Part shown: positions 1 through 64,000 of the stretch, piece by piece
Numbering within the stretch: position 1 is the first letter of the stretch
How the letters are laid out: each line of letters opens with the position of its first letter
Source: Chthonomonas sp. UBA2362
GTDB taxonomy: Bacteria; Armatimonadota; Fimbriimonadia; Fimbriimonadales; Fimbriimonadaceae
Length of the DNA stretch: 64,000 nt
NCBI GenBank assembly: GCA_002344135.1
Contig: DDTO01000008.1
Span: forward strand, 88,566 to 152,565
Reading direction: 5' to 3'
Made by a program: the position numbers and the translations under genes
Notes under the pieces: model-generated
Told to the model about the DNA's origin: nothing
Databases searched by the model: none
What the model saw: the letters and a program-made list of their open reading frames with translations, nothing else

Positions 1-406
1 CGTCCCGGAGGTCGAAGCGAGGAACCTCGATCCCATCGGGGAAGGGTCGAAAGGCGTAATCGAACACCCGCCGGATATCCGCCTGGGCTTCGGGCCGAGC
101 ATAGACCGGCATGTCGCGTTTCGATTTCAGGCAGAACGATCGAAGGTCGTCCATTCCCATGATGTGGTCGGCGTGAGTGTGCGTGATCAGGACGGCATCG
201 ACCATTCCGATTCCTTCTCGAAGCAGTTGCAGGCGCAATTCGGGAGCGCAGTCCACGAGCAGGTTGCCCGAGGGACCCTGAAGCAGTAGGGAAGGCCGCG
301 TTCGGTGGTTCTTTGCATTTGCCAGAAACTCGGGCGTATAGTCGACGCCGAGGGTGGGGACTCCGTTGCTCGTCCCCGAGCCGAGAACGATCGCGGTTGC
401 CGTCAC
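1..406 (-). CDS. MBL-fold metallo-hydrolase (N-terminal part; 3' end runs off the left edge)
   Basis: Reverse translation from GTG at 406-404 gives VTATAIVLGSGTSNGVP...DAVLITHTHADHIMG, the HxHxDH zinc motif of the metallo-beta-lactamase fold. The frame is open to position 1. GTGA start/stop overlap with the upstream ORF 403..1008. Confidence 0.7.
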   Translation of the reverse strand, partial: MTATAIVLGSGTSNGVPTLGVDYTPEFLANAKNHRTRPSLLLQGPSGNLLVDCAPELRLQLLREGIGMVDAVLITHTHADHIMGMDDLRSFCLKSKRDMPVYARPEAQADIRRVFDYAFRPFPDGIEVPRFDLRD

Positions 407-1008
407 CGCCCGATCTTATCGCTTACCGCGAGCGCGACGAGGACACTCGGAACCTCCGAGTACTGCGACACCCTTTCCAGGCACCGAGCATAGTTGCGCT
501 CGGCGAGATCGTCGTTGATCGGCATCGACTTGCGGGCTTCGACGATGAGGTCGATCGCCTCGACGAAGAACGAAGCGCGGTTCTGGGGCAGCGACTTATT
601 GGGGACGGCGGCGTACTTGCGGGTCAGCTGCTCGTAGATCGTTTCCCAACTGGTGCGGGCCTGAATCTCCGCCATCTGGCGATTGATGGCCTGTTCCTGG
701 AGCCTCCGCGCTTCCAAGTCTCGGCGTTTCTCGGTCTCCCAGTCGGTCATCGACGTGCCGTTGATCACGCGGAGTTTGACCTCTTGGCCAAGACGCGCCG
801 ACATCGCCTTCTCGATCAGCAGCCGAGTGGCCGGCAGCTTCAGGTGTCCGGCGAGGTCGGATTCTTCATGCGGGACCCCAAGAACGAAGACGTCGTCCTC
901 GAGGATGACCGGCTTGGAGGTGTTCAACGCCGCCCAAACACCCACGCCGGTGACCCCGTTCCGGACCTCCGGCAGCGCCTCATTCCAGACCTGGGTCACG
1001 TCCGACAT
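403..1008 (-). CDS. hypothetical protein
   Basis: 201-aa ORF with ATG start, translationally coupled (4-nt overlap) to the MBL gene. No motif I can name confidently. Confidence 0.5.
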   Translation of the reverse strand: MSDVTQVWNEALPEVRNGVTGVGVWAALNTSKPVILEDDVFVLGVPHEESDLAGHLKLPATRLLIEKAMSARLGQEVKLRVINGTSMTDWETEKRRDLEARRLQEQAINRQMAEIQARTSWETIYEQLTRKYAAVPNKSLPQNRASFFVEAIDLIVEARKSMPINDDLAERNYARCLERVSQYSEVPSVLVALAVSDKIGR

Positions 1009-1017
1009 CGGGAGAGA

Positions 1018-1503
1018 TTATAGTACGGCGTCCTTCGGCGGTGCCGGGCGCGGGGTGAAGCTGGAAAGCCAGTCGCCCTCGTAGGTGACATCTCCCCACA
1101 TCCCCTCACCGGAGGCGCAGAAGACGGGGAAGGCGGTCTCGAACTCTGCCTGCCGCCCGTCGGGAAAGAGGACTCGAACGTAGTAGCGCAGTTCGGGAAT
1201 GTCGACATCTTCGATCGTGAACAGCATCTCGCCGAGCTGATTGATCCCGAAACGCGCCATGACCTGGACTCCGGTTGCCAGCTTCTTGTCGGCGGTCCGA
1301 TCTTCGCGCAGCTTGGCATGACCGCTCGTCAGGCTCCAGGCGACGGCAATGAACCCAAGGAGATCGAGCAGCCCGCCGGCCAGAATCAGCGGGGTCCTGC
1401 CCCCGACGAAGCCGACGAGCAACAGGACTGCCCCGAAACCCATGCTGATGAGCCCGAACAGCATGAGCTTCCCCACGAACTCCTGCCTTTGTGGGTCCAG
1501 CAT
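1018..1503 (-). CDS. hypothetical membrane protein
   Basis: 161-aa ORF. Two N-terminal hydrophobic helices (LMLFGLISMGFGAVLLLVGFV, LILAGGLLDLLGFIAVAW). 9-nt gap to the next ORF on the same strand. Confidence 0.5.
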   Translation of the reverse strand: MLDPQRQEFVGKLMLFGLISMGFGAVLLLVGFVGGRTPLILAGGLLDLLGFIAVAWSLTSGHAKLREDRTADKKLATGVQVMARFGINQLGEMLFTIEDVDIPELRYYVRVLFPDGRQAEFETAFPVFCASGEGMWGDVTYEGDWLSSFTPRPAPPKDAVL

Positions 1504-1596
1504 GTCGAATTATGGGCCGATCGGAAAGTTACCGGTCTTTGGGACGGTTAGAGGGTTGGCATGGCAACTGCAAGGTAGTTGCGTCGGAGCATGCTT

Positions 1597-2253
1597 ATGA
1601 CCAAACCTATCCTCGCATTGACGCTCGCAGCGTCGGTGGTGCCTGCCACCGCGCTGCCTACTCTCGACATTATCGGAACCGGCAAGGGCAAGAACACCAA
1701 GATCTCCCTCAACTTCGGCTCCGACTACGATTCGGTCTTCGCCGGCGAGCTCAATCTGGAACTGATCACCGGCATGGGGACGACCCAGTTTCGCGGCTTC
1801 TGCACGGACGCCGATCTTCGGGCGCCCGGTGGTTCCTGGGGTATCCAGATTCTCGACACGAACAGTCTCAACCCGTACGGCTCTCGGATCGCGTATCTCG
1901 TCAACAAGTACTTGCCCGGTATCACCGCCACGGGAACGAACGACGAAGGCCGCGCCTTGCAACTGGCGATCTGGGAACTGTCCGAGGAGTCGAGCAATAC
2001 GTTCGATCTAACCGGCGGTTCATTCCGAGCGAGCGAGACGAACGGAAACCCCCTCTCGGCGGCGACGCTGAACTGGACCCAAACCTATCTCGCCGATATG
2101 GGTAGCGGCGTGGGTCCGTTCTACGCATCGAACCTCAACTCCAACAACCGCCAGTTCAGCCAGAACATGGTGACCGCCGTGCCGGAGCCCGCGTCGATCG
2201 CCGCGATCGGCCTCGGCCTCGCAACCCTTTTGCGACGCCGCCGGCGGCGCTAG
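1597..2253 (+). CDS. PEP-CTERM-anchored secreted protein with thioester-domain-like motifs
   Basis: Signal-peptide-like N-terminus (MTKPILALTLAASVVPATA). The C-terminus VPEPASIAAIGLGLATLLRRRRRR is a textbook PEP-CTERM (VPEP + TM helix + Arg cluster). GGAG sits 8 nt upstream of ATG 1597; the ORF track starts at TTG 1579. FCTD (Cys codon 1801-1803) and LQLAIW (Gln codon 1960-1962) are also present. Confidence 0.75.
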   Translation: MTKPILALTLAASVVPATALPTLDIIGTGKGKNTKISLNFGSDYDSVFAGELNLELITGMGTTQFRGFCTDADLRAPGGSWGIQILDTNSLNPYGSRIAYLVNKYLPGITATGTNDEGRALQLAIWELSEESSNTFDLTGGSFRASETNGNPLSAATLNWTQTYLADMGSGVGPFYASNLNSNNRQFSQNMVTAVPEPASIAAIGLGLATLLRRRRRR

Positions 2254-2276
2254 GGTCGACCCTTCATAATGGAGCC

Positions 2277-2915
2277 ATGACAACCGCTTGGGTCATGGCT
2301 CTTCTCGCGCTTGGACAGACGATCGACAGGCTCCCGACCGACGATGTGTGGGTCTATCCTCATGCCTCGGATGTCAAGGACGCCTATCTGAGAACGTGGG
2401 GAGCCAACGGGAAGGCCGTTGCCGGGAAGGACGATGCCCTCGACGAGTTCTCGTATTCGTATCTCCGGTTCGATCTGACGGGCCTGCCCGAAGGGGTGCT
2501 GAAGGAAGCCAAGCTGATCCTGACCGCGACCGCCGACCCTGGCTGGACCACGTCGGATCTCAAAGCGACTCCGATCCAGGCAAGGTTGGCCGCCGGCAAC
2601 CTCGCGGAAAAGGACTGGTCTTACGACGCACTTGCCGCCAAGCTGTCGCCCTCCGAGGCCGCCGAGGCGGTGTTTGGAGTCTCGACGGCTGGACCCATCG
2701 AGAAGGGCAAGGAGCCGACGCTGACGATCGACCTCATGCAAGGTCCAGCGAAGTTCGCCGACGCCTTCGGTGCGGCTCGAAAATCGGGCTTCGTGGTCTT
2801 CGCCCTGACGTCCGCGTTGAACCCCGCCGAAGTGGGTCGCACGGCGATTTACAAGTTCTATTCCAAGGACGGGCCCGAGAAGTTTCGGCCCGTGCTGCGG
2901 CTCGTCTTCGATTAA
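2277..2915 (+). CDS. hypothetical secreted protein
   Basis: 212-aa ORF with a short hydrophobic N-terminus. SYSYLRFDLTGLP resembles the LRFDL core of DNRLRE-type secreted domains (weak). Its stop region overlaps the nuoG stop region by 4 nt (convergent). Confidence 0.5.
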   Translation: MTTAWVMALLALGQTIDRLPTDDVWVYPHASDVKDAYLRTWGANGKAVAGKDDALDEFSYSYLRFDLTGLPEGVLKEAKLILTATADPGWTTSDLKATPIQARLAAGNLAEKDWSYDALAAKLSPSEAAEAVFGVSTAGPIEKGKEPTLTIDLMQGPAKFADAFGAARKSGFVVFALTSALNPAEVGRTAIYKFYSKDGPEKFRPVLRLVFD

Positions 2916-5107
2916 AGGCGAGTTCCTTCGTGCCCGAGTCGGTCGTAGCGGGCGACCTCGAACGCCGGGGCCACCCGTGCGATTTCTTCCATGATCTCCT
3001 CGGCGCTGAAGAACGGAGTCTGCGGTTGCGCCCGCAGCATGGCTTCGGCAAAAATGCGCCAGGCCGGCTTGGCGTCGCCAGCATCGGGGATTACCTGCCG
3101 CAGTCGCTGGACCCTTCGCTCCATGTTCGTGTACGTCCCGTCCTGCTCGGCGGGGCCTAGCATGGGGAGGATCACACTGGCGTATGAAGTGGCCTCGGTT
3201 TCGACGATGTCCTGGACGACCAAGAACTCAACGCCTTCGAGGGCTCGTTGAACAAGGTCGCGATCGGCGTGAAGGGCGAATGGATCGCAGCCGACCAGCC
3301 ATAGGGCCTTGATGCGACCGTCGGCGCAGGCCCGCAGCAATTCGTGGGTCCCTAGACCTGGTTCCCTCGGGATCTCGATTCCCATCGTCCGACCGACCTC
3401 CGCCGCGGCTTCGGCGTCGGCGAGTGCCACTCCGCTCGGAAGGAGTTCGGGATGAATGCCGAGTTCGAGCGCGCCCTGGTCGTTCGCCCCAAGGGCGTAG
3501 AGATTGAACTCGGCGCGAAGGCACATGGCGAGTCCGGCAAGGTATTCGAGCGTGCCTTGGGCGTCGGCTACATCGAGCAGCCGGTGGGTCGTCACGATCG
3601 CCGCGTTCGGGCCGAGAATGTCGGCGGCTTCGCGGATTCGATCTTCTGGAACACCGGTCGCAGAGGCAGCCGCGCTCGGCGAGTAGCGCTTCAAGTCCTC
3701 GCGGACAGGATCGGGAACGGTCGCCCTCCCGCTCTCCACCGCTGCCGCGAGAAGCCCACCAGCGAGGGCCATTTCCGTGCCAGGTCGATATCGCAGCACG
3801 AGGTGGGCGAACGAATCGGCGTCGGTGTCGCGGTCACATGCGACGACCACCTTGGTCCCATTCTTGAACCACGCTTTGCGAAGGCGCAAGAAGAGGATCG
3901 GCTCCTCGTCGGCCAAAGAAGTACCGATAGCGAGGACGGCCGATTTGTGCTCGAACGCCTCGATCGAGGTTGCAACGGTCGGCATCCCCATTTTGGACTC
4001 GAGTCGATCCGACGCTGCGGAGAGGTGCCGGGTCCATCGGTGGTCGAGGTTGTTGCTTCTAAATACACCTCGGAACAGCTTCTGCAGGAGGTAGTACGAC
4101 TCGTTCGAGACCATCGGCCCGGTGAGTGCCGCGACCGCGTTTCCGCCGGGCTCGAACGCCTCCAAGATGGCGGCATACGCTTCGGCCCAGTTCGCGGTCC
4201 GAAGGGCATCTTCCTTCCGCAAGGCGGGCGCGAGCAACCGCTTCGGACTGTTGTAGAAGTCGTGGCCGAACTTGCCGCGATCGCAGGTCCACTCTTCGTT
4301 GACCGCCTCGTTGACGCGCCCGTTGAGCCGGACGAACTTCCCGACGCGATAGTCGAACCAGACGCTGCAGCCGTTCGAGCAGACCGTGCAGATCGCCGGT
4401 TTCGTCTCGAGATCCCAGGGTCGCGCGCGAAACCGGTACTTGGTCGAAGTGAGCGCTCCGACCGGGCAGATCTCGATGACATTGCCGCTGAACTTGGATT
4501 CGAACTCGGTCAGTTGGAAGCTGGTCGGTTGCATGTTGGCGCCGCGGAAGCGGAACGCCAGCTGCGCATCCCCACTGATCTCTTCGGTGAAGCGGACACA
4601 GCGCCCGCACTGAATGCAGCGCTCTAGGTCGAGCGTGACGTATCGGCTCAGCGGGAACGCCTTGGGAAGGTGGCGCTTCAACTCGATGAATCGGCTCGTG
4701 GAGGGTCCGTAGAAGAGCGTGTTGTTCTGGAGCGGGCACTCGCCGCCGCGGTCACAGATCGGGCAGTCCAGCGGGTGGTTGATGAGCAGAAACTCGAGGA
4801 CACCCCGTCTGTCCTTGTGGACGAGTTCGGTGTCCGTGTAAACGGCCATTCCTTCGCTTGCGGGTAGGGTGCAGCCGGCCTGAGGCTTGGGCATCTTGCG
4901 CACGCTTCCGTCGGGTTGCTTGAATCCCACCTCGACGAGACACATGCGGCACATCCCGACCGGCTTCATCCGCGAGTGGTAGCAGAAGATCGGGATTTCG
5001 AGCCCGAGCCGCTTGACGGCGTCGACGATCAGTTCGCCCTTGGGGACCTCGATCTCGACGTCGTTGATCGAAATGGTGACCGTATCGGTGGTAGGTGCCG
5101 CTGCCAT
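2912..5107 (-). CDS. nuoG: NADH-quinone oxidoreductase subunit G-like (2Fe-2S / 4Fe-4S / molybdopterin-fold)
   Basis: From ATG 5107: MAAAPTTDTVTISINDVEIEVPKGELIVDAV...CYHSRMKPVGMCRMCLVEV, HPLDCPICDRGGECPLQ, CIQCGRCVRF, CPVGAL, CTVCSNGC. These are the canonical NuoG/Nqo3 Fe-S cysteine clusters. The 62-aa N-terminal extension in the ORF track lacks similarity and I trimmed it. Confidence 0.85.
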   Translation of the reverse strand: MAAAPTTDTVTISINDVEIEVPKGELIVDAVKRLGLEIPIFCYHSRMKPVGMCRMCLVEVGFKQPDGSVRKMPKPQAGCTLPASEGMAVYTDTELVHKDRRGVLEFLLINHPLDCPICDRGGECPLQNNTLFYGPSTSRFIELKRHLPKAFPLSRYVTLDLERCIQCGRCVRFTEEISGDAQLAFRFRGANMQPTSFQLTEFESKFSGNVIEICPVGALTSTKYRFRARPWDLETKPAICTVCSNGCSVWFDYRVGKFVRLNGRVNEAVNEEWTCDRGKFGHDFYNSPKRLLAPALRKEDALRTANWAEAYAAILEAFEPGGNAVAALTGPMVSNESYYLLQKLFRGVFRSNNLDHRWTRHLSAASDRLESKMGMPTVATSIEAFEHKSAVLAIGTSLADEEPILFLRLRKAWFKNGTKVVVACDRDTDADSFAHLVLRYRPGTEMALAGGLLAAAVESGRATVPDPVREDLKRYSPSAAASATGVPEDRIREAADILGPNAAIVTTHRLLDVADAQGTLEYLAGLAMCLRAEFNLYALGANDQGALELGIHPELLPSGVALADAEAAAEVGRTMGIEIPREPGLGTHELLRACADGRIKALWLVGCDPFALHADRDLVQRALEGVEFLVVQDIVETEATSYASVILPMLGPAEQDGTYTNMERRVQRLRQVIPDAGDAKPAWRIFAEAMLRAQPQTPFFSAEEIMEEIARVAPAFEVARYDRLGHEGTRL

Positions 5108-5252
5108 CGCGTGCCTCTTGTACCCGTTTTGAGGCCGAACCGGGGCGATGGTGACGCGCACCCATCGAGTCGCCCATCGGGCCGGACCCCGAAGCGAGAT
5201 TCGCGGGGGACGGTTATAATCCTCGTTTACCTTTCCCAACGGAGCGAAGCGA

Positions 5253-7325
5253 GTGAAGCAATATCCAGCCGATAAGATCAGAAACGTTGCCATTGTCGGT
5301 CACGGCGGGTCGGGCAAGACGATGCTCGTCGAGCATCTGCTCTACACCGCCGGAGCCATCGAGCGAGTCGGCACTGTCGACGCCGGCACCAGCCAAAGCG
5401 ACCACGACCCGCTCGAAATTCGGCGCAAGATCAGCCTGAGCGCCAGCGTTCTGCCGATCGAGTGGCACGATCACAAGATCAACCTGATCGACGTGCCTGG
5501 CTACCCCGATTTCATCGGTGACCTACATGCGGTGGCCCAAGTCGTCGAGTCGATGATCATCGTCTGCGAGGCAAAGAAGGATATCGACGTCGGCTTCGAT
5601 CTCGCCTGGGAAGTGGCCGAGAAGCACGGCCTGGCACGATGCATCTTCGTCAACAAGCTCGAGCGTGATAACGCCGACTACGAGGGCCTGATTACGACGC
5701 TCCACGAGCGATACGGCAGCAAGATCGTCAACGTGCAGATTCCGATCGGCCACCAGGCCGCCTTTAGCGGGGTTCTCGACCTGCTCAACATGAAGGTCTA
5801 TAAGGGCAAAGACCGAGGCGTCGAAATCGAGGATGCGCCCGCCGGATATCAGGAAGCCGCCCAGGAGCGACGCGAGAAAATGATGGATGCCGCCGCCGAA
5901 GGCGACGACGATCTGATGCTGAAGTACCTCGATGGGCAGCAGCTTACGACCGAAGAGATCGAGCACGGCCTCCTCGTCGGAACTGAGACCGGCCGCGTCG
6001 TGCCCGTGTTGCTGGGCTCGGCGTTGAGCGGCATCGGTGTGGCGACCCTCTTGGACCGGATCATTGGCGAGCTTCCGAGTCCCGTCGAGGTGCCCAAGAC
6101 CTTCGATGGGAAAGCGTTTTCGCCCGACCCCAACGCTCCCCTCGCGGGCTATGTATTCAAGTCGACCGCCGACCCCTATGTGGGCAAGATCAACTACGTC
6201 CGCATCTTCCAAGGCACGCTCAAGGTGGACGACCACGTTTGGAACGTGGTCAAGGAGAAGGATGAGCGGGTCCACAACCTTTTCTTCCCTCACGGCAAGG
6301 GTCAGGAGGCGGCGACCGTCGTCACTGCCGGCGATATCTGCGCGATCGCTAAACTGCAGGTGACAGGCACCTGCGATACGCTCTCGACGCAAAAGGACAA
6401 GATCGCCATTCCTCCGATCGACTTTCCCGAGCCGATATACCGCATCGCCATCAAGCCGGTGAGCAAGCCCGATGAGGACAAACTCGGTCCGGCGCTCATG
6501 AAGCTCCTCGACGAGGATCCCACCTTACGATATGTCAGGGATGCGACGCTGCACCAGGAGATTCTCGAAGGAATGGGCGACATCCACCTCGACTCGGCCA
6601 TCGAAAAACTAAAGGCCCGTTTCGGAGTGAACGTCACCACCGACGAAGCCAAGGTGCCCTACAAGGAAACGATCCGGGCCGGCGCTAAGGCCCAGGGACG
6701 CCACAAGCGGCAGACCGGTGGCAAGGGACAGTTCGGCGATTGCTGGCTGGAACTGCAGCCACTCCCGCGAGGCGACGGTTTCTCGTTCGAGAACAAAGTC
6801 GTCGGCGGTGCGATTCCGAAGAACTTCATTCCGGCCGTCGAGAAGGGCGTTCGCGAGACCCTCGAGAAGGGATTCCTCGCTGGCTATCAGGTCGTCGATG
6901 TCAAGGCGACCGTTTACGATGGCTCGTACCACGACGTCGACTCGAGCGAGCAAGCCTTCAAGCTCGCTGCCGCGATCGCATTCAGGTCGGCCGCTTCGAA
7001 CGCGCAGCCGGTTATCCTCGAGCCGATCCTCCAACTGGAGGTGGACGTGCCCGATGAGTGCGTGGGTGACGTCGTGGGAGACCTCAATGGTCGCCGCGGA
7101 CGTCTTCAAGGGATGGACCCGCTATCGCCCGGCAAGACGCTGGTGCGAGCTCAGGTTCCGCTCGCGACGATGGGCAGGTACGCGCTCGACCTGCGCTCGA
7201 TTACGAAGGGCAGGGGTCGATTCAAACAGACGTTCTCGCACTACGACGAACTTCCGCCGACCGACTCGCAGAACCTGATCAAGGAGTACGAGAAGCAGCG
7301 GGCCGCCCACGAGGACGATCACTAG
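5253..7325 (+). CDS. elongation factor G family GTPase (EF-G paralogue)
   Basis: 690 aa with GTG start. G1 motif VGHGGSGKT, DVPGYPDF (G3), NKLERD (G4). EF-G domains II-V are recognisable (GDICAIAKL, YRIAIKP, GELHLD-like GDIHLDSAIEKLK, HDVDSSE). Confidence 0.85.
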   Translation: MKQYPADKIRNVAIVGHGGSGKTMLVEHLLYTAGAIERVGTVDAGTSQSDHDPLEIRRKISLSASVLPIEWHDHKINLIDVPGYPDFIGDLHAVAQVVESMIIVCEAKKDIDVGFDLAWEVAEKHGLARCIFVNKLERDNADYEGLITTLHERYGSKIVNVQIPIGHQAAFSGVLDLLNMKVYKGKDRGVEIEDAPAGYQEAAQERREKMMDAAAEGDDDLMLKYLDGQQLTTEEIEHGLLVGTETGRVVPVLLGSALSGIGVATLLDRIIGELPSPVEVPKTFDGKAFSPDPNAPLAGYVFKSTADPYVGKINYVRIFQGTLKVDDHVWNVVKEKDERVHNLFFPHGKGQEAATVVTAGDICAIAKLQVTGTCDTLSTQKDKIAIPPIDFPEPIYRIAIKPVSKPDEDKLGPALMKLLDEDPTLRYVRDATLHQEILEGMGDIHLDSAIEKLKARFGVNVTTDEAKVPYKETIRAGAKAQGRHKRQTGGKGQFGDCWLELQPLPRGDGFSFENKVVGGAIPKNFIPAVEKGVRETLEKGFLAGYQVVDVKATVYDGSYHDVDSSEQAFKLAAAIAFRSAASNAQPVILEPILQLEVDVPDECVGDVVGDLNGRRGRLQGMDPLSPGKTLVRAQVPLATMGRYALDLRSITKGRGRFKQTFSHYDELPPTDSQNLIKEYEKQRAAHEDDH

Positions 7326-9739
7326 AACAGGGTAGCCACCTCTCGCGGCAGGGGGTCTCCGTCGGGAACGTCGGAGACCACTGTCGAATGCGTCTTCGGG
7401 TCGAGCCGCACGTAGAGGCATTGGTCGGCCACTTGGTTGATGTCCTCGATATGGCTGATGACGAGGATCTGGTCGAATCGCCCCTTGAGCGCACTCAATC
7501 GCTCGAGGACGTTCGCGCGGCGGCTCTCGTCGAGGCTCCCGAAGACTTCATCGAGGATGAGCAAGGTGAGCGGAACGCCATTGCGTTCCTGGATCAGCTC
7601 GGCGAGGGCGAGACGGAGGGAAATCGCCAGCACGTCTTCCTCGCCCCCCGAGATCACTTGTTTAGTGAGGTCGCCGTCGTAGAGGGTCGCCTCGAAGTTC
7701 TCGTCGATCCGAATGCGAGGATAACGCCCATCGGTGAGGGCGGCTAGATTGTCGCCCGCGCGCGACTCGAGTTCGGGCCGAATCTCTTGGTTGAGTCTCT
7801 CGCCCAGAACTTCCAACTGGCGCCTCGTTTCCTCGAGATGTGTCTGCTCGGAGCGGATCGCTTCGAGTTCCTTCTGAATCTCCTGAATTCGCTTCAGCCT
7901 CTCCTCGGCCTCGCGGACCGCCTTCTCGGCCTCCGACGCGGACCTCTTGGCTGCATCGAGCTTCGCGCGGGCCGCGGCGAGCATCTGGGCGAGCGTCTCA
8001 TGCTCGGCGATCGCCTTCCTCGCGCCATCGATCGACTCGAAACCCATCGTTTGGAGTTCGCCCTTTAGCCTATCGTGTTCGGACTTGGCCTCGGCCAATT
8101 CCGACTCTGCCTTCTTGGAGCGTTCCTTGGCTTCGGCGAGCCGGTCGGGGGCGCCCGCCAATTCCACACGCCGAAGAAATCTCGGCTCAAGTTCGGCTTT
8201 CTTCTGTGCAAGGAGAGCGAGGGCCGCTTGATCGAACGGGACGGTCCGGCTCTTGATCTCTTGAAGAAGGCGACTGTGCTCGGCTCGCTCTTTCGCAAGG
8301 CTTTCTGCCGCTTTACGATAGATCTCGGCCTGTCCCTTCGCTCGTTCGTGGGCGGTTTGGGCCTCGGTGTGAGCCTTCTCGGCCTCGGCCTGGGTCTTTC
8401 GCGCAGTTTGGATGACTGCCGGCTCGGCTTCCAGGCTGCCGACCCGGGTCCGGGCCACTTCCAACCGCTTCGATAGCTCGGCCACCTCCGCCCGCTTGCT
8501 GTCCAGGGCGTCCTGGTACTCGGGGCCGATCGCCTGCAGGCATTCCGGGCAGATGCCCTTGGCCGCCATTACTTCCGCTTTGGCCAGCTGCTTCGAAGCG
8601 GTGGCGTGGCTGGTGGAAGCGGACTGAAAGTCGGCCTGCGCATCACGTCGCTGGCAATTCCAATCCTCCTCGAGTTGCCGGAGTTCGGCTCGCGCTTTGT
8701 CTAGTTTTTGGAGGGCTTGGGAGATCGTGTGCTTCGAGGCTTCGAGATCGGCGTTGACCAAATGGACAAGACTCTTCTCGCTTTCGGCTATCCGCTCGGC
8801 GAGTTGCTTCGCTCGATCCTGGCGAAGAATTTGCTCCTCGCCTTGAGCCCGAAGGGCTTCCATCTTGGCGATCTCCCCTAGGATCTTCTGAAACTCGCGC
8901 TCGACCGGTTCGAGAGCGTCGTATTCCTCGACGTCTCGAGTTGCCGTCGAAACGGCTTGCGTTGCCCCGCCGAGATTCCTGCTGAGGATCCCGTGTCGCT
9001 CACGGAGGGCGATCATCGCTTCGTGATGTCTGCGATAGGTTTCGGCTCGTTTCCGCAGAGCCTTGGCTTCGCCCTCACGCTTGATGAGGTCCGCCATTTC
9101 GCGTTCTGCCGATTCCGCGTCCTTCGTGCGATCAGCGAACGTTTTCCTAGCCCCGTCGAGACTCGATTTCGCCTCCTCTGGGTCGGGCATGCCACGCTGG
9201 AGGCCGTCGGCGTGACCCTTGGCATCTCTAGCCGAGTTTTTGCACGATTCCGCCGCGGACTTCAGGCGATCGTAGCCGAGCATCCGGGCGATCTCCTCGC
9301 GGAGCCGATCCGATTGGAAGTCGAGAAACTTCAAGCGCTTTTGTTCGGCGCAGAAGCTGTTGACGAACTGGTGATAGCTGAGGCGAAGCAGCCGCTGAAC
9401 GGCTCTCTTCACTTCGCTCAAGCTTTTGGCTCGCCTCACCGGTTCAGGCCCGGTGGTGTCCGAAAGTTCGGCGTCCTTCTCCGTACGGACGACATGGTAT
9501 CTTCGGCCGTCGAACGAGAACACGAGTTCGACCTTGAACTTCTCGCCCGGCGCATAGAGGTGGCGGACGGTGTCCTTCGTTTTGCGGAGTTCTCCATAGA
9601 GAGCGAAGGTGATCGCCTCAAGGATCGTCGTCTTGCCGCTCCCATTGGCCCCGACGATCGCAGTCATTCCATCGCGAAAGTGGATGGACGACTCGCGGTG
9701 CTGGCGAAAGTTCTCAAGCTTCAGCGAGATTAGTTTCAT
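7322..9739 (-). CDS. sbcC: SbcC/Rad50-type SMC ATPase
   Basis: N-terminal Walker A (IVGANGSGKTTILEAI). Long Ala/Glu/Lys/Arg coiled coil with a central CxxC zinc hook (KGICPECLQ). C-terminal signature/Walker B (SGGEEDVLAISLRLALA...LLILDEVFGSLD). Overlaps the sbcD stop by 26 nt. Confidence 0.8.
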   Translation of the reverse strand: MKLISLKLENFRQHRESSIHFRDGMTAIVGANGSGKTTILEAITFALYGELRKTKDTVRHLYAPGEKFKVELVFSFDGRRYHVVRTEKDAELSDTTGPEPVRRAKSLSEVKRAVQRLLRLSYHQFVNSFCAEQKRLKFLDFQSDRLREEIARMLGYDRLKSAAESCKNSARDAKGHADGLQRGMPDPEEAKSSLDGARKTFADRTKDAESAEREMADLIKREGEAKALRKRAETYRRHHEAMIALRERHGILSRNLGGATQAVSTATRDVEEYDALEPVEREFQKILGEIAKMEALRAQGEEQILRQDRAKQLAERIAESEKSLVHLVNADLEASKHTISQALQKLDKARAELRQLEEDWNCQRRDAQADFQSASTSHATASKQLAKAEVMAAKGICPECLQAIGPEYQDALDSKRAEVAELSKRLEVARTRVGSLEAEPAVIQTARKTQAEAEKAHTEAQTAHERAKGQAEIYRKAAESLAKERAEHSRLLQEIKSRTVPFDQAALALLAQKKAELEPRFLRRVELAGAPDRLAEAKERSKKAESELAEAKSEHDRLKGELQTMGFESIDGARKAIAEHETLAQMLAAARAKLDAAKRSASEAEKAVREAEERLKRIQEIQKELEAIRSEQTHLEETRRQLEVLGERLNQEIRPELESRAGDNLAALTDGRYPRIRIDENFEATLYDGDLTKQVISGGEEDVLAISLRLALAELIQERNGVPLTLLILDEVFGSLDESRRANVLERLSALKGRFDQILVISHIEDINQVADQCLYVRLDPKTHSTVVSDVPDGDPLPREVATLF

Positions 9740-10850
9740 CGATTGCCTCCGCTAGTCGTTCCTCTCCAATAGAAATCACTCGGTCGCGATCCAGGTCGGG
9801 CCGGAGGTCGGCGGCTCGAACGTGCGCACGCCACTCGTCCTCGAGCGTGACACCGACCCGGTCCCCGTGGGTGGTCGCCGTCGTCGCGAACACCGTAACC
9901 GTATCAAGCCTGTATTCGAGGCAGCGACGTCTGAGGTCTTGAATCTGCCGGTAATCGATCTCGGCCTTGGATTCGGGGCGAACGCCGAGCACTTTCTGCC
10001 GAACGATCGGCAGTTCTGCATCCTCCCACTGCGCGGCGGCAACCGCGGTCTCGGTGATTTGCGCCCCCGTAAGATCGCGCCCATCGATGGGCGGCAGGTC
10101 GATCGCCTTGCGATGCTCGCAAGGAACAAGGTCCATCTTGCCGATCTCCGTATCGAACCAAACCCAAACCTTCTGATGAGCGATCTCGGACCAGATGTCG
10201 GTCGAGGTGTAGTCGGTGGAGCCCGAATAGCAGCAGTTGTCGCCGTAGGCGTGGAAGGAGTGATAGTCCCCCATCGCGACGTAGCTCCATTCATCCGCGT
10301 GTGTCGTCTCGATGTCGAAGTCGGCATTCTCTGGCAAAACTTGCCGCTCCATCCCGTGTAGCACCAGCACGCGGTGCCGCCGCGCGGAGCTCGGTTCCAG
10401 CGTCAGTTTTTCTCTCTCGATGACCGCGGAAGGCACGCCGACGACCTCCAAATCCAGTTCCGGGATGTCCAGACGAAGCTGATTGAGTCGCTCCGAGGCG
10501 AACACGTAGACGCCAGGGATATCCGAAAACAGTTCGAGAATGTTGCCGGCATCGTGGGTGCGGGGTGTCTCGTGATTGCCGGCGACGATGATGAGCGGCT
10601 TGTTCTGCCGTTCTCTTTGGAACGAGGCGAGCGCCCGATAGGCGTGGACGATGCTGTAGTTGGATGGCCGCACCCGATCGAAAAAATCTCCCGAGTGGAC
10701 GACGAGGTCCGGATCACGCTCGGCGATCGCGTCGAGACAGGCGCGGAAGGACTTCATCACGTCCACCTCGCGCAGGTTGAAGCCCTGTTCGTTGGTGCGC
10801 GCGAACTGTCGAAAGCCGATATGGGTGTCACTCAAATGGGCGATCGTCAC
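9714..10850 (-). CDS. sbcD: SbcD/Mre11-type nuclease (metallophosphoesterase)
   Basis: MTIAHLSDTHIG, HSGDFFD, AGNHE, LVLHG, GDYH. These are the calcineurin-like phosphoesterase motifs in SbcD order. The gene lies directly upstream of sbcC. Confidence 0.8.
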   Translation of the reverse strand: MTIAHLSDTHIGFRQFARTNEQGFNLREVDVMKSFRACLDAIAERDPDLVVHSGDFFDRVRPSNYSIVHAYRALASFQRERQNKPLIIVAGNHETPRTHDAGNILELFSDIPGVYVFASERLNQLRLDIPELDLEVVGVPSAVIEREKLTLEPSSARRHRVLVLHGMERQVLPENADFDIETTHADEWSYVAMGDYHSFHAYGDNCCYSGSTDYTSTDIWSEIAHQKVWVWFDTEIGKMDLVPCEHRKAIDLPPIDGRDLTGAQITETAVAAAQWEDAELPIVRQKVLGVRPESKAEIDYRQIQDLRRRCLEYRLDTVTVFATTATTHGDRVGVTLEDEWRAHVRAADLRPDLDRDRVISIGEERLAEAIDETNLAEA

Positions 10851-11088
10851 TTGCCTTACTAGTATATCTTTGGCTACCAGTTTTCCCCACCGGGGCAGCC
10901 CATCCTTCGCACACTTTTTCCACAGGCCGCCTCTCGTAGCGTCGTTTCAGCCTGCTCGAACGTCTGGACGATTGCCAACGGATGGTGGGCAGAGGGCTAG
11001 GAGGGCCATTTTGCAATCTGAGCGGCGCGGCGTATCACGCGCGCGGCTTCAGGTGATACACTTGGGTCCTCAACTTGGAGGAGATGTA

Positions 11089-11778
11089 ATGAGGTTCCTA
11101 GGAATTGCAGCGTTGGCGGCGATGCTTCTCGCCTTGGTCGGATGCGGCTCGGATCATGGCGGCGGCCCGACCAATATGCGGCTAAAGCTCGTGAGTCTGG
11201 TCCCCGATGCGGGGCTGAGCCAGCTTTATTGGAAGGGCGCCCCGGTTTCGCCCAGACCGCTCGAGTATCGGGAGGACAGCGGCTATCAGTCCCGAAATTC
11301 GGGTCGAGGAAACGCCGACCTGTACGTGATCGATCTCGGAACCGTCGCCAGCGAGTTCCTTTGGCTGACCACGGACGGCGAGTACAGCTTGTTCGGCGTC
11401 GGGAGTGTCGCCCTCGGCAACACCGAATTGGTGCGAGTGATCGACGACACCCGACCCGCGGTGGACAAGTACAAAGTCCGAATCTTCCACGGTACGTCTG
11501 CGGCTCCTCCGGTAGACGTGTACATTACGGACGTGAACACGGACCTAGAGGACGTCGCACCGAACTTCCCCTCGATGTCGTTCCGCATGGCGAGCGGCTA
11601 TGTCGAGCGTGGGCCCGGAACCTATCGTGTCCGCTTCACTGCGCCCGGGACGAAGACCGTCTTGCTCGACACTGGAGTGCTCGAGGGGCTGGCCGGTCAA
11701 GTGTTCACGGTTGCGGTCTCCGGCGAACCATCGGTCGGCGCGCCGCTGAGGACTCTGCTGCTGACCGACCGCCGCTAA
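11089..11778 (+). CDS. DUF4397-like lipoprotein
   Basis: ATG 11089 gives MRFLGIAALAAMLLALVGCGSD (lipobox LVGC). VRIFHGTSAAPPVDVYITD and YRVRFTAPGTKTVLLD match the repeated DUF4397 pattern. The long upstream extension in the ORF track (10660) overlaps sbcD and I rejected it. Confidence 0.65.
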   Translation: MRFLGIAALAAMLLALVGCGSDHGGGPTNMRLKLVSLVPDAGLSQLYWKGAPVSPRPLEYREDSGYQSRNSGRGNADLYVIDLGTVASEFLWLTTDGEYSLFGVGSVALGNTELVRVIDDTRPAVDKYKVRIFHGTSAAPPVDVYITDVNTDLEDVAPNFPSMSFRMASGYVERGPGTYRVRFTAPGTKTVLLDTGVLEGLAGQVFTVAVSGEPSVGAPLRTLLLTDRR

Positions 11779-11904
11779 GGTCGGCAGGATTGCTCGAATA
11801 GGCACCAGATTGCGCCGATCAGCGCGACGGTTCACCGTGCCGGGTACGATGCCGCGTCAGGCGGTTCGAACAATCCGATCGATTTGCTCGCCTAACCCCG
11901 GACC

Positions 11905-14541
11905 ATGTCAAAACTCGTCATCGTCGAATCTCCGGCCAAAGCCAAGACCATCGGTCGATTTCTCGGCCCGGACTACGATGTACAGGCGAGTTTCGGCCAT
12001 GTGCGTGACCTGCCCGAAGGCGCCGACGAGATTCCGGCCGAACTCAAGAAGGAGAAGTGGGCTCGGCTGGGCGTCAATGTCGAGAACGGGTTCGAGCCGA
12101 TCTACGTCGTCTCCACCGACAAGCGCCGCTACGTCGAGGCGCTGAAGAAGGCGAGCAAAGGAATCGAGGAACTGCTGCTCGCCACCGACGAAGACCGCGA
12201 AGGCGAAAGCATCTCGTGGCATATCCTGCAGCTTCTGAAGCCCTCGAAGACCATTAAAGTTCGCCGCATCGTGTTTCACGAAATCACGCCCGAAGCCATC
12301 CGAGATGCCCTCCGCAACCCTCGGCAGGTGGACGAAGACCTCGTCAGGGCCCAGGAGACCCGGCGAATACTCGACCGACTCTACGGCTATACCCTGTCCC
12401 CCCTGCTCTGGAAGAAGGTCGCCCCCAAACTGAGCGCGGGTCGGGTCCAAAGCGTCGCTGTCCGCCTCACGGTCGAGCGGGAGCGCGAACGGATGGCCTT
12501 CCGCGAGTCGGCTTACTGGGACATCGAGGCCGATCTTCGCACGCCTGCGGGATCATTCAAGGCGCGGCTGAACTGGGTCGATAGGGAGCGAGTCGCAACC
12601 GGCAAGAGCTTCGATCCCGCCACTGGCCTGCTTAAGGAGAAGGCGCTCTGGCTGGACGAAGCGGCCGCCACGAGCCTCGCCGATGCCGCTCGTTCCGCGC
12701 GGCCGTGGATCGTGTCGGGCGTCGAAACCACGCCAGGAAAGGAATCGCCTCCGCCACCCTTCATGACCTCGACATTGCAGCAAGAGGCCAATCGTAAGCT
12801 TCGGATGGGCTCCAGAAGGACGATGCAGGTCGCGCAGACTCTCTACGAAGGCGTCGACCTGGGTGGCGAGCGCGAAGGCCTCATCACTTACATGCGTACC
12901 GACAGTCTTCACCTCGCTGATCGAGCGATCGAACAGGCCCGGCAGGTGATCCGCGACCTCTACGGTGACGAGTACGTGCCGGCCAAGCCCAACCACTACA
13001 AGACGAAGGCCAAGGGGGCCCAAGAGGCCCACGAGGCGATTCGGCCGACCGACCTGTCCCGACGTCCCCAAGACGTGGCCCGGTTCCTCGACAAGGAGCA
13101 ACTCGCGCTTTACGAATTGATCTGGAAGCGAACGATCGCCTGCCAGATGCTGCCTGCGCGAGTCCTTCGCACAAGCGTGGACGTACGAGTCGAAGCGGAC
13201 GGCAAGGCCCTCAATTTCGCCGCGAGCGGCAAGCAGATCGATTTCCCGGGCTTCTTGCGTGCGTACGTCGAAGGGTCCGACGACCCTGATGCCGAAATCG
13301 AGGGCAAGGAAACGGTTTTGCCGCCGCTCGAAAAGGGTCAGCAGGTCGAACCGAAGGCCGTCGAGCCCTCCGGGCACCGGACGAAGCCGCCCGCTCGCTA
13401 CACCGAGGCCAGCTTGGTGAAGAAACTCGAAGAGGAAGGCGTCGGGCGCCCGAGCACCTATGCGTCCATCATCGGCACGATCCAAGACCGTGGTTACGTC
13501 TTCAAACGGGCAAACGAACTCGTGCCGACCTTCACGGCCTTCGCGGTCACGCAGCTGCTCGAAAACCACTTCCAGGAACTGGTCGACATCGCCTTCACAG
13601 CGCGGATGGAAGAGGAACTCGACGAGATCGCCGACGGAAAGCTGAACTGGGTGGACCGACTGACCCGCTTCTATTTCGGCTGGGAGGACCATGCCGGTCT
13701 GGAGAAGCAGGTGGAGACCGAGGGGCCTGCCATCCCGTTCCCTGTCCATCCGATCGGCGAGGCCGAGTCAGGCGAGCCGGTGGTCGTTCGAATCGGGCGA
13801 TACGGTCCCTTCATCCAGCGCGGCGAAGGGGGCAAGGGAAATGTCGTGTCGGTCCCTGCCGATCTCGCACCCGCAGAACTCACCATCGAGCGAGCCCTCG
13901 ACCTCCTTGAATCCCGCACGTCGGAACCCGATTCCGTAGGCGTCGATCGAGAAACCGGCCGGTGCGTGTTCTTCAAGAAGGGCCGCTTCGGCAACTACCT
14001 CGAGGTCGCCCTGGACGAGAAGGAAGCGGAGGCGAAGGCAAAGCCCAGGCGAGTGACCCTGCCCGAGGGCCTCGATCCGACCGAACTCGAGGAGGAAGAG
14101 CTTCAGGGCCTCCTCGCGTTGCCCCGCGCGGTGGGCCACCTCGATACCGAGGAGGTCGTCGTTTCGATTGGGAAGTACGGCGCCTACCTCAAGAAAGGCC
14201 AGGAGACGCGGAACATCTCGAACTGGCGCGATGCCCTGACAATCGACCTCGCCGCGGCCGTCGGGCTGTTCGCCCAGCCGAAGCCCGGCCGAGGACGGGA
14301 CGGCGCAACCCCGCGCGAAGCTATTCGCGACTTTGGACCTCTGGAAGGCGCATCAGGCCCGGTGCGGGTGATGCCAGGGCGCTACGGGCCATATGTCACC
14401 GACGGCAAGGTCAACGCGACCCTACCGAAGACGATGGCGCCTGAAGAAGTAACCGCCGAGCAGGCGCTGGCGATGATCCTCGCCAAGGCCGCCGCTGGAC
14501 CCAGCCCGAAGCGCCGTTTTACCCGCCGCAAGGCGCGATAG
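11905..14541 (+). CDS. topA: DNA topoisomerase I
   Basis: MSKLVIVESPAKAKTIGRFLG (Toprim), ATDEDREGE, the active-site region GLITYMRTDS, and Cys-free C-terminal G(R/K)(Y/F)G(P/A/N)(Y/F) repeats. Confidence 0.95.
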   Translation: MSKLVIVESPAKAKTIGRFLGPDYDVQASFGHVRDLPEGADEIPAELKKEKWARLGVNVENGFEPIYVVSTDKRRYVEALKKASKGIEELLLATDEDREGESISWHILQLLKPSKTIKVRRIVFHEITPEAIRDALRNPRQVDEDLVRAQETRRILDRLYGYTLSPLLWKKVAPKLSAGRVQSVAVRLTVERERERMAFRESAYWDIEADLRTPAGSFKARLNWVDRERVATGKSFDPATGLLKEKALWLDEAAATSLADAARSARPWIVSGVETTPGKESPPPPFMTSTLQQEANRKLRMGSRRTMQVAQTLYEGVDLGGEREGLITYMRTDSLHLADRAIEQARQVIRDLYGDEYVPAKPNHYKTKAKGAQEAHEAIRPTDLSRRPQDVARFLDKEQLALYELIWKRTIACQMLPARVLRTSVDVRVEADGKALNFAASGKQIDFPGFLRAYVEGSDDPDAEIEGKETVLPPLEKGQQVEPKAVEPSGHRTKPPARYTEASLVKKLEEEGVGRPSTYASIIGTIQDRGYVFKRANELVPTFTAFAVTQLLENHFQELVDIAFTARMEEELDEIADGKLNWVDRLTRFYFGWEDHAGLEKQVETEGPAIPFPVHPIGEAESGEPVVVRIGRYGPFIQRGEGGKGNVVSVPADLAPAELTIERALDLLESRTSEPDSVGVDRETGRCVFFKKGRFGNYLEVALDEKEAEAKAKPRRVTLPEGLDPTELEEEELQGLLALPRAVGHLDTEEVVVSIGKYGAYLKKGQETRNISNWRDALTIDLAAAVGLFAQPKPGRGRDGATPREAIRDFGPLEGASGPVRVMPGRYGPYVTDGKVNATLPKTMAPEEVTAEQALAMILAKAAAGPSPKRRFTRRKAR

Positions 14542-14570
14542 CGCTGCTAAGTTGCGGGTATGGTGACGCG

Positions 14571-16517
14571 GTGACTTTGCGGCTGTCCACCTGCGTGCTC
14601 GCCTCGTTGCTCGCTTGCGCCCCGCCGTTGAGCTATGCTCAAGAGCCCTCCAGCAAGATCGACCAGATCAAGCAAGTCGATTGGCGTGCGATCCTTCGGG
14701 ACCCACAGACCCGGACGTTTGCCGCATCGTTGATCTACCACTTTCTGCCAGACGACCTTAAGGTCAAGGTCACTGCGCTGCAGATCGAGGAGGCCCTGCA
14801 GGTCGTTTCGCACGAGCTCGACACGCTGCCTCCGAACCTCACCGAGGCCGAGCGGGCCGTGCACATCGCCAAATCGGTGGCGACCAAGCTTTTTCCCGAC
14901 CTCGTGGCAAGAATCGAGCAGGAGGTGCAGAAGGCCCTCGATTCGCTGCCAACGTTCATCCGCGAGGAGAACGGGGTGTGGGTGGTTCGTCTAGAAAGGG
15001 CGGGCGCCTTGCGCATCCTATACGAGCAGAATCGCTATCCGGGGCCATCCACGATCATCGTCCCCCGCGACCGCACGAAGAAGGGCGACATCTCGCTCTA
15101 CGCAGAGGACTTGACCCTCCGGCTCGACGGAAGCCGGCTGGACGCTCAGGGCGATGTACGGTTGGAGGACGGCCGCTCGTACCTCGTCGCTCGCGAATTG
15201 CACTACGACGCTTCGAAGAGAGCACTCGTCGCAAGCGGCGCGAGCCTGCGCCTGCCCTCCATCGCTTTCGATGCCGGCCAGATCGCCGACTCGCCCGAGA
15301 AACTGCAGGTCGAAGATCTGTCCTTCAAAGCCACCATCGGTAGGTTCCCGCTCCTTTCAGTGACTGCGAAGGAGTTGAAGATCGAGGGCGTGCTCGGGGA
15401 CGCGAAGGACATCCGCGCCCGCATCATCGGGATCCCCGTCTATCGCCGCGAGGAGCAGCAGTTCCGGCTCGACAGCAGCGGAGCGCACGACAAAGATAAG
15501 CTCTCGATCTTCGAGCGCATCAAGCGCTTCGAAGACCTCGCGACACTTCTCAAGCCGCCGTCGGTCAGCTTCTTTAGCAGGACCCCTTCGATTTCGTACT
15601 CGAACCAGTACGTCTTCGGCAATCGGCAGTTAGTGTCGGTCGGTCTCGACGCTCGCCGTGGCCAGTACTTCTCGTCGGACGTACTCCTCACATGGAACGT
15701 CAGCGCCGATCCGAACTCGAGCCCCGACATCATCCGAACGGAGTATCTGAGGAGCGCATTCATGGGCGGCTACGTCCAGAATGCCGACGTTCGGTCGGTG
15801 AGCGACTTTGTCGACGAGTACCGCCGTCCGCGCCGCACCTTCGGCCTCGGTTTCGGCTACAACCAACTTGTCGAGCTTCGGGGCGTGGAGGACGTGTCCA
15901 GCTCACCCATTATCGCGGGCTTCGAATTCGGTGGCCCGATCGGGTCGTTCGGAGGGGTCGGCCAGATCCGCTACGAGCAGGCCAAGTCCGAACTCAAAGA
16001 TGCCACCGAGCAGCGAGCCTCGTTCCTCGGAACCATCGGACTCTTCCGAACCGAACTGGGGCGCGGGATCACTGCCTATGGCCGGTTGGACGCCGCCGCG
16101 TTCAAACCGTCCGGCGAAGGCTACGCTTGGATTCGCCCCGTCGTCTCGGTCCAAGCGAGGGTCCTTCCTCAGGTCTACCTCTCGACCGCGTACGTGAACG
16201 GTCGCGAATTCGGAACGCCGTTCTCGATTGCCGATACTTACCTGGCCGGGCCGGAGTACCACGCCAGGATCGACCTCAATCTCGGCCCCACGAAGTTCAC
16301 CTACGCGAACCGCTATTCGGCACGCCTCCAGTCATGGTACCGCTCGCAAGTGTTCTTCTCGCAGGACATCGACGCCTTCCGGTTCTTCCTGGTGACCGAT
16401 CAGAAGCTCAGCCAACTCAGCTTCGGCCTTCAGCTTCGCGTCGACGAAATCCTCGATACCCTGAAGCGTCGTCGCTATACGGGTGTGGCGCTGGATGCGC
16501 CGCGGGCGAAACGCTAG
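14571..16517 (+). CDS. hypothetical outer-membrane protein (possibly LptD/OstA-like)
   Basis: 648 aa, GTG start, signal peptide (LASLLACAPPLSYAQE). One segment, GDVRLEDGRSYLVARELHYDASKRALVASGASLRL, resembles the OstA/LptA fold repeat. The Gly/Tyr/Phe-rich alternating C-terminal half is compatible with a beta-barrel. The call is tentative. Confidence 0.45.
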   Translation: MTLRLSTCVLASLLACAPPLSYAQEPSSKIDQIKQVDWRAILRDPQTRTFAASLIYHFLPDDLKVKVTALQIEEALQVVSHELDTLPPNLTEAERAVHIAKSVATKLFPDLVARIEQEVQKALDSLPTFIREENGVWVVRLERAGALRILYEQNRYPGPSTIIVPRDRTKKGDISLYAEDLTLRLDGSRLDAQGDVRLEDGRSYLVARELHYDASKRALVASGASLRLPSIAFDAGQIADSPEKLQVEDLSFKATIGRFPLLSVTAKELKIEGVLGDAKDIRARIIGIPVYRREEQQFRLDSSGAHDKDKLSIFERIKRFEDLATLLKPPSVSFFSRTPSISYSNQYVFGNRQLVSVGLDARRGQYFSSDVLLTWNVSADPNSSPDIIRTEYLRSAFMGGYVQNADVRSVSDFVDEYRRPRRTFGLGFGYNQLVELRGVEDVSSSPIIAGFEFGGPIGSFGGVGQIRYEQAKSELKDATEQRASFLGTIGLFRTELGRGITAYGRLDAAAFKPSGEGYAWIRPVVSVQARVLPQVYLSTAYVNGREFGTPFSIADTYLAGPEYHARIDLNLGPTKFTYANRYSARLQSWYRSQVFFSQDIDAFRFFLVTDQKLSQLSFGLQLRVDEILDTLKRRRYTGVALDAPRAKR

Positions 16518-17461
16518 AGGGTCTTAGGAATCGCGAAATCGGAGTCCTCAAGTGGCTTGGTCCAAGTCCAGCGGGCCTGCCATTGAGCTTCGACCTTCTT
16601 TCCGTTTTTCTGCACGGTCTTCACGCGGATCGCGAGGGGCAGGAAGTGGACGGCGTCGAATCGGGCCTCGATTTCCTCGGATTTGGGAGACGTTCGGCTC
16701 GCAACGACGCGGTAGTACTTTTGTGGCAAGCCGCCCTCTCCAGGGAGGATCGTACGCATCTCGACGCTCGCCTTATAGCCGCCCCTTCCGGCGGCGAGAG
16801 CCTCGAAGTACGGCTTCCAGCTGTCGTGCCCGGTGACGAGTCCGGCGAAGATTTGCTTCGTGAAGGTGAGAGGCCAGTTCTCGACGAGATCGTCCCCGAG
16901 CCGATCGGGGATACGTTTCCACTCCCCATTCTCCAGCATCGCCTTGCCGTCCGAGGGGTTGCCCAGCAGACGGTTGATCCGTGCCGGCTGGTAGGGAAGG
17001 TTGTATTCGATCGCGAACTCTTTGTCGCTCCGAATCTTGATGAGGCTAGTTACGTTGCCGCTCATCTCGCCGTTGTCGGCTAGCAGGGTCGCCTCGCCGT
17101 ACGCACCCTTGAGCGAACGCATTGTCTCACCCACCTTCTCACCAAGTTCGGCGAAAGTCAGGTCGGATTTCATCCAGCCCTTCGTATTCGGCGCGGCAAT
17201 ATCGACCGTGAGCTTGGGCGGGTCCGGCACCTTCTCGGCGGTTGGCTCGCGCTTCGGGATCGGCTTCGAAGGCGAGCCGCTCGGGTTGGATGCCGAGGCC
17301 TCGGGCGAGGCAGTTCCCGTACCCTTCGGCGCATCGCCGCCTCCGGCGAAGGTGGTGTCGGGCGGCGTGTATTCGCCGGACGAAGTTTCCTTGGCTTTCT
17401 GACAGCCGGAAAGGGTCGCCATACCGACCACGAACGCTAAGAGTAATCGAAAAGTCATCAT
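16514..17461 (-). CDS. hypothetical lipoprotein
   Basis: ATG 17461 overlaps the stop of the GH57 gene (ATGA). MMTFRLLLAFVVGMATLSGCQKAK has a lipobox (LSGC) followed by a low-complexity linker. No named domain. Confidence 0.55.
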   Translation of the reverse strand: MMTFRLLLAFVVGMATLSGCQKAKETSSGEYTPPDTTFAGGGDAPKGTGTASPEASASNPSGSPSKPIPKREPTAEKVPDPPKLTVDIAAPNTKGWMKSDLTFAELGEKVGETMRSLKGAYGEATLLADNGEMSGNVTSLIKIRSDKEFAIEYNLPYQPARINRLLGNPSDGKAMLENGEWKRIPDRLGDDLVENWPLTFTKQIFAGLVTGHDSWKPYFEALAAGRGGYKASVEMRTILPGEGGLPQKYYRVVASRTSPKSEEIEARFDAVHFLPLAIRVKTVQKNGKKVEAQWQARWTWTKPLEDSDFAIPKTL

Positions 17462-19167
17462 CCTGTGACCTGCGCGGGCTGTGGCGTGGGATCGAGCCGT
17501 GCCCAAAAACCGAGATCGAGCGTTGGAAACGCCGCGTCCTTACGTCGACACTCCGCAAGGAATTCGGCCTCTTCTTCTGAGATAGCCCCACCGGCGTCGA
17601 CGCGGTCCGCCATTCTTGCTAGACGCTCGAACCGGTCGATGTGATCGGTGAATCGGATCTCGGCGTAGTCGCGTGCTGCCCAGGTGGAGATGAGGAACTG
17701 CCAGTCCGACGCTTCGGCGAGCAAAATTTCCCGGGCGGCCTGCTCGACGATCTCACGGGCGGGACCGGTGGCGTACTCGCGAGCCATCTGCCGCATCCTC
17801 CGTTGGGCTGGGTAGAGCCGCTCCCACGTCCAGACATTGTCGGGATTGATCCAAATGTGGTGGTAACCTCCCTCGCCCCAGGAGCCCTCCGGCAGGTGGA
17901 TATGATGCCGCGGCGGTTCCTCGTCGAGGACGTCGCCGCCCGTGACCATCTTGAGCTCGGGATCGGCCGCCATGTGCCGGGCGACCTCATAGAGGAACTC
18001 GGGCCCCTCCCACCACCAGTGTCCGAAGAGTTCCGTGTCGTACATCGCCACCAGAGTCCCGGTTCGATCGGCCAGGCCCTTATAATGTGCCAAGGTACTT
18101 TTAACCAATTGGACAAAATCCTTCGCGTGCGCCTCGATGTTCTCGAAGGCCTTCCATGGGTCGTATGGCTGCTTCGCGCCGAGGTCGGACTTGTTTTCGC
18201 TGATTCGCCAATATCGGTGGCGACCGGGATACAGCTGCTTGTGAAACTCGAGGTAGTGTGGATCGCCGGGATAGCCGACATCGCCCGACCAGACCCGAAC
18301 CGTCGTATGGGGGTCGCGAGCGAAGATGACCGTCTCGCCGACGGCGTAGTGTTCGTACTCGCTCCGGTACTCCGCTGGAGGCGAGAACATCTTCTTGCTC
18401 CGCGAAAAGAGCTCGGCCAGTTGGGGGAAATTTGCTCCGTATGTCCCCAGGGGTTCGCCGCCACGGATCATGTGGGAGTCCACGAAGAAGTACTCCAAGC
18501 CGTTCTCATGGAGGATCTGCTCGACACCCTTTCTCGGCCAGGTCGTCTCGTTCTCGCCGACGGGAGCCTTCCAGTCGTAGGCGGGCCGATAGGCGCACTC
18601 AGGCAGCCAGATGCCGCGGGGCTGGCGCCCGAACCGCTGCCGATACGTTTCGACGCCGAGTTTCACCTGCGCCTGCACCGATTCGTCGGTGCCTAACAGA
18701 GGGAAGTACCCGTGGGTCGCCCCGCAGGTGATGATCTCGATCGACCCTTCTTCCTGAAAGAACCGAAACCCCTCGCAAATCGACCGTCCCCATTGGTGTT
18801 TGAACTGGACCAGCGCGCGAGTGTAGACCCGCTGCCACATCGCCGCCAACCCCTCCATCCAGAGCGGCCCCTGGGCGCGGAAGTTCTTCTGATCTCGGAG
18901 GGCGGCGTCGATTTTTTCCTGGCAGTATTCGGCGAACCCTTCTTTGAAACTCGGGTCGTCGAGTTGCTCGGCGAGGATCGGCGAGATGTTCACCGTCCAC
19001 CGGGGGGCGATGCCCTGGTTCCTCAGCCGGTCGAGCGCATCGAGCAAGGGGAGATAGCACTCGGCGGCGGATTCGAAGATCCAGTCGGTCCCATGCGGTG
19101 ATTTCCCATGCGAGAGCACGTAGGGCATGTGCGAGTGGAGGCACAGGAGGAACCGGCCGATGGGCAT
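17458..19167 (-). CDS. glycoside hydrolase family 57 (1,4-alpha-glucan branching enzyme type)
   Basis: From ATG 19167: MPIGRFLLCLHSHMPYVLSHGKSPHGTDWIFESAAECYLPLL, ITCGATHGYFPLL, YDTELFGHWWWEGP. These are GH57 conserved regions. The upstream 87 codons in the ORF track cross a repeat element and I trimmed them. Confidence 0.85.
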   Translation of the reverse strand: MPIGRFLLCLHSHMPYVLSHGKSPHGTDWIFESAAECYLPLLDALDRLRNQGIAPRWTVNISPILAEQLDDPSFKEGFAEYCQEKIDAALRDQKNFRAQGPLWMEGLAAMWQRVYTRALVQFKHQWGRSICEGFRFFQEEGSIEIITCGATHGYFPLLGTDESVQAQVKLGVETYRQRFGRQPRGIWLPECAYRPAYDWKAPVGENETTWPRKGVEQILHENGLEYFFVDSHMIRGGEPLGTYGANFPQLAELFSRSKKMFSPPAEYRSEYEHYAVGETVIFARDPHTTVRVWSGDVGYPGDPHYLEFHKQLYPGRHRYWRISENKSDLGAKQPYDPWKAFENIEAHAKDFVQLVKSTLAHYKGLADRTGTLVAMYDTELFGHWWWEGPEFLYEVARHMAADPELKMVTGGDVLDEEPPRHHIHLPEGSWGEGGYHHIWINPDNVWTWERLYPAQRRMRQMAREYATGPAREIVEQAAREILLAEASDWQFLISTWAARDYAEIRFTDHIDRFERLARMADRVDAGGAISEEEAEFLAECRRKDAAFPTLDLGFWARLDPTPQPAQVTG

Positions 19168-19318
19168 CGGCCCATTGTGGCACCTGGAGTGCCGATTCGA
19201 CGGCGCCCACTTGGAGGCCGCGGCTTGGCCGTGCTTTGGTTTGCCGGCTCGGCGCGTTCCTGGAGTACGCGGGCGTGGCCGCGCTGTGGCTTGCAGCCGC
19301 TCGTTGCGCTGTTCGTGC

Positions 19319-19478
19319 CGCGGGAAGACGGCCCTGGACCGTGGCCACGAGCCCATCCCCCGGCTACCTCCCGCCGGTAGCCCGCGGATGGCTTGTGCGG
19401 CGGGAAGACGGCCCTGTACCGGGGGCACGAGCCATCCCCCGGCTGGCTTGCCAATCGGAACGGGCAGACCGCGGATGA
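19319..19478 (+). repeat. two tandem copies (80-bp spacing) of a hairpin-forming intergenic repeat family (locus A)
   Basis: CGGGAAGACGGCCCTG..CC.....CACGAGCCATCCCCCGGCT... starts at 19321 and 19401. It shares its head and hairpin arms with the units at 24104, 24187 and (inverted) 62850-62930. Confidence 0.8.
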
Positions 19479-19499
19479 ATCGAAAAGCGCGCCGTTCGG

Positions 19500-20726
19500 C
19501 TAGGCCGGACCGATGGTCGTGGTGCTGACCTTATCCTCGGTGAGGATCCTTCCCGCCAACTCGGCGACCTGCTCGACGGTGACGGCCTCGATCTTGGCGA
19601 GCGTCTCCTCGATCGGCACCTCGCGCTCATGATTGAGTTCGTTCTTGGTCATCCGCATCATTCTCGCGCTCATCCCCTCCAGCGCGAGCACGAGGTTCCC
19701 GGAGACGTTCCGCTTCACCCGTTCGACCTCGTCTTCGCTGGGACCGTCCTCGATGAGGCGCCCGAATTCGACGCGCACCAGTTCCTGCACTTGGGGCCAG
19801 TACTCCTTCGCGGTGCCGCCGTAGACGGTGAGGGCGCCGCCCGACGAGTAGGACAGGCCGTAGCTGCCGATCGAGTACGCCAGTCCGCGCTTTTCGCGGA
19901 TTTCTTGGAACAGTCGGCTGCTCATCCCACCGCCGAGAATGCCGTCGAGAACCACCGACGTGTGGAGCTCGGCATCGTAAACCGAGGCGGAATCGGTGCC
20001 GATGCAAAAATGGACCTGTTCGATGGACTTGTGGACGTCGAGGGTTCCGGCCGATCCTTGAGGTCGCGGCGGCTGATCGTCCGCGGCGCCCGGCTGAATG
20101 CCGCCGAGCCACTCGCGGGCCATCCGAACGACGTCGTCGGGCTCGACGTAACCCGCGGCGGCGAGGACTACGTTCTCACCACGGTACTGCCGATCGATAT
20201 ATCGAACGATGTCGCTCCGCTCGAAACTGGAAACGGTTTCGCGCGTGCCGATCACCGGCTTTCCGAGCGGATGCTGCCCCCAGCGAGCCTGCATGTGGAG
20301 GTCGTGAACATGGTCGCCGGGCTCGTCCTCACCTCGCTTGATTTCCTCGAGGACGACCGTCTTCTCTCGTCCGATCTCTTCGGGGTCGAGCAGCGAGCCG
20401 GTCATCATATCGGCCAAGACGTCGACCGCGCACTCGGCGTCGCCAGCCAAGACGCGGCAGTAGTAGCAGGTCTGCTCCTTATCGGTGAAGGCGTTGAGCA
20501 TTCCGCCACGCCCTTCGATCGCCTCGGCGATCTGCTTGGCGTTGCGCCGCGACGTCCCCTTGAAGAGCATGTGCTCGATGAAGTGGGTAATCCCCTCTTC
20601 GCCGGGCTGTTCGTGCCGGCTGCCGGTCTTGCACCAAAGGCCGATCGCGACCGATCGGACGTGGTGGATGGGCTCGACGAGCACGCGGACACCGTTGTCG
20701 AGCTTTACTTTCGTGATTTCACCCAT
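19500..20726 (-). CDS. M16 family zinc metallopeptidase (pitrilysin-like)
   Basis: HFIEHMLFKGT (inverted HxxEH zinc motif) followed by NAFTDKEQTCYY. 408 aa. Confidence 0.9.
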   Translation of the reverse strand: MGEITKVKLDNGVRVLVEPIHHVRSVAIGLWCKTGSRHEQPGEEGITHFIEHMLFKGTSRRNAKQIAEAIEGRGGMLNAFTDKEQTCYYCRVLAGDAECAVDVLADMMTGSLLDPEEIGREKTVVLEEIKRGEDEPGDHVHDLHMQARWGQHPLGKPVIGTRETVSSFERSDIVRYIDRQYRGENVVLAAAGYVEPDDVVRMAREWLGGIQPGAADDQPPRPQGSAGTLDVHKSIEQVHFCIGTDSASVYDAELHTSVVLDGILGGGMSSRLFQEIREKRGLAYSIGSYGLSYSSGGALTVYGGTAKEYWPQVQELVRVEFGRLIEDGPSEDEVERVKRNVSGNLVLALEGMSARMMRMTKNELNHEREVPIEETLAKIEAVTVEQVAELAGRILTEDKVSTTTIGPA

Positions 20727-20738
20727 TCAGAGGGTTCA

Positions 20739-21797
20739 TTATGACCCTGGGTGACCGTGCTCCATCGCGACCCGCAGGTGCTCGGGTGCCGAGGCGCGGT
20801 TCTGGAGGCACCATTCGTCTGCCCAGGCGGCGCGCACCATCATGCTGTTGGCGATGTTCGGCAGAAGCAGCTTGTTGTAGATCGTGTTGGGCAGGAAGCA
20901 GCGAAACGCCAACTGTCCCCCATGGCAGCACCACGACCCGAGCATATGGGATCGTTTCCACTCCTTGCGTTCGTAATCGTTCAGTTCGAGCGCCAGGTGC
21001 GCGATGCGGCCCGGCTCTAGAAGAAGCGGGAGCGTCAGGGTGAAGTGGAGTCCGTTGCCGATCGCCGGATGCGGCTCCAGGGTCGTGACGTCCAGCACTG
21101 CCTGAGGCTCGCCGCCCATCGCATCATGCCCGGGACCGGTCCACCGGAAGGTCGCCTTGAGCCAATTCGTGTGATCCGATTGAACGGTCTCGGCCTCGCG
21201 TTCCATGAATCGCTCCGTCTCTTCCCACTCTTCGACCCCGATCCACCGGCTCGCCATCGCGCCTTGGGGCTTGAAGAACAACTCGCGGGATTGAAGCATC
21301 GGATCGGGCGTGGAGCGCAGGCCGCTGACGGGGTGGTCACTCATCGCGGGCACGGCGTGCTGCTGCCCGCGCGAAAGCTGGGTCGCGATTTCCTGCGCCT
21401 CCGCGACTTGGAGGGCGGCAGCGGCGAAGAAGGTCTTCTTGAGCCAATCGATGTTCTCCGGGCTCGCGTAAACGCTGCTGTGGAGGCGGAAAGTGTCGGT
21501 CGCCGCATCGTAGACGATCGCGCTGAACGTGCAGGCGTCGATTGCCGTCTCGAGGGCGAGCTCGAAATCCTCGTGGTGCCCGCGTCCCTTGATGAGATCG
21601 GTTTCGGCGTGCATGCGGTAGACCGCTTGAGCATTGTGATAGAGGCCGATATCGGCCCAAATGTGCTGAGCAAAACCCGAGGGCCACCATTGGAACCCGC
21701 GCGCCTCGTCCTTGCGCCAGCGGTCTTCGATGCGTAGGGCGTCGTGCACATCGCCGATGAGCGTAAGCCCCAAATCCGATCGTTCTTTCCAAGACAT
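20739..21797 (-). CDS. hypothetical protein
   Basis: 352-aa ORF, 12 nt downstream of the M16 peptidase gene on the same strand. Trp/His-rich, with no signal peptide and no motif I recognise. Confidence 0.5.
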   Translation of the reverse strand: MSWKERSDLGLTLIGDVHDALRIEDRWRKDEARGFQWWPSGFAQHIWADIGLYHNAQAVYRMHAETDLIKGRGHHEDFELALETAIDACTFSAIVYDAATDTFRLHSSVYASPENIDWLKKTFFAAAALQVAEAQEIATQLSRGQQHAVPAMSDHPVSGLRSTPDPMLQSRELFFKPQGAMASRWIGVEEWEETERFMEREAETVQSDHTNWLKATFRWTGPGHDAMGGEPQAVLDVTTLEPHPAIGNGLHFTLTLPLLLEPGRIAHLALELNDYERKEWKRSHMLGSWCCHGGQLAFRCFLPNTIYNKLLLPNIANSMMVRAAWADEWCLQNRASAPEHLRVAMEHGHPGS

Positions 21798-21973
21798 TTC
21801 GTTCGCCTCGCTACCGTGATTATATGTGCATTTTTGACGACTTGAGACGAATCTTGGATGCAGATTCGAACTGTTTATCCCCCTAAACCCGTCAAAATCT
21901 CTTTAATCACAGTGGAGGCGACCGGAACCTGGCCCTCTGACCGAACCTCGGGCACGGTTCTTGCCGTCCAACG

Positions 21974-24091
21974 ATGGAGGCGAGCCGCTGGCTCGTTCGG
22001 AGGAATTCTTTGGCTAAGTTTCTTGTCTATGCCGCCATTTTCGGCCTCGCGGTCACGGCATCCGCGCAGAGCAGGCTCAAGGTTTACGAGGAGCACTCCG
22101 GTGTAATGGAGTTTTCAGGCGAAATGATCGCCCGGCCCATGCTGCGCGAACAACTCCTCGCCCAGGTAGGTGCGAAGAACGCCGATAGGCTACTCTCGAG
22201 GGCCCGCTCTGTGGTGAAAGGGATGACGCTCCGCTACTACCGCGAAACCGACGAATACATTTTGCGAATTCCTTTCGGCTTCGACGAGAACTCGTTGTCG
22301 AGTTACCTGATGGGTCTCGGCGGGTTTCAGTATGTCGAACCGAACTACATTTGCTACCCGGTCTTGACGCCGAACGATCCGATGTACGGCAGCCAGTGGT
22401 GGCTGCCGAAAATCGAGGCCGCCCGCGCCTGGGACCGGTACACGGGACAGAGTTCGGTCGTCGCCGCGATTTGCGACACCGGATGCGACCTCGGCCATCA
22501 GGACCTTGCCGGGCGCTATGTCAGTGGCTACAACTCGGCCGACGACTTGCCGCAGTCGTTGGGCGGACAGGTCGGCAACCTCCACCCACACGGCACCCAC
22601 GTAGCCGGCATCGTGGGAGCCATCGGCAACAACGGCGTCGGCGTTTCGGGTGTGAATTGGAACGTTTCGATCATGCCGGTCCGTGTGAGCAATCAAACCT
22701 CGGGCAGTTCGAGTTACGAATTCCTCACTCGCGGCGCGCGATGGGCTGCCGAGAACGGCGCCAAGGTTATCAACACCAGCTACAGCGGCGTCTCGGGCGC
22801 GACGATCGGGACGACGGGAACCTACATCCGAAGCCTCGGCGCGCTCTATTTCTACGCGGCAGGCAACGATGGGGCGAACCTGAGCGGATTCGATCATGCC
22901 GACGTCGTCGTCGTCGGTGCCACCGACTCGGGTGATGCACGCGCGGGCTTCTCGGCGTACGGCCTCGCCGTCGACGTCTTCGCCCCCGGAGTCGACGTTC
23001 TGAGCACCATCCCCGGCAATGACTACGCCGCCTGGAGCGGCACGAGCATGGCCACGCCCGTCGCCTGCGGGATCGCCGGGCTGCTGTGGTCGGCCAATCC
23101 GAATCTAACCTCGCTGGAAGTAGAGCAGTTTCTTTCTACCGGCTGCGACGATCTCGGCCCTCCTGGCAACGACGTGGATTGGGGGTGGGGCCGAGTAAAC
23201 GCCTACCGCACTCTCGCCCAAGGCGTGGCTCAGATCAAGCAGAACCCGTCCACCGGCAACTATTACGAGCGGGTCACCGTACCGGGCAATGCGTCGAGCG
23301 CGAGCAATGCTGCCCAGAGTCGTTCGGTCTACGGTGTCGCCGGCCATCTCGCGACGATCACCAGTGCGGCCGAGAATCAGTGGATTCTCGCCAACCTCGA
23401 TGGCGATTACCTACGGGGTCACTGGCTGGGCGGCTACCAGCCGTTCGGCAGTCCGGAACCCGCCGGAAACTGGCGCTGGGTGACGAGCGAGCCGTGGTCG
23501 TACACGAACTGGAACCCGGGTGAGCCGAACAACGCGGGCGGCAACGAGGACTGGCTCGAATATTGGATCTCGGGCACCCTGGGCGGCTGGAACGACGCTG
23601 CATCGACTTCGGTCAGCCGTTCGACAGGCACCGGCTACGTCGTCGAGTACCCCGTGCCGGCGCCGGTGATGCTTTCGGGCACGGTCTCCCTTCAAGACTA
23701 TCTCGGCTCGACGAGCGGCGTGCCGGTCACGGTTCTCCTCAAGCAGGGCTCGACCGTGATCGCCTCCTACTCGACCACGACGACCGCGGGAGGCAACTGG
23801 TCGGTGGTGACTCCCTGGAAAGGGAACTACCGAATCCTCGTCAAGGCGTCTCACTGGCTGGCAGGGTTCTACGGAGTGGTCAACCTTTGGACGAGCAACG
23901 TTCCCGGCATCGTGACGAGCCTGGTCAACGGGGACGTGAACGGCGATAACTCCGTCGACATCGCGGACTATGCCCTTCTCTCCGGAGACTGGGGGATGGG
24001 GACGATCGGCGATCTCAACGGGGACGGCGACACGGACATCGGCGACTTCGCGATCCTGTCTGCACGGTTCGGGCTCGACGGGGACGAGTAG
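21974..24091 (+). CDS. S8 family serine peptidase with C-type-lectin-like insert and dockerin-type C-terminal cassette
   Basis: Signal peptide. Catalytic triad motifs AICDTGCD, HGTHVAGIVGA, SGTSMATPVACG. CTLD-like region with WNPGEPNN and GGWNDA. C-terminus GDVNGDNSVDIADYALLS...GDLNGDGDTDIGDFAILSARFGLDGDE. Confidence 0.9.
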   Translation: MEASRWLVRRNSLAKFLVYAAIFGLAVTASAQSRLKVYEEHSGVMEFSGEMIARPMLREQLLAQVGAKNADRLLSRARSVVKGMTLRYYRETDEYILRIPFGFDENSLSSYLMGLGGFQYVEPNYICYPVLTPNDPMYGSQWWLPKIEAARAWDRYTGQSSVVAAICDTGCDLGHQDLAGRYVSGYNSADDLPQSLGGQVGNLHPHGTHVAGIVGAIGNNGVGVSGVNWNVSIMPVRVSNQTSGSSSYEFLTRGARWAAENGAKVINTSYSGVSGATIGTTGTYIRSLGALYFYAAGNDGANLSGFDHADVVVVGATDSGDARAGFSAYGLAVDVFAPGVDVLSTIPGNDYAAWSGTSMATPVACGIAGLLWSANPNLTSLEVEQFLSTGCDDLGPPGNDVDWGWGRVNAYRTLAQGVAQIKQNPSTGNYYERVTVPGNASSASNAAQSRSVYGVAGHLATITSAAENQWILANLDGDYLRGHWLGGYQPFGSPEPAGNWRWVTSEPWSYTNWNPGEPNNAGGNEDWLEYWISGTLGGWNDAASTSVSRSTGTGYVVEYPVPAPVMLSGTVSLQDYLGSTSGVPVTVLLKQGSTVIASYSTTTTAGGNWSVVTPWKGNYRILVKASHWLAGFYGVVNLWTSNVPGIVTSLVNGDVNGDNSVDIADYALLSGDWGMGTIGDLNGDGDTDIGDFAILSARFGLDGDE

Positions 24092-24100
24092 AAAGGCCCG

Positions 24101-24300
24101 CCACGGGAAGACGGCCCCGATCCGGGGGCACGACCCATCCCCCGGCTACCTCCACATCGCCGGTAGCCCGCGGATGGTTTCTGCCGCGGGAAGACGGCCC
24201 CGATCCGGGGGCACGACCCATCCTCCGGCTACCTCCACATCGCCGGTAGCCCGCGGATGGTTTTTGCCGCGGGAAGACGGTTCTCACCCGGGGACATGCG
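24101..24300 (+). repeat. tandem 83-bp hairpin repeat, 2 full copies + 1 truncated head (locus B)
   Basis: CGGGAAG heads at 24104, 24187 and 24270 (exact 83-bp spacing). Copies 1 and 2 differ at 3 positions by my reading. Arms CCATCCCCCGGCTACC (24135-24150) and GGTAGCCCGCGGATGG (24162-24177) pair 14/16. Confidence 0.9.
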
Positions 24301-24519
24301 CTGAACGTCGACTTGAATCTCGCGATGCCCTTGGTCTCGGTGGGAAATACGGCCCTGGGGAGGCGACGCCGGAGGCGTCGAAGATGCGATAGCCCGGGGT
24401 CGAAGACCCCGGGAGGAGGAGTTCGCGATTTGAGCCGACCCCGAAGGGGTCGCAGAATCCGAGGCTCGGAGAATGTGTTGTGGCCCCCCTCCGGGGTGCG
24501 CCCGTCGGGGCGGCCCGCA

Positions 24520-24601
24520 TCCCCGGGGTCGTAACCGGGGGCACGACCCATCCCCCGGCTACCTCCCACACGCAGGTACCCCGCGCATCGGCCGTGCCCC
24601 C
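24520..24601 (+). repeat. divergent solo copy of the same repeat family, flanked by a 10-bp inverted repeat
   Basis: CCGGGGGCACGACCCATCCCCCGGCTACCTCC is shared with locus B. It is bracketed by CGGGGGCACG ... CGTGCCCCCG. Confidence 0.65.
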
Positions 24602-24659
24602 GAAAGACGGCGGCAAACCAGCCCTCCCCCCGCCGATCGCGTCTTTCGGCGCTCGCGCG

Positions 24660-24689
24660 GTAACAATCCAGGCCAGATCCTCGTATGAT
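24660..24689 (+). promoter_or_regulatory. candidate sigma70-type promoter for the CPPC protein gene
   Basis: GTAACA (24660-24665), 18-nt spacer, TATGAT (24684-24689), then CAGGAGG (24718-24724) 7 nt before ATG 24732. Read by eye only. Confidence 0.25.
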
Positions 24690-24731
24690 CTCAAAGGCTG
24701 ACTCGACAACAATGTTTCAGGAGGTTCGACA

Positions 24732-25277
24732 ATGATTCAAAAAGCACTCTTCGCCGCTCTGACGGTTTCCGCGATCGCCCTTCCCGCGTTCGCCGCCAAC
24801 TCCGGGCTCGCCGTCGGCGAGGCCGTTACCCCGTTCCACCCGGCACACATTACCGGCCCCAACAAGGGCACGACCGCATGCCCGCCCTGCACCTACGGCA
24901 ACCGCCCGCAGGTCCAGGTTTGGGTGAACGGTGATTCGCTCGAGAACGTGGCCAAGATCGCTGGCGTCCTGAACAAGACCGCCGCTTCGAACAAGGAGTT
25001 CAAAGGGTTCGTGATCTTCCTCACCAGCGACAAGCCCGCGACCGAAAAGGCCATCGTCGAAGCCAACAAGAAGCTCGGCTACGACGCGATCGCGATGGCG
25101 ACTCTCGCCCCCGGTGACTCGGCGGTGAAGAACTACAAGGTCAACGTCGCTTCCGAAGTCAAGAACACGGTCTTCGTGTACAAGGACAAGAAGGTCACCG
25201 CTAAGTTCGTGAACCTCGAGGCCAACGAGAAGGGCCTCGGCCAGCTGAACGAGGCGATCGCCAAGATCACCAACTAA
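24732..25277 (+). CDS. secreted thioredoxin-fold-like protein with CPPC motif (hypothetical)
   Basis: Strong SD. Signal peptide MIQKALFAALTVSAIALPAFA. TACPPCTYGN is a CxxC redox-type motif. Strongly biased codons (AAG, AAC, GTC, ATC), followed by a clean terminator. Confidence 0.7.
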   Translation: MIQKALFAALTVSAIALPAFAANSGLAVGEAVTPFHPAHITGPNKGTTACPPCTYGNRPQVQVWVNGDSLENVAKIAGVLNKTAASNKEFKGFVIFLTSDKPATEKAIVEANKKLGYDAIAMATLAPGDSAVKNYKVNVASEVKNTVFVYKDKKVTAKFVNLEANEKGLGQLNEAIAKITN

Positions 25278-25289
25278 GGTTCGGCCCAC

Positions 25290-25330
25290 GACCCGCCCCT
25301 TCTTTTGCGAGGGGCGGGTCGCCCGTTTTT
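25290..25330 (+). terminator. intrinsic terminator
   Basis: ACCCGCCCCT-loop-AGGGGCGGGT stem followed by GCCCGTTTTT. Confidence 0.7.
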
Positions 25331-25374
25331 AGGGGTCGCCGCATACGACGCCGGTCTTGCATCTCGTGAGAGGC

Positions 25375-25770
25375 ATGACTGGCCTACTTCGGCTCTTTCT
25401 CGCGCTCGTCGCCATTGTCGCTGTCTGGGGATGCCGCTCGCTCGGAGTTTCGGGTGAGTACCAAGCCTATCATCCCGATGGGAGCATCCGGACACTCCAC
25501 GTTCGAGGAGACACGTTGAGGCTCGAGATGTCGACACCGGCTTACGGAACGGTGCACATCGCTACCGCGCGCTTTCGTCGAGAAGGTGATCAGTTGATCT
25601 TCGTCGAAGACCTTGAAACCGGCGTAGGATCGGACATGCTCATCAAGGCCGACGACGCCGAAGCCACCATCACGGTCGAGGACGGGGGCCGGGTCATCGC
25701 CTTTCGAGGCAGCGTGGACCAGGGTTGGTTCGGTCGCCAAGACATGGAGATCGTCTTTCGCAAGAAGTGA
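25375..25770 (+). CDS. hypothetical lipoprotein
   Basis: MTGLLRLFLALVAIVAVWGCRS (lipobox VWGC). The start is uncertain (TTG 25357, GTG 25366 or ATG 25375). The stop abuts the stop of the convergent phosphoesterase gene with no spacer. Confidence 0.5.
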   Translation: MTGLLRLFLALVAIVAVWGCRSLGVSGEYQAYHPDGSIRTLHVRGDTLRLEMSTPAYGTVHIATARFRREGDQLIFVEDLETGVGSDMLIKADDAEATITVEDGGRVIAFRGSVDQGWFGRQDMEIVFRKK

Positions 25771-26586
25771 CTATCTGGTGAGTTGTAACACCGCCACTTC
25801 CGGCCGGCAGAACAGGCGCGAAGGCGGCCCGGTCGTCCCGACCCCTCGCGTGACGAAAAGCGGTGTCGAGGCCTCCGGATAGTAGCCTCGGACATAGCGC
25901 CGCCCATTCTCGGTGGACATCGGCGCCCAACCCCACGGGGCGAGGAATTGGCCGCCGTGGCTGTGCCCGGCAAGCATCAGCGAAGCGCCTGGCGGAAGGG
26001 TGGCGACGAGGTCGGGCTCGTGCCAAACGACGATGGACGGTTCGCTGGCGTCGGCGGGAATGTCCCCGAACGCCGCTGAGGGGTCGGCATAACCGGCGTT
26101 GAACGAGTCGATCCCGACCCAGCGGATGCCCTGGCTCAGCCAGGAGGAGTTGCGAAGAAGCCGAATGTTCAGCGCGCCGCAGATCGCGCCGAGGAGATCG
26201 GCATCGCCGTACCCGAGGTAGTCATGGTTGCCGGGAACCGCGACCACGCGTCCCTCCATGAGCAGGAGCGGCTCGAGCACGTCGCCCACCATCCTCGGCG
26301 AGGACTCGGTCCAGTGGCCGACGAAATCTCCGGCGATCACGACGACGTCCGGCTCGGCATCGAGCGCCGCCGCGATCGCTCGTTCGGCCAGTTCGGCGCT
26401 GTGCCGATCGCGGAGGTGGAAGTCGGCGAGCAGGGCTACCGTGAATCCGTTCAGCCGCTCGGGCCAGCGCGGTAACCTGATCCTGTATCGCTCGAGGGTG
26501 AGCCGCTTGGATTCTACGAGGGCTCCGTAGGCGAGCACGCCGAGGCCGGCCGCCCCGAGGCCGAAGAGGCAGCGCCCCAGTTTCAT
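25771..26586 (-). CDS. metallophosphoesterase
   Basis: From ATG 26586: MKLGRCLFGLGAAGLGVLAYG (TM), LADFHL, AGDFVGH, PGNHDY, GHSHGGQ. 4-nt overlap with the queD stop. Confidence 0.8.
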   Translation of the reverse strand: MKLGRCLFGLGAAGLGVLAYGALVESKRLTLERYRIRLPRWPERLNGFTVALLADFHLRDRHSAELAERAIAAALDAEPDVVVIAGDFVGHWTESSPRMVGDVLEPLLLMEGRVVAVPGNHDYLGYGDADLLGAICGALNIRLLRNSSWLSQGIRWVGIDSFNAGYADPSAAFGDIPADASEPSIVVWHEPDLVATLPPGASLMLAGHSHGGQFLAPWGWAPMSTENGRRYVRGYYPEASTPLFVTRGVGTTGPPSRLFCRPEVAVLQLTR

Positions 26587-27038
26587 GCCTCCACTTCCGC
26601 CCACGAGTTGGGGGTCTCCCACACCCGGACCCGATCGAGTCGCACCCGGCCAGGGGGGATGCGGTAGCCATCGCCCTCGAACCCCTCGCGGAGGACGCAC
26701 GAAACGAAATCGAAGAGATCATGGGCGATGACCTCCGTCGTCGGGTCGCGATTCTCGAAGACGACGACTCCATCCGGGTGAGTCTCGCGCAGAGCGGGCA
26801 AAAGGGGGTCTTCCGAGTTCGCCGCCATCGCATGATCGTACCGCTGGACATAATCTCCCACGGCAAGCTTGAGGGCCTTGAAGTCGCAGACCATGTCGTT
26901 CTCGTCGAGGGACTCGGCGCTGACGACGACCTCGATCCGCCGGGTATGCCCGTGCGGGTAGCGGCACGCCTCGGGGTGCTTGCTGAGCATGTGCCCCGAC
27001 TCGACCGTGAACGTTCGGCAGACGCGAAACCTCGCCAC
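26583..27038 (-). CDS. queD: 6-carboxy-5,6,7,8-tetrahydropterin synthase family (QueD/PTPS)
   Basis: MARFRVCRTFTVESGHML...CRYPHGHTRRIEVVV...DFKALK. These are the PTPS/QueD His triad and Cys context. Confidence 0.8.
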   Translation of the reverse strand: MARFRVCRTFTVESGHMLSKHPEACRYPHGHTRRIEVVVSAESLDENDMVCDFKALKLAVGDYVQRYDHAMAANSEDPLLPALRETHPDGVVVFENRDPTTEVIAHDLFDFVSCVLREGFEGDGYRIPPGRVRLDRVRVWETPNSWAEVEA

Positions 27039-27059
27039 GACCGAGATTGTACTGCCGGG

Positions 27060-27926
27060 CTACCCGACGAGGCTCAAGCGACCCATCGGAGGGGCAGCCA
27101 TGTGGCCGGCGAGCTCGGCAGCCGAGGAAAGCGGCTCGGCGCCCAGGGCGAGCAGGGCCCTTGCGGCCGGGCAGCCGGAATCGGGCCGCACGAGGACGCG
27201 CGCCCGTCGGCGCAATGCTCCGACCGCGCCATGCCACGTCCCCCCCTCGCGGAAACGAGCGCGAACCACGACGGTAGCGTCGGCAAGCGAGTAGATGACG
27301 GCGTTGCGCTCCATCGCCCGCCGAGGCGAGAAAGGCTCATCCCAGGCACAAAGCGACAAGGCGCAAGCCCCACCGAGGCGCGTGGCAAAGCGCAGCCCCG
27401 ACGGGAAGATCTCCGCGATCCCCCCGCCGATCGCGGCGACCGAACGCGCCGCCGCACGGTCGGCCCCGATCGCACCGCCGCTCACGAGGGCGAAACCGGC
27501 AGCCGCCGCCGACTCCGCCACCGCCGCGGCAAAGCGACGATCCTCTGCGGAGAGCCGTCGCGAGCCGACCACCCCGACGAACGGCCCGCAAGGCATCTCT
27601 CCACGACAATTGAGCGCGGCCGGCCCCCCGGCCCCCATCGCCAGCCAGCGAGCGGGATAGGCGGGAGAGGCCGCCGTGAGGACCCGTCCGCGCGAGAACT
27701 CTGCCTCCGCCCAGGCCACCCGTCCCGGCGTCTCGAGGACCAGAGCCTCGGCCCAGAGACCTGCCTGCCGCAGAATCGACGCGGCCTCCCCGAGGCGGGC
27801 GTCGCGCAGACGCAGCAGCGAGAGCACCGCAGGCCACCGGCGCGGGAGCGAGCCGACCGGGGGACCGCCTGCCAGATAGAGCGCGGCCAGCGCGATCTCG
27901 CCGACCGGCCACTGAACACTTACCAT
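27060..27926 (-). CDS. dprA: DprA-like DNA-processing protein
   Basis: VGVVGSRRLSAEDRRFA...ALVSGGAIGADRAAARS...FSPRRAMERNAVIYSLADATVVVRA follows the DprA Rossmann-domain pattern (VGSR, SG.A.G.D, F..RNR.I..L). The start is either ATG 27926 or ATG 27947. Confidence 0.65.
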   Translation of the reverse strand: MVSVQWPVGEIALAALYLAGGPPVGSLPRRWPAVLSLLRLRDARLGEAASILRQAGLWAEALVLETPGRVAWAEAEFSRGRVLTAASPAYPARWLAMGAGGPAALNCRGEMPCGPFVGVVGSRRLSAEDRRFAAAVAESAAAAGFALVSGGAIGADRAAARSVAAIGGGIAEIFPSGLRFATRLGGACALSLCAWDEPFSPRRAMERNAVIYSLADATVVVRARFREGGTWHGAVGALRRRARVLVRPDSGCPAARALLALGAEPLSSAAELAGHMAAPPMGRLSLVG

Positions 27927-27933
27927 GCACTGT

Positions 27934-27939
27934 ATTATA
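27934..27939 (-). promoter_or_regulatory. perfect TATAAT box upstream of dprA-like gene
   Basis: The minus strand reads ...GACATGTATAATACAGTGC-ATG(27926), with the -10 hexamer only 7 nt from the ATG. If used, it would give a leaderless or near-leaderless mRNA. No convincing -35. Confidence 0.3.
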
Positions 27940-28014
27940 CATGTCATCTACTCGCCAGGGGCTCTGCAGAAGTGCGCCCGGACCATACACAATGGCGATC
28001 CCGGATCAAGGAAA

Positions 28015-31000
28015 ATGCTCAAACACCCCGCCCTGACCAAGGCCCGGATCAAGCAGTTCATCGATCACGAGCTGGCCGAACACATCATCGGCGAGCGTGT
28101 TCCCCTCGACATCGAGTTCTGCCCGAAGGCCCATCCCACCGAGCAAGAGGCTCGCCAGCAAGGTCCCTGGAAGCCTGCGAAGATCGGATTTCGCTACGGT
28201 CCGGCCTACCGGGAAGTCTGGTTTCGGCTGACCGGCCGCGTCCCCGCCCGCTGGAAAGGCCTCAAGGTCGGGATCGTCGCCGAACTTGGTGGCGAGCGAA
28301 CCGCCTGGATCAAGAACGTGCCCTTCCACGGGATCGACGAGCCGCATGCCGTGATGCCCTTCCTCAAGGAGGCCGGAGGCAACGAGAAGGTCGATCTGGC
28401 GATCCAAGCCTACACCCGCAATCCGCAGTGTCGCGTCCATCGACGCGAGCTTCCCCGTGAGGAACTCGTCGAGGAGGTCAAGGAAGCCAGCCTCGTCGTC
28501 GTCGACGGCGCCCTCAAGGCCCTCTACTACGACTGCGCGTTCGCCTACGATCTGATGGAAGCCACCGGCGAGGCCGACCCGGCGCACGCGACGATCCTCC
28601 GCGCGCTCAACGATTGCTGTAACCTCTTTGCCACCGGGCGGCCCGATGCCATCGAGCGCAGCCGCAAGGTTATTCGAGACGCCCTCGGCAGCCTCAACGG
28701 CGAGCTCAAGCACTCCTTGACCGCGGTCGGGCACGCTCACCTCGATACCGCCTGGCTGTGGCCGCTGCGGATCACGCGCCTCAAGATGGCGCACACCACG
28801 GCCACCCAGCTCCAGCTCATCGAGCGGTACCCGGAGTACGTCTTCGTCCACTCCCAGGCCAGCCAATACGAGTGGCTCGAAAAGCAGTACCCCACCCTCC
28901 TCCGTCGTGTGAAGCAAGCCATCGCCAAGGGACAGTGGGAAGTCGTCGGCTCGATGTGGGTCGAGGCGGACTGCAACCTCACCGGCGGCGAGTCCCTCGT
29001 GCGGCAATTCCTCTATGGAAGGCGCTACTTCCAAAAGCACCTCGGCGTCACGACCGAGGACATGTGGCTGCCCGACGTGTTCGGCTACTCCGCAGCGCTC
29101 CCCCAGATCCTCTACAAGTTCGGCATCCGGTACTTCCTCACCCAAAAGATCAGCTGGAACCAGTTCAACAAGTTCCCCCACCACACCTTCTGGTGGCAGG
29201 GCATCGACGGCACCAAAGTCTGGACCCACTTCCCGCCCGCGGACACGTACTGCGGCTCCTCCGAGCCCAAGGAGATTCTCCGCGCCGTCGAGAACTATCG
29301 CGACCACGCCCGGAGCGACGCCTCGCTCTACGTCTTCGGCTACGGGGACGGCGGAGGCGGCCCGACCGAGAAGCACATCGAGTTCCTCAAGCGGGCTCGG
29401 CTCGCGCCGAACCTCCCCGACGTCGTCCTCGGGCGCAAGGCCGTCGACTTCTTCCGCGAGGCCCGCGCCAAGAGCCGAGACCTCCTTACCTGGGTCGGCG
29501 AGCTGTACTTCGAGTTGCACCGGGGCACCTATACGAGCCAGGCCGCCAACAAGAAGGCCAATCGAGAGACCGAGTTCCTCATGCGCGATGCCGAATGGCT
29601 CTCCTGCTTCCGCGACGACTTCCCCGGCGCCTATCCCGCCGACTCGCTCGAGGAGGCATGGAAGCTGGTCCTCCTCAACCAGTTCCACGACATCATCCCC
29701 GGGTCGTCGGTGAACGAGGTTTATCGCGACAGCGACGCCGATTACGACCGCGTCCGCCAGATGGGGGGCGAGATCGTGCGCGAAGGCCTCCACCGCATCG
29801 CCCGCGTCCTCGACAGCGAGGGCATGAAGCGCCCGGTCGCCCTCTTCCAGAACGCCACGATCCCCGGACAAGGCGAGATCGCCTGGAACGAAGACGAGGC
29901 GCCCTCCTCACTCGTCTGCGGCGAGACCAACGTCGCCGTCCAGGTGGTCGAAGATGGCTTCGGAAGGCGCCTCGTCTTCGAGGTCCCCCAGGAAGCCCTC
30001 GGCGCGGTGGCCGTCGCAGACCTGAGCGACCAGCCGCCCTCGACCCGAAAGCGCCTCAAGGCCGGCAACCGCCGCATCGAGAACGGCGACTTCTCCGTCC
30101 GGTTCGACCCACACGGCAACATCTCGAGCATCACCAGCCTCGACGACCGGCCCGTGGAGTTCATCGAGCCCGGCAAGCTCGCCAACGTCTTCCAGATCTT
30201 CGACGACAAGCCGCTCTTCTGGAGCGCGTGGGACCTCGACGTCTTCGCATACGAGACCAAGAAGGATCTCGTCAAGTCCGAGTCCTTCGAGATCGTCGAG
30301 AGGGGCCCCGTCCGCGTCGCCGCCGAGATCGTGAAGACCTTCGGCGCCAGCACCATCCGCCAGCGCATCAGCCTCGGCCCGACACCCGGCATACGGTTCG
30401 ACACCGAGATCGACTGGCACGAGGAGGACAAGCTACTCAAGGTCGCCTTCCCCGTCAACGTCAACTCACCCAAGGCAACCTACGAGATCCAGTTCGGCAA
30501 CGTCGAGCGACCCACCCACATGAACACGTCCTGGGACATGGCACGCTTCGAGGTCTGCGCACAGAAGTGGGCCGACCTCAGCGAAGGCGGGCACGGCGTC
30601 GCACTCCTCAACGACGGCAAGTACGGACACGACATTCACGGCAACGTCATGCGCCTCTCCCTCCTCCGAGCCCCGAAAGCGCCCGATCCACACTGCGACA
30701 TGGGCATACACCGCTTCACCTACGTCCTCTTGCCCCACTTCGACCAGATACAGCACGCCGACGTCGTCGCCGCGGCCTACGCCGTTAACGCACCGCTCCG
30801 ATGGGCCTTCATCGAGCCCTCGCCCGGGCAGGAAGGAGAGTTGCCCCGCTTCGTCGGAGTCGAGAACAGGAACCTCGTCGTCGAGGCCGTTAAGAAAGCA
30901 GAGGACTCGAGCAACCTCGTCGTCCGGCTCTACGAGTGTCATAACACCCGCGGCACCGCCGAGCTGACTTGCGCCCGCCCCGTCCGCGCCGCCTGGCTCG

Positions 31001-31104
31001 CCGACCTCAACGAGCGCCCCATCAAAGACCTCGAGATCATCGACGGCCTCGTCGTCTTCGACTTCAAGCCCTTCGAGATCGTCACCATCCTCTTGCAGGT
31101 GTAG
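28015..31104 (+). CDS. glycoside hydrolase family 38 alpha-mannosidase
   Basis: ATG 28015 after AAGGAAA. VGHAHLDTAWLWP, WLPDVFGYS, YGDGGGGP, ELHRGTYTSQ, NQFHDIIPGSS. These are GH38 catalytic-domain signatures. 1029 aa. Confidence 0.9.
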   Translation: MLKHPALTKARIKQFIDHELAEHIIGERVPLDIEFCPKAHPTEQEARQQGPWKPAKIGFRYGPAYREVWFRLTGRVPARWKGLKVGIVAELGGERTAWIKNVPFHGIDEPHAVMPFLKEAGGNEKVDLAIQAYTRNPQCRVHRRELPREELVEEVKEASLVVVDGALKALYYDCAFAYDLMEATGEADPAHATILRALNDCCNLFATGRPDAIERSRKVIRDALGSLNGELKHSLTAVGHAHLDTAWLWPLRITRLKMAHTTATQLQLIERYPEYVFVHSQASQYEWLEKQYPTLLRRVKQAIAKGQWEVVGSMWVEADCNLTGGESLVRQFLYGRRYFQKHLGVTTEDMWLPDVFGYSAALPQILYKFGIRYFLTQKISWNQFNKFPHHTFWWQGIDGTKVWTHFPPADTYCGSSEPKEILRAVENYRDHARSDASLYVFGYGDGGGGPTEKHIEFLKRARLAPNLPDVVLGRKAVDFFREARAKSRDLLTWVGELYFELHRGTYTSQAANKKANRETEFLMRDAEWLSCFRDDFPGAYPADSLEEAWKLVLLNQFHDIIPGSSVNEVYRDSDADYDRVRQMGGEIVREGLHRIARVLDSEGMKRPVALFQNATIPGQGEIAWNEDEAPSSLVCGETNVAVQVVEDGFGRRLVFEVPQEALGAVAVADLSDQPPSTRKRLKAGNRRIENGDFSVRFDPHGNISSITSLDDRPVEFIEPGKLANVFQIFDDKPLFWSAWDLDVFAYETKKDLVKSESFEIVERGPVRVAAEIVKTFGASTIRQRISLGPTPGIRFDTEIDWHEEDKLLKVAFPVNVNSPKATYEIQFGNVERPTHMNTSWDMARFEVCAQKWADLSEGGHGVALLNDGKYGHDIHGNVMRLSLLRAPKAPDPHCDMGIHRFTYVLLPHFDQIQHADVVAAAYAVNAPLRWAFIEPSPGQEGELPRFVGVENRNLVVEAVKKAEDSSNLVVRLYECHNTRGTAELTCARPVRAAWLADLNERPIKDLEIIDGLVVFDFKPFEIVTILLQV

Positions 31105-31189
31105 CTCGAGCGCCGGCGACAGGCCACCGGGCGCCCTCCCCCCGGCAGCACGGTCTCTCCCTGCGGCCGCGGGATCTCTCCCTGCGGTC

Positions 31190-31399
31190 GAGATGACAGA
31201 GAGAAGCGGCGAGATGACAGAGAGAAGCGGCGAGATGACAGAGAGAAGCGGCGAGATGACAGGGAGGAAGGGCGAGAGGACAGTGAGGAGGGGAGAGGTG
31301 ACAGGGAGGACGGGCGAGGGAACAGGGAGGACGGGCGAGGGAACAGGGAGGTCTGGGGAGGAAACAGGGAGGAGGGGCGAGGAGGCAAAGAAGGAGGTC
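31190..31399. repeat. tandem array 1: 10 units of 21 bp (GAGATGACAGAGAGAAGCGGC, 3 perfect then degenerating)
   Basis: Units start at 31190, 31211, 31232 (identical), then 31253, 31274, 31295, 31316, 31337, 31358, 31379 with progressive divergence and no indels. Confidence 0.95.
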
Positions 31400-31480
31400 G
31401 TGAACGACACGACTCCTCCACCGGTCACTTGCAAACGGATAACGAACCCAACGACGCCTCTGCCGCTCACCTAGAAAGCA

Positions 31481-31963
31481 CCAACGCGCACAATGACTAC
31501 CCCAAAGGATACCGGGACTGCCCCATCGCACGCCCAGACGCCTCCATCGCACGCCAGGCCAGCTCCATCGCCCGCTAGGACTGCACCATCGCACGCTGGG
31601 AGTCCTACATAGCACGCCGGTCCTGCTCCATCGCACGCTGTGACTGCGCCTGCGGTCACTGGGAGTCCGGCATACAACGCCAGGACTGCTCCATCGAACG
31701 CTCAGAGTCCGACATAGAACGCCGGGACGGTTCCAGCATACGCTTGGAGTGCGCAATCGCACGCTGGTACTACGCCCGCGCACACCTCGACCGCGTCAAT
31801 GCACGCTGAGACTGCGTCATCGTACACTGTGCCTGCAGCATCGCTTGCTCCGTCTACTACCAAGCACGACTTTATCGCACCGAATCAGCAGGTATCCGCG
31901 TCATCGCCCGCATCAGCAACGACATTGGACACAAAATCGCCAACAATGCGCACCAAATCGGCT
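31481..31963. repeat. tandem array 2: about 23 units of 21 bp with core CCATCGCACGC
   Basis: Core recurs at 31523, 31544, 31565, 31586, 31607, 31628 ... 31943 with exact 21-bp spacing. The flanking units (31481, 31502 and those beyond 31860) are degenerate. No indels break the phase. Confidence 0.9.
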
Positions 31964-32368
31964 AGGTTGCGAAATGGCGTTAAGGCATCGCAGACCAGGT
32001 AAAGCAAAGAAGCATAGACTAGCTGTCTATTAGCGTGCGTTGGGAATGAGCTGGCGATCGTGGGGCCAGCTCTTGGACCCGATAGGGCAAGACCTTGGTT
32101 CGATGCGGCGGCATTGGTGCCGTTTGCGACGCCCAGAGCGTTCTTGGTCATGGCAGCTGCAAGCGACGTCTGTTAAGCGGCGATCGTCGTAGCAGGAGCG
32201 GTAGCTAGTGGAGCAGAAGGGGTGTGCCATGGGCTGCAGTGGGCGAGCGCGGAGGGACGAAATGGATGCGCTGAAACAAGAGCCGTAGTCGCCAAGCCTC
32301 TCGGAGCGAGCGGTGGGGCGGTCCAACGAGACGCTGACACTCCGCCTGGCAGAGGTGGCGCCTCGGGA

Positions 32369-33142
32369 TTAGGCGCGGCGCATGTCCACGGTCTCTTTGG
32401 AGAAGCCGAGGCGCTCGTAGAAGGCGTGCTGGTACGTGAAGAGGAAGACGTTGGCGCCTGGGGCCTCTTCCCGGATCATGTCGAGGCCTTCCTGCATCAT
32501 GGCGGACCCGATCCGGCGGGCTTGCCACTCGGGGACGACGGCGACGTCCCAGAAGCTGAACCATCCGGGTGCGTCGCGGACGATGCGGAGGATGCCGATG
32601 GTCTCGCCGTCCGGTGAGCAGGCAACGACGCCGCCCCACGTGGTCTCGAGGAGGCCTGGGGTGTCTTTTGTGTACCCGAAGGCGCGGCCGCCGACGTCGA
32701 CGTACTCTGCGGCGGAGGGGAGACGGCGCTCGATGACGACGCCCTCGGGAAATGGCTGGGACCGCGGGGGACTGCCGGAGGGTGGCCCGGCAAAGCGGAG
32801 GTGGTAGCCGTCGAGATCCTCCACGACGTACTCTCGCGCGCCCCAGGGCATGTCTGCGATGTCGGCGACGATGCGCGCGCCGCTGGCGCGGTGGCGGGCG
32901 TAGAGGGCGTCGGCGTCGTCGATCTTGATCCAATGCTGATGTCCGCGCACGGCCTTGGCCAGTTCGGGCTGGAGGTTGAACATGATGGTCACGCCGCCCA
33001 GCGCTACGGACCCGAAGGACGGCGGTTCGCCCCAGGTCCAGGACGATTCGAAGCCGAGAACGTCCTTGTAGTGGCCGATGGTGGCTTCGATGTCGGACGA
33101 AGCGAAGATGGCGGTGGAACTGATCACGCCGGGCGGCCTCAT
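32369..33142 (-). CDS. VOC (glyoxalase/bleomycin-resistance fold) - GNAT acetyltransferase fusion protein
   Basis: The N-terminal half (HYKDVLGFESSW...MPWGAREYVVEDLDGYHLRF) looks VOC-like. The C-terminal half (VAVVPEWQARRIGSAMMQEGL...AFYERLGF) has GNAT motif A. Confidence 0.75.
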   Translation of the reverse strand: MRPPGVISSTAIFASSDIEATIGHYKDVLGFESSWTWGEPPSFGSVALGGVTIMFNLQPELAKAVRGHQHWIKIDDADALYARHRASGARIVADIADMPWGAREYVVEDLDGYHLRFAGPPSGSPPRSQPFPEGVVIERRLPSAAEYVDVGGRAFGYTKDTPGLLETTWGGVVACSPDGETIGILRIVRDAPGWFSFWDVAVVPEWQARRIGSAMMQEGLDMIREEAPGANVFLFTYQHAFYERLGFSKETVDMRRA

Positions 33143-33311
33143 GAGGCCCTCAGGCTACCCGAGCGTGTGGAGTGCGCCGGCTCGATGGCGTCCTCCCCCT
33201 CCTTTCGCCTGCGAGAGGAGGGGGCCGGGGGGGGTGGAGAGTGACGGCCCCTCGCTGGGCCGGGGCGCGGGCCCTGGCCGCGGAAGGTACGATCTTGGCG
33301 CGAGGGGAGCC

Positions 33312-34142
33312 ATGCGTTGGAAAGGCAGACGAGGCAGCGATAACGTCGAGGATCGGCGCGGGATGGGCGGCGGCCTGCTTGTGGGAGGCGGTGGCCTGGG
33401 GCTGCTGATCGCGGTGGTGTATCTGCTGATGGGCGGGGACCCGGCGAGCCTCTCCGGCGGCACCTCGACGCCGGGCAAGCCGTACCAAGAAAGCGCGCAA
33501 GAGGCCGAACGGCGGGAGTTCGCGTCGGTTGTCCTGGCGGACACGGAGACGGTGTGGAAGGGACTGTTTCAGCGGATGGGCCGGACGTATCGGGAGCCGA
33601 AGCTGGTGCTGTTTACGGACTCGATCCAGGGCGCTTGCGGGTTCGCCAGCGCGGCTGTGGGCCCGTTCTACTGTCCGGAGGACTCGAAGCTTTACATCGA
33701 CCTGGGCTTCTTCGACGTTCTGGCCGACCGCCTGGGCGCGAAGGGCGACTTCGCCCGCGCCTACGTGGTCGCGCACGAGGTGGGGCACCACATCCAGAAC
33801 CTTCTGGGCACGATGGACAAGGTGCAGGGCGAGCGCCGGCGCCTGTCGGAGGCCGAGTACAACCGCCTGTCGGTGCGGCTCGAGCTTCAGGCCGACTTCT
33901 ATGCCGGTGTGTGGGCCCACCACGCCCGCTCGATGGCCTCCATCGACGAGGAGGACATCCGCGAGGCGATAGAAGCCGCCTCCGCCATCGGCGACGACAC
34001 GCTGCAGAGCCGTTCAGGCGGCAACGTCGTCCCGGACTCGTTTACCCACGGCACGAGCGAGCAGCGAGCGCGCTGGTTCCTCCGGGGCTGGGAGACCGGC
34101 GACCCCGCGCAGGGCGATACGTTCCGGGCGGGCCGGCTGTAG
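33312..34142 (+). CDS. ypfJ: YpfJ-family neutral zinc metallopeptidase
   Basis: ATG 33312: MRWKGRRGSDNVEDRRG (characteristic N-terminus), a TM segment, FYCPEDSKLYIDLGFF, and HEVGHHIQN (HExxH). Confidence 0.85.
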   Translation: MRWKGRRGSDNVEDRRGMGGGLLVGGGGLGLLIAVVYLLMGGDPASLSGGTSTPGKPYQESAQEAERREFASVVLADTETVWKGLFQRMGRTYREPKLVLFTDSIQGACGFASAAVGPFYCPEDSKLYIDLGFFDVLADRLGAKGDFARAYVVAHEVGHHIQNLLGTMDKVQGERRRLSEAEYNRLSVRLELQADFYAGVWAHHARSMASIDEEDIREAIEAASAIGDDTLQSRSGGNVVPDSFTHGTSEQRARWFLRGWETGDPAQGDTFRAGRL

Positions 34143-34156
34143 CGCCTGCCAACGCT

Positions 34157-34750
34157 CTATCGAGGGGCGCCGAGGCGCGCGACGACGTGGAAGACGTGCC
34201 AGTGCTTGTCCTCGCCGAGTGCGGTCTTGCCGGGACGGTTGGCTTCCTCCCAGTCCAGCATCGCGAAACCCTCGAACAGGTCCCGAATCTCGTCCTCGGT
34301 GTGGACCGTGTAGCCCCGCGTGCGCCAGTCGTCGTCGACGCCCAGCAATTGACCGGCAAAGAGGCCGCCGGGGGGAAGCGCCGTCCTGAGCCGAGACCAG
34401 AAGCCCTGGAACTCGGACCGGGGGAGGAAGAAGAGACTGAACCCCGCGACGACGACGTCGGCGGGAGGGGGCGAGTAGTCGGCGAGGTCGGCAAGCACGA
34501 GCCGGCAGCGCGCGCCTTGGGGCAGGCGCCCCTCGACGATCTCGAGCGCGCGTTCGTCGCGATCCACCGCGACGACTTCGAAACCCCGCTCGAGCAGCCA
34601 GAGAACGCCCGCGCCGACTCCGCAACCGAGTTCCAAGGCCACGCCGCCAGGCGGCAAGTGGGGTTCGAGCCGCTCGAAGATGGGGTGCAAGGGCTTTTCG
34701 AGCGTGGCCTCGTAGTAGGCCTCCCAGTCGACGATCTCAGGCTCCACCAT
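34157..34750 (-). CDS. class I SAM-dependent methyltransferase
   Basis: ALELGCGVGAGVLWLLERGFEVVAVD (motif I and the post-I acidic residue). 197 aa. Confidence 0.75.
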   Translation of the reverse strand: MVEPEIVDWEAYYEATLEKPLHPIFERLEPHLPPGGVALELGCGVGAGVLWLLERGFEVVAVDRDERALEIVEGRLPQGARCRLVLADLADYSPPPADVVVAGFSLFFLPRSEFQGFWSRLRTALPPGGLFAGQLLGVDDDWRTRGYTVHTEDEIRDLFEGFAMLDWEEANRPGKTALGEDKHWHVFHVVARLGAPR

Positions 34751-34753
34751 CGG

Positions 34754-35962
34754 TCAGGACGGGTCCGGGAGGCGGTGGCCGAGTTTCTGCCGTTTGGTCT
34801 GGAGGTACTTCTCGTTGTGGCTGGTCGGCTCGGCGATGAGGGGGACGTGCTCGACGATCTCGAGGCCGTAGCCTTGAAGACCGGCGACCTTAGCGGGGTT
34901 GTTGGTCATGAGCCGGAGCCGTCGGAGACCGAGATCGGCAAGCACCTGGGCGCCGAGGCCGTAATCGCGGAGATCGGCCTTGAAGCCCAGCGCGTGATTG
35001 GCCTCGACGGTATCGAGCCCCTTGTCCTGAAGCTCGTAGGCGCGGAGTTTGTTGAGAATCCCGATGCCGCGACCCTCCTGGGCAACGTAGAGCACGACGC
35101 CGCGACCCTCCTGCTCGATGCGGTCGAGGGCCAGTCCCAGCTGGTCGCCGCAGTCGCATCGCAGTGAGCCGAGAATGTCCCCGGTGAGGCAGCTCGAGTG
35201 GACCCGCACCAGGACGGGCTCCTCGGTACAGACGTCGCCCTTGACGATGGCGAGATACGGATGCGCCTCGAGAGTCGGCTCGTAGGCGTAAAGGACGAAC
35301 TCACCGTGGCGCGTGGGGAAGGCGATAGGACCGGCGACCTTCTGGACCAGCCGCTCGTGACGACGCCGAAAAGCGATGAGGTCGGCGATCGTGATGATCT
35401 TGAGGTCGTGCGTCGCGGCAAACTGCTGGAGGCCCTCGAGGCGCATCATTTCACCGTCGTCGGCGACGATTTCGCACAGAACGCCCACCGGCTCGAAACC
35501 GGCCAGCACGCAGAGGTCGACGGTGGCTTCGGTATGACCGGCACGCCGCAACACGCCCCCCTTCTCGGCTCGGAGCGGAATGATATGGCCGGGGCGGGCG
35601 AGGTCGGTCGGCTGGGCCTGGGGATCGCAAAAGACGGCGACCGTCTTGGCTCGGTCGTATGCGCTGACTCCGGTGGTGCACCCCTCTATGGCGTCGACGG
35701 TCTCCCCCATCGCGGTGCCGAGGCGAGCGGTGTTGTCCTTCGTCATCATCGGGATGAGCAAGTCCTGCAGCCTCTCGGCGGTGGTCGGGATGCAGGGCAC
35801 GCCGCGGCCGTGGCGGATCATGAAGTTCATGGCCTCGGGAGTGCAGGTCTGTCCGGGCATGACGAGGTCCCCTTCGTTCTCGCGGTCGGGGTCGTCGACG
35901 ACGACGATCATCTTGCCCGCGCGCAGATCGTCCAGGGCCTCAGGAATGGTGGCGAAGCTCAC
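34754..35962 (-). CDS. ribBA: bifunctional 3,4-dihydroxy-2-butanone-4-phosphate synthase / GTP cyclohydrolase II
   Basis: DDPDRENEGDLV, RAGHTEA (RibB part); VRVHSSCLTGD...CDCG, QEGRGIGL (RibA part). Confidence 0.95.
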   Translation of the reverse strand: MSFATIPEALDDLRAGKMIVVVDDPDRENEGDLVMPGQTCTPEAMNFMIRHGRGVPCIPTTAERLQDLLIPMMTKDNTARLGTAMGETVDAIEGCTTGVSAYDRAKTVAVFCDPQAQPTDLARPGHIIPLRAEKGGVLRRAGHTEATVDLCVLAGFEPVGVLCEIVADDGEMMRLEGLQQFAATHDLKIITIADLIAFRRRHERLVQKVAGPIAFPTRHGEFVLYAYEPTLEAHPYLAIVKGDVCTEEPVLVRVHSSCLTGDILGSLRCDCGDQLGLALDRIEQEGRGVVLYVAQEGRGIGILNKLRAYELQDKGLDTVEANHALGFKADLRDYGLGAQVLADLGLRRLRLMTNNPAKVAGLQGYGLEIVEHVPLIAEPTSHNEKYLQTKRQKLGHRLPDPS

Positions 35963-35971
35963 GACTCTATT

Positions 35972-36403
35972 CTACGCGCGCTCGATGCCGACGGGCGCTG
36001 ATCTGCGGGTTACCAGGTAAACCGTTACCGCGCTGGCGATCGCGATGAGGAGCGCGACCACCCAGGGCGTCCGGACCGCGTAGGCCGAGATGCCGATGCA
36101 GATCCAAAGAAAGGCGATGGCGACGACCTTGGTCCGGGGTTTGATGCTGTGGTTGCGCTCCCAGTCCTGCAGGGTGGGGCCGACCAAGGGGTTATGAAGA
36201 AGCCACAGTTCGAACCGCTCGCTGCTTCGCTTGAAGCAGCAGAGCGCCAAGATCAAGAAGAACGTGCCGGGGACGAGGGGGAGGATGTAGCCCAAGATGC
36301 CGACCCCGACGAAGAGGAGGCCAACCACGAAAAACAGCGTCTTTTGAATCTTGGGCCGCGCGGCTCGATCGATCATCGCCACGATACGAAGATGATCGGA
36401 CAT
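35972..36403 (-). CDS. DUF454/YbaN-family inner membrane protein
   Basis: GILGYILPLVPGTFFLILALCCFKRSSERFELWLLHNP matches the YbaN pattern. Start is ATG 36403 (alternative ATG 36376). 9 nt upstream of ribBA. Confidence 0.7.
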   Translation of the reverse strand: MSDHLRIVAMIDRAARPKIQKTLFFVVGLLFVGVGILGYILPLVPGTFFLILALCCFKRSSERFELWLLHNPLVGPTLQDWERNHSIKPRTKVVAIAFLWICIGISAYAVRTPWVVALLIAIASAVTVYLVTRRSAPVGIERA

Positions 36404-36498
36404 TGCCGCGGGGCTGGTGTTGACGGCATTGGCGATGGCTTGCCTTTTCTGCCGATTCGCCCGTCGAATCGGAACACACCCTCGGCCAGAATGCACGG

Positions 36499-37791
36499 TT
36501 GATGACCTTCGAAGAGGCGATTGCGCGCGTCACCTCCCTCCAGGGGCGGGGTTGGCGGCTGGGGCTCGACCGGATGGAAGAATTCCTTCGGCGTGCCGGC
36601 CTCGACGATGTGCTCGCTCGAGGGTCGACCTCGCCCCGGTACATCCACGTCGCGGGCACGAACGGCAAGGGAAGCGTTACGGCCTTCGCTCAGAGCCTGC
36701 TCGTGGAACTCGGGTACCGGACGGGAGCGACCTACAGTCCCTACGTTTACGACGTGCGAGAACGGATCCAGTTCGGGCGAGAGTCGGTGTCACAGGACGA
36801 GTTTGCGAACTTGGTGGAGGCGCTCTGGCCCGTCGCGAGCGAGATGGAGAGCACCGAACTCGGCGGGCCAACGGAGTTCGAGTTCAAGACAGCCATGGGA
36901 TTCCTGTACTGGAAGCGCCAGCGCTGCGAATGGGTGGCGATCGAGGTCGGTTTGGGTGGGCGTCTGGACGCGACCAACGTCGTCGATCCCGCGTGCTCGG
37001 TGGTGACCACGATCGAGTGGGACCATGCGGACATCCTCGGCGACACCTTGGGCAAAATCGCCGCAGAGAAGGCCGGCATCGTCAAGCCGGGGCGACCGGT
37101 GGTCATCGGGAAAATGGCACGGGAACCCCTCGAAGTTATCCTGGAAATCGCCGCCGAACGCGGTGCGCCGGCAATCGTTTGGGGCCGCGATGTCGTCGCC
37201 GAGACTCAGGAGGGGCGAGTCAGGGTCGCGGGTCCCGGCTACTCCTATAACGGCTTGCAGCCGGGCATCGCCGGCGTTGTCCAGCCCCACAACCTCGCCT
37301 TGGCAATTGCGGCCCTCCATGCCGGGGGCGCGGTTCAGAACGCCAGTGAAGAGGCGATCCGCCGAGGGGCGGCTCTCACCTCGATACCCGGTCGGATGGA
37401 GTCTCGGCGGGCGGCGGGGCGAGACTGGATTCTCGATGGAGCCCACAACCCGCAAGCCGCAAGGAGCGTGGTTCAAAGCGTGGTCCCGGGGCGGCTGCCA
37501 CGGACGATGATCGCAGGCATGCTTTCTGGGCACGATGCGCTGACCTTCTTTAGCGAGTTCACCGACCTCGTCACCAGCGTCCATCTGGCCCCTATCGATT
37601 TCCATCGGAGCCGCGATCCATTCGAGTTGGGGAACGAGATCAGTAGCCTCTTCCCGCGAGTCGAACCGCACGCTAGCGTGGAAGAGGCTGTCGATGCGGC
37701 GATCGCCGAAGGCGTCGAGCCGATCTTGGTAACGGGCAGCTTCTACTTGGTGGGAGAGGTCGGACGGCTGCTGGAGCGACGTCCCGAGTGA
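36499..37791 (+). CDS. folC: bifunctional folylpolyglutamate synthase / dihydrofolate synthase
   Basis: IHVAGTNGKGSV (P-loop of Mur ligase family), EVGLGGRLDATNV, DGAHNPQAA. Confidence 0.9.
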   Translation: MMTFEEAIARVTSLQGRGWRLGLDRMEEFLRRAGLDDVLARGSTSPRYIHVAGTNGKGSVTAFAQSLLVELGYRTGATYSPYVYDVRERIQFGRESVSQDEFANLVEALWPVASEMESTELGGPTEFEFKTAMGFLYWKRQRCEWVAIEVGLGGRLDATNVVDPACSVVTTIEWDHADILGDTLGKIAAEKAGIVKPGRPVVIGKMAREPLEVILEIAAERGAPAIVWGRDVVAETQEGRVRVAGPGYSYNGLQPGIAGVVQPHNLALAIAALHAGGAVQNASEEAIRRGAALTSIPGRMESRRAAGRDWILDGAHNPQAARSVVQSVVPGRLPRTMIAGMLSGHDALTFFSEFTDLVTSVHLAPIDFHRSRDPFELGNEISSLFPRVEPHASVEEAVDAAIAEGVEPILVTGSFYLVGEVGRLLERRPE

Positions 37792-37821
37792 GGCGCCCGC
37801 GCTCTGGTACCCTAGTCGTAT

Positions 37822-37898
37822 CGGGGCGTGGCGCAGCTTGGTAGCGCACCTGCTTTGGGAGCAGGGGGTCGCCAGTTCGAATCTGGCCGCCCCGACCA
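37822..37898 (+). tRNA. tRNA-Pro (anticodon UGG)
   Basis: CGGGGCG acceptor stem pairs with CGCCCCG, followed by ACCA. D-loop AGCTTGGTAG. Anticodon stem CCTGC/GCAGG with loop TTTGGGA. T-arm GGTCGCCAGTTCGAATCTGGC. Confidence 0.9.
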
Positions 37899-37932
37899 AT
37901 TCTCCTAGTAGACGTGTGGTAACCTTCCTCAC

Positions 37933-38538
37933 GTGATCGCGAGGTTGCGCGGGGAGCTGCTCGAAATCGAGGGAGGCCGGATCGTCGTCGACGCAGGCGG
38001 AGTCGGATACGAGGTACTTGTTCCCGACACTCTCCTGTCGCGGCTCCCGGAGCCTGGTGCTGCGGTCGATCTCGTGGTTCGCCAAATCTTTCGAGAGGAC
38101 AACGTCAGCCTTTACGGATTTGCCGAACCGTTCGAGCGCCGGCTCTTCGACCTTTTGACCGAAGTCAAGGGCTGCGGGCCGAAGACGAGCCTCGCCGTCC
38201 TCGGCGAACTCGGCGGAGACGGAGCCGCGACCGCCATTGCCACGCAGGACGCCAAGAGTCTATGCCGGGCGACGGGCGTCGGACCTCGCCTCGCCGAGCG
38301 CATCATCCTTGAACTCAGGGAGAAGATACAGCACGAGGCACTGGGTCGCAAAGTGGCGCTCACGTCTTCCACGAAGGCCGTCGTGCAGGCCGCCGCCGTA
38401 GCCGACGAATTGATCGATGCGCTGGTCGCCTTGGGTTACCGACGCCTCGAAGCCGAGCAGGCCGCCGATCAGGCCCGTGAGCAGGCGCCGACCGTCGAGG
38501 AGCAGCTCAAGATCGCGCTGAGGAGCCTGCGAAAGTGA
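37933..38538 (+). CDS. ruvA: Holliday junction branch migration protein RuvA
   Basis: [67 protein letters not shown] (HhH). 4-nt overlap with ruvB. Confidence 0.9.
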
Positions 38539-39572
38539 GCCGTCCCAGCGAAGTCGACCCGGTCCAGTTGCCCGAAGAGCGGTCGTACGAACTGGCCATT
38601 CGGCCCAAGCGGCTGCGAGAGTTCATCGGACAGGATCGGCTCAAGGCTAACTTGGCGGTGTTCTTGGAAGCCGCCCGGCAACGGGACGAGCCGCTGGACC
38701 ACCTGCTCCTTTATGGCCCGCCGGGCCTCGGCAAGACGACCCTCGCCCATATCGTAGCGGTCGAGATGGGCGCGCCGATCCACGTGACGAGCGGGCCGGC
38801 GATCGAGCGGCCTGGCGATCTCGTGGGCATCCTAACCAATCTCGATTCGGGCGCCGTGCTGTTCGTCGACGAGATCCACCGGCTCAGCCGACCCGTAGAG
38901 GAGATCCTCTACCCGGCGATGGAGGACTGCAAGGTCGATATCCTCATTGGAAAGGGGCCGGCGGCCAGGTCGATCCGTCTGGACGTCCCGCGGTTTACCG
39001 TCATCGGGGCGACGACTCGCCAGGGCCTCCTCACGGGTCCGCTTCGGGATCGGTTCGGCATCGTTAGCCACTTCGCGTTCTATGACTCCGAGGCCCTTTT
39101 CGAGATCATCACGCGTTCGGCGGGCATCCTCGGCTACGTCATCGAGCCCGACGCCGCGCGAGTCCTTGCGATGAGGGCACGAGGCACCCCTCGCATCGCG
39201 AACCGTCTGCTGCGGCGGGTCCGCGATTTCGCGCAGGTCGAGGGATTGGAAGCGATCGGAAAACCGATCGTAGAGACCGCCCTCGATGCCCTCGAAGTCG
39301 ACCACGTGGGGCTCGACCGAGTCGACCGCATGATCCTGCGGGCGATCATCGACAAGTACTCCGGGGGTCCGGTAGGACTGGAGACGCTGGCGGCGACCAC
39401 CGGGGAAGACTCTGGCACGATCGAAGACGTCTACGAGCCGTTCCTCCTGCAGCAGGGGCTCATTCAGCGCACGCCGCGTGGACGTTCGGCGACCGCGGCA
39501 GCTTATCGGCATTTGGGTCAGGAACCGCCGTCTTCACAAGGAGCCGATGCGCCGAGTCTGTTCGAGGGTTAG
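38535..39572 (+). CDS. ruvB: Holliday junction DNA helicase RuvB
   Basis: [25 protein letters not shown] (Walker A), LFVDEIHRL (Walker B), [34 protein letters not shown]. Confidence 0.95.
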
Positions 39573-39677
39573 CCCACTTTCCCACGAACTTTTGCCGTCC
39601 AAACAGGGTCCTACACTTGACAGCGTGGCGACGATGGTCGTCGCGCGGCCAGTTATTGACCATAGAGAGGTTCTAAT

Positions 39678-41411
39678 ATGCTTCGTTTTTGGAGTTCGCT
39701 CGCCCTCGGCTTGGCCGTCGCGAGTGTGAGTTTCGCTAATGGCACGGTTCAAGAATACGTGCCTGGAGAGGTCCTCGTTAAGTTCAAGCACACCAGCGTT
39801 TCGCCCGATGCGATCCGCGCGAACCGACTCATCGGAGCCGAAGTCGTGAATGAACTGACCGAGATCGGCGTCTCCCTCATCCGTATTCCCGACACCCTTT
39901 CGGTCGAGAATGCAGTGAAGTACTACCAGTCGATTCAGGGAGTCGAGTTTGCCGAGCCGAACGGCATCGTCCATGCGACGTTCACTCCGAACGATCCCTC
40001 TTTCGCCAGTCAGCAGTACGGTCCGCAGATCATCCAGTGCCAGCCGGCCTGGGACGTCAACCAGGGCAGCAGCAGCGTCATCATAGCGATCGTCGATACG
40101 GGCATCAACATGAGCCACGTCGACCTGAGCGGAAAGATCGTTGCCGGCTGGGACTTCGTCAACAACGATGCCGATGCCTCGGACGACCATGGACACGGCA
40201 CGCACTGCGCGGGCATTTCCGCCGCAAAGACCAATAACGCGGTCGGCATCGCAGGAGTCGGCTTCAACTGCTGGCTCATGCCGGTCAAGGTGCTTAACTC
40301 AGGCGGCAGCGGCACATGGGAGAACGTCGCCGCCGGGATCAACTTCGCCTCGACCAATGGAGCACACGTTATCTCGATGAGCCTGGGCGGATCCGGTACG
40401 TCGGCGACCGTGCAGGCTGCGGTCGACAACGCCTGGAACAACAATCGGCTCGTCGTGGCTGCCGCCGGCAACAGCGGCTCGACCTCCCAGTTCTATCCCG
40501 CCGCCTACCCCAACTGCATCGCCGTCGCCTCGACGACGAACACGGATGCACGATCGTCGTTCAGCAACTACGGCGCTTCCTGGGTCGACGTGGCGGCTCC
40601 CGGCTCGGACATCTACTCCACCTATGGATCCGGCTACACCCTCCTGAGTGGAACATCCATGGCGTGCCCGCACGTCGCGGGCCTCGGCGGCCTGCTCTGG
40701 GCCCACCTCGGAACGAATACGAACGTTGCCGTGATTCGGCAGCGGATCGAGCAGAACTGCGACCCCGTAGGGAACTTCATCGCTTGGGGCCGCATCAACG
40801 CCTATCGTGCGCTGACCGGGCAGACCATCGCCTCGATCACTGCGCTTTCGCTTAATCCCACGACCGTCACCGCCGGCGCGACCTCGACGGCAACCGTGAC
40901 GCTGAGTATTCCCGCACCGAGCGGTGGCACCCTCGTCACGCTGTCCTCGAACAATGCGGCGGCGACGGTACCGTCCTCCATCACGGTTCCGGAAGGCTCG
41001 AACACGGCACAGTTCACCGTGAATACCCATCAGCCGGCGTCGACTCAGATCTGCCAGATCACAGGTACCGCCGGAGGCCAGAACCGGAGCGCTAACCTTA
41101 CGGTTAATCCTGCGCCAGTCATTACGCTTCGTGACTTCCGACTGTCGAACTACAGTGTGCTGGGCGGATCGGGGCTCTACGGCTACGTCTATCTCCAGCA
41201 AGCGGCGCCTCCGGGCGGGGTTATCGTGACGATCACCAAGAACGGTGGTGGGCTCAACGTCATCGTTCCGACCACTGCGTTCATTCCGGCGGGAACGAAC
41301 TTCGCGCGAATCGTCATTGCGACGGCCCCGGTGCAATCGGTCATCACGTCCGACATTAGCGCGGTATACGGCTCGCAGTCGATCATGCGAACGTTGACCG
41401 TGAACCCGTAG
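39678..41411 (+). CDS. S8 family serine peptidase with two C-terminal Ig-like repeats
   Basis: Signal peptide. An inhibitor-I9-like propeptide (EVLVKFK). IVDTGINMSHVDL, HGTHCAGI, SGTSMACPHVAG. Then two domains of about 95 aa, each ending ...LTVNP. Confidence 0.9.
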   Translation: MLRFWSSLALGLAVASVSFANGTVQEYVPGEVLVKFKHTSVSPDAIRANRLIGAEVVNELTEIGVSLIRIPDTLSVENAVKYYQSIQGVEFAEPNGIVHATFTPNDPSFASQQYGPQIIQCQPAWDVNQGSSSVIIAIVDTGINMSHVDLSGKIVAGWDFVNNDADASDDHGHGTHCAGISAAKTNNAVGIAGVGFNCWLMPVKVLNSGGSGTWENVAAGINFASTNGAHVISMSLGGSGTSATVQAAVDNAWNNNRLVVAAAGNSGSTSQFYPAAYPNCIAVASTTNTDARSSFSNYGASWVDVAAPGSDIYSTYGSGYTLLSGTSMACPHVAGLGGLLWAHLGTNTNVAVIRQRIEQNCDPVGNFIAWGRINAYRALTGQTIASITALSLNPTTVTAGATSTATVTLSIPAPSGGTLVTLSSNNAAATVPSSITVPEGSNTAQFTVNTHQPASTQICQITGTAGGQNRSANLTVNPAPVITLRDFRLSNYSVLGGSGLYGYVYLQQAAPPGGVIVTITKNGGGLNVIVPTTAFIPAGTNFARIVIATAPVQSVITSDISAVYGSQSIMRTLTVNP

Positions 41412-41431
41412 CGGTTCCTGGTGAACAAGAG

Positions 41432-41462
41432 AAACGCGCCCCCCTCGGGGGCGCGTTCTTTT
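41432..41462. terminator. bidirectional intrinsic terminator between convergent genes
   Basis: GAACGCGCCCCC-CTC-GGGGGCGCGTTC, flanked by a T-run on the + strand (TTCTTTTGG) and by TTTCTCTTGTT on the - strand. Confidence 0.75.
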
Positions 41463-41477
41463 GGTCTAGCAGAAGTG

Positions 41478-42569
41478 TTAGTCGCCTTCCAGTCCGAAGT
41501 TATTGCTCAGGATCGCGAAGTCTCCGATATCGACCTCGTCATCGCCCAGCAGGTCGGCATTGGCGTTCCAATTCGGGTCACCGGGGATGGCGCCGAAAGC
41601 GGAAGATAGCAGAGCGTAGTCTCCGATGGAGATCTCATTGTCGCCATCGCAGTCGCCATTGACGAGGCTGAAACTGAGGTCTCCGCCGAATTCGCCGAAC
41701 GTCACCTGTTGGCATTGCCGGAGCCAGTGGGGCGCCTTCACGCAGACGGTGTATTCGCCCTCCACGCAGGCCCGTATGGGGATCGCTGACTCGCTGCTCA
41801 GGTTGATGGTGGACTCGCGGATGACGTTTCCTCCGCCATCTTGGATCGTGACCGTGATCGGTACGGCGGTCTCGTCGCCAAGATAGTCCTGTAACTCTCC
41901 GTCGACCATCAAGTACGTCCCGAACGGGTGCGTGCTGATCGCGAAGTAACCCGCCAAAAAGTCGGCCGAAGCTTGATCGGGTTCTCGCATCATGACGAAG
42001 TCTATCGTCGTGCCAGGCACGACTTGTACGGTCAGTGCCGACGTTCCGCCTGAGAAGTCTTCGAATCTGAGCGGAAACTGCGACGAGAAGGTGTTGGGCG
42101 CAATGAACGAGGCCTGGCTTACAGTGAGGCCGTTGACCTGGATGAAGCTGTTCATCCAGCGTCCGATATTGCGCGGCATCCAGGTCTCGCCACAGAGGTA
42201 CACCGTGCCGTTGATCGGACTCGTCCAGCGTAAGCAAGAGTATTCGGTGGCGGTTCGCTCTGTCTCCGCCCCATGCATGAAGACCGTTCCTCGGGGAAGG
42301 TCCATGTTGTAGACTCGGCTGATCGTAGCCCTTGCCCACATCGGAACATGGTCGTTATATGGCAACGGCCGGGCGGCCCATGCCGCCTGGTTGGTCCCGG
42401 GATCCCAGGGATTCCAGTTGGTGGTGAACAGGGAACTCGGAGCTTGAAGAAGGCTCCAAGCACCGAACGGATTTGTTGCATCACTCCAGTCCGCAGACGC
42501 ATTCCAGGTGGTCGCGCCCGCAGAAACGGCGATGCTCATGGCGAGCAGTAGTGTGGTCTGACGCATCAT
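41478..42569 (-). CDS. secreted protein of unknown function with dockerin-type C-terminal cassette
   Basis: GGAG-N5-ATG at 42569. Signal peptide MMRQTTLLLAMSIAVSAGA. C-terminus ELQDYLG...VKAPHWL...NGDCDGDNEISIGDYALLSSAFG...DLLGDDEVDIGDFAILSNNFGLEGD-stop. Confidence 0.75.
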   Translation of the reverse strand: MMRQTTLLLAMSIAVSAGATTWNASADWSDATNPFGAWSLLQAPSSLFTTNWNPWDPGTNQAAWAARPLPYNDHVPMWARATISRVYNMDLPRGTVFMHGAETERTATEYSCLRWTSPINGTVYLCGETWMPRNIGRWMNSFIQVNGLTVSQASFIAPNTFSSQFPLRFEDFSGGTSALTVQVVPGTTIDFVMMREPDQASADFLAGYFAISTHPFGTYLMVDGELQDYLGDETAVPITVTIQDGGGNVIRESTINLSSESAIPIRACVEGEYTVCVKAPHWLRQCQQVTFGEFGGDLSFSLVNGDCDGDNEISIGDYALLSSAFGAIPGDPNWNANADLLGDDEVDIGDFAILSNNFGLEGD

Positions 42570-42712
42570 TGTTTCTCCAGTAGAAGGCATTGGTATTCTA
42601 GCGGGTGTTGACCTGATTCCCACAGCAGAGGGCAATACCTGGCAAATTCAACGGCCAAACAGCGCATGCTCGGACGGCTTGGCGTCGCCTGACGTAGAAT
42701 CTGGCAAGCTCC

Positions 42713-44794
42713 ATGCAGATCGTCTCCTACGACACGCCCTTCGACATCTCGCGCGCCTTCGAGCCCAAAGGGGACCAGGCGCGCGCGATCGAGCAACTTT
42801 GCGAAGGCGTCGAATCGGGTTACCGCTTCCAGACCCTGCTCGGTGCGACAGGGACCGGCAAGACCTTCACGATGGCGAGCGTGATTCAGCGGCTGCAGCG
42901 GCCGGCCTTGGTCATGGCCCACAACAAGACGCTCGCTGCCCAACTGTGCCAAGAGTTCCGGGCGTTCTTCCCCGAGAACTCGGTGCAGTACTTCATCAGC
43001 TACTACGATTACTACCAGCCGGAAGCCTACGTCCCCCAGTCCGACCTCTATATCGAGAAGGACTCCAGCACCAACGAAGAGATCGACCGGCTCCGGCACT
43101 CGGCGACACAGGCTCTCCTGGAACGGCGGGACGTCGTCATCGTCGCCAGTGTCTCGTGCATCTACGGCCTGGGTTCCCCGGACACGTATGCCGAATCGGT
43201 CGTGACCTTCGAGACCGGCGCCGAGTTCCACCTGGACGAGGCGCTCAAGAAGCTGGTGCAGATGCAGTTCGTGCGCAACGACCTCGTCCTCGATCGGGGC
43301 ACCTTCCGCGTCCGCGGTGACACCCTCGAGATCCAGCCAAAGGACGAGGAGATCGTCACCCGGGTCGAGTTCTTCGGGGATGTGGTCGAACGCATCCGCC
43401 TCTTCGACCCCCTGACCGGTGAGGTGCTCGACGAGCCCACCAGGTGCTCGATCTTCCCTGCGACCCACTATGTCACCCCGTGGGAGCGCATGGACGTCGT
43501 TCTCGAACAGATCGAGCACGAGCGAGACCTCCAAGTCGCCCGGTTCACCGAAGAGGGCAAGCTACTTGAGGCACAGCGTTTGCGCCAGCGAACCGACTTC
43601 GACTTGGAGATGATGCGCGAGGTCGGCTACTGTAACGGCATCGAGAATTACAGCCGCTACTTCGATGGACGCGCGCCCGGCACGCCGCCTTATACTCTCC
43701 TCGACTTCCTCCCCAAAGACGCCCTCGTTTTCGTCGACGAGAGCCACCAGACGATCCCGCAGATTCGCGCGATGTTCAACGGCGATCAGCAGCGAAAGTC
43801 GGTCCTCGTCGACTACGGATTCCGCTTGCCGAGCGCCCTCGATAACCGGCCGCTCAAGTTCGACGAGTTCTTGGAGCGCGTACCGCAGGTCGTGTTCGTC
43901 AGCGCGACACCTGGTCCGTTCGAGAAGGAGGCCCAGGCGCAAGAAGTGCAGCAGATCATCCGGCCGACCTACCTCGTCGATCCTGAAGTCGTCATCCGCC
44001 CGACGAAGGGACAGATCGACGACTTGATGAGCGAAATACAAGGCCGAGTCGAGAAGGGACAGCGTGCACTCGTGACGACTTTGACCAAAAGGATGGCCGA
44101 GGACCTGACGACTTACCTCCAGGACCTCGGAGTGAAGGTCCAATACATCCACTCGAACGTTCACTCGCTCGAACGGCCGGAAATCCTGCGCGATCTGCGA
44201 CTGGGCGTCTATGACGTCGTCGTCGGTGTGAATCTCCTCCGAGAAGGCCTCGACCTGCCCGAGGTCACCCTCGTGGCGATCCTCGACGCCGACAAAGAAG
44301 GGTTTCTCCGGTCCGAGACTTCCCTGATTCAGACCATTGGACGAGCAGCCCGAAACGTCGAGGGCCAGGTCATCCTCTACGCGGACACAATCACCGGTTC
44401 GATGCAGCGGGCGATCGACGAAACCAACCGGCGACGTGAAGTGCAGCGCAAGTACAACGAGGAGCACGGCGTCTCTCCGCAAACCGTCACCAAGGTCGTG
44501 CGCGAGACGATACGGTCTTACGACGAGGCTGCTCCCCTGACGGCTCAATATGGCGAGGAAGGCCTCGAACTAGTTCAGCTTCAGCAAGACGGCAAGCCGA
44601 TCCGAATCGAGGAGATTCCGATCCTGGTCGCCGGACTCGAGAAGCAGATGAAGGACCTCGCCAAGGCGATGGAGTTCGAGAAGGCGGCGGTGATTCGCGA
44701 CGAGATTACTGCGCTCCGCAAGTTCCTTGGCACGACCGATGGCCGCCTCGGCCAGGATCGACGCAAGTCGCGCACCATGAGTCGTCATCGCTAA
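42713..44794 (+). CDS. uvrB: excinuclease ABC subunit B
   Basis: [22 protein letters not shown] (Walker A), the beta-hairpin region [17 protein letters not shown], and the C-terminal UVR domain [15 protein letters not shown]. Confidence 0.95.
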
Positions 44795-44856
44795 CCTCGC
44801 AATTGTGTCGCTGTCGTATACTCGAAGCCTCTGATACTTTTTCTTGGAGGGAGAAG

Positions 44857-46680
44857 ATGATGAAGTTCACGCTCGTCGCGTCGGCTTTGCTGACGGCTTC
44901 ACTCGCATTCGCCGAGGGAATTCCGATTTCGGTCACCGGCTACAACTGGGACGGCATCGCCAATGGCGCACCCACGAACAACGACCCTCCCGCGGTGCAA
45001 GCCAGCACCACGGGCACGCTCGATGGCATCTTCTGCTATTTCGAGAGGGGCTTCTGGTCCCTCGATGCCAACGTCGGGCTGCCGCCGGATGGAAAGGTGA
45101 CGTCCTACGTGGACAACCTGACGCGCTATCAGCTTCGGCCGGCCACGGGCGACAATCTTCTGCTTCTGCGCAACCTGTTCAACCCGTCCGGCACCCTGAC
45201 GCTGGTCACGCCGGGCTCCTATCGGAAGATTCACTTCCTGGTCACCGGGTTCAATGGCAGTCTGCCGGGTCGCTACACGCTCCACTTCAGTGACCTGAGC
45301 AGCACGAGCGGATCGTTCACCTCGCCCGACAACTTCAACCAGGTCGGTTGGGCGATTCGCGGTTTCGGTCGGGTGGACCGCGACAACGATGGGGTGTTCG
45401 CGAACCCGGCCCTCAATCCGCGAATCTATCAAGTGACCGTCGGCTTGAACGCCCTGGATGCGATGAAGACGCTCACCGCCATCGAGTTCTTCAACGACGA
45501 TGTGACCGGGCTCAATCACCACAACGTCGGCATCTTCGGAGTCTCAGGGGTCCCGACGACGGCGGATTCGATGCCGATTGCGGCGAGCGGATACGACTTC
45601 GACGGCGTGGCAGACGGGCCGCCCGTCGAGAACGACCCCTTCGCCGTACAGGCCAGCACCGACGGAGACCTCGATAGCCAATACGTGTACTTTTCCCAGG
45701 GATTTTGGCTCTCGAACCCGTTCGCCGGGCTGCCTTCCAGCGGGACGATCGTGAGTGCCCTCGACGGCAGCTCGATCTTCCAGTTGCGCCCCTACGACGG
45801 CCCCAACATTCTTCTCCTCCGGCAAGCGGGCTCGGGGCAGTCGACGAAGACGCTTAGCCTCGCAAGCCCCGATCGGTACAGCCGACTCTCGTTCCTCATC
45901 ACGGGCTTCAACGGTCGCCAGCCTCTCCAGTACACGCTGAACTTCCAGGGAGGAGGGACGTTTACGGACACGATCTTCGCTTCCGACAACTTCAACACGC
46001 CGGATTTCGCGATCAACGCCATCGGGCGAGTCAGTCGAACGACGGGGGCGTTCCAGAACGACGGCTCGAATCCGCGCCTCTATCACGCCGACGTGTGGCT
46101 CTCCGCCGCGGAGTCGAGCCAAGTGATCCAGAGCATCACCTTCTCGAACGTGGAAACGACCGGCGTCAACGCTAGAAACATCGGCGTGTTCGCACTCAGC
46201 GGCGTCCCGTCCTCCTCACAGATCACCGTTTCAGGGCGCGTCACCTTCGGCGACCGCCAGGGCAACTTCCCCTCGACGGTCGACATCGAGTTCAAGGATC
46301 CGAACAACCCGATCATCGTGGTTCATACCGCGATGGGCGTCGTGGTGGCTCCGAACGGTAACTACAGCACGTCGGACCTTCCGGCCACTTCCGGCTCCTA
46401 CCTGGTCGCAGTCAAGCCAGCGCCGTGGCTTCGAAAGACGGTAGGCCCTATCAATACCGGGTCGTCACACGTGGGCGTCGACTTTTTGCTGAGCAACGGC
46501 GATATCGACGATGATAACGAAATCGCGATCGGAGACTATGCTTTGCTCTCGTCGGCATTTGGCTCTGGGCCGGGCGATCCCAACTGGAATCCTGCAGCCG
46601 ACCTGGATGGCGACGACGAGGTCACGATCGGTGACTACGCAATCCTCTCGCAGAACTTCGGCATGATCGGCGACGAGTGA
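44857..46680 (+). CDS. secreted protein with internally duplicated ~215-aa domain and dockerin-type C-terminal cassette
   Basis: GGAGGGAGAAG-ATG at 44857. Signal peptide MMKFTLVASALLTASLAFA. Two homologous domains (about 44915-45560 and 45570-46215). C-terminus NGDIDDDNEIAIGDYALLSSAFG...DLDGDDEVTIGDYAILSQNFGMIGDE-stop. Confidence 0.75.
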   Translation: MMKFTLVASALLTASLAFAEGIPISVTGYNWDGIANGAPTNNDPPAVQASTTGTLDGIFCYFERGFWSLDANVGLPPDGKVTSYVDNLTRYQLRPATGDNLLLLRNLFNPSGTLTLVTPGSYRKIHFLVTGFNGSLPGRYTLHFSDLSSTSGSFTSPDNFNQVGWAIRGFGRVDRDNDGVFANPALNPRIYQVTVGLNALDAMKTLTAIEFFNDDVTGLNHHNVGIFGVSGVPTTADSMPIAASGYDFDGVADGPPVENDPFAVQASTDGDLDSQYVYFSQGFWLSNPFAGLPSSGTIVSALDGSSIFQLRPYDGPNILLLRQAGSGQSTKTLSLASPDRYSRLSFLITGFNGRQPLQYTLNFQGGGTFTDTIFASDNFNTPDFAINAIGRVSRTTGAFQNDGSNPRLYHADVWLSAAESSQVIQSITFSNVETTGVNARNIGVFALSGVPSSSQITVSGRVTFGDRQGNFPSTVDIEFKDPNNPIIVVHTAMGVVVAPNGNYSTSDLPATSGSYLVAVKPAPWLRKTVGPINTGSSHVGVDFLLSNGDIDDDNEIAIGDYALLSSAFGSGPGDPNWNPAADLDGDDEVTIGDYAILSQNFGMIGDE

Positions 46681-46683
46681 GCC

Positions 46684-46717
46684 CGTTGGGAGGCGTCGGT
46701 TTCGACGCCTCCCAACG
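46684..46717 (+). terminator. strong stem-loop (putative terminator)
   Basis: CGTTGGGAGGCGTCG-GTTT-CGACGCCTCCCAACG is a perfect 15-bp stem. There is no clean T-run afterwards (TATACTGTT). Confidence 0.55.
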
Positions 46718-46729
46718 TATACTGTTCTA

Positions 46730-47143
46730 GTGAAGCTGCTTGCGGTTGTTTCTTGGTTCGTCCTCTCGGCGGTCGTCTATGCTGAAAACTACGCTGGCAC
46801 CTACGAAGTGCTGCGTTATCAGAACGGAAAGAAGATCGACCCTGCGAAGGCGTCCAAAGCCTTGCTGACCTGGATGGAACTCGGCAAGGACGGCCGCTTC
46901 ACGATCCAGACGTTCGACAGGAAGTTCTCCGGTAACTGGACCGAAAAGGATGGACTTCTTCGACTGATCTCCGACCCTCGAACGCCGGGCAAGGATCGCT
47001 GGCCCGGCAAGATCGTACTGAAGCCGTCGCCGAACCGGGGCTTGCTCAAGATCGCCGAGCCGAAAGCCCTGGCCGAGCAGATCGAGTTCAAGTACGATCC
47101 AGGGGTCGTGGCGCGATTCAAGAAACTCGCCGGAAAGTCGTAG
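46730..47143 (+). CDS. hypothetical secreted protein
   Basis: 137 aa, GTG start, signal peptide MKLLAVVSWFVLSAVVYA. Lys-rich, no named motif. Confidence 0.5.
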   Translation: MKLLAVVSWFVLSAVVYAENYAGTYEVLRYQNGKKIDPAKASKALLTWMELGKDGRFTIQTFDRKFSGNWTEKDGLLRLISDPRTPGKDRWPGKIVLKPSPNRGLLKIAEPKALAEQIEFKYDPGVVARFKKLAGKS

Positions 47144-47591
47144 CCCGGCCGAAGATCTCCTCGATGATGCGAGCCCGGTGCTCGAAGACCGCCTCGACCC
47201 TTCGGCGAACGAAGAGCCGGTCGACAAGGGGCTCAAGGAGCCAGCCCGGCGCGAGGTAGTCGACTCGGTCTGTCACTTCAGTTTGACCGCCGACGGCCCG
47301 AAAACGGTGCTCGTGAATCCAAACGCGGTAAGGTCCCCGAAGCTGGGTGTCGATGAACCTGTGGGGCGGCTCCCAGAGCGTAATCTCGGTCCGCCAGTTC
47401 ATCGGCAAGCCGTTGAGGCGAATGCGATAGTCGATGAGCGCCCCCTCATGCATGTCGATCGGCAAGGGTGTGACGATCTCGAACCGCAGTTCCGGGGGCG
47501 TGATCCGCTGCAGGTTCTCCGCCTTCGAAAAGAACTCGAACACGTCCTCCAGCCGAGCCGGAACGATCTGGCGACCTTCGAATCGCCTCAT
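47118..47591 (-). CDS. SRPBCC-fold protein (cyclase/dehydrase-like)
   Basis: 157 aa. VFEFFSKAENLQRITPP...WRTEITLWEPPHRFIDTQLRGPYRVWIHEHRF matches the SRPBCC/START-like pattern. 4-nt overlap with the upstream MerR gene. Confidence 0.65.
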   Translation of the reverse strand: MRRFEGRQIVPARLEDVFEFFSKAENLQRITPPELRFEIVTPLPIDMHEGALIDYRIRLNGLPMNWRTEITLWEPPHRFIDTQLRGPYRVWIHEHRFRAVGGQTEVTDRVDYLAPGWLLEPLVDRLFVRRRVEAVFEHRARIIEEIFGRATTFRRVS

Positions 47592-48463
47592 GCCGGCACC
47601 TGTAGAAAGCCGAGGTCATCGCCGATCCGTGCGCCGATCGACTTGAGATCTTCGGCATAGGCGACGGCTCCCCTGCCCCCCGCGACGACGCGAACATGGG
47701 GCCCGACCTCTTCCCGAATCGCGCGGAGCTCGTCGGGCAAGCCAAGGTCGTCGGTTGGGTACACGATGCTCAGCGCCAATGCCTCCGCGCCGGTGCGGCG
47801 GACGACGATTCCGATCTCGGCAGCCGGCAGGTTCGGCCCCAGGTAGACCACCTGCCAGCCACGCAAAGCCGCCTCGATCGCGACGAGCAGCGCGCCGAGT
47901 TCGTGATGCTGTCCTCGCGGTGTGGTCACGAGCAGGAGCGGGGCGCCAGGCGGGGCGGCAAGGTCGGATCGGAGGTCATCGAGAACCGATCGGATCGCGG
48001 CGGTGGCCAGGTGTTCACTCGCGATACCGCCAGGGGTTTCCGACCATTGCCCGTCTATCCACCGCAGGAGCGGCAAGACGTCGTTGGCCACGAAATCGCG
48101 AGCCCCGGACTTTGCCAGCCGATCCTCGAGCAAGCGGCGCAGCCGGATCGCGTCGTAGTCGAGGATCGCCTGCCGGAGGGATGCGAGCCGATCCGCGAAC
48201 ACCTCCTCGGTCGATAGCCGACCGAGCTCCTCATCGCTGAGGTGGGCGATTCTCGGCAGGGAATGGCCCGCTCGTCGGAGACGAGCCAAGAGGGCCAAAC
48301 GGCGTGCGTCTTCCTCGGTGTAGAGGCGGCGGTTGGACTCGGAGCGCCCCCCGATTCCCAGGCCATACCGTCGCTCCCAAGCACGGATGACATGAGGGGT
48401 GAGGCCCGTCCGATCGGCGAGCGCTTGAATGCCGATCGTCCCTTTCGCGGCGGTGTCGTTCAT
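47588..48463 (-). CDS. MerR-family regulator with C-terminal cobalamin-binding domain (CarH/LitR-like)
   Basis: N-terminal HTH IGIQALADRTGLTPHVIRAWERRYGL...RLYTEEDARRL. C-terminal Rossmann-like B12 domain LLLVTTPRGQHHELGALLVAIEAALRGWQVVYLGPNLP (xxHxxG motif). Confidence 0.8.
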   Translation of the reverse strand: MNDTAAKGTIGIQALADRTGLTPHVIRAWERRYGLGIGGRSESNRRLYTEEDARRLALLARLRRAGHSLPRIAHLSDEELGRLSTEEVFADRLASLRQAILDYDAIRLRRLLEDRLAKSGARDFVANDVLPLLRWIDGQWSETPGGIASEHLATAAIRSVLDDLRSDLAAPPGAPLLLVTTPRGQHHELGALLVAIEAALRGWQVVYLGPNLPAAEIGIVVRRTGAEALALSIVYPTDDLGLPDELRAIREEVGPHVRVVAGGRGAVAYAEDLKSIGARIGDDLGFLQVPA

Positions 48464-48485
48464 GTTATGTCTAAGTATACGACAG

Positions 48486-48505
48486 AATTATTGCGAACGA
48501 TAATT
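48486..48505. promoter_or_regulatory. AT-rich inverted repeat in the divergent MerR/fasciclin promoter region
   Basis: AATTAT-TGCGAACG-ATAATT: 6-bp perfect arms with an 8-bp spacer, inside the only AT-rich stretch of the 95-bp intergenic region. Confidence 0.25.
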
Positions 48506-48558
48506 AGACGCATCTCGTAGCAGTGGGAGACGGCCCACAGGGGCCAAGGAGATCAACT

Positions 48559-49056
48559 ATGAAGAAGACGTTCGTTTCCCTCCTCGTCGTCGCTTCGCTC
48601 GCGCTCGCGGCTATCGCCAGTGCGCCTCGCAAGCAGGATATCGTGGACACCGCTGTCGGTGCCGGCGACTTCCAAACCCTCGTCGCCGCGGTGAAGGCTG
48701 CCGGCTTGGTCGAGGCCTTGAAGAGCAAGGGTCCCTTTACGGTCTTCGCTCCCTCCGACGAGGCGTTCGCCAAGCTCGAGAAGGCCAAGCCCGGCATCCT
48801 GGCTGATCTGCTCAAGCCCGAGAACAAGTCCAAACTGCAGACGATTCTCAAGTACCACGTCATTCCCTCGGAGGTGCGGGCGGCGAGCGCCGTCAAACTC
48901 AAAAACGGCACCATGGTGGAGACGCTGGCCGGGCGGAAGGTCAAGGTCGGCAACAAGCACGGCGTGACGATCGACAACGCCAAGGTCATCAAGACCGACA
49001 TCCTTTGCACGAACGGCGTGATCCACGTCATCGACACCGTTCTCATCCCCAAGTGA
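48559..49056 (+). CDS. fasciclin (FAS1) domain protein
   Basis: AAGGAG-N7-ATG at 48559. Signal peptide. FTVFAPSDEAFAKL, LKYHVIPSEV, NGVIHVIDTVLIP. Confidence 0.85.
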   Translation: MKKTFVSLLVVASLALAAIASAPRKQDIVDTAVGAGDFQTLVAAVKAAGLVEALKSKGPFTVFAPSDEAFAKLEKAKPGILADLLKPENKSKLQTILKYHVIPSEVRAASAVKLKNGTMVETLAGRKVKVGNKHGVTIDNAKVIKTDILCTNGVIHVIDTVLIPK

Positions 49057-49066
49057 TCCCGCCCCT

Positions 49067-49870
49067 TCATCCGATGACCCCCTCTTCATCGTCGGCGAGG
49101 GGGTCTTCGGGCTGAGTGAAGTCTGGATGCTGGCGGCACAATGGCAGAAAATCGCAGTGACGGCACAGGCCCTTGAATATCGGCGTGATTTCGGCGTACT
49201 CCCGGTGCAGGATCTGATCGCCGAGGAACCGCAGATCGCCGAGGAGTTCCTGCGTTTCCTCCTCGCTCAGGGACGCAGTGGCGCGCTCGCCGGAACGCAG
49301 CGCGACGAGCGTCGCAACCACCGGCTTACCTGGGTATCGATCGCGAACGAGCAGTTGGTAGCATCCGAGAGCCAGGTCCCCCAAGACATCCTCAGTGCAG
49401 ACGGCTTCTGGACCCGTCTTGTAGTCCACGATCTCCAGGGTGCCATCCTCCCTCTCATCGAGCCGGTCGATTCGTCCGAGCAGCTCCCAATCCCCCATGT
49501 CCATCCGAAGAGTCCGCTCGACGAAGAGCGTTCGTGCCGTCGTCGGTTCGAGGGTCACGCGATCGACGTAGGACTCGACGATCGCCCGTCCTTCACCGAG
49601 GGCTTCCTGCATCTCCTGTGCGCTGCCGTAACCGGCGTCGATCCACGACTCTTCCAAGGCGGCAAGGGCTTCGTGGGTGGTGGTCACTCCGGCATCTCCG
49701 GAGTCGTGGAATCGCTCGAGCACTCGGTGGAGTGTCGTACCGAAACTATAGTACGACCTCGCCCGCAGGTAGTAGCGGCCGCGCATGTCGGCGTAGGTCC
49801 AGCGATACTTCACCGGGCATGCGAGGTACGTCGAGATCTTGCTCGGGCTGAGGGTCGGCTTGCGAGCCAC
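49067..49870 (-). CDS. PD-(D/E)XK nuclease family protein, Cas4/AddB-like with Cys cluster
   Basis: GTG 49870, 8 nt after the stop of the upstream permease gene. LSPSKISTYLACPVKY (N-terminal Cys), GRIDRLDEREDGTLEIVDYKTG (D...D/ExK), C-terminal CRHCDFLPLC. Confidence 0.7.
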   Translation of the reverse strand: MARKPTLSPSKISTYLACPVKYRWTYADMRGRYYLRARSYYSFGTTLHRVLERFHDSGDAGVTTTHEALAALEESWIDAGYGSAQEMQEALGEGRAIVESYVDRVTLEPTTARTLFVERTLRMDMGDWELLGRIDRLDEREDGTLEIVDYKTGPEAVCTEDVLGDLALGCYQLLVRDRYPGKPVVATLVALRSGERATASLSEEETQELLGDLRFLGDQILHREYAEITPIFKGLCRHCDFLPLCRQHPDFTQPEDPLADDEEGVIG

Positions 49871-49877
49871 GAGCCGA

Positions 49878-50663
49878 TTATGAACTCGCGCTCGAGTAGT
49901 GCCGAAGGGCGAAATTCCAGAACCAGCGGGAAAAGAGTAGGGCCGCGAGTGACCACGCCACGCCGAGTCCGAGCATGCCGGCATTGTAGCCCTTCACCAG
50001 TTGGCTGGAAGGAACCGTGGCGAGAAAGGCGAGCGGAACGAAGTAGGTGAACATGCGCTGGAGTCCGGTGCTGTAGATGTCGAGCGGATAGCGCGCGACC
50101 TGCATGACGGTTTCCCCCAGCACCCACAAGTTGTCCACGCGTACGAGCCAAATCCCCAAGGTCATGAGGGCCATGTTGAAGGCATAGAAGAGAAGCGTTG
50201 CCGCCAGGAGCAGCACTACGTATGCGAACCATTGGGCGGCGCCGGGATGAACGCCGGATGTACTCACCCCGATCCAGACCATCGCGATCCCGGCGAACAG
50301 CGTGCCGATCTGATCGAAGTTGAACTTGCGGGTGGAAACCCAAAATTGGGTGTCGACCGGCTTCGTGATGACGAAATCGAGCGTTCCGCGCCGGACCTGT
50401 TCGGGGATCTCTTGAAGCGACATGAAGAGCGCCGACACGATGGCGTTCATCACGAAGCAAGTCGCCGCGAGCACGAACGCATCGCCCCGATTCCATCCCG
50501 CTACCGAATCGGTATTGCGGTAGATCACAAGCACGATCAGCAGGAAAAAGCCGATCCACACCACGTTCTGGGCGATCTTGGCAAAGAAGTTGGCGCGGAA
50601 TTCGAGTTCCCGTGCAAGGGAACTTACGAAGAACGTTCGGTAGATCCGCCAATATCGGCCCAC
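49878..50663 (-). CDS. ABC-2 type transporter permease
   Basis: 261 aa with about 6 TM helices. The N-terminus MGRYWRIYRTFFVSSLARELEFRANFFAKI is typical of the ABC-2 membrane_6 (DUF990) family. Confidence 0.65.
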   Translation of the reverse strand: MGRYWRIYRTFFVSSLARELEFRANFFAKIAQNVVWIGFFLLIVLVIYRNTDSVAGWNRGDAFVLAATCFVMNAIVSALFMSLQEIPEQVRRGTLDFVITKPVDTQFWVSTRKFNFDQIGTLFAGIAMVWIGVSTSGVHPGAAQWFAYVVLLLAATLLFYAFNMALMTLGIWLVRVDNLWVLGETVMQVARYPLDIYSTGLQRMFTYFVPLAFLATVPSSQLVKGYNAGMLGLGVAWSLAALLFSRWFWNFALRHYSSASS

Positions 50664-50781
50664 TCCGCTATGATAGTCGTATCGGCTGAGGCTGTTCCGA
50701 GGTGCACGAGGTATCGCCGGCCATCGCCAATTCCCGCTTTGACGCTTCGGCCAGACGGAGGGCCGTGCCAGAATTCAATCG

Positions 50782-51171
50782 ATGAAACGACCGCTCGCTT
50801 CGTTTGCTTTTGTACTCGGACTCGCGATGTTCCTTGCCGGATGTGCCGCCAAGGAAGAGTCCACTTCGATAGCGCCGCCGAAAACGGACGACAAATCTGG
50901 CTCTTCGGCCGAGTCGGCCAAGCTCGATTTCGTCAAGGACGTTCGGCCGACTCTCGAGGCATATTGCCTTCCCTGCCACGGCGGAAAGGGTCAAAAAGGA
51001 GTCACTCTGGATGCTCTCGCCACCAACGAAGCGGCGGCGGCCAATGCGGTGGTCTTCCGGGAAATGGCGGAGGAACTCGAAGCCGGCAAAATGCCGCCCA
51101 AGACGGCCAAGCAGCCGCCCGACGACGTCAAGGCCAAACTGATCGCCGATCTCAGGGCGCTCGGCGGCTAG
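50782..51171 (+). CDS. small lipoprotein with c-type haem-binding motif (planctomycete PSCyt1-like)
   Basis: MKRPLASFAFVLGLAMFLAGC (lipobox). VRPTLEAYCLPCHGGKGQKGVTLD carries CxxCH, followed by EAGKMPP. Confidence 0.6.
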   Translation: MKRPLASFAFVLGLAMFLAGCAAKEESTSIAPPKTDDKSGSSAESAKLDFVKDVRPTLEAYCLPCHGGKGQKGVTLDALATNEAAAANAVVFREMAEELEAGKMPPKTAKQPPDDVKAKLIADLRALGG

Positions 51172-52280
51172 GGGGACTCGGGCCGTCCGGTCTGGAGCGA
51201 TCGGACGATCGCATCCATCGTGCGCACGGTCTCCAGACCCTCGACCAGATCGGGGCTGTTCGGGCTCCCGTCGAGAAGGCGTGCGGCGAAGTAGTCGGCG
51301 TAGTTGCAGAACTCGCCGTAGTGCATGCCCTTGAGTTCGTGGCGGTAGTAGTAGCCGGCCATCGCGTGGTGGAAGTCTTCTTCGATCTCGATCCCTCTGG
51401 CGTCGTGACGGGTGAACCGAAGGTCCGGATACCGGGCCAAGGAAGAGCCTCCGGAGCCCATGAGAAAGCATTCGATGAGGCTTCGCGCTTTGGGAAGTTC
51501 ATGCATACCGTAGTGGCCGAAGACGCGGGCGATCCGGCCATCGGCTGCTCGGAGGTTCACGACGATCGCGTCGGGAGTCTTCATGCCGAAGCGCGCCCCC
51601 AGCTCGCTCACGAACCCGTATGCGTGGACCTCGACGATGGAACCCAGATACCAGCGAACAAGGTCGACGGGATGGCTCAGGCCAAGGTAGGCCCAGTGAG
51701 TGGACTCCAGTGTCCAAGGGCTCTTTTCGTAGTACCAGTCCATGCGGTGGACGTAGTGTGCATCGACGACCTCGACCTGCCCGATCGCGCCGGCCTCGAC
51801 CTCCTCTCGCTGCCGTTGGAAGGGCTCATAGAACCGCGTCGACTGACCAACCTGCAGGCGCCTTCCAGTCTCCTCGGCCGCCCGCAGTAAGCGAGGGATG
51901 TCCGCGGCATCGTTGATGAGCGGCTTGGTGCAGATGACGTGCTTCCCGGCGCGAAAGGCTCGCTCGATTTGGTCGGCGTGGAGGGCGTCCGGCGTGTAGA
52001 TCGCGACGATGTCGACTTCGTCGCGGGCGAGGAGCGCGTCGTAGTCGGGGGTAGTGAAGAGCCCGGGCACAGCGGCTTCGGCGGCCCAGCGCTTGCCCGC
52101 TTCCAGGTCGCATCCGGCTACGGCTCGGCAGAGGCCGCTCGCACGCAGGGCGACGAGGAGAGTGTGCCCTTCGTGAAGTCCGACGATCCCGATGCCAAGC
52201 CGTTCCTCGGCGGGCCGCTCACTGTAGGAGCGTCGAGCGCCGATCGTCGGGCGTCCGGTGGGCAGGGAGTCGGGGTGCAT
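51168..52280 (-). CDS. Gfo/Idh/MocA family oxidoreductase
   Basis: LGIGIVGLHEGH (Rossmann), VDIVAIYTPDALHADQIERAFRAGKHVICTKPL. Confidence 0.8.
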   Translation of the reverse strand: MHPDSLPTGRPTIGARRSYSERPAEERLGIGIVGLHEGHTLLVALRASGLCRAVAGCDLEAGKRWAAEAAVPGLFTTPDYDALLARDEVDIVAIYTPDALHADQIERAFRAGKHVICTKPLINDAADIPRLLRAAEETGRRLQVGQSTRFYEPFQRQREEVEAGAIGQVEVVDAHYVHRMDWYYEKSPWTLESTHWAYLGLSHPVDLVRWYLGSIVEVHAYGFVSELGARFGMKTPDAIVVNLRAADGRIARVFGHYGMHELPKARSLIECFLMGSGGSSLARYPDLRFTRHDARGIEIEEDFHHAMAGYYYRHELKGMHYGEFCNYADYFAARLLDGSPNSPDLVEGLETVRTMDAIVRSLQTGRPESP

Positions 52281-52310
52281 CTCTCATGAATACCCGACTC
52301 GGCTCTGGCG

Positions 52311-54737
52311 TCACCCCTTGTCGAAGGCAAGACGAAGGACCTGTCCCGCATCGCGCACGAAGTGGACCTCGAGGTCTTTCCGGATGTCCTCGGGGATTTC
52401 TTCGAGGTAGTCCTTGCGATTGTCCTCGGGGAGGAGCACGATTCGCACTCCGGCCCGGTGGGCGGCGATCACCTTTTCCTTGATACCGCCGACGGGGAGG
52501 ACCTGGCCGCTCAGCGTCAGTTCGCCGGTCATCGCCAGCCGTGGCCTGATGGTCCGCCCCGTCAGGAGCGAGGCGAGGGCGGTCAACATCGTCACGCCCG
52601 CGCTCGGGCCGTCCTTCGGGACCGCTCCCGCGGGCACGTGGATGTGGAGTTCGGACTTCTCATAGAAGTCCTCGGGAATCCTCAGCTTCGCGGCATGGCT
52701 TCGGATGTAGCTGAGTGCCGCGGTTGCGCTCTCCTTCATGACGTCGCCGAGTTGGCCGGTAAGCGTGAGAGCCTTCGCGCCGGGCATCCTGGCCGATTCG
52801 ATAAAGACAACGTCTCCGCCGACCGGCGTCCAGACGAGACCGACCGCCAAACCGGGGATGAGTTCGCGCTCGGCGACCTCGTCGTGCAGGTATCGCGGCG
52901 CCCCGAGGGCGGCTTCGACGAACCTCGGCCCGACGATCAGCTTTTTCCTGCGCCCCTCGGCGAACTCCAGCGTCGCCTTTCGGATCACGGAGGCGATCTC
53001 TCGTTCCAGGTTCCGCACGCCGGCTTCGCGGGTGTAGTACGAGATCAGCGGGCGGATCGCATTGGGTTCGAACTTGATTTGCGCTGGTCGCAGGCCATGC
53101 TCCTCGATCTGCTTCGGGATGAGGTGCCGCATCGCGATCTCGGCCTTTTCCTGCTCGGTGTAGCCGCCGATCTCGATCACTTCCATTCGGTCGCGCAACG
53201 GGGGTGGGATCGTATCGAGGCGGTTTGCCGTGGTGATAAAGAACACGTGACTGAGGTCGAACGGCGCGTCGATATAGTGGTCTCGGAAGGCGAAATTCTG
53301 CTCCGGGTCGAGCACTTCGAGCAGAGCGGAGGAGGGGTCGCCGCGAAAGTCGTTTCCGAGCTTGTCGATCTCGTCGAGGACGAACACCGGATTCCGAGTC
53401 TCCGCGCGACGCAGACCTTGGATGATCTGTCCGGGGAGGGCCCCGATGTAGGTTCGGCGGTGCCCTCGAATCTCGGCTTCGTCGCGCATGCCGCCAAGAG
53501 AGATGCGGACAAATTTGCGGCCCATCGCGTGGGCGATCGATCGTCCGAGCGAGGTCTTGCCGACCCCCGGAGGTCCCGAAAGGCAGAGGATGGGCTGGCG
53601 AACCGGCCCCTGCTTCACTTTGCGGACGGCGAGGAACTCGATGATCCGTGATTTGACCTTTTCGAGACCGAAGTGGTCGGCGTCGAGCACTTTCCGGACT
53701 TCGACGAGATCGAGGTGGTCGTCGGTGGACTTGCTCCAAGGCAGGGCGACCATCGTCTCGAGGTAGGTTCTCGCGACCGTATATTCGGGCGAGCCGGGAT
53801 TGATGCGGCGAATCCGATCATACTCCCGGTTGGCTTCCTTCAAGGCCTCCTCGGGCATGTCCGCGTCGTCGATCTTCTGCCGAAACTCCTCGAGTTCTTC
53901 ACCACGATCCTCGGATTCGCCGAGTTCGCGCTGGATCGCCTTGAGCTGTTCGCGAAGGTAGTACTCGCGCTGGCTCTTGCTTAGCTCGGCGCTGACCTCG
54001 CTGTGGACCTTGCTGCTCAGTTCGAGGACGCGAACCTCTTTGCTCATCATTTCGAGGAGCAGCTTGAGGCGTTCGGGAAGGTCCACGGTTTCGAGGAGCC
54101 GCTGCTTTTCCTCAAGAGGAAGCTGCATGTGGGCGGCGACCAGGTCGGCCATGACGTTGGTTTCCTGGACGGCCTGGGTAAGGCTGCGCAGTTCGTCGGG
54201 GAGTTGTGGCGACAGACGGATCGCTTGGTCGAAGAGCGCGGCCACCGAGCGTCGCCACGCTTCGAGTTCCTCGGTTTCTTCGAAGATCGGCTCTTCGAGC
54301 ACCTCGACGCGGGCGCGGAGGTAAGGCTCGGTCTGCAGCCGCTCGACGATCTTGATTCGAGCGATGCCTTGGACGATGAGCCGAACGGCGTCCGGCATCT
54401 TGACGAGCGTTCTGATGATGACGGCGCAACCCACGTCGTAGACGTCCTCGAAGGTCGGCTGGTCGACGTGCGGGCGACGCTGGGCTATCACGCCGATGAC
54501 GCGGCTGTTGGCCGAGACGCTGTCGTCGATCAATTGGACGCTCGACTCGCGAGCGACGCTCAAGGGGGCGATAAGCATCGGATAGATCACCGAATCCCGG
54601 AGCGGCAGGATGTTAAGCTCGCTCGGGATATCGGGCCGGTGCTCTTCTTCGTCGGACTCCTCGACCTGCGGCTGGCCGATCTCGATTCCGTCGAGCTCCT
54701 CGGGTTCGTCACCGATGGGGGTTTTCAGGTCGGGCAT
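52311..54737 (-). CDS. lon: ATP-dependent Lon protease
   Basis: ATG 54737. LNILPLRDSVIYPMLIAPL (LON N-domain), GPPGVGKTS (Walker A), VFVLDEIDK, PKDGPSAGVTM (catalytic Ser). The 187-codon upstream extension in the ORF track overlaps hsp20 and I trimmed it. Confidence 0.95.
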   Translation of the reverse strand: MPDLKTPIGDEPEELDGIEIGQPQVEESDEEEHRPDIPSELNILPLRDSVIYPMLIAPLSVARESSVQLIDDSVSANSRVIGVIAQRRPHVDQPTFEDVYDVGCAVIIRTLVKMPDAVRLIVQGIARIKIVERLQTEPYLRARVEVLEEPIFEETEELEAWRRSVAALFDQAIRLSPQLPDELRSLTQAVQETNVMADLVAAHMQLPLEEKQRLLETVDLPERLKLLLEMMSKEVRVLELSSKVHSEVSAELSKSQREYYLREQLKAIQRELGESEDRGEELEEFRQKIDDADMPEEALKEANREYDRIRRINPGSPEYTVARTYLETMVALPWSKSTDDHLDLVEVRKVLDADHFGLEKVKSRIIEFLAVRKVKQGPVRQPILCLSGPPGVGKTSLGRSIAHAMGRKFVRISLGGMRDEAEIRGHRRTYIGALPGQIIQGLRRAETRNPVFVLDEIDKLGNDFRGDPSSALLEVLDPEQNFAFRDHYIDAPFDLSHVFFITTANRLDTIPPPLRDRMEVIEIGGYTEQEKAEIAMRHLIPKQIEEHGLRPAQIKFEPNAIRPLISYYTREAGVRNLEREIASVIRKATLEFAEGRRKKLIVGPRFVEAALGAPRYLHDEVAERELIPGLAVGLVWTPVGGDVVFIESARMPGAKALTLTGQLGDVMKESATAALSYIRSHAAKLRIPEDFYEKSELHIHVPAGAVPKDGPSAGVTMLTALASLLTGRTIRPRLAMTGELTLSGQVLPVGGIKEKVIAAHRAGVRIVLLPEDNRKDYLEEIPEDIRKDLEVHFVRDAGQVLRLAFDKG

Positions 54738-55201
54738 TAGAATTGAGTGATCGTAATGGTCTTTCTTACGGTAGGTTTGCCAATCGCGTCGTCGGCTCTC
54801 GGGATCAGCACCACGAGGATGCCGTTCCGGTAGGTGGCTTGGATTCTCCGCGGATCGATCGGGGCCTTCGGCAGCTGAATCTCTCGCTCGAATTCGCCGT
54901 AATGAATCTCCAAGAGCAAGTAGCCGCAATGCCCCTCCGAGGTCAGGCTCTCCTCGTTGCGGACACCGCGGATCGTGACGCTGTGCCGCTTCGCATGGTA
55001 CGCGATGCGGATTTCCTCTCCACGGACACCGGCAATCTCGGCTCGGATAACGAAAGCGTCGTCGGTCTCGGCCAGGTCGATCCGAGGTTCCCAAGCCGCT
55101 CGACGTGCCGGCTTGGGCGGACCCGTACCCACCTCTCCGCTCAGACGCTGCAGCTCGGCACCGATCTGCCAGAGCCATTCGTCGAGGTCGCGGCGAGCCA
55201 T
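54737..55201 (-). CDS. Hsp20/alpha-crystallin family small heat-shock protein
   Basis: RIDLAETDDAFVIRAEIAGVRGEEIRI...YGEFEREIQLP...ATYRNGILVVLIPR is the alpha-crystallin domain pattern. Its stop overlaps the lon ATG by 1 nt (TAATG). Confidence 0.9.
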   Translation of the reverse strand: MARRDLDEWLWQIGAELQRLSGEVGTGPPKPARRAAWEPRIDLAETDDAFVIRAEIAGVRGEEIRIAYHAKRHSVTIRGVRNEESLTSEGHCGYLLLEIHYGEFEREIQLPKAPIDPRRIQATYRNGILVVLIPRADDAIGKPTVRKTITITQF

Positions 55202-55298
55202 GTTTAGGATGATACTTGAGAAAATACGGGCGGTTCCGCCGCCCGGAATCCTGGAAGTTGTCGTAGACTACGGTTGTTGCTTTTGGAGGATTTGACAT

Positions 55299-56624
55299 AT
55301 GAGAATCGCAAAACTGAGCATAGCTGTGCTCGCCGTCGGGTTAGGGCCCTGGGCCACCGGGCAAAATGTTCACCCTGACTACGCTGGCTCTTATTCTTTG
55401 TTGAACCTTGGAAACGTCCCGAATGTGCCGTTCAACTATGGAGGACTTACCCTCAAGCGGGGAACGACCGACCGGCTCCTGATCGGTGGGGCCGCGAACC
55501 AGATCGGAGGTGGAATGTATGAAATCGGAGTCACCCGCGACGGCCAGGGTCACATCAACGGCTTCGTGGGAACCGCGACGTACGTAGCGAACCTTGAATA
55601 CAACGATGGTGGGCTCACTTACCACAACGGAAGCGGTGTGCTCTTCGCCTCGCGATGGCCCGTCAATGCCTTGGGCCAGTACAAACCCGGCAGTTTCAAT
55701 CCCGACAAGATCATCGATCTCGCAGGCCTGAACGTCGCTCAGTCACACGCCGCCCTGCAGTTCGTGCCTTCCAACTTCCCGGCCGCGGCGGGACGCCTGA
55801 AGCTCAGCTCCTGGGCGGGCGGTGAGTTTTATGACTGCGCACTCATCCCGGACGGCCTCGGCACCTTCGACATCACCGTCCCTCAGCTACGAACGACTCT
55901 CGGGGGTGGGCCGGAGGGAATCATCTATGTGCCGCCAGGATCGCCCCTCTTCGGCTCGAGGGACATGCTGGTCTCAGAGTACAGCGCCGGTATGGTCGCG
56001 CACTACGAATGCGACGCGAACGGCGACCCGGACGTTCTCTCCCGCCGGACCTTCGTGGAGGGGCTTTTTGGCGCTGAAGGCGCGTTCGTCGACCCGTTGA
56101 CCGGCGACTTTCTCTTCTCGACCTTCGGCTCGGGCAACGAAGTCTTCGTGGTTCGTGGGTTCGCTTCTCAGCGGCTGATATCGGGCGACGTCGACCTGCA
56201 GGATTTCTTCGGCGACCCGCAGAGCATTCAGGCCACTTTGGAAATTCGTAACGTCGGCAGCACGACGCCGATCGAATCTCATACCATCGCCCTCTTCGCT
56301 TCCTCGGGCTACAGCGTGGTTACTTCGGTCAGCCCCGGCACTTACGACATAGCGATCAAGCCTAACCACTGGCTGCGTCACAAGCGAGGATCGATCGCTG
56401 TCGGCACAACAGGAGCGACGGTGGACTTTTCGGTGGCGAACGGAGACGTCGACGAGGACAACGAAATCACGATCGGCGACTATGCCCAACTCTCGGCGGC
56501 CTTCGGCTCGGTGCCCGGCGACGGCAACTGGAATGCACTGGCCGACCTCGAAGGCGACCTCGAAGTGACGATCGGAGACTATGCGATCCTGTCGCAGAAC
56601 TTCGGCATGCTCGGCGACGACTAA
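55299..56624 (+). CDS. secreted protein of unknown function with dockerin-type C-terminal cassette
   Basis: GGAGG-N9-ATG. Signal peptide MRIAKLSIAVLAVGLGPWATG. C-terminus DLQDFFG...IKPNHWL...NGDVDEDNEITIGDYAQLSAAFG...DLEGDLEVTIGDYAILSQNFGMLGDD-stop. Confidence 0.75.
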   Translation: MRIAKLSIAVLAVGLGPWATGQNVHPDYAGSYSLLNLGNVPNVPFNYGGLTLKRGTTDRLLIGGAANQIGGGMYEIGVTRDGQGHINGFVGTATYVANLEYNDGGLTYHNGSGVLFASRWPVNALGQYKPGSFNPDKIIDLAGLNVAQSHAALQFVPSNFPAAAGRLKLSSWAGGEFYDCALIPDGLGTFDITVPQLRTTLGGGPEGIIYVPPGSPLFGSRDMLVSEYSAGMVAHYECDANGDPDVLSRRTFVEGLFGAEGAFVDPLTGDFLFSTFGSGNEVFVVRGFASQRLISGDVDLQDFFGDPQSIQATLEIRNVGSTTPIESHTIALFASSGYSVVTSVSPGTYDIAIKPNHWLRHKRGSIAVGTTGATVDFSVANGDVDEDNEITIGDYAQLSAAFGSVPGDGNWNALADLEGDLEVTIGDYAILSQNFGMLGDD

Positions 56625-56626
56625 TA

Positions 56627-57157
56627 GTGCGGCTCTTTGCCGCCATCGAGCTCCCCGCTCATGTTCGCAAGGCCGTTCTGGATCTACAGAGCGGCCTTCG
56701 GAGCGGAGTCGCGGGGGTGCGCTGGGTTCAGCCGGAGAATCTGCACCTGACGCTGGTCTTCTTCGGCGAAGTGAGCGACCCGGAGCGGCTCTCCAGGTGT
56801 ATCGGCGCGGCCGCCTACACGGGTTTGGATTCGTTGATCCTGGAAGACGTCCGCGGCTATCCCGAACGGCGTCCGCGCGTGATCGTTATCGATGTCGCGG
56901 ACGATGGTGGGGTGCTGGCTCGATTGGTGGCCGAAGTGAAGCGGCGCACGGTCGATTGGCCGTCCGACGAAAGACCCTTCCGTGCCCACGTCACGCTCGG
57001 CCGGGTGAAGAATCCGGGGGCCGTAGGACATGACGATCTGCGGAGTTCTCGACCGGCGGGAATCGAGTGGAAGCCCGAGGAGTTCGTCCTTTTCGAAAGC
57101 AGGCTGACGAACTCCGGCTCCGTCTACCGCCCTATCGAGCGCTATCCTCTGATCTGA
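56627..57157 (+). CDS. thpR: RNA 2',3'-cyclic phosphodiesterase (2H phosphoesterase, ThpR/LigT)
   Basis: MRLFAAIELP, the first H-x-T motif ENLHLTLVFFG, the second FRAHVTLGRV. 176 aa with GTG start. Confidence 0.8.
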   Translation: MRLFAAIELPAHVRKAVLDLQSGLRSGVAGVRWVQPENLHLTLVFFGEVSDPERLSRCIGAAAYTGLDSLILEDVRGYPERRPRVIVIDVADDGGVLARLVAEVKRRTVDWPSDERPFRAHVTLGRVKNPGAVGHDDLRSSRPAGIEWKPEEFVLFESRLTNSGSVYRPIERYPLI

Positions 57158-57572
57158 AGACGAGCATGGCCGCATCGCGATTGCGATAGACCATGCCCGC
57201 CACCCGTGACATGCCGAAGCGCTCATAGAACGGACACAGACTCGGGTCACAGAGCAGATCGATGCCGTAGAAGTCGCGGTACGTATGCATCATTTTTCTA
57301 ACGAGTGTCGATCCGATCCGGAGCCCGTGGTGAGATGCGCGAACCTCCAGCAAGGGAACGAACGCCATCAGACATCCATCCGAAATTGCGTTGATGAAGC
57401 CCACGACGGCCAGCCGGTCGCGAGCAAGCCACACCCGGTCGCTTCCCTGAAGCACCTTCAGGAGTCCTGCGCCAGAAAGTGGCTTCCGCCAGCCGGCGCA
57501 CAGGCCTTCTAGGTCATCGGGCCGGATCTGAGCCAAATCGTCGATGTACTCGATATCCGCCATGCCATCCAT
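57132..57572 (-). CDS. GNAT family N-acetyltransferase
   Basis: AGGTGGA-ATG at 57572. VVGFINAISDG...LLEVRASHHGLRIGSTLVRKMM...FYERFGM. The 408-aa ORF in the track is an upstream shadow extension. Confidence 0.7.
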   Translation of the reverse strand: MDGMADIEYIDDLAQIRPDDLEGLCAGWRKPLSGAGLLKVLQGSDRVWLARDRLAVVGFINAISDGCLMAFVPLLEVRASHHGLRIGSTLVRKMMHTYRDFYGIDLLCDPSLCPFYERFGMSRVAGMVYRNRDAAMLVFRSEDSAR

Positions 57573-57632
57573 TCCACCTGTTTTTGAGACGGCGCTGTGG
57601 GTAGCGGCGGATTCGACCGATGATCTCAAGGA

Positions 57633-58091
57633 ATGATCGGCGCCCTCGGTTATCTGATCGCGTGTCTCTTCGTCGCCTGCGTGCTGACGATGCTCTACGC
57701 GCTGACGCGTCCCATAAACGCCCGTGGGGAAATGAAGTCCTGGCGCGTCATGCTGGGCTTCTTCACCGCAGTCGTGATCCTGCCTTACGTGTGGGGAGAA
57801 GTCCTGACCAAGCTGTATGGACAGAACATGAAGGAGCCGGTCGCGGGCGTGCTGGCCGACCTCGATGTGAACGGTGGCCTCCGATACTACCGTGTCATTC
57901 GATATGGAAAGGACACCGCGCGGGTTATCGCGGTCGGTGAGGACCGCGAGAACTGGGGAGGGACCGAGCAGCCGGTCATCGCGATCACCCTCAAGAAGGC
58001 CAAGGACGGCGAATGGGCGGCTGACTCGTACACGGTCGTGAGCTCGCTCAAGCGCAACGCCGACAGCATGACCTTCCCGCCTTACTGGTAG
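57633..58091 (+). CDS. hypothetical membrane protein
   Basis: 152 aa. Two N-terminal TM helices (LGYLIACLFVACVLTMLYAL, VMLGFFTAVVILPYVW). Confidence 0.5.
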   Translation: MIGALGYLIACLFVACVLTMLYALTRPINARGEMKSWRVMLGFFTAVVILPYVWGEVLTKLYGQNMKEPVAGVLADLDVNGGLRYYRVIRYGKDTARVIAVGEDRENWGGTEQPVIAITLKKAKDGEWAADSYTVVSSLKRNADSMTFPPYW

Positions 58092-58726
58092 GTCGGCTCG
58101 CCGCCGAATACTCGTGCAAAGCCCCGTACGACAGGAGCGATGGCTTCGTCCGGTTCGACCTCTCGCCCAAGTTCCTGTGAAAGGCTCGTCACCCCGTACT
58201 CGCGGATGCCGCAAGGCACGATGAGCTCGAAGTCGGAGAGATCGGAGGCACAGTTGAGGGCGATGCCGTGGAGGTTCACCCAGCGACGGACCTTCACTCC
58301 GATTGCGGCGACTTTTCGGTCCCCGACCCAGACTCCCGTATGGGGGGGGAAGCGACACCCGTTCAGCCCGAAATCGGCGAGGGCGATTATGATCGTCTCC
58401 TCGAGATCCCGCATCCAGCGATGCAGGTCTTTGCCGTGCCGTTCGATATCGAAGATGGGATAGATGACGAGCTGGCCGGGTCCGTGATAGGTCACGTCGC
58501 CGCCTCGATCGGTCTGGACGACCTGCACTCCGATCCCTTCGATGGATTCGACCGGGAGCAGGAGGTTTTCCGGATGGAAGTTGGCTCCCAGGGTTAAGAC
58601 CCTCGGATGGCGAACGAGCAGCAGGGTATCGGGGTCGCCTTCGAGGACGGCTTCGGCGGTCTCGCGCTGGACTTGCCAGGCTCGCTCATACTCTTGGAGC
58701 CCGAGATCGACGACGCGGAAGGTCAT
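58082..58726 (-). CDS. lipB: lipoyl(octanoyl) transferase
   Basis: LLLVRHPRVLTLG, DRGGDVTYHGPGQLVIYP, KVAAIGVKVRRWVNLHGIALN. Confidence 0.9.
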   Translation of the reverse strand: MTFRVVDLGLQEYERAWQVQRETAEAVLEGDPDTLLLVRHPRVLTLGANFHPENLLLPVESIEGIGVQVVQTDRGGDVTYHGPGQLVIYPIFDIERHGKDLHRWMRDLEETIIIALADFGLNGCRFPPHTGVWVGDRKVAAIGVKVRRWVNLHGIALNCASDLSDFELIVPCGIREYGVTSLSQELGREVEPDEAIAPVVRGFARVFGGEPTYQ

Positions 58727-60468
58727 GGCCCGAGCGTCGGATTCAGCGACATGAAGACCTTGAAACCGTCGACGGTGTCCTTGAGTTCGGCGAGGGCCTC
58801 ACCCTCGAGATGGCTCGATACCGGGTCGGTGACGAGGATGCCGCCGACTTGCGAGTGCGACTCGACGTGAGCCGCGATATCGATGACTTCCGTGAACTCC
58901 ACTTTCTCCAGTTCGCCCGCGATGGTGCCGCAATGCAGCCCGATGCGGAGCCGGAAGGGGGACTTCAGCCGGCTGACCTTGACGTTGAAGTCCCCGACCT
59001 CGGTTTGGATCGTCCGCGCGGCCGCGAACGCGCGAGTGCAGTCATCGAAGTAAGCGACCGCGCCGTCGCCGGCCGTCGAGTGGATGCGCCCTCCGAACCG
59101 GGTGGCGATATCCTCGATGAACTTCTGGTAGGCGCGGAAGGTCCACTCCGCTTCGAGGGGATCGGCTTCGGCCTTCATCATGGAGCTTTTCGCGGCATCG
59201 ACGACCATCACGCAGACCATGGCGGTGCTTGGAGTGAGGCGTCGCTGGATCTCGATCATTTCGGCGAGGAGTGCAGCCGGGTCGTCCCGGTTGAGGCGAG
59301 CCTCCAGGGCGGCTCGTTCCTCGATCAGAGCGCCGAGGCCAGCAACGAGGCCGAGCACGAGGCTGTAGGCCAGGGCCGTGATCCACCCTTCCGGCCAGTT
59401 CGCCACGACCCACTTCATACCGAAAGCCCCCAATGGTATGAAGGTGGCCGGCACGGAGACTGCGGTGAACACCAAGCTCACCGCGACCGCCCGCCACGGC
59501 CTGCCGGCAAGAAAGCAGAGCGCAATCTGCACGACCGCGGTGATGAGCCCGATGACGAGTCCGCCGAAACCGTAAACGAGGGAATTGCTGGACGTCTCGC
59601 CGAGCAATGCCTGGACGCCCCCGATGCCGAGCACCTGGAGCAACGAGATGGCCAGCCCGGCGACCAACGCATACGGGAACGGATTCTCCCGAACCCGCTT
59701 GGCCCACCTTCTTTCGAAGATCGAGCCGGTCCGGGTCGGGCTCGCCGGTCCCGAGCGAAGGCGTTCTTCGATTTGGAACAGTCGCTCCAGCAATTGCTGG
59801 CGCGTAAGCCGTTCCTTGACGAGGTCGGCCCGCCGAACCTGAACGTAGCCGCCGATGATCGAGCATGCGACCCCGATTCCGGCATAGATCAGCGACAGCA
59901 CGAAGAAGGCCATCACCATTGCGCTGACCAGCAAGGGCAATCCCAGCTCCTCCGGTCGGTCCCTCGACAGCACCAGCTGGAGGATGACGATGGGGGTCGT
60001 CATCAGCCACAACAGGAGGCCGCCGTAGAGCGCGTTGCGGGCCCGAGCGTGGCGGTAGTAGGTCGCCATCTGGAGCACGACGACCACGAGGATTAGGAGA
60101 CCTTGGGCAACCTCGATCTCTACGCCGCGTCCGCCGGTGCCCGAGGAGAGGCTTCCGATCAGGGCGATGGCAAGGATCATCAGCGCGGTGCTGAGGCCGA
60201 TAAAGAGCAGGGGTCGCCCGGTGAGCCGGTCGAACAGCCCGAGGATGCCACGGGCGAACCGTGTTGCTCCACCCTTCGTCTTCGTCGCCGTCGCCGAGTT
60301 GCTGGGGCGCTTGGTCTTGGCGCCTTGAAGGACCTCGCGCACGACTTCCTCTGGCAAGCCCGTGCAGGCGGCCAGTTCGTCTGGCTTCATATTGAGGGCC
60401 TGGGGGTTTTGCCGGAGGAAAGTCGCCATCTCGCGATAGGCTTCCCTCGACGCTTCGGCAGTGTTCAT
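58723..60468 (-). CDS. membrane-anchored class III adenylate/guanylate cyclase
   Basis: ATG 60468. A multi-TM core of about 8 helices. C-terminal cyclase domain VCVMVVDAAKSSMM...GGRIHSTAGDGAVAYF...RLRIGLHCGTIAG. 4-nt overlap with lipB. Confidence 0.8.
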   Translation of the reverse strand: MNTAEASREAYREMATFLRQNPQALNMKPDELAACTGLPEEVVREVLQGAKTKRPSNSATATKTKGGATRFARGILGLFDRLTGRPLLFIGLSTALMILAIALIGSLSSGTGGRGVEIEVAQGLLILVVVVLQMATYYRHARARNALYGGLLLWLMTTPIVILQLVLSRDRPEELGLPLLVSAMVMAFFVLSLIYAGIGVACSIIGGYVQVRRADLVKERLTRQQLLERLFQIEERLRSGPASPTRTGSIFERRWAKRVRENPFPYALVAGLAISLLQVLGIGGVQALLGETSSNSLVYGFGGLVIGLITAVVQIALCFLAGRPWRAVAVSLVFTAVSVPATFIPLGAFGMKWVVANWPEGWITALAYSLVLGLVAGLGALIEERAALEARLNRDDPAALLAEMIEIQRRLTPSTAMVCVMVVDAAKSSMMKAEADPLEAEWTFRAYQKFIEDIATRFGGRIHSTAGDGAVAYFDDCTRAFAAARTIQTEVGDFNVKVSRLKSPFRLRIGLHCGTIAGELEKVEFTEVIDIAAHVESHSQVGGILVTDPVSSHLEGEALAELKDTVDGFKVFMSLNPTLGP

Positions 60469-60567
60469 GGGCGCGGGTCGTTCCTCGTATTGTACCGATC
60501 GTGCTCCCACGGAGGTTTCATCCGCGCCGGTTTGATTAAGAATATCTAATTTATCTGCAACCAGGAG

Positions 60568-60611
60568 TTGAAAACTTGAGTACTATGGCAGAGAAACTTC
60601 AAGTTTTTCAA
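60568..60611. promoter_or_regulatory. inverted repeat overlapping the RBS of the DUF2089 gene (candidate operator or RBS-sequestering hairpin)
   Basis: TTGAAAACTTGA (60568-60579) and TCAAGTTTTTCAA (60599-60611) are complementary apart from one extra T. The right arm runs into AAGGAA, 5 nt before ATG 60620. Confidence 0.35.
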
Positions 60612-60619
60612 GGAATAGC

Positions 60620-61033
60620 ATGTCGAAAACCAAAGCCCACACGATCCCGACGAAAGACCCCGTGTCGGGGGGCGACTTCTACGTCAGCGAACTGAAATGC
60701 GACGATAGCGGCGTCACCCTCCGCGGACGATTCGATATCCCCCGCTTCGCTACTCTCGATGCGGAGCAGACCCTTTTCCTCGAGACCTTCCTGCGATGCC
60801 GTGGCATGATTAGCAGCGTCGAGAAAGAACTCGGCATCAGCTACCCGACCGTCCGCAGTCGGCTGGATGCGCTGCTCGAGGCGCTCGAACTCGCGCCGGT
60901 TAAGGAGAAGGAGGAGAAGAAGAAGGACCGAGACAAGGCCCTCGACAAGAAGCGGGCCATCCTCGATCAACTCGAGCGCGGTGAGATCAGCGCCGAGGAG
61001 GCCAAGGCCAAATTGAAGGGAAGCAACGCATGA
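60620..61033 (+). CDS. DUF2089-family putative HTH regulator (zinc-ribbon cysteines lost)
   Basis: FYVSELKCDDSGVTLRGRFDIPRFATLDAEQTLFLETFLRCRGMISSVEKELGISYPTVRSRLDALL matches the DUF2089 layout. The usual CxxC...CxxC is replaced by DPVSGG...KCDDSG. Confidence 0.7.
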   Translation: MSKTKAHTIPTKDPVSGGDFYVSELKCDDSGVTLRGRFDIPRFATLDAEQTLFLETFLRCRGMISSVEKELGISYPTVRSRLDALLEALELAPVKEKEEKKKDRDKALDKKRAILDQLERGEISAEEAKAKLKGSNA

Positions 61034-62226
61034 AAGAAGAAATCCGCAGAATCATGAAACTGGTCGAGGAGGGCAAGCTCTCCGCCGACGATGCCGCCGA
61101 ACTCATCGACGCTTTCGAATCGGCGCCCGCCGAGGAAGACGCGGCCGAGCCAGGCGACTCCACCGAATCCAAAGAAACCGACGACCAAGCGAAAAAGGAT
61201 CCCTTTGCCGCCGTGGTCGAGGCGATCGAGAAAATCGGCAAGGAGGTATCGACATCCGTCAACTGGAGCGAGATTGCTGCTCAGATCAAGGAGGGCACGA
61301 AGAAGGGCGTGGAAGCGATCAAGCACGCCGCCGAGCAAGCCAAGTCAGGCCGTGGCTGGACCCTCTTCGGCATTGCCGAGAAGAAGGAGGTCGAACTTCC
61401 GCTCGATGTCCCAGCCGGCAAGATCCTCAGGATCGAAAACGGAAGCGGCGATGTCAAGGTCTATGGCGGAGCGACGAGCGGTGTCCTCATCGCCCGGGCG
61501 ACGATCCGCGGCAAGGATGCCGACGACGCCAAGTCTCGCGCCGAGACGTACACGCCGGTCATCGAAGAGAGCGACCATTTCGTGCTCATCCGCCAGCCCG
61601 ACGTAGGCGGTCTTCACGTGGACCTGGAAGTCCGCATCTCGGGCACGTCCTCCGTCGAAGTGCGCTGCGAGTCGGGCGACATTCATGTCGACGGCACGGG
61701 TGGAGGATGTCGCATCGATGGGCGCAGCGGCGATGTTCGGCTGACCGGCCTCGACGGCGCTGTCGAGCTCGACACCGTCAGCGGCGACGTCTACATCGCC
61801 GATTCGAAGGCCACCTCTCTGGATCTCGAAGGGAAGAGCGGCGACATCCGGATCGAGCGGGTCAAAGGCAACTTCAACATTCGAACGAGCGCTGGCGACG
61901 TCTCGCTCCGCGAAGTGTCGGGCCGCACCATCTCGGTGGAAGCAGTGTCCGGCAGCGTTCATCTGGACGTCGACGAACCGGTCGATGGCACGATCAACAT
62001 CCGAACGGTGAACGGCAATTCGCGAGTCGGCATCCCGGATGGCTCGAACTGCCGGGTCGCCCTTTCCACCCTGCGGGGGGGAGTTCACACCGAGCTGTTC
62101 CTGAAGGACGAGGCCCGTCACGAGAACCGCATCACCGGCGTGCTGGGCGACGGTGCTGGAACCGTGGATATCAGCGCCGTGAACGGCGACGTGATGCTGG
62201 CTCTGCACGATACAGCGACGCTGTAG
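61030..62226 (+). CDS. SHOCT-like + DUF4097 beta-strand-repeat protein (putative adhesin/envelope-stress fold)
   Basis: N-terminal IMKLVEEGKLSADDAAELIDAFE, an acidic linker, then repeated SGD(I/V)x(V/L/I) strands (GSGDVKVYG, SGDIHVDG, SGDVRLTG, SGDVYIAD, SGDIRIER, AGDVSLRE, SGSVHLDV, NGDVMLAL). 4-nt overlap with the DUF2089 gene. Confidence 0.75.
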   Translation: MKEEIRRIMKLVEEGKLSADDAAELIDAFESAPAEEDAAEPGDSTESKETDDQAKKDPFAAVVEAIEKIGKEVSTSVNWSEIAAQIKEGTKKGVEAIKHAAEQAKSGRGWTLFGIAEKKEVELPLDVPAGKILRIENGSGDVKVYGGATSGVLIARATIRGKDADDAKSRAETYTPVIEESDHFVLIRQPDVGGLHVDLEVRISGTSSVEVRCESGDIHVDGTGGGCRIDGRSGDVRLTGLDGAVELDTVSGDVYIADSKATSLDLEGKSGDIRIERVKGNFNIRTSAGDVSLREVSGRTISVEAVSGSVHLDVDEPVDGTINIRTVNGNSRVGIPDGSNCRVALSTLRGGVHTELFLKDEARHENRITGVLGDGAGTVDISAVNGDVMLALHDTATL

Positions 62227-62337
62227 GCCGCTGCTCCGCGGCGAGGAACGTTCGGTGTTCGGGCCTCCATCCGCTCCCGACGGAGGGGGGCCGAACACGT
62301 CCCCGAGGCCCTAGAGCGCAAGGAACGGTATCATCGG

Positions 62338-62559
62338 ATGATGCGGTTCCAGGCCATCTTCGTTTATGACGACGAGTATCAGGGCTACACGGTCGAGGTC
62401 CCGGAATTGCCCGGCTGCATGAGCCAAGGGAAGACTCTGGATGAAGCCGTGGCCAATGTCAGAGAGGCGATTCAAGGTGTTCTCTTCGTGTTGGAGAAGA
62501 ACGGCGAACCCTACAAGCCTGCGACACGTGCTGTGCTGGTGGGCGAGATCGCCGTCTGA
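62338..62559 (+). CDS. hicB: HicB-family antitoxin (short, no DNA-binding extension)
   Basis: MMRFQAIFVYDDEYQGYTVEVPELPGCMSQGKTLDEAVANVREAI is the UPF0150/HicB N-domain pattern. 2-nt gap to hicA. Confidence 0.7.
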   Translation: MMRFQAIFVYDDEYQGYTVEVPELPGCMSQGKTLDEAVANVREAIQGVLFVLEKNGEPYKPATRAVLVGEIAV

Positions 62560-62561
62560 CC

Positions 62562-62786
62562 GTGGGAAAGCTTCCTGTCGTCTCAGGACAAGAAGCCGTG
62601 CGTGCTTTCGAACGGCTCGGTTGGGTGATGGATCACCAGGCCGGAAGCCACATGATCCTGTACCGACGGGGCCACGCTACGCTATCCATTCCGAATCATC
62701 GTGAACTAGCGCCTGGACTCTTGCGAGGCCTCATTCGGCGGTCTGGACTGACCGTCGAAGAATTCCTATCGAGGCTGATTGAGTGA
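62562..62786 (+). CDS. hicA: HicA-family mRNA interferase toxin
   Basis: LPVVSGQEAVRAFERLGWVMDHQAGSHMILYRRGHATLSIPNHRELAPGLLRGLIRRSGLTVEEF is the YcfA/HicA dsRBD-like pattern with a conserved GSH. Confidence 0.8.
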   Translation: MGKLPVVSGQEAVRAFERLGWVMDHQAGSHMILYRRGHATLSIPNHRELAPGLLRGLIRRSGLTVEEFLSRLIE

Positions 62787-62824
62787 AACCCACTCGAACC
62801 GGAGCGAGCCCCAAAGCACCGCTG

Positions 62825-62930
62825 GCGGGCCGCCTTCCCGCGGCAAGAGCCATCCGCGGGCTACCGCGATAGGGTTGGTAGCCGGGGGATGGTTCGTGCC
62901 CCCGGTGGCCGACTTCCGGCCTTCCCGCGG
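62825..62930 (-). repeat. one full + one truncated copy of the hairpin repeat family, inverted orientation (locus C)
   Basis: The reverse complement of 62850-62930 reads CCGCGGGAAGGCCGG...CCGGGGGCACGAACCATCCCCCGGCTACC...GGTAGCCCGCGGATGG. A second head, CCGCGGGAAGG, lies at 62834-62843. Confidence 0.8.
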
Positions 62931-62948
62931 CACAACCCATCGGCATTC

Positions 62949-64000
62949 TCAAACCGAGGCGAGGCCGAGGCGGCCCACTGCCGAATCGAGGTCATCGTAG
63001 GCCCGCATCGGAGGCAAATTGGCGAGAATTTCGTCGCCGTATCGCTTGGTTTGGACGCGGGGGTCGAGGATGGCGATCAAGCCGCTGTCCTCCGATCGGC
63101 GGATCAGCCGCCCCGCGCCCTGCCGCATGAGCATCTTGGCTTTCGGCAGGGTGTGGCTGGCGAAGGCGTCCCTTCCCAGGCCCTCCAGCCAAGCCATTCG
63201 CGCAATCTGCGGCGGATCGACCGGCACCTCGAAGGGAACACGGACGAGCACGACGCAGGAGAGAGTCTCCCCGGGGGCGTCGAAACCGGTCCAGTAGGAG
63301 CGGAGCGCGAAGAGCGAAGCGCGGACCTCGCTCCGGAAGCGGTCGCCGACGCTTGCGGCGCCATACGCTCGCTGCATCAGGACCGGAAGATCTGGCGGGA
63401 GGACGATGCGGCGATGGACTTCCTCCATTTCACGCCGGCTATGAAAGAGAGCGAGGGTCCTCCCCTCGACGGCACGGATGATGCGTCCAAGTTCCTGGGC
63501 GATTGCGTCGAAGTAGGCGAATTCCCGGCCGCTCTGCCGCGCCTCGCTTGGGTCGGGAATCGCGCCCCGACTAGGCATGAAGAGAGCGCTCTGGCTCTGA
63601 AAGTCGAAAGGTGAAGGCAGGATTTCGCGGAAGCGCGGATTTACGCCGGTCACATGAGTGAAGTAGTCGAAACCCCCATCCAGGGCGAGGGTCGCCGACA
63701 GGCACGCCGCGGGAGTTTGACTCCATAGGAGCGATTCGAGCGGCCCGGCGAGGTCGATCACATCTCGGCGAACGTTGACCGGCCTTCCCGGATCGGCAGA
63801 TAGATAGGTGACTCCCGCGCCGAGAGGAACGGCGTCTGGGTCGTGTTCTGGGTCGGTCTGGAAGAGGGTGCGACACCCCCAGGCGTATTCGTCCAGGTAT
63901 GCCGCATACGTTCGCAAGGCGTCAGTCGCCCCGGCCTCGGTCTTGGCGGCGAGATTGCCGGGGTCCTTCCAGCGCACGAGAGCGGCCCGCGACTGAGCCA
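62949..64000 (-). CDS. DinG/XPD-like ATP-dependent DNA helicase (C-terminal part; 5' end beyond the right edge)
   Basis: RTLALFHSRREMEEV, YWTGFDAPGETLSCVVLVRVPF, MRQGAGRLIRRSEDSGLIAILDPR are helicase_C_2 motifs V-VI. The frame stays open to position 64000 upstream of the GTG listed in the ORF track. Confidence 0.7.
   Translation of the reverse strand, partial: AQSRAALVRWKDPGNLAAKTEAGATDALRTYAAYLDEYAWGCRTLFQTDPEHDPDAVPLGAGVTYLSADPGRPVNVRRDVIDLAGPLESLLWSQTPAACLSATLALDGGFDYFTHVTGVNPRFREILPSPFDFQSQSALFMPSRGAIPDPSEARQSGREFAYFDAIAQELGRIIRAVEGRTLALFHSRREMEEVHRRIVLPPDLPVLMQRAYGAASVGDRFRSEVRASLFALRSYWTGFDAPGETLSCVVLVRVPFEVPVDPPQIARMAWLEGLGRDAFASHTLPKAKMLMRQGAGRLIRRSEDSGLIAILDPRVQTKRYGDEILANLPPMRAYDDLDSAVGRLGLASV

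Follow-up and report, generated by a model that had tools for sequence, protein, structure and literature searches.

An X-module-dockerin dyad at the C-terminus of diverse secreted proteins in Armatimonadota

Four proteins encoded in a single stretch of bacterial DNA end in the same module. The stretch, here called the window, is 64,000 nucleotides long and comes from Chthonomonas sp. UBA2362, a member of the Fimbriimonadaceae in the Armatimonadota. This raises the question of what the module is, and what it does for the proteins that carry it. A first-pass annotation of the window had described a beta-sandwich-like segment followed by two dockerin-type calcium loops. It offered two readings: a non-cellulosomal cohesin-dockerin system, or an unrecognised C-terminal sorting signal.

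All four open reading frames are present as described (Table 1), and each starts with a Sec-type signal peptide, as read by eye. The last 146-157 amino acids can be aligned across the four proteins, with 36 invariant columns; compared pairwise by BLASTP, these cassettes are 35-60% identical, with E from 5e-21 to 1e-44. The N-terminal parts are indeed unrelated, their best pairwise BLASTP match having an E of 0.13. Searching the six-frame translation of the window with a cassette HMM returns the four copies already reported and nothing else below E=2. The span first given for the ORF1 cassette, 23669-24088, falls within 6 codons of the measured one. Every shared motif that had been listed was found, including the first (LQDY/FxG), which is degenerate in the X module of ORF3, as the list had it. 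In ORF1 the dockerin linker between the two repeats is 7 amino acids shorter than in the other three cassettes.

Pfam confirms that the cargo of ORF1 is a Peptidase_S8 domain with a Lectin_C insert. The cargos of ORF2, ORF3 and ORF4 had been called domains of unknown function, and scans of both Pfam and NCBIfam assign them to no family. NCBI names a near-identical cluster mate of ORF1 'S8 family serine peptidase [Fimbriimonadaceae bacterium]', and the 90%-identity cluster representative of ORF2 (362 aa) 'dockerin type I domain-containing protein'.

Table 1. Positions in the window of the four open reading frames and their X-module-dockerin (XDoc) cassettes.
Feature	Length	Position	Strand	Content	HMM E	C-terminus
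ORF1	705 aa	21974..24091	+	signal peptide; S8 subtilase aa 161-406; C-type lectin insert aa 456-547; XDoc cassette aa 560-705		
ORF1 XDoc cassette		23651..24088	+	X beta-sandwich ~23651-23929; dockerin 23930-24067	6e-64	...FGLDGDE
ORF2	363 aa, counted from second ATG	41478..42569	-	signal peptide; ~210 aa cargo, no known family; XDoc cassette		
ORF2 XDoc cassette		41481..41930	-	dockerin 41499-41657	4e-74	...FGLEGD
ORF3	607 aa	44857..46680	+	signal peptide; two tandem ~215 aa repeats, no known family; XDoc cassette		
ORF3 XDoc cassette		46207..46677	+	dockerin 46498-46656	2e-68	...FGMIGDE
ORF4	441 aa	55299..56624	+	signal peptide; ~285 aa cargo, no known family; XDoc cassette		
ORF4 XDoc cassette (the modelled one)		56157..56621	+	dockerin 56442-56600	3e-78	...FGMLGDD

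The two D-x-(D/N)-x-D...D loops do belong to a dockerin. Pfam Dockerin_1 (PF00404, gathering score 22.9) recognises them in all four proteins, at 27.4 bits in ORF2 (aa 305-357), 27.3 in ORF3 and 24.7 in ORF4; the S8 protease ORF1 scores 21.2 bits (aa 653-698), which is slightly below the gathering score. The same family is found in 96 of 103 homologues. For the X module, Pfam offers a CarboxypepD_reg match in ORF3 (E 0.013, aa 457-520).

The AF2 model of the ORF4 cassette has a pLDDT of 97.2 and a pTM of 0.89. As modelled, the X part is a seven-stranded transthyretin-like beta-sandwich, packed against a two-repeat Ca2+-binding dockerin. When this model is compared to the PDB using Foldseek, the top ten matches are all XDoc dyads, aligned over both domains (chains 4wi0_B, 4u3s_B, 2b59_B, 3kcp_A, 4fl4, 5g5d_B, 5m0y_B and 5k39_B; E 1e-10 to 2.5e-8, TM 0.69-0.75 over some 160 columns). 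The next-best fold has a TM of around 0.4. A cassette profile searched against PDB sequences also matches XDoc chains across both modules, with E from 2e-6 to 1e-4: 2.2e-6 for 4wi0_B, 2.9e-6 for 4u3s_B (profile positions 7-149), 9.6e-6 for 2b59_B and 2.6e-5 for 5k39_B.

It is close to certain that the cassette is an XDoc dyad, homologous as a whole to the type II X-module-dockerin of cellulosomes. The earlier reading of a beta-sandwich with a genuine dockerin is upheld by Pfam and by AF2 with Foldseek. The likeness to type I dockerins that was also claimed survives in part: the repeats are symmetric like those of type I, but by structure and sequence the cassette in its entirety is a homologue of the type II dyad. 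The conserved K-x-S-H-W-L-R stretch of the X module might have been a special binding site, but was not taken for one. Its counterpart in the ScaA X module is the strand K-A-N-Y-L-T-R, and it presumably resembles the usual GY-strand of CarboxypepD_reg domains.

Across 228 homologous cassettes, the Ca-loop positions D96, D/N98, D100 and D107, and likewise D129, N/D131, D133 and D140, are 96-100% conserved. From this conservation and the AF2 model, the dockerin repeats are two tandem EF-hand-like Ca2+ loops of 12 residues, each followed by a helix (residues 106-115 and 139-147 in the model). In loops of this kind the ligands are at positions 1, 3, 5, 9 and 12. The G-D-(E/D) ending first noticed in the window is real and general: in the 228 cassettes, the profile closes on three positions that hold G in 100%, D in 92% and E/D in 90%.

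A stop codon lies at most 2 residues from the cassette end in 227 of 240 cases in proteins, and in 96 of 100 in raw DNA. Some 95% of the copies are C-terminal, and a few are elsewhere. One cassette is N-terminal, at residues 69-215 of a 1708-aa Rhs/Tox-REase-7 toxin. The other exceptions are tandem arrays of 2-7 copies, and cassettes that are followed by a second dockerin.

The cassette is not confined to this window. At E<=1e-30, 374 clusters (at 50% identity) within the Armatimonadota contain it, with many copies per genome. A signal-peptide-like N-terminus was found on 114 of 157 complete-looking homologues. Cargo architectures were scanned for 103 proteins, and a list of their top 25 cargo families is headed by DUF4394 (6 proteins), Peptidase_S8, DUF6923 and DUF3466 (4 each). 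Also on it are the S53 pro-domain, M10 and M12 peptidases and one GH25 lysozyme, which is the only glycoside hydrolase listed; cellulases, cohesins and CBM3 are absent from these 25. The cargo is mostly peptidases and unknown domains, and further includes HAF-repeat and propeller proteins, lysozyme and an Rhs toxin.

The census of relatives, like the window, agrees with a reusable C-terminal module on secreted and unrelated cargo. The non-cellulosomal reading also stands. The cargo listed is not cellulolytic, and the window holds no cohesin. HAF-repeat proteins in Armatimonadota genomes bear either XDoc or, alternatively, PEP-CTERM. Together with the signal-peptide-like N-termini, this supports a surface role for XDoc.

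If the dockerin docks, it is of interest which residues would make the contact. The putative contact positions are 10, 11 and 17 of each 22-residue repeat, and these are symmetric. The two repeats have the same residue at equivalent positions in 211 of 228 cassettes where 98 would be expected, and in 214 of 228 where 78 would be. The helix residues that touch cohesin in solved complexes vary between genomes, and they do so in step across both repeats and all paralogues. This amounts to a contact 'dialect', which the paralogues of a genome have in common and which changes from genome to genome, even where the cargo is orthologous. The window genome uses IGS (I-G...S). In genome Ch118 all 14 of 14 cassettes read LFV, and in HR16 16 of 17 read LFV/LFV, the 17th being truncated. 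SMAG_U15143 has LxK and TGS_ARM4 has IxR, and in further genomes FG has become WR in both repeats.

Agreement within genomes combined with difference between them suggests that each genome has one protein receptor, with which the dockerins co-evolve. Judged from these sequence patterns, XDoc likely docks onto a protein receptor. The uniformity of the dialects could partly stem from recent lineage-specific expansion, and not from co-evolution.

Cohesin-dockerin pairs are the textbook case of modular extracellular assembly, and a workhorse of synthetic biology. Clostridial type II XDoc fastens the complex to cell-surface cohesins, and binds in a single orientation. In the type II XDoc of C. thermocellum CipA (2B59, 3KCP, 4FL4) and A. 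cellulolyticus ScaA (4U3S, 4WI0), the two-domain architecture and the orientation of the domains are as in Armatimonadota, and both are C-terminal. The differences are considerable, however. The Armatimonadota dyad is carried by dozens of cargos per genome instead of by one cohesin-bearing scaffoldin, its host is diderm and not a Firmicute, and the cargo is not cellulolytic. Type II dockerins are asymmetric, whereas the repeats here are symmetric. No type II cohesin anchored by SLH or sortase was found, and the candidate partner discussed below carries PEP-CTERM.

Type I dockerins have species-specific recognition residues and a dual binding mode. The cassette shares with them two 22-residue repeats of a Ca2+ loop plus helix, a match to PF00404, symmetric putative contact positions, and residues at these positions that agree within a genome and differ from one genome to the next. 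Unlike type I dockerins, it has an obligatory preceding X module and a conserved G-D-(E/D)-COOH, and it comes without multi-cohesin scaffoldin or CAZyme cargo. A cellulosome consists of CAZyme dockerins on a multi-cohesin, CBM-bearing scaffoldin, and the XDoc cargo listed is not of this kind.

There are also non-cellulosomal systems, in C. perfringens (toxin/glycosidase, 2VO8 and 2OZN), Archaeoglobus fulgidus (2XDH) and Cloacimonadota. There too, dockerins are found on non-cellulolytic secreted proteins, including peptidases. In the complex proposed for Cloacimonadota, the cohesin protein is thought to be anchored via a C-terminal sorting domain (PMC8542988). Compared to such systems, the Armatimonadota have the XDoc dyad instead of a bare dockerin, and have expanded it phylum-wide. 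Their candidate for the cohesin role is a single-domain, PEP-CTERM-sorted protein which lies below what the Pfam cohesin model detects.

A receptor was sought in several ways. The first-pass annotation saw no cohesin-like partner in the window, and Pfam finds none in ten further window proteins either. A phmmer search with the CipA cohesin (query sequence checked to be 1AOH) over 80 XDoc loci, or some 1.1 Mb of related DNA, yields nothing below E 0.46. A protein search seeded with the CipA cohesin gives only 10 close relatives and no useful profile. Among the neighbours of 78 XDoc loci and in the 103 cargo architectures scanned there is no cohesin, and searches of XDoc loci and cargo show none linked to SLH or sortase.

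Clustering the neighbours of these 78 loci yields no consistent partner except PEP-CTERM proteins, and no conserved machinery gene that recurs. The two largest neighbour 'families' are artefacts, which arise where the conserved cassette DNA is read antisense or in a shifted frame. Of the remaining recurrent neighbours, one is pilin-like (a prepilin-type N-terminus, by eye) and a second resembles Gfo/Idh/MocA-type oxidoreductases; both are presumably just abundant in Armatimonadota genomes. Among the papers searched, none links Armatimonadota with dockerin or cohesin, and none joins dockerin, cohesin and PEP-CTERM.

One PEP-CTERM family, here called A5, is the leading candidate receptor. It is encoded outside the window, and consists of proteins of about 230 amino acids (mostly 227-235) with a PEP-CTERM anchor and a predicted fold that is cohesin-like. 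There are 61 clusters, of which all that carry an organism name are from Armatimonadota, and PEP-CTERM is present in 56 of 56 members scanned. In three diverged subfamilies, the A5 gene directly follows XDoc genes on the same strand, after a gap of 22-115 nt; in one of them the upstream cargo is different. By chance, about 0.25 A5 genes would be expected in the sampled DNA. A second PEP-CTERM family is located between XDoc genes at three loci (L041, L062, L072). It begins with NLVxNGDFEGG and looks CBM4_9-like.

The AF2 model of A5 has a pLDDT of 88.9. In a Foldseek search of the PDB, cohesins make up 29 of its top 50 matches (E 1e-4 to 1.6e-3, target-normalised TM 0.41-0.71), with integrin and GH123 sandwiches interleaved at similar scores. 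These E-values are modest; the fold sought was the nine-stranded jelly-roll beta-sandwich of cohesins. The cohesins matched are of types I, II and III as well as non-cellulosomal, and include 2VO8 and 2XDH. Pfam Cohesin (PF00963), scanned at E<=10, matches 1 of 56 members, at E 0.12. An A5 profile finds no cohesin among PDB sequences, only a spurious WD40, and hhalign of A5 with one cohesin and with a seven-sequence CipA cohesin alignment gives probabilities below 1%. Going by its model, A5 would be cohesin-like at the fold level only.

In thermophilic lineages, A5 has putA, dnaN and an ECF sigma factor gene as its neighbours, and a full XDoc gene is absent within 8-10 kb. At locus L082, a degenerate XDoc copy is some 8 kb away from the A5 gene. 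It also counts against A5 that dozens of cargos would need to be held by a receptor with a single domain. That A5 is the XDoc receptor is a tentative idea, possible but short of probable.

A quite different reading takes the cassette for a C-terminal signal for secretion or sorting like the CTD of T9SS, which dedicated outer-membrane machinery recognises and then removes or links covalently. The invariant G-D-(E/D)-COOH would then be the recognition or cleavage determinant. Such a role would suit a cassette that is so often found at the extreme C-terminus, with a terminal tripeptide that is nearly invariant, on cargo as diverse as the substrates of T9SS or PEP-CTERM; one type of cargo even bears PEP-CTERM in its place. 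Indeed PEP-CTERM/exosortase, LPXTG and T9SS CTD tags, like XDoc, sit C-terminally on diverse secreted cargo. Dockerins, however, are generally C-terminal, and this one ends within its folded domain, where the pLDDT is 97 up to the last block. In contrast to these tags, XDoc folds into an acidic module of 150 amino acids with no TM helix or basic tail, and its acidic tail has no hydrophobic helix. It can also be internal, as in the N-terminal region of the Rhs toxin, in tandem arrays and before a second dockerin. The 78 XDoc loci lack a recurring machinery gene, and on the four window proteins no NCBIfam or Pfam sorting model (GlyGly-CTERM, PEP-CTERM, LPXTG, T9SS CTD-type) has a match. The unrecognised sorting signal of the first-pass annotation is disfavoured, since the ending is part of a folded dockerin and non-terminal copies exist. 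This reading is very improbable.

It might also be that there is no protein receptor at all, and that the X module and the Ca2+-loaded dockerin stick cargo directly to surface or matrix polysaccharide (LPS, EPS), or act by Ca2+ bridging. A canonical cohesin was after all not found in the window, the related loci or the A5 scans, and many non-cellulosomal dockerins are reported to lack a known cohesin (Peer et al. 2009, as cited in PMC8542988). The X module has a CarboxypepD_reg/transthyretin-like fold, which is often a carbohydrate binder; PF13620-type domains are common with carbohydrate-active and surface proteins; and the source is bioreactor sludge that forms flocs and biofilms. Yet contact residues that change together in both repeats and all paralogues are the signature of a co-evolving protein partner, and the dyad as a whole is a homologue of a unit known to bind protein, so that direct sticking appears quite unlikely. 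A protein partner other than A5 is also conceivable: a canonical multi-cohesin scaffoldin elsewhere in the genome, or homotypic XDoc, with A5 an unrelated matrix protein of the PepA type. The DNA inspected is a small fraction of any genome, and tandem-XDoc or multi-dockerin proteins (P0177, P0194, P0126) could act as adaptors. A5 is weakly similar to the flocculation protein PepA, at a sub-threshold 24 bits against a cut-off of 80, and is unlinked to XDoc genes in several lineages. But cohesin went undetected near the 78 loci and in the 103 architectures, and XDoc followed by A5 recurs in three diverged lineages despite the low number expected by chance. Such a partner is, on balance, unlikely.

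The best explanation overall, favoured a little beyond an even chance, is that the XDoc dyad tags exoproteins for docking onto a cohesin-type receptor on the surface or in the matrix. The cargo, with its signal peptides, would be exported through Sec, and would then get outside the diderm cell. There the dockerin would fold around two Ca2+, perhaps stabilised by the X module and the conserved C-terminal tail, by analogy with the dockerin 'clasp'. The two symmetric helices, bearing the contact set specific to the genome (I-G...S in the window genome), may then plug non-covalently into one genome-encoded cohesin-type receptor on the cell surface or in the exopolymer matrix. Unrelated exoproteins would be retained in this way: proteases, lysozyme, HAF-repeat and propeller proteins, and an Rhs toxin.

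A more specific proposal is that of an undescribed display system for the Armatimonadota exoproteome, with dozens of XDoc-tagged proteins per genome, a symmetric species-specific code and a single PEP-CTERM receptor of cohesin fold. In that full form it is rather doubtful. If true, cellulosome anchoring would have a counterpart in diderm bacteria that is non-cellulolytic. Were A5 confirmed, exosortase sorting and cohesin-dockerin docking would be functionally linked for the first time, and a ligand would be known for one protein of the PEP-CTERM class, which is largely uncharacterised.

So far the XDoc dyad has been seen as peculiar to the anchoring of scaffoldins in clostridia and ruminococci. 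What would be new is that a whole phylum, and a poorly studied one, appears to put it to general use as an address tag on proteases, lysozymes, lectin-like proteins and an Rhs toxin. The naturally orthogonal dockerin dialects would be of use as a set, and the surface or matrix proteome of Armatimonadota would become predictable directly from sequence. XDoc, until now the anchor of a single scaffoldin, would take on the wider role of anchoring an exoproteome.

ORF1 to ORF4 are encoded in a Fimbriimonadaceae (Armatimonadota) MAG that occurs in bioreactor-sludge metagenomes. Each protein starts with a Sec-type signal peptide, as judged by inspection, and ends in a common cassette as the first-pass annotation described: the final 146-157 residues can be aligned with 36 invariant columns, and the cassettes compared pairwise by BLASTP match at E 5e-21 to 1e-44. 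As also claimed, the N-terminal parts have no mutual similarity by the same comparison (best E 0.13), and the cassette is used four times: a four-cassette HMM run on the six-frame translation of the window recovers exactly these copies, with nothing more below E=2. At NCBI, near-identical cluster mates of ORF1 and ORF2 are called 'S8 family serine peptidase' and 'dockerin type I domain-containing protein', and ORF3 and one ORF4 cluster mate are 'hypothetical'.

Pfam Dockerin_1 matches all four, three over the gathering threshold and the fourth 1.7 bits under it. The segment N-terminal to the dockerin has a weak CarboxypepD_reg likeness. In an AlphaFold2 model of the ORF4 cassette (50-sequence alignment, pLDDT 97.2, pTM 0.89), this segment, earlier called beta-sandwich-like, is indeed a seven-strand beta-sandwich, followed by two dockerin helices. 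When the model is compared to the PDB with Foldseek, the best ten matches are all type II X-module-dockerin (XDoc) dyads, aligned over both domains (TM 0.69-0.75, E 1e-10 to 2.5e-8). They belong to A. cellulolyticus ScaA, C. thermocellum CipA and a further C. thermocellum XDoc (5m0y_B, 5k39_B). After these dyads come single transthyretin-like domains, with TM ~0.4. A four-sequence profile matches the same chains by sequence, covering both X module and dockerin (4u3s_B: E 2.9e-6, profile positions 7-149), and ranks the B. cellulosolvens type II dockerin 2y3n_B (7.7e-8) above type I dockerins. Because structure and sequence profile both match across the two domains, the cassette is a homologue of the XDoc dyad. 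The dockerin-type Ca loops reported earlier are present, as part of something more than a type I dockerin with an unrelated leading domain.

The census of relatives by HMM, proposed with the first annotation, gives 374 clusters (50% identity) at E<=1e-30 and 3975 at E<=1e-10 when 1.84 billion representative proteins are scanned in full. GTDB species genomes hold at least 480 confirmed cassette loci. The best 80 of these are all from MAGs labelled Armatimonadota or unclassified ('bacterium'), the named groups being HR16, Chthonomonadia, Fimbriimonadaceae and Fimbriimonadales, and within these 80 single genomes supply 12-13 loci each. A few protein matches carry Firmicutes MAG labels, which we suspect to be mis-binning.

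The cassette sits on secreted cargo that is otherwise unrelated. In a set of 103 architectures, cargo is most often DUF4394 (6 proteins), S8 peptidase (4), DUF6923 (4) or DUF3466/HAF-like repeats (4). Also present are peptidases of the S53 pro-domain, M10 and M12 families, beta-propellers and one GH25 lysozyme. Cellulase, cohesin and CBM3 are absent from the list of the 25 commonest families. HAF-repeat proteins of these genomes have either XDoc or a PEP-CTERM tag in the same position. The cassette was first described as C-terminal in all four window proteins. Across homologues it is so overwhelmingly, ending at most 2 residues from the C-terminus in 227 of 240 full cassettes from retrieved proteins and at most 2 codons from the stop in 96 of 100 found in raw DNA irrespective of gene calls, but not obligatorily. 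The metagenomic representative P0248 (1708 aa), an Rhs-repeat toxin whose C-terminal part is a Tox-REase-7 nuclease, has a complete XDoc directly after the signal sequence, which suggests a contact-dependent toxin docked at the surface. Tandem arrays of 2-7 cassettes also occur, as do proteins in which an extra dockerin follows the cassette. Four representatives without recognisable cargo (P0177, P0194, P0126, P0140), with 2-7 tandem XDoc or, by Pfam, three to six tandem dockerins, could act as adaptors or cross-linkers.

Conservation at the Ca2+-loop ligands is 96-100% across 228 aligned cassettes. Within one protein, the two repeats have the same residue at putative contact positions 10, 11 and 17 in 211, 172 and 214 of these 228, where column composition would give 98, 69 and 78. 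The resulting dialect is L-F...V in Chthonomonadia Ch118 (14/14 cassettes) and HR16 (16/16 complete cassettes, the 17th being truncated), I-G...S in the window genome (I-A in one first repeat), L-(S/A)...K in SMAG_U15143, I-(A/G)...R in TGS_ARM4 and V-F...S in MBR_H125, where F-G is replaced by F-D. Several Fimbriimonadales genomes have W-R for F-G, in both repeats and both paralogues. The dialect differs among genomes for orthologous cargo and is common to unrelated cargo inside one genome; its code is thus both symmetric and specific to the genome. The same pattern is known for type I dockerins that are species-specific and bind in a dual mode. It is as expected if all XDoc paralogues of a genome co-evolve with one common protein partner, although shared descent through recent expansion could in part account for a uniform dialect.

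A generic polysaccharide ligand is another possible reading, with XDoc as an orphan dockerin. The genome-wise dialect argues against it, and the symmetric code would be left unexplained. It is also possible that the protein partner is a different one, encoded elsewhere, given that each genome was read in fraction only. The unrecognised C-terminal sorting signal considered in the first-pass annotation is disfavoured: the ending lies within an acidic domain that is folded, sorting models give no match, and the cassette also occurs internally and in tandem. [quoted passage not shown]

For a common protein partner there is a candidate. Pfam finds no cohesin in the window, in line with the initial impression. 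Among the neighbours in 78 XDoc loci, a small protein with a signal peptide, a beta-rich domain and PEP-CTERM lies directly downstream of tandem S8-XDoc genes. This family, A5, has only 61 clusters, those bearing an organism name all being Armatimonadota; its length is mostly 227-235 aa, PEP-CTERM is present in 56/56 scanned, and it co-occurs with XDoc genes in at least 8 MAGs. Sequence methods do not recognise A5 as cohesin. AlphaFold2 predicts for it an all-beta domain with a C-terminal helix (pLDDT 88.9). Cohesin modules, of types I, II and III and from C. perfringens and A. fulgidus, make up 29 of the 50 PDB entries that match this model best (E 1e-4 to 1.6e-3; TM up to 0.71, normalised to cohesin), with integrin and GH123 sandwiches interspersed. 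The arrangement [S8-XDoc][S8-XDoc][A5], all on the same strand and with ~110 nt between genes, recurs on two further contigs. For the most divergent member, the gene 22 nt upstream encodes a 1153-aa XDoc protein with different cargo. By our estimate, five copies beside XDoc (~three independent) compare with ~0.25 expected by chance for a single-copy gene, since the sampled loci, ~1.1 Mb, are about a quarter of one genome equivalent. Against the candidate, A5 stands by itself in three thermophilic lineages, where its neighbours are putA, an ECF sigma factor gene and dnaN. That A5 is the XDoc receptor is a tentative proposal, and we lean somewhat against it.

Further features are listed below. 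The 83-nt copies all lie within a gene-free gap of ~640 nt and have no Rfam match at gathering score. The second PEP-CTERM family could be another docking or matrix component. The window genome uses exosortase sorting, as its own PEP-CTERM protein, which is outside family A5, shows.

Coordinates of cassette proteins and other features (window positions unless a locus or protein is named)
Feature	Position	Remarks
ORF1	21974..24091(+)	
ORF2	41478..42569(-)	
ORF3	44857..46680(+)	
ORF3 cargo	44857-46206	two tandem ~215-aa repeats, 42% identity, E 4e-58; no Pfam or NCBIfam family
ORF4	55299..56624(+)	
83-nt tandem unit	24100-24182, 24183-24265	right behind ORF1 stop codon; 96% identity
Partial third copy	to 24296	
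Further copy	24513-24595	67% identity; 330 nt further on
PEP-CTERM protein	1579-2250	224 aa; Pfam 27.3 bits; remaining domain without known family
Second S8 protease	39678-41411	fervidolysin-type prodomain; adjoins ORF2; without XDoc; catalytic Pfam match ends aa 361, then ~200 aa without Pfam match, by eye two repeated segments
tRNA-Pro (TGG)	37822-37898	sole RNA gene detected in window
A5 example	L076 12915-13625	24 bits (cut-off 80) to flocculation-associated PEP-CTERM protein PepA (NF033554); similarity reaches past PEP-CTERM motif
Second PEP-CTERM family	L041 6404-7123, L062 2355-3053, L072 4921-5598	217 aa; conserved; in HR16, Ch118 and a related MAG, with XDoc genes on either side; mature N-terminus NLVxNGDFEGG, CBM4_9-like in appearance
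P0248 XDoc	residues 69-215	

Dockerins outside cellulosomes are not new (Peer et al. 2009, as cited in PMC8542988), and for Cloacimonadota a sorting-domain-anchored complex of dockerin-peptidases and cohesin-scaffoldin has been proposed (PMC8542988). Some cassette proteins are already labelled dockerin-containing by NCBI. Our literature search found no recognition of the whole cassette as an XDoc dyad, no report that a whole phylum uses it as a general tag for exoproteins, and neither the species-specific symmetric code of these dockerins nor a linked candidate in which PEP-CTERM is combined with a cohesin-like fold.

Related loci contain LptC/LptD-like and TolC-like genes, which points to a diderm envelope. 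Cargo would be Sec-exported and then cross the outer membrane, after which the Ca2+-loaded dockerin, buttressed by the X module, would plug into a receptor of the cohesin type, located either on the surface or within the exopolymer matrix. The symmetry of the repeats would permit either of two orientations, and the receptor would possibly be fixed at surface or matrix by exosortase.

Follow-up and report, generated by a model that had tools for sequence, protein, structure and literature searches.

A probable lineage-specific minisatellite of 21-bp units in the spacer between convergent GH38 and VOC-GNAT genes of a Fimbriimonadaceae bacterium

Intergenic minisatellites of bacteria, the VNTR loci used in MLVA typing, are built from units of about 10-100 bp. 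The spacer described here resembles them in being composed of head-to-tail 21-bp units in an intergenic position, far beyond chance, in having undergone a recent lineage-specific amplification (from about 2 to about 12 units, with three identical young copies), and in its higher-order periods of 42 and 63 bp, its rapid divergence and the breaks of short-read assemblies within an array. It is probably a lineage-specific, non-coding, composite minisatellite that separates the terminators of two genes in convergent orientation. The host is an uncultured Fimbriimonadaceae bacterium, abundant in bioreactors.

Organisation of the spacer

The gap extends from 31105 to 32368 (1264 bp) and is the longest gene-less stretch of the window, i.e. 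of the whole 64 kb of DNA analysed, as the original prediction had it: the other apparent gaps were checked, and called genes lie inside those at 41412-42712 and 27039-27924, and a lipoprotein ORF inside that at 10851-11904. The predicted convergence of the flanking genes is likewise borne out by Pfam and the public gene calls, which agree that a GH38 gene on the plus strand ends at 31104 (stop TAG 31102-31104) and a Glyoxalase/VOC-GNAT fusion gene on the minus strand ends at 32369 (stop TAA). TRF and motif counts both recover the two 21-bp-period arrays that had been proposed in between. The tail at 31964-32368, which had been taken for unique sequence of lower GC, is not unique, as the 21-bp period continues there in about 14 decayed, inverted units resembling those of array 2; its low GC (0.53-0.58) holds, limited to about 31800-32200. 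The period thus covers nearly the whole gap, in three blocks of which one is inverted, amounting to about 58 unit-lengths. The lag-21 autocorrelation is 0.78, 0.61 and 0.40 in three parts of the gap, the last value (31852-32368) comparing with 0.26 in shuffled sequences (z = 7.1), with top lags that are all multiples of 21. The following features were delimited, partly by comparison with a sister lineage of about 88% identity and with a second haplotype (see below):

31105..31147, plus strand: GH38 3' flank ahead of the repeats, which aligns without indels to the ~88% sister lineage
31148..31189, plus strand: two 21-bp units with TCTCTCCCTGCGG, present as a single copy in the ~88% lineage
31190..31400, plus strand: array 1, about 10 units of 21 bp (TRF, motif count, comparison with the ~88% lineage)
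31393..31419, minus strand: terminator-like hairpin, GGAGGAGUCGUG-loop-CACGACCUCC, then UUCUUU (terminator scan, folding)
31495..31915, plus strand: array 2, about 17-20 units of 21 bp with the consensus GACTGCTCCATCGCACGCTGG (TRF, motif count, register)
31916..32029, no strand: centre between the array-2 arms (lowest GC, change of sign of the GC skew)
32030..32323, minus strand: array 2', about 14 heavily decayed array-2-like units, inverted (autocorrelation, register)
32322..32368, minus strand: stable hairpin directly after the VOC-GNAT stop (folding; identical in both haplotypes)

Array 1, which with the two preceding units spans 31148-31400, is young and rich in purines (84% on the plus strand). 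Three of its units are identical (GAGATGACAGAGAGAAGCGGC), where 0.01 exact occurrences are expected by chance, and the others are variants of GAGGnnACAGGGAGGAnGGGC; the TCTCTCCCTGCGG core is the reverse complement of its CAGGGAGAGA core. TRF reports a period of 21 with 9.2 copies at 31189-31381, and 2.5 related units at 31136-31187. The array holds the only long G-quadruplex-type run of the window (31304-31358), and the haplotypes differ in its first units. All short-read contigs break within it, those of strains of 99.5-99.7% identity terminating at 31254 and 31355; four long contigs are 100% identical. Of the hairpins on this side, the terminator-like one has one stem pair disrupted in the second haplotype, and a weak GC-rich stem (31110-31135) lies in the GH38 3' flank.

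Array 2 is older than array 1. Its units have a mean pairwise identity of about 62% (16 units, 31516-31851), with no indels, its core motif has 7 matches against 0.15 expected, and TRF reports periods of 21, 42 and 63 over 31512-31744. Array 2' keeps one unbroken register across its approximately 14 units. The centre between the two arms overlaps the peak of haplotype divergence (14% over 31855-32054), and the hairpin at 32322..32368, which is probably the terminator of VOC-GNAT, coincides with the end of the diverged haplotype block and with the breaks of some further short-read contigs.

Origin of the arrays and divergence between haplotypes

In a species of about 82.6% identity (L210-L219) homology ends exactly at the GH38 stop, base 31104, and the spacer that follows is an unrelated 83-bp repeat family, then a pilin-like gene. 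The original prediction had named an unrelated spacer in relatives as a sign of satellite DNA, and this is what we find. There is also no similarity among the GTDB genomes: BLASTN and TBLASTX searches of the gap against 80 GTDB relatives and the remainder of the window returned low-complexity noise only. None of the GTDB relatives has VOC-GNAT downstream of GH38, and in an 83% relative the sequence downstream of VOC-GNAT is unrelated. The locus sits at a gene-order break between the species and its relatives.

In the ~88% lineage (L225/L226, from SRR31864891) homology on the GH38 3' side extends to 31169, and a single TCTCTCCCTCCGGTCGAGACGACAG... is present with about 2 proto-units, compared with 2 + about 10 units in the window. 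Array 1 is demonstrably a lineage-specific expansion of these two or so proto-units from the GH38 3' flank. Unit number therefore varies between lineages, a question the prediction had raised, from none in the ~82.6% species through 1 + about 2 to the 2 + about 10 of the window. Array-2-like units are also found in the ~88% lineage, whose spacer is 21-periodic as well, though most of its sequence can no longer be aligned.

A metagenome scan with the pattern CATMGMACGC-N11-CATMGMACGC proved too permissive, with at least 120 matches, mostly unrelated 21-bp repeats, and with our own locus not among the matches listed. The units of L104 and L116, which resemble chimeras of array 1 and array 2, were treated as coincidence: they share only 10-11-mers, compared with 9 for chance matches, and their hosts are unrelated organisms.

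The second haplotype (L220, L221 and L222) differs from the window by 95 substitutions over 1,164 comparable bp of the gap (77 in 1014 bp, 7.6%, and 18 in 150 bp, 12%) and by no indels, and L221 and L222 do not differ in the length of array 2. Both haplotypes occur in bioreactor samples, among them SRR27710293/95, SRR34539590 and SRR33293570. The diverged block also takes in the last 1.24 kb of GH38, where 14 of 16 changes fall at third codon positions (3.4% of these positions) and 13 are synonymous versus 2 non-synonymous. Comparison of this third-position divergence with the 7.6-12% of the gap indicates that the gap changes at least as fast as silent sites. The transition:transversion counts are 36:41 in the gap and 7:9 in the GH38 part; since the block includes this part of GH38 with a matching mutation spectrum, local hypermutation or a process like that of diversity-generating retroelements was rejected as the source of the 7.6% divergence. 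Either a recombination tract or an old allele accounts for the block. Nor does the gap behave as a diversity-generating retroelement target, the substitutions being of every kind (the window has A at 31 of the 77 sites), and no reverse transcriptase gene was found in the neighbourhood.

The probable history starts with a rearrangement that would have brought GH38 and VOC-GNAT into convergent neighbourhood, with the minisatellite filling the spacer. The 21-bp units would grow and turn over by replication slippage and unequal recombination: array 1 arose by recent amplification of a short piece of the GH38 3' flank, array 2 is older, and the inverted array-2-like block is older still and almost decayed. 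The sequence probably evolves near-neutrally and encodes neither protein nor structured RNA. Its present-day effect is most likely incidental, that of an unstructured spacer of about 1.2 kb in which transcripts from either side would turn C-rich and G-poor, favouring termination before the polymerases collide. The locus illustrates neatly, in a natural setting, how bacteria build and replace an intergenic spacer, with a minisatellite born from the 3' flank of a gene, older arrays decaying in place, and a different repeat family at the same position in the next species.

Coding potential

Several frames are nearly open across the gap, and those that continue beyond the GH38 and VOC-GNAT stops remain open for 157 and 113 codons. 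Our frame analysis agrees with the prediction that the minus-strand frame from ATG 32151 is interrupted only by TGA 31885, TGA 31702 and TAG 31471 and reads as ACDG and SPLLSVI heptads, and that a second minus-strand ORF (31082..31783) runs without interruption and has a high content of Arg, Trp and Cys. Such frames are not in themselves evidence of coding, since a stop-free unit of seven codons at 63% GC has a probability of about 0.8 per frame. Codon log-odds in the gap range from -0.9 to +0.22 per codon, compared with 0.48 +/- 0.16 in genes (5th percentile 0.23), so that no gap frame has gene-like codon usage; the second haplotype and the spacer of the ~88% sister lineage likewise lack a coding signal by this measure. 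A GC3 signal in array 2 (GC of 0.8 in one codon phase) was discarded as not significant for a seven-codon consensus, for which at least 6/7 GC in some phase has a chance of about 0.5.

The substitutions between haplotypes have no codon periodicity (29/25/23 by position modulo 3) and no synonymous excess, the synonymous:non-synonymous ratio being about 1:3 in the six frames (range about 1:2 to 1:5). In every long frame, stops are gained and lost at different sites between the alleles. In the other allele the frame from ATG 32151 has lost both TGAs and gained a stop at codon 45, and a 233-aa ORF is broken. Searches for relatives gave the same picture: HMMER with the 88-aa gap ORF against 1.84 billion representatives returned only the self-match, a cluster look-up of the gap ORFs found this ORF alone on record, as a singleton, Pfam had no match for the gap products, and a word-index search, which also missed the self ORF, found no homologue of a 226-aa conceptual product. 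Public records of the locus carry an 88-aa and a 93-aa ORF as called genes. This calls for caution in annotation, as long, near-open, heptad-like frames are expected by chance over GC-rich tandem repeats and some pipelines already annotate them as genes.

A live gene read across the arrays by stop readthrough or reassignment, as the original prediction had allowed, might be suspected from the presence of just three stops in the frame from ATG 32151 and from the open frames past the flanking stops. It is rejected as highly improbable, given that both flanking genes terminate normally at TAG and TAA, that the 88-aa ORF is an orphan, and that codon usage is not gene-like, period-3 is lacking, non-synonymous changes prevail about 3:1 and stop positions are allele-specific.

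The gap could otherwise hold the remains of one or more heptad-repeat genes that died before the haplotypes split, the 21-bp period being a relic of seven codons, either as two convergent paralogous ORFs in the D-C-S-I-A-R-x unit frame or as one gene in the minus frame from ATG 32151. The period is divisible by three in all blocks, and the D-C-S-I-A-R-x frame scores best in three of five subregions and near the top in the remaining ones (array 1, -0.20; between the arrays, +0.22; array 2, 0.00; tail, -0.08 and -0.19), staying open for 98 codons of the inverted block in both haplotypes. An ancestor could have been open in the ATG 32151 frame, whose stops differ by allele; the skew changes sign in the centre, as between two convergent genes, and past maintenance of a frame would account for the absence of indels. 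However, the common ancestry of the two array-2 arms means that their preference for one frame counts only once; all codon scores lie under the gene range, no frame is under purifying selection, neither the 88-aa ORF nor the 226-aa product has a homologue, short GC-rich units are expected to give open frames, and array 1 clearly comes from a non-coding flank. We regard such remains as distinctly unlikely, and an ancient decayed repeat gene as unsupported. The pseudogene proposed in the original prediction is left with the period and the frame preference in its favour, and is weakened by the lack of a homologue, of a Pfam match and of the intact orthologous ORF that the prediction had named as decisive, as well as by the origin of array 1.

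The alternative of a non-coding array is the one favoured by the substitution pattern, the codon usage and the lack of homologues. Changing at near the silent-site rate, with no conserved frame, and missing from the next species, the gap is most likely a non-coding satellite.

Possible constraint on the spacer and comparison with known systems

Gathering and permissive Rfam scans of the gap gave sub-threshold chance matches only, and no excess folding was detected (dinucleotide-shuffle z from -1.2 to +1.5; lowest column-shuffle alignment z among 36 windows, -2.7). A CsrB-like sponge, suggested by ACAGGGA motifs in array 1, was dropped because Rfam gave it no support, GGA is absent from the first three units, and the array is confined to one lineage. 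A promoter and terminator scan of the gap yielded two weak terminator-like sites but no promoter. Successive units follow each other directly, with no spacers, and no cas domains occur among the neighbours, which does not fit a CRISPR array.

In composition, the gap has the C-rich, G-poor and unstructured RNA of Rho-dependent terminators, a likeness of composition only. Array 1 read as minus-strand RNA has 52% C and 11% G, array 2 has 38% C and 26% G on the plus strand, and the plus-strand GC skew of +0.2 to +0.26 over 32000-32400 means that minus-strand RNA there has more C than G. Owing to the inverted arrangement, RNA entering from either side would be C-rich, G-poor and unstructured. This would fit a functional spacer in which the 21-bp periodicity, two helical turns, is itself under selection, either as a loading array along which a DNA-binding protein, of the nucleoid or otherwise, would line up on a single helical face, or as a bidirectional zone of Rho-dependent termination and insulation between the convergent genes, with the G4-prone purine tract of array 1 as an extra barrier.

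We consider such a spacer unlikely. In its favour, no indels accompany the 95 substitutions, whereas in other non-coding DNA of the clade 75 substitutions come with as many as 16 indel events (a rough control), the decayed inverted block retains one register, the period survives in the ~88% lineage despite sequence turnover, and both arrays fold worse than their shuffles (z = +1.4). Against it, the repeat core is unprotected, with 13 of 24 array-2 substitutions in unit positions 9-18 versus 11.4 expected, a result that gives no support to the protein-binding role of the 21-bp phasing contemplated in the original prediction. The arrangement is also missing in the ~82.6% species, where GH38 is followed by other repeats, and a conserved hairpin, the probable terminator of VOC-GNAT, already precedes the arrays. 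Rho YC sites have a preferred spacing of about 11-13 nt, from which the 21-nt unit differs, and the skew may merely record the direction of transcription, since coding strands of this genome are generally C-rich.

The zero indels, the single register of array 2' and the survival of the period in the ~88% lineage together suggest that length or phase may be constrained, which a purely neutral satellite would not predict. Selection could be keeping the 21-bp period and not the sequence, units turning over while length and helical phase persist; this would explain all three observations, including the period of a lineage that can no longer be aligned, but we hold it to be rather improbable.

Among described systems other than minisatellites, the iterons of R6K and RK2 and the type II/III partition centromeres (parC of R1, tubC) share with the gap tandem units of about 20 bp, or roughly two helical turns, both unit orientations and two arms that flank a centre of lower GC. 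In contrast to these, the gap is chromosomal and lies between convergent genes of housekeeping type, its core motif varies from one haplotype to the other, no rep or par gene is present by Pfam content among the genes called within +/-10 kb, and the plasmid, phage and IMG/VR collections contain no match. Heptad-repeat, coiled-coil-like proteins correspond to the seven-codon period, and the unit frame read as I-A-R-x-D-C-S would place I at position a and the hypervariable codon at d, whereas neither allele of the gap nor the sister lineage has an intact ORF, and gene-like codon usage, purifying selection and homologues are all lacking. Rho-dependent terminators (rut sites) are matched by C-rich, G-poor, poorly structured RNA after the stops in both directions, but consist of loosely spaced YC dinucleotides instead of regular 21-nt units, and VOC-GNAT has a hairpin of its own.

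The probable minisatellite differs in turn from the intergenic VNTR loci known in bacteria in being unusually large and composite, with about 58 unit-lengths filling a 1.26-kb spacer, in comprising three blocks of differing age, one of them inverted, in a period that persists across lineages, and in the absence of indels. A genuine constraint behind these last two traits would point to a role of repeat spacers between convergent genes that depends on phase and not on sequence.

Genomic setting and repeat organisation of the gap

The host is an uncultured Fimbriimonadaceae bacterium (Armatimonadota), and four public records agree at 100% identity over the 20 kb around the gap, namely the UBA-type MAG GCA_002345135.1, an ENA bioreactor-sludge assembly and two JGI metagenomes. 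By GH38 protein, its nearest relatives in GTDB are Fimbriimonadaceae/Armatimonadota MAGs (≤66% identity). The window has 62.9% GC, and its genes a GC3 of ~0.85–0.9. The NCBI MAG contig DDVD01000036.1 is rearranged near its end relative to the window and other assemblies (window 27458–27906 vs 15260–16212 of L003; L-numbers denote contigs or loci from public assemblies). The rearrangement lies in the region of the DprA gene and the DprA–GH38 spacer, where the contig gives discontinuous alignments broken up by unaligned sequence, and is probably an assembly artefact at the short-repeat region 27502–27671. Two convergent genes, assigned with Pfam, enclose the gap:

GH38: ends at 31104, + strand, Glyco_hydro_38N/mid/C
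Glyoxalase-GNAT fusion (VOC-GNAT): ends at 32369, − strand

Most public gene calls start GH38 at 28015 (1029 aa) rather than at 27925 (1059 aa), and the longer ORF overlaps the start of the divergent DprA gene. A Zn_peptidase gene (PF04228, 33078–34142) sits between a methyltransferase and VOC-GNAT in the window; it is missing from L086, an 83–87% identical relative, in which the methyltransferase is directly followed by VOC-GNAT.

The gap (31105–32368, 1264 bp) is the longest gene-less stretch of the window, as originally predicted, since the other apparent long gaps, taken from a crude map, turned out to hold a lipoprotein ORF or called genes. The two predicted 21-bp-period arrays were recovered with TRF, by counting exact motifs against shuffles and by extending the repeats. 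The tail, described as unique, proved to be repetitive as well: its lag-21 autocorrelation is 0.40 (0.26 ± 0.02 in shuffles) and its best lags are 21, 84, 126, 63 and 42, whereas coding controls give all multiples of three. The layout is therefore one of three repeat blocks of differing ages around a low-GC centre, at which the GC skew switches sign, with a stable hairpin directly after the VOC-GNAT stop as right boundary:

31148–31400: array 1, opening with two units that carry TCTCTCCCTGCGG, with a core that reverse-complements the following CAGGGAGAGA core, then three identical and ~six diverged units
31495 to ~31915: array 2, in a single 21-bp register with higher-order periods of 42/63 bp
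32030–32323: ~14 decayed array-2-like units, inverted and in a single register, with a best-phase mean score of −4.9 against the array-2 position-weight matrix (−19.3 ± 1.45 in shuffles)

The + strand of array 1 is 84% purine (G 52%, C 11%), ~9 SD off the window mean, and holds the only long G-quadruplex-type run in the 64 kb. Transcripts running into the spacer would be rich in C and poor in G from either side: on the + RNA this holds for array 2, on the minus RNA for the inverted block and for array 1. The two arrays have less structure than shuffles, and neither array, the tail nor the whole inverted region folds better than dinucleotide shuffles (z −1.2 to +1.5). No Rfam family was found in the gap, and a two-allele alifold scan of 36 windows reached at most z = −2.7, in one window, with almost no compensatory pairs. 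Composition and low structure fit a role in termination or insulation, without being evidence for it.

A second haplotype and the coding question

Contigs of strains at 99.5–99.7% identity, located via variant proteins in 90% clusters, revealed a diverged allele of the gap. In the contig L222, 2.6 kb of flanking genes are 99.8% identical to the window, with 5 mismatches; its part of the gap shows 77 differences over 1014 positions, located between 31355 and 32321, and zero indels. A further contig, L220, is identical to the window over 24537 to 29867. Beyond that point, the final 1.24 kb of GH38 have 16 differences, of which 14 fall on third positions, with 13 changes synonymous and 2 non-synonymous, and 31105–31254 has 18 in 150 sites. 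In mixed samples, contigs end at 32322, the exact start of the allele difference. The diverged block (29868–32321, ~2.45 kb) thus covers the GH38 3′ end and the whole gap in genomes otherwise ~99.8–100% identical, and is either a recombination tract or an old allele. L221 carries second-haplotype variants at 31357–31486 and the window allele rightward, so the haplotypes recombine, with at least this one recombinant switching near 31490.

Within the block, the GH38 part is under purifying selection. The gap has diverged by 7.6–12%, no more slowly than the third codon positions of the same block (3.4%), with no codon periodicity (29/25/23) and a near-random synonymous:non-synonymous ratio in all six frames. 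The transition:transversion count is 36:41, similar to 7:9 in the GH38 part. At the 77 differing sites (31355–32368), the window has A where the other allele has G at 21 and the reverse at 7, and GC is 0.608 vs 0.626; this suggests a strand-biased G-to-A decay (C-to-T on the minus strand), its polarity being putative in a comparison of two alleles.

The reading frames of the original prediction were described accurately, and most frames across the gap are nearly open. However, open frames carry no weight as coding evidence, because a GC-rich unit of seven codons has a probability of ~0.8 of containing no stop in any one frame. With a codon log-odds score trained on 16 window genes, genes reach 0.48 ± 0.16 when read in frame, compared with −0.54 ± 0.45 off frame; every frame of every gap part scored ≤0.22, mostly negative, and gene-like usage was equally absent from the second haplotype and from the spacer of an ~88% sister lineage. 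An 88-aa ORF called by some pipelines is a singleton cluster, with no homologue but itself among 1.84 billion representative proteins. No gap frame tried matched Pfam, and the 226-aa conceptual product of the frame from ATG 32151 had no match in a word-indexed search of limited sensitivity, which also missed the self ORF.

Stop codons are allele-specific: in the other allele the ATG 32151 frame lacks TGA 31885 and TGA 31702 but has a new stop at codon 45, the 233-aa ORF (31082..31783, −) is interrupted, and the extension of the GH38 frame acquires a stop. Together with the substitution pattern, this rules out a protein that functions today, and the proposed real gene with recoding, for which the near-open frames might have spoken, is extremely improbable. 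The frames stay open for 157 codons after the GH38 TAG (31105–31575) and 113 after the VOC-GNAT TAA (32030–32368), the latter in both haplotypes, the former assessed in the second haplotype over its sampled part; these extensions are probably a by-product of T/A-poor composition (joint chance ~1 in 9).

Of the proposed non-coding array with protein-binding phasing, the first half is supported. The repeat core is not spared (13 of 24 changes vs 11.4 expected), and the substitution pattern and allele-specific stops argue against a sequence-specific binding array. Three features are odd, namely the 95 substitutions between haplotypes with zero indels, the register kept by the decayed inverted arm and the persistence of the 21-bp period across lineages. 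Other non-coding DNA compared between the window and the ~88% lineage shows 75 substitutions and up to 16 indel events, a rough control in which some events lie in repeat-rich, hard-to-align DNA. These features could come from a helical-phase or length constraint, from a past coding history, or from whole-unit turnover with a low indel rate. A phase-constrained functional spacer, whose sequence would be free to change, is unlikely, and remains of old heptad-repeat ORFs are slightly less likely still.

Origin of the arrays and comparison with other loci

The sequence that follows GH38 varies from genome to genome among 21 Armatimonadota relatives, and contains neither 21-bp arrays nor VOC-GNAT. 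In a ~82.6%-identical sister species (L210–L219; GH38 92.5% aa), the alignment ends at base 31104. Its unrelated spacer, one of the signs of inert satellite DNA named in the original prediction, is built from copies of an 83-bp repeat family, and the next gene encodes a prepilin-type N_methyl protein. Directly after its stop, an 83%-identical VOC-GNAT relative continues into unrelated sequence, and an 80% one has an ordinary 233-bp spacer with a hairpin. Gene order therefore breaks at the gap between the host species and these relatives.

The ~88% lineage (L225/L226; GH38 93.6% aa) aligns without indels to 31169, and continues with a single TCTCTCCCTCCGGTCGAGACGACAGCGAAACGGGGA-GAGGGCACAGGCGAAGAAGCC, that is, one inverted-core unit and ~two array-1 proto-units; array 1 is therefore a recent amplification of the GH38 3′ flank. 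The remaining spacer is unalignable to the window yet 21-periodic (z = 6.6), with array-2-like units in register at its end.

On balance, the gap, a spacer at a gene-order break between relatives, is probably filled by a lineage-specific, non-coding composite minisatellite, in which slippage and unequal recombination would have generated the 21-bp arrays and the sequence would be evolving about neutrally.

The 83-bp family (consensus GCCGCGGGAAGACGGCCCCGATCCGGGGGCACGACCCATCCCCCGGCTACC...) is a dispersed intergenic repeat with hairpin potential and no Rfam match, whose copies lie tandem and inverted in several spacers. In the window, three other intergenic sites have it, with family sequence at 19317–19477, 24100–24263, 24535–24588 and 62828–62920. 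In the ~82.6% species (L212 3725–4420, L210 7103–7607, L215 7103–7705), ~five copies fill the spacer downstream of GH38, where the window has its 21-bp arrays.

Metagenome contigs from unrelated organisms often carry intergenic tandem arrays of 21-bp units, and two adjacent arrays occur at some loci:

L104: 592–886
L116: 3572–3794
L154: 5492–5859
L110: 2–127 and 665–820

Besides the array-2 core that was searched for, the L104 and L116 units have 10–11-nt modules in common with array 1, which is probably a coincidence.

Follow-up and report, generated by a model that had tools for sequence, protein, structure and literature searches.

The locus and its setting

The window analysed here is a stretch of 64,000 nucleotides (C6:88566-152565) of the genome of Chthonomonas sp. 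UBA2362, an assembly of 3.24 Mb in 11 contigs that is 99.7% complete and was obtained from bioreactor sludge. The repeat under study, termed array 2, is located within a gene-free gap of 1264 bp (31105-32368) that separates two convergent genes. The left flank is formed by a plus-strand gene (27925-31104) encoding a GH38 alpha-mannosidase, for which Pfam identifies the GH38 N, middle and C domains (E = 3e-89). The right flank is formed by a minus-strand gene (32369-33142) encoding a glyoxalase-fold/GNAT fusion protein.

Array 2 is not the only repeat in the gap. Close to the GH38 gene, TRF detects a short 21-bp array (31136-31186) of approximately 2.5 units (CTCCCTGCGG...), which is followed by array 1 (31187-31396), likewise with a period of 21 bp and built from an unrelated purine-rich unit. 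Array 1 is young at its left edge and variable between strains; it shows many strain differences, and the contigs of the sequencing runs X12 and X25 skip 42 bp, corresponding to two units. One annotation pipeline calls an ORF of 93 amino acids within array 1. The spacer between arrays 1 and 2 (31397-31459) contains a hairpin with a stem of 6 bp (31397-31413) that resembles a terminator on the minus strand. This reading is doubtful, because the substitution 31409 A>T breaks the stem in most other strains. Array 2 itself comprises a well-preserved body (31460-31858) and a decayed right tail (31859-32005). The remaining right part of the gap (32006-32368) is neither repetitive nor coding: all six frames contain stops and have negative codon scores, 19-33% of the strain differences are synonymous whichever frame is considered, and the sequence yields neither a Pfam nor an Rfam match.

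A search of the locus for tRNA and tmRNA genes returned none, and the sole matches in a scan for promoter and terminator consensus sequences were two weak minus-strand hairpins, one of which is broken in most strains. A replication origin or terminus was rejected as well, as the GC-skew switch at 31-32 kb is local and spans only approximately 10 kb; it is attributed to the composition of the neighbouring converging genes.

Period, extent and unit structure of array 2

The autocorrelation of the interval 31481-31963 reached 0.565 at lag 21 and was similar at lags 42 (0.553) and 63 (0.574), whereas 1000 shuffles of the same interval peaked at 0.356 over all lags. The 21-bp periodicity of array 2 is thus real. 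Lags 7 and 14 were at background, and TRF reported rows with periods of 21, 42 and 63 across 31512-31744.

The array was delimited with a weight matrix trained solely on two sister arrays located elsewhere in the genome. In-phase 21-mers scored positive from 31460 to 31858 and weakly positive at 31901, 31943 and 31985, while out-of-phase positions had a mean score of -14.2 and a 99th percentile of -0.1. The body contains 19 in-phase 21-bp units (approximately 20) with the consensus CCATCGCACGCTGGGACTGCG and scores between +4 and +20. The tail is still in phase and offers seven unit slots (approximately six decayed units), four of which score positive (+3.4 at 31901, +0.9 at 31922, +5.8 at 31943 and +8.5 at 31985). 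Hence, the original prediction of about 23 phased units at 31481-31963 was correct with regard to the phase but not the limits, since the array extends slightly past both sides (31460 to approximately 32005). Altogether, array 2 maintains a single 21-bp phase over approximately 26 units without phase slip, and it differs from its consensus by approximately 98 mismatches and not a single indel.

The initial description of the unit, a conserved core recurring every 21 bp next to a variable, spacer-like remainder of 10 bp, has to be revised. The core keeps its phase throughout, but the exact word CCATCGCACGC is intact in only four units (31523, 31544, 31586 and 31628), the remaining cores being degenerate. 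Conversely, the presumed variable half has a consensus of its own, TGGGACTGCG, and its 10 columns are approximately 60% conserved, as compared to approximately 73% for the first 11 columns. Moreover, the array matches itself internally at offsets of 105 and 168 bp, which correspond to five and eight units and are in line with growth by whole units.

Array 2 is identical in two independent assemblies and is also present in contigs of more than 15 independent runs, some of them with strain variants. An assembly artefact arising at k = 21 was rejected, as the units, with a mutual similarity of 60-75%, are embedded in long contigs and were recovered with assemblers operating at k = 31 and k = 127.

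Strain comparison

The strain panel consisted of contigs from more than 15 public runs that contain the locus, most of them nearly identical to the window, whereas the runs X25 and X33 represent a more distant strain. Between X25 and the reference, 36 of the 483 array 2 positions differ (7.5%); the right, non-repeat part of the gap contributes a further 27 differences over 356 positions and the spacer 4 over 84, which adds up to approximately 67 substitutions across the gap and no small indel. The adjacent GH38 gene served as control; here, we counted 16 differences over 29868-31104 (approximately 1.3%), 14 of which are synonymous third-position changes. Within the array, this shallow comparison assigns 21 changes to the 11 columns of the core and 17 to the remaining 10. 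Given the divergence of 7.5% in the array versus 1.3% in the GH38 gene, and a core that changes as readily as the rest, array 2 and the gap as a whole evolve at, or somewhat above, the neutral rate.

The strict phase had originally been taken to imply selection on the period. This conclusion does not follow, because the non-repeat part of the gap acquired its 27 strain substitutions likewise without an indel. As the approximately 67 substitutions across the gap came without any small indel, the approximately 98 mismatches of the array require no selection on phase either. A ratio of zero indels to approximately 67 strain substitutions is in itself low for bacterial non-coding DNA.

Eight of the X25 changes are clustered within 25 bp (31651-31675), most of them towards the consensus, and this cluster looks like a gene-conversion tract. 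The copy number of array 2 appears constant, in that no gap or joint was found inside the array in any of the runs compared, and the length of the gap is equal in two assemblies of the same strain.

Array 2 is not a gene

As claimed originally, all three plus-strand frames of array 2 contain stops (2, 2 and 4, respectively), and in fact all six frames do so; pooling the three sister arrays yields 5-12 stops per 385 codons in each frame. The codon-usage scores of array 2 are negative in all six frames, and array 2, array 1 and the non-repeat gap all remain at or below 0.03 per codon, compared with 0.22 ± 0.06 for genes. In addition, the genes of this genome show a raised autocorrelation at lags 3, 6 and 9 (0.32-0.36 versus approximately 0.25). 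Array 2 lacks this rise; instead, its even lags exceed the odd ones on account of the alternating CGCACGC core. The gene calls of two independent assemblies place no gene over array 2, and none of five candidate ORFs of the gap has a Pfam match at E ≤ 0.1.

The most specific coding interpretation is a Cys-rich heptad-repeat gene on the minus strand (A-C-D-G-A-V-P), either strain-variable or decayed, which would be a pseudogene in the reference strain. The original prediction placed two TGA codons in this frame correctly, at 31702-31704 and 31885-31887 (minus strand), and regarded both as signs of decay. In X25, both sites carry sense codons: the first reads TCA (Ser), as it does in X33, owing to 31703 C>G, and the second, located at the Cys position of the heptad, reads TGC (Cys) owing to 31885 T>G. 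Moreover, the frame is fully open over the sister array at C5:97878-98171, and an ATG at 32151 would yield 226 codons. However, only 3 of the 27 strain changes are synonymous in this frame and 24 are non-synonymous, with second codon positions changing most. The frame acquires a new stop upstream in X25 (QLVY to QLV*), and the sister array at C5:877403-877760 contains three stops in it. Its codon score amounts to -0.03 to -0.05 per codon, its GC3 to 0.55 as opposed to 0.77 in genes, and a homology search with the 226-residue product obtained by reading through both TGA codons returned nothing at E ≤ 0.01 from 5.8 billion proteins, nor did this product match Pfam. The view of the stops as remnants of a decaying heptad gene is thus not supported, and we read the sense codons of X25 as drift rather than as an intact allele. 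Such a gene is highly improbable. Selenocysteine incorporation or another form of recoding at the TGA in the Cys position was set aside too, since none of the coding tests favours this frame and X25 carries TGC at this site yet a new stop upstream.

The frame with the best ratio shows 15 synonymous and 12 non-synonymous strain changes, because all of its third positions are fourfold degenerate. Assigned to the three phases, and with additional positions included, the substitutions in array 2 number 9, 11 and 18, which is not significant; the codon-position signal that had been suggested as an indicator of coding did not emerge.

Sister arrays of the same unit family

A BLAST search of the whole gap against the genome (word size 9, E ≤ 1) revealed two further arrays of the same unit family, one at C5:877403-877760, with 17 units in the opposite orientation, and one at C5:97878-98171, with 14 units. 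Both are degenerate, in phase and free of indels, and all three loci are intergenic. The consensus units of the family read CCATCGCACGCTGGGACTGC(G/T), ACATCGCACGCCCAGAGCGCG and TCATAGCACGCCGGGAGAGCG. The similarity is confined to the arrays, the flanks showing none in this search, and no leader, tail or inverted ends are common to the sister arrays. A common gene context was rejected, as the neighbouring genes of the three loci are unrelated. Single core words elsewhere in the genome are not enriched (17 found versus 12 expected).

Across the 49 units of the three loci, the conservation of the columns is very uneven, column 11 being C in 47 of 49 units. This unevenness exceeds what uniform neutral decay would produce and could point to a constraint that lies beyond the reach of the shallow strain comparison.

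Almost all intergenic arrays of the genome have a 21-bp unit

The original suspicion that the period of 21 bp is special was borne out at the level of the entire genome, whose intergenic tandem arrays predominantly have this period. Period 21 accounts for 59 of the 213 rows reported by TRF, far above any other period. In a scan of every lag from 4 to 69, in which 62% or more of the positions had to match over 120 bp, lag 21 was found at 17 loci, 13 of them outside rough gene calls, whereas other lags that are not multiples of 21 yielded at most four loci each, nearly all within genes. Restricting the analysis to intergenic DNA (395 kb) resulted in 17-19 loci for lag 21 and at most six for any other non-multiple of 21; the next-highest lags, with six loci, include a known family of 83-bp hairpin elements.

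Hence, the 3.2-Mb genome contains no fewer than 17 intergenic arrays that share the 21-bp period despite unlike unit sequences. They comprise at least eight unit families without detectable mutual similarity, although some pairs of arrays are related, matching at 15-19 of 21 positions compared with a null 99th percentile of 14. The arrays occur alike in convergent, divergent and co-directional gaps. Several of them abut dispersed hairpin elements, and several other array families contain a short palindrome in each unit, for example GGAA-N3-TTCC.

An origin of the 21-bp unit from three heptamers or from two half-units was rejected, as there is no signal at lags 7, 14, 10 or 11; the mean autocorrelation of the units at lags 7 and 14 is 0.25, which equals background, and 16 of 17 arrays are individually at background. 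As the units have no sub-period of 7, 10 or 11 bp, the length of 21 bp is primary. Intrinsic curvature was rejected as the selected property: in a wedge model, which is indicative only, 18 units were not more bent than shuffles (mean percentile 0.42), and in the same model the total twist of the units is not special. Likewise, the arrays do not qualify as restriction-site decoys. GAATTC, AAGCTT and CGATCG occur in some units, but these sites are not rare genome-wide and the arrays hold approximately 1% of them.

Distribution among relatives

A BLAST search with the gap DNA against 40 relatives gave no match. In a second species of the same genus (G001), the GH38 protein is 74% identical, and a minus-strand ORF directly follows the GH38 gene, so that the gap and the array are absent at this place. 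In 1.0 Mb of the G001 genome there are three lag-21 loci, including a double array in a single phase, compared with at most two loci at each of the remaining lags, multiples of 21 excepted. Two of the four G001 unit families match families of the genome studied here (17/21 and 15/21 positions). The one G001 array locus that was checked is non-orthologous, and thus at least one family resides at different places in the two species.

Outside the genus, we sampled 400 kb each from two other genera of the family and from another family of the order (G009, G012 and G039) and found no lag-21 array in these samples. At the array density of the present genome, the estimated chance of finding none is approximately 0.12 per sample and approximately 0.002 for all three. 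Within the family, the class of arrays locked to 21 bp appears to be limited to this genus. Homologous arrays in other species were rejected on the basis of the BLAST search above and of a scan for the exact two-core pattern, which produced 38 scattered single matches of a chance-like nature in 185,579 species (GTDB, one genome each).

Interpretation and alternative explanations

Array 2 is non-coding and fast-changing and has sister arrays, and the excess of 21-bp arrays extends across the genome and the genus. We favour, with slightly more confidence than doubt, the interpretation that array 2 is an old, non-coding, satellite-like 21-bp minisatellite that no longer expands, drifts approximately neutrally and is probably functionless, and that it belongs to a family of three loci within a larger class of period-21 arrays. 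Accordingly worded as a model, array 2 would exert no sequence-specific cellular function. It would have grown by duplication of whole units or of multi-unit blocks, would occasionally be patched by in-register gene conversion, and would otherwise decay through point substitution. The phase would survive owing to the rarity of small indels in this lineage and not to selection, and the period of 21 bp would have been set at the birth or during the spread of the arrays. We infer that the period was inherited by descent, and the account we prefer for the period common to the unrelated families is descent and dispersal of array families, followed by fast divergence; a molecular ruler measuring two helical turns is a possible source of the period. 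Descent with dispersal requires a mover of arrays between loci; none was found, and the sister arrays show no shared ends.

The alternatives differ mainly in what they make of the period. A lineage-specific ruler that makes or preserves 21-bp arrays from arbitrary sequence, with array 2 as an old product, would directly accommodate one period in at least eight dissimilar unit families, with no non-multiple of 21 among lags 4 to 89 coming close, as well as the absence of sub-periods and the occurrence of the trait in both sampled species of the genus but not in the samples from three other genera. The ruler might be an enzyme of replication, repair or recombination, or else an architectural protein. 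However, no candidate gene was identified, each sample from the other genera covered only 400 kb and would lack arrays with a chance of approximately 0.12, and a clear relationship links some of the families between loci and between species, so that common descent explains part of the 21-bp pattern. On balance, we consider a ruler as the origin of array 2 rather unlikely. The more general proposal is speculative too, if a shade less doubtful: at least one genus of the Fimbriimonadaceae (Armatimonadota) would possess a sequence-independent two-turn ruler, either an enzyme that duplicates 21 bp or an architectural protein that stabilises arrays, which would fill tolerant intergenic gaps with repeats of any sequence, array 2 being an old, abandoned product. 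A period of exactly 21 bp, twice 10.5, over approximately 26 units also invites the reading as a phased, iteron-like protein-binding array, in which each unit provides one putative site (core CATCGCACGC) two helical turns from the next, such that the proteins would line up on one face of the DNA; the array could then act as a loading site for a nucleoid protein, as a partition or boundary element, or as a decoy. In line with this reading, conservation within the unit is highest in the core at three independent loci, the conserved columns alternate (2, 3, 4, 6, 8, 10 and 11) in a manner that is not codon-like, and palindromes recur in the units of several other families. Nonetheless, substitutions between strains strike the core as often as the rest of the unit, the overall rate matches or exceeds that of synonymous changes in the neighbouring gene, and single copies of the core word elsewhere show no enrichment. 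None of the three loci has a Rep, Par or DNA-binding gene beside it, the units are not more bent than shuffles, and a separate binder would be needed for each of at least eight unrelated unit families. We therefore regard a binding array as improbable.

Less probable by far is a small transcript or regulatory RNA that would comprise the left end of array 2 and the spacer (approximately 31364-31600), possibly as a minus-strand product terminated at the hairpin 31413-31397. Each of the four RNA-labelled runs X26, X30, X28 and X29 contains a contig over approximately 31364-31609, the X30 contig has a depth of 33x compared with 16x for the GH38 piece, and the hairpin resembles a minus-strand terminator. 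These runs are subject to selection bias, because they were chosen for holding words from the stretch, and by a rough estimate the chance that 4 of approximately 7 fragments overlap this spot is approximately 0.1. Moreover, the library labels are ambiguous (source 'METAGENOMIC'), the contigs are strandless, the raw-read run X39 yielded no reads, and the hairpin stem is broken in most strains. A structured RNA was rejected, as array 2 folds no better and in fact worse than shuffles on both strands (z = +1.54 and +0.73), and the only Rfam match, STnc390 (18.5 bits, E = 0.73), is not significant. The transcript ranks barely above the heptad-repeat gene considered above, which we hold to be the least credible of these explanations.

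Taken by itself, array 2 is ordinary, a decaying non-coding minisatellite. What matters is the rule that almost every intergenic tandem repeat in the 3.2-Mb genome has a 21-bp unit regardless of its sequence, and a full-text search of the literature found no report of prokaryotic repeats locked to a 21-bp period. Were a ruler or a requirement for helical phase to underlie this rule, it would add something new to the biology of bacterial chromosomes; if the rule reflects only the descent of satellite families, it would provide a clean bacterial case of satellite-type concerted evolution.

Comparison with known repeat systems

CRISPR arrays consist of repeats of approximately 23-55 bp that alternate with unique spacers of about the same length. 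The units of array 2 are contiguous, lack unique spacers, possess a 10-bp remainder with its own consensus and are flanked by the mannosidase and glyoxalase/GNAT genes without adjacent cas genes, which agrees with the original view that the array is not a CRISPR locus. Iterons are direct repeats of 17-22 bp that are spaced by approximately two helical turns in the replication origins of plasmids and phages; approximately 3-10 of them are located beside an AT-rich unwinding region and the gene of the initiator, and the binding of a protein keeps them conserved. Array 2 likewise consists of direct repeats with a conserved core phased at approximately 21-22 bp. In contrast to iterons, it has approximately 26 units, changes at a neutral rate, lacks a rep or par gene nearby and belongs to a class with more than 17 chromosomal loci of differing sequence. 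Neither array 2 nor the two sister loci showed an initiator gene, a partition gene or origin features, and the contig is chromosomal and carries housekeeping genes.

In mycobacterial MIRUs and other bacterial VNTR or minisatellite loci, the unit length differs between loci. The arrays described here resemble them in having head-to-tail intergenic units of tens of bases and, in the case of array 1, a difference of two units between strains, but one single length, 21 bp, dominates the genome, and the copy number of array 2 is constant in the runs compared. Cyanobacterial STRR are heptanucleotide repeats, and Mrazek et al. reportedly described long simple-sequence repeats of prokaryotes in 2007. 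These repeats and the present arrays have in common that a single repeat length is overrepresented, for unexplained reasons, in the non-coding DNA of bacteria, and 21 equals three times 7; here, however, the units have no sub-period of 7 or 14 bp. Eukaryotic satellite DNA is described by the 'library' model and by concerted evolution. The likeness is considerable in detail: the sequence is replaced over time at an unchanged unit length, every array is characterised by a consensus of its own and is more decayed at its edges than at its centre, and there are multi-unit duplications and patches of conversion. Unlike eukaryotic satellites, the arrays are tiny (0.15-0.55 kb), single and scattered between bacterial genes, and they are not centromeric or heterochromatic.

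Two published systems come close in other respects. BrickBuilt of Porphyromonas gingivalis is a minisatellite/MITE with spacer-less tandem units of 23 nt that is always intergenic and present at many loci (Klein et al. 2015, PMC4596501). It shares with array 2 the contiguous units of approximately two helical turns, the intergenic location and the presence of one family at several loci (three in our case), and it differs in being a single family of 23-nt units with conserved leader and tail subunits and inverted-repeat ends, compared with many unrelated families of period 21 and sister arrays without a common leader, tail or inverted repeat. The tandem repeats of the archaeal Borgs are perfect, A-rich and variable in unit length, and 14-38% of the intergenic ones have a unit length divisible by three (Schoelmerich et al. 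2023, PMC9879509). They are comparable as pervasive, fast-evolving tandem repeats that are specific to a type of genome and in many cases intergenic (PMC9879509), whereas the GC-rich arrays of the present genome vary between near-perfect and 60% identity and adhere strictly to a period of 21 bp. For practical purposes, the 21-bp arrays should not be annotated as genes, and they are candidate strain markers.

Variation and RNA-Labelled Contigs at the Locus

When strains were compared, the stretch 31106-31364, which comprises array 1 (purine-rich 21-bp units) together with the preceding 80 bp, varied more than any other portion of the gap downstream of the GH38 alpha-mannosidase gene, with at least 13 differences located within 31106-31225. 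In addition, 42 bp corresponding to two units are absent between 31321 and 31364 from the contigs of two public sequencing runs, X12 and X25. Given these two-unit skips and the high variability between strains, array 1 is an active VNTR; array 2, the decaying array at 31460-32005, is not. A 93-aa ORF of MTERSGE heptads has been placed over this array, at 31193-31474, in one of the public annotations (L181, derived from a JGI record). Since this ORF has no Pfam match and its codon score is near zero, it is probably a false gene call.

In the more distant strain X25, all differences within the GH38 gene lie to the right of 29868, with none in 28772-29867, and the divergence remains high across the gap. 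Instead of having evolved rapidly in place, the entire stretch 29868-32305 may have been imported as a single recombination tract.

A contig across 31364-31609, which spans the spacer and runs into the first few units of array 2, was present in each of four RNA-labelled runs, evidence that is biased by the way in which these runs were found and that comes from unstranded contigs. In run X30, the depth of this fragment was 33x as compared to 16x on GH38, and adapter sequence was observed at its bounds. The fragment could correspond to a small transcript.

Other Repeats of the Genus

Four further 21-bp arrays of the same genome (G000; C8:50555-50684, C8:122693-122758, C8:340330-340393, and C10:15665-15735) carry a GGAA-N3-TTCC-type palindrome per unit. 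Their units contain GGAAAGCTTCC or GGAAGCATTCC, some being mutually related, and these arrays bear a closer resemblance to dimer-binding sites than does array 2. Moreover, the arrays C5:626253-626422 and C8:502071-502309, which are 74-85% alike, form one family (CGGAATTCCGTCGTGACTGGA), wherein every unit combines the palindrome CCGTC..GACGG with a GAATTC site.

Two 21-bp arrays are adjoined by a dispersed element of ~30 nt, AAGCGCGGTC.AGCCCGCGCACTCCA-like and probably a hairpin, which is found in G000 at C1:11200-11229, C10:58886-58915, and more than 50 further places. Likewise, a GGGGGA...TCCCCC hairpin element of 60-65 nt adjoins the arrays C5:707504-707866 and C8:501860-502030.

In the same-genus species G001, two different 21-bp arrays of 6 and 10 units are located at C71:35296-35631 (L038:15296-15631), head to tail and in a single phase, the same layout as arrays 1 and 2. 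One of these unit families matches the G000 array at C5:585194 at 17 of 21 positions; despite this match, the locus adjoins the orthologue of G000 C4:96990-98243.

Genome-wide TRF analysis also revealed a CRISPR-like array in G000 (C2:68886-69401) with a period of 72-73 and the repeat GTTTCAATCCGCACCCACCCGCGCGGGTGGGTGAGAC.
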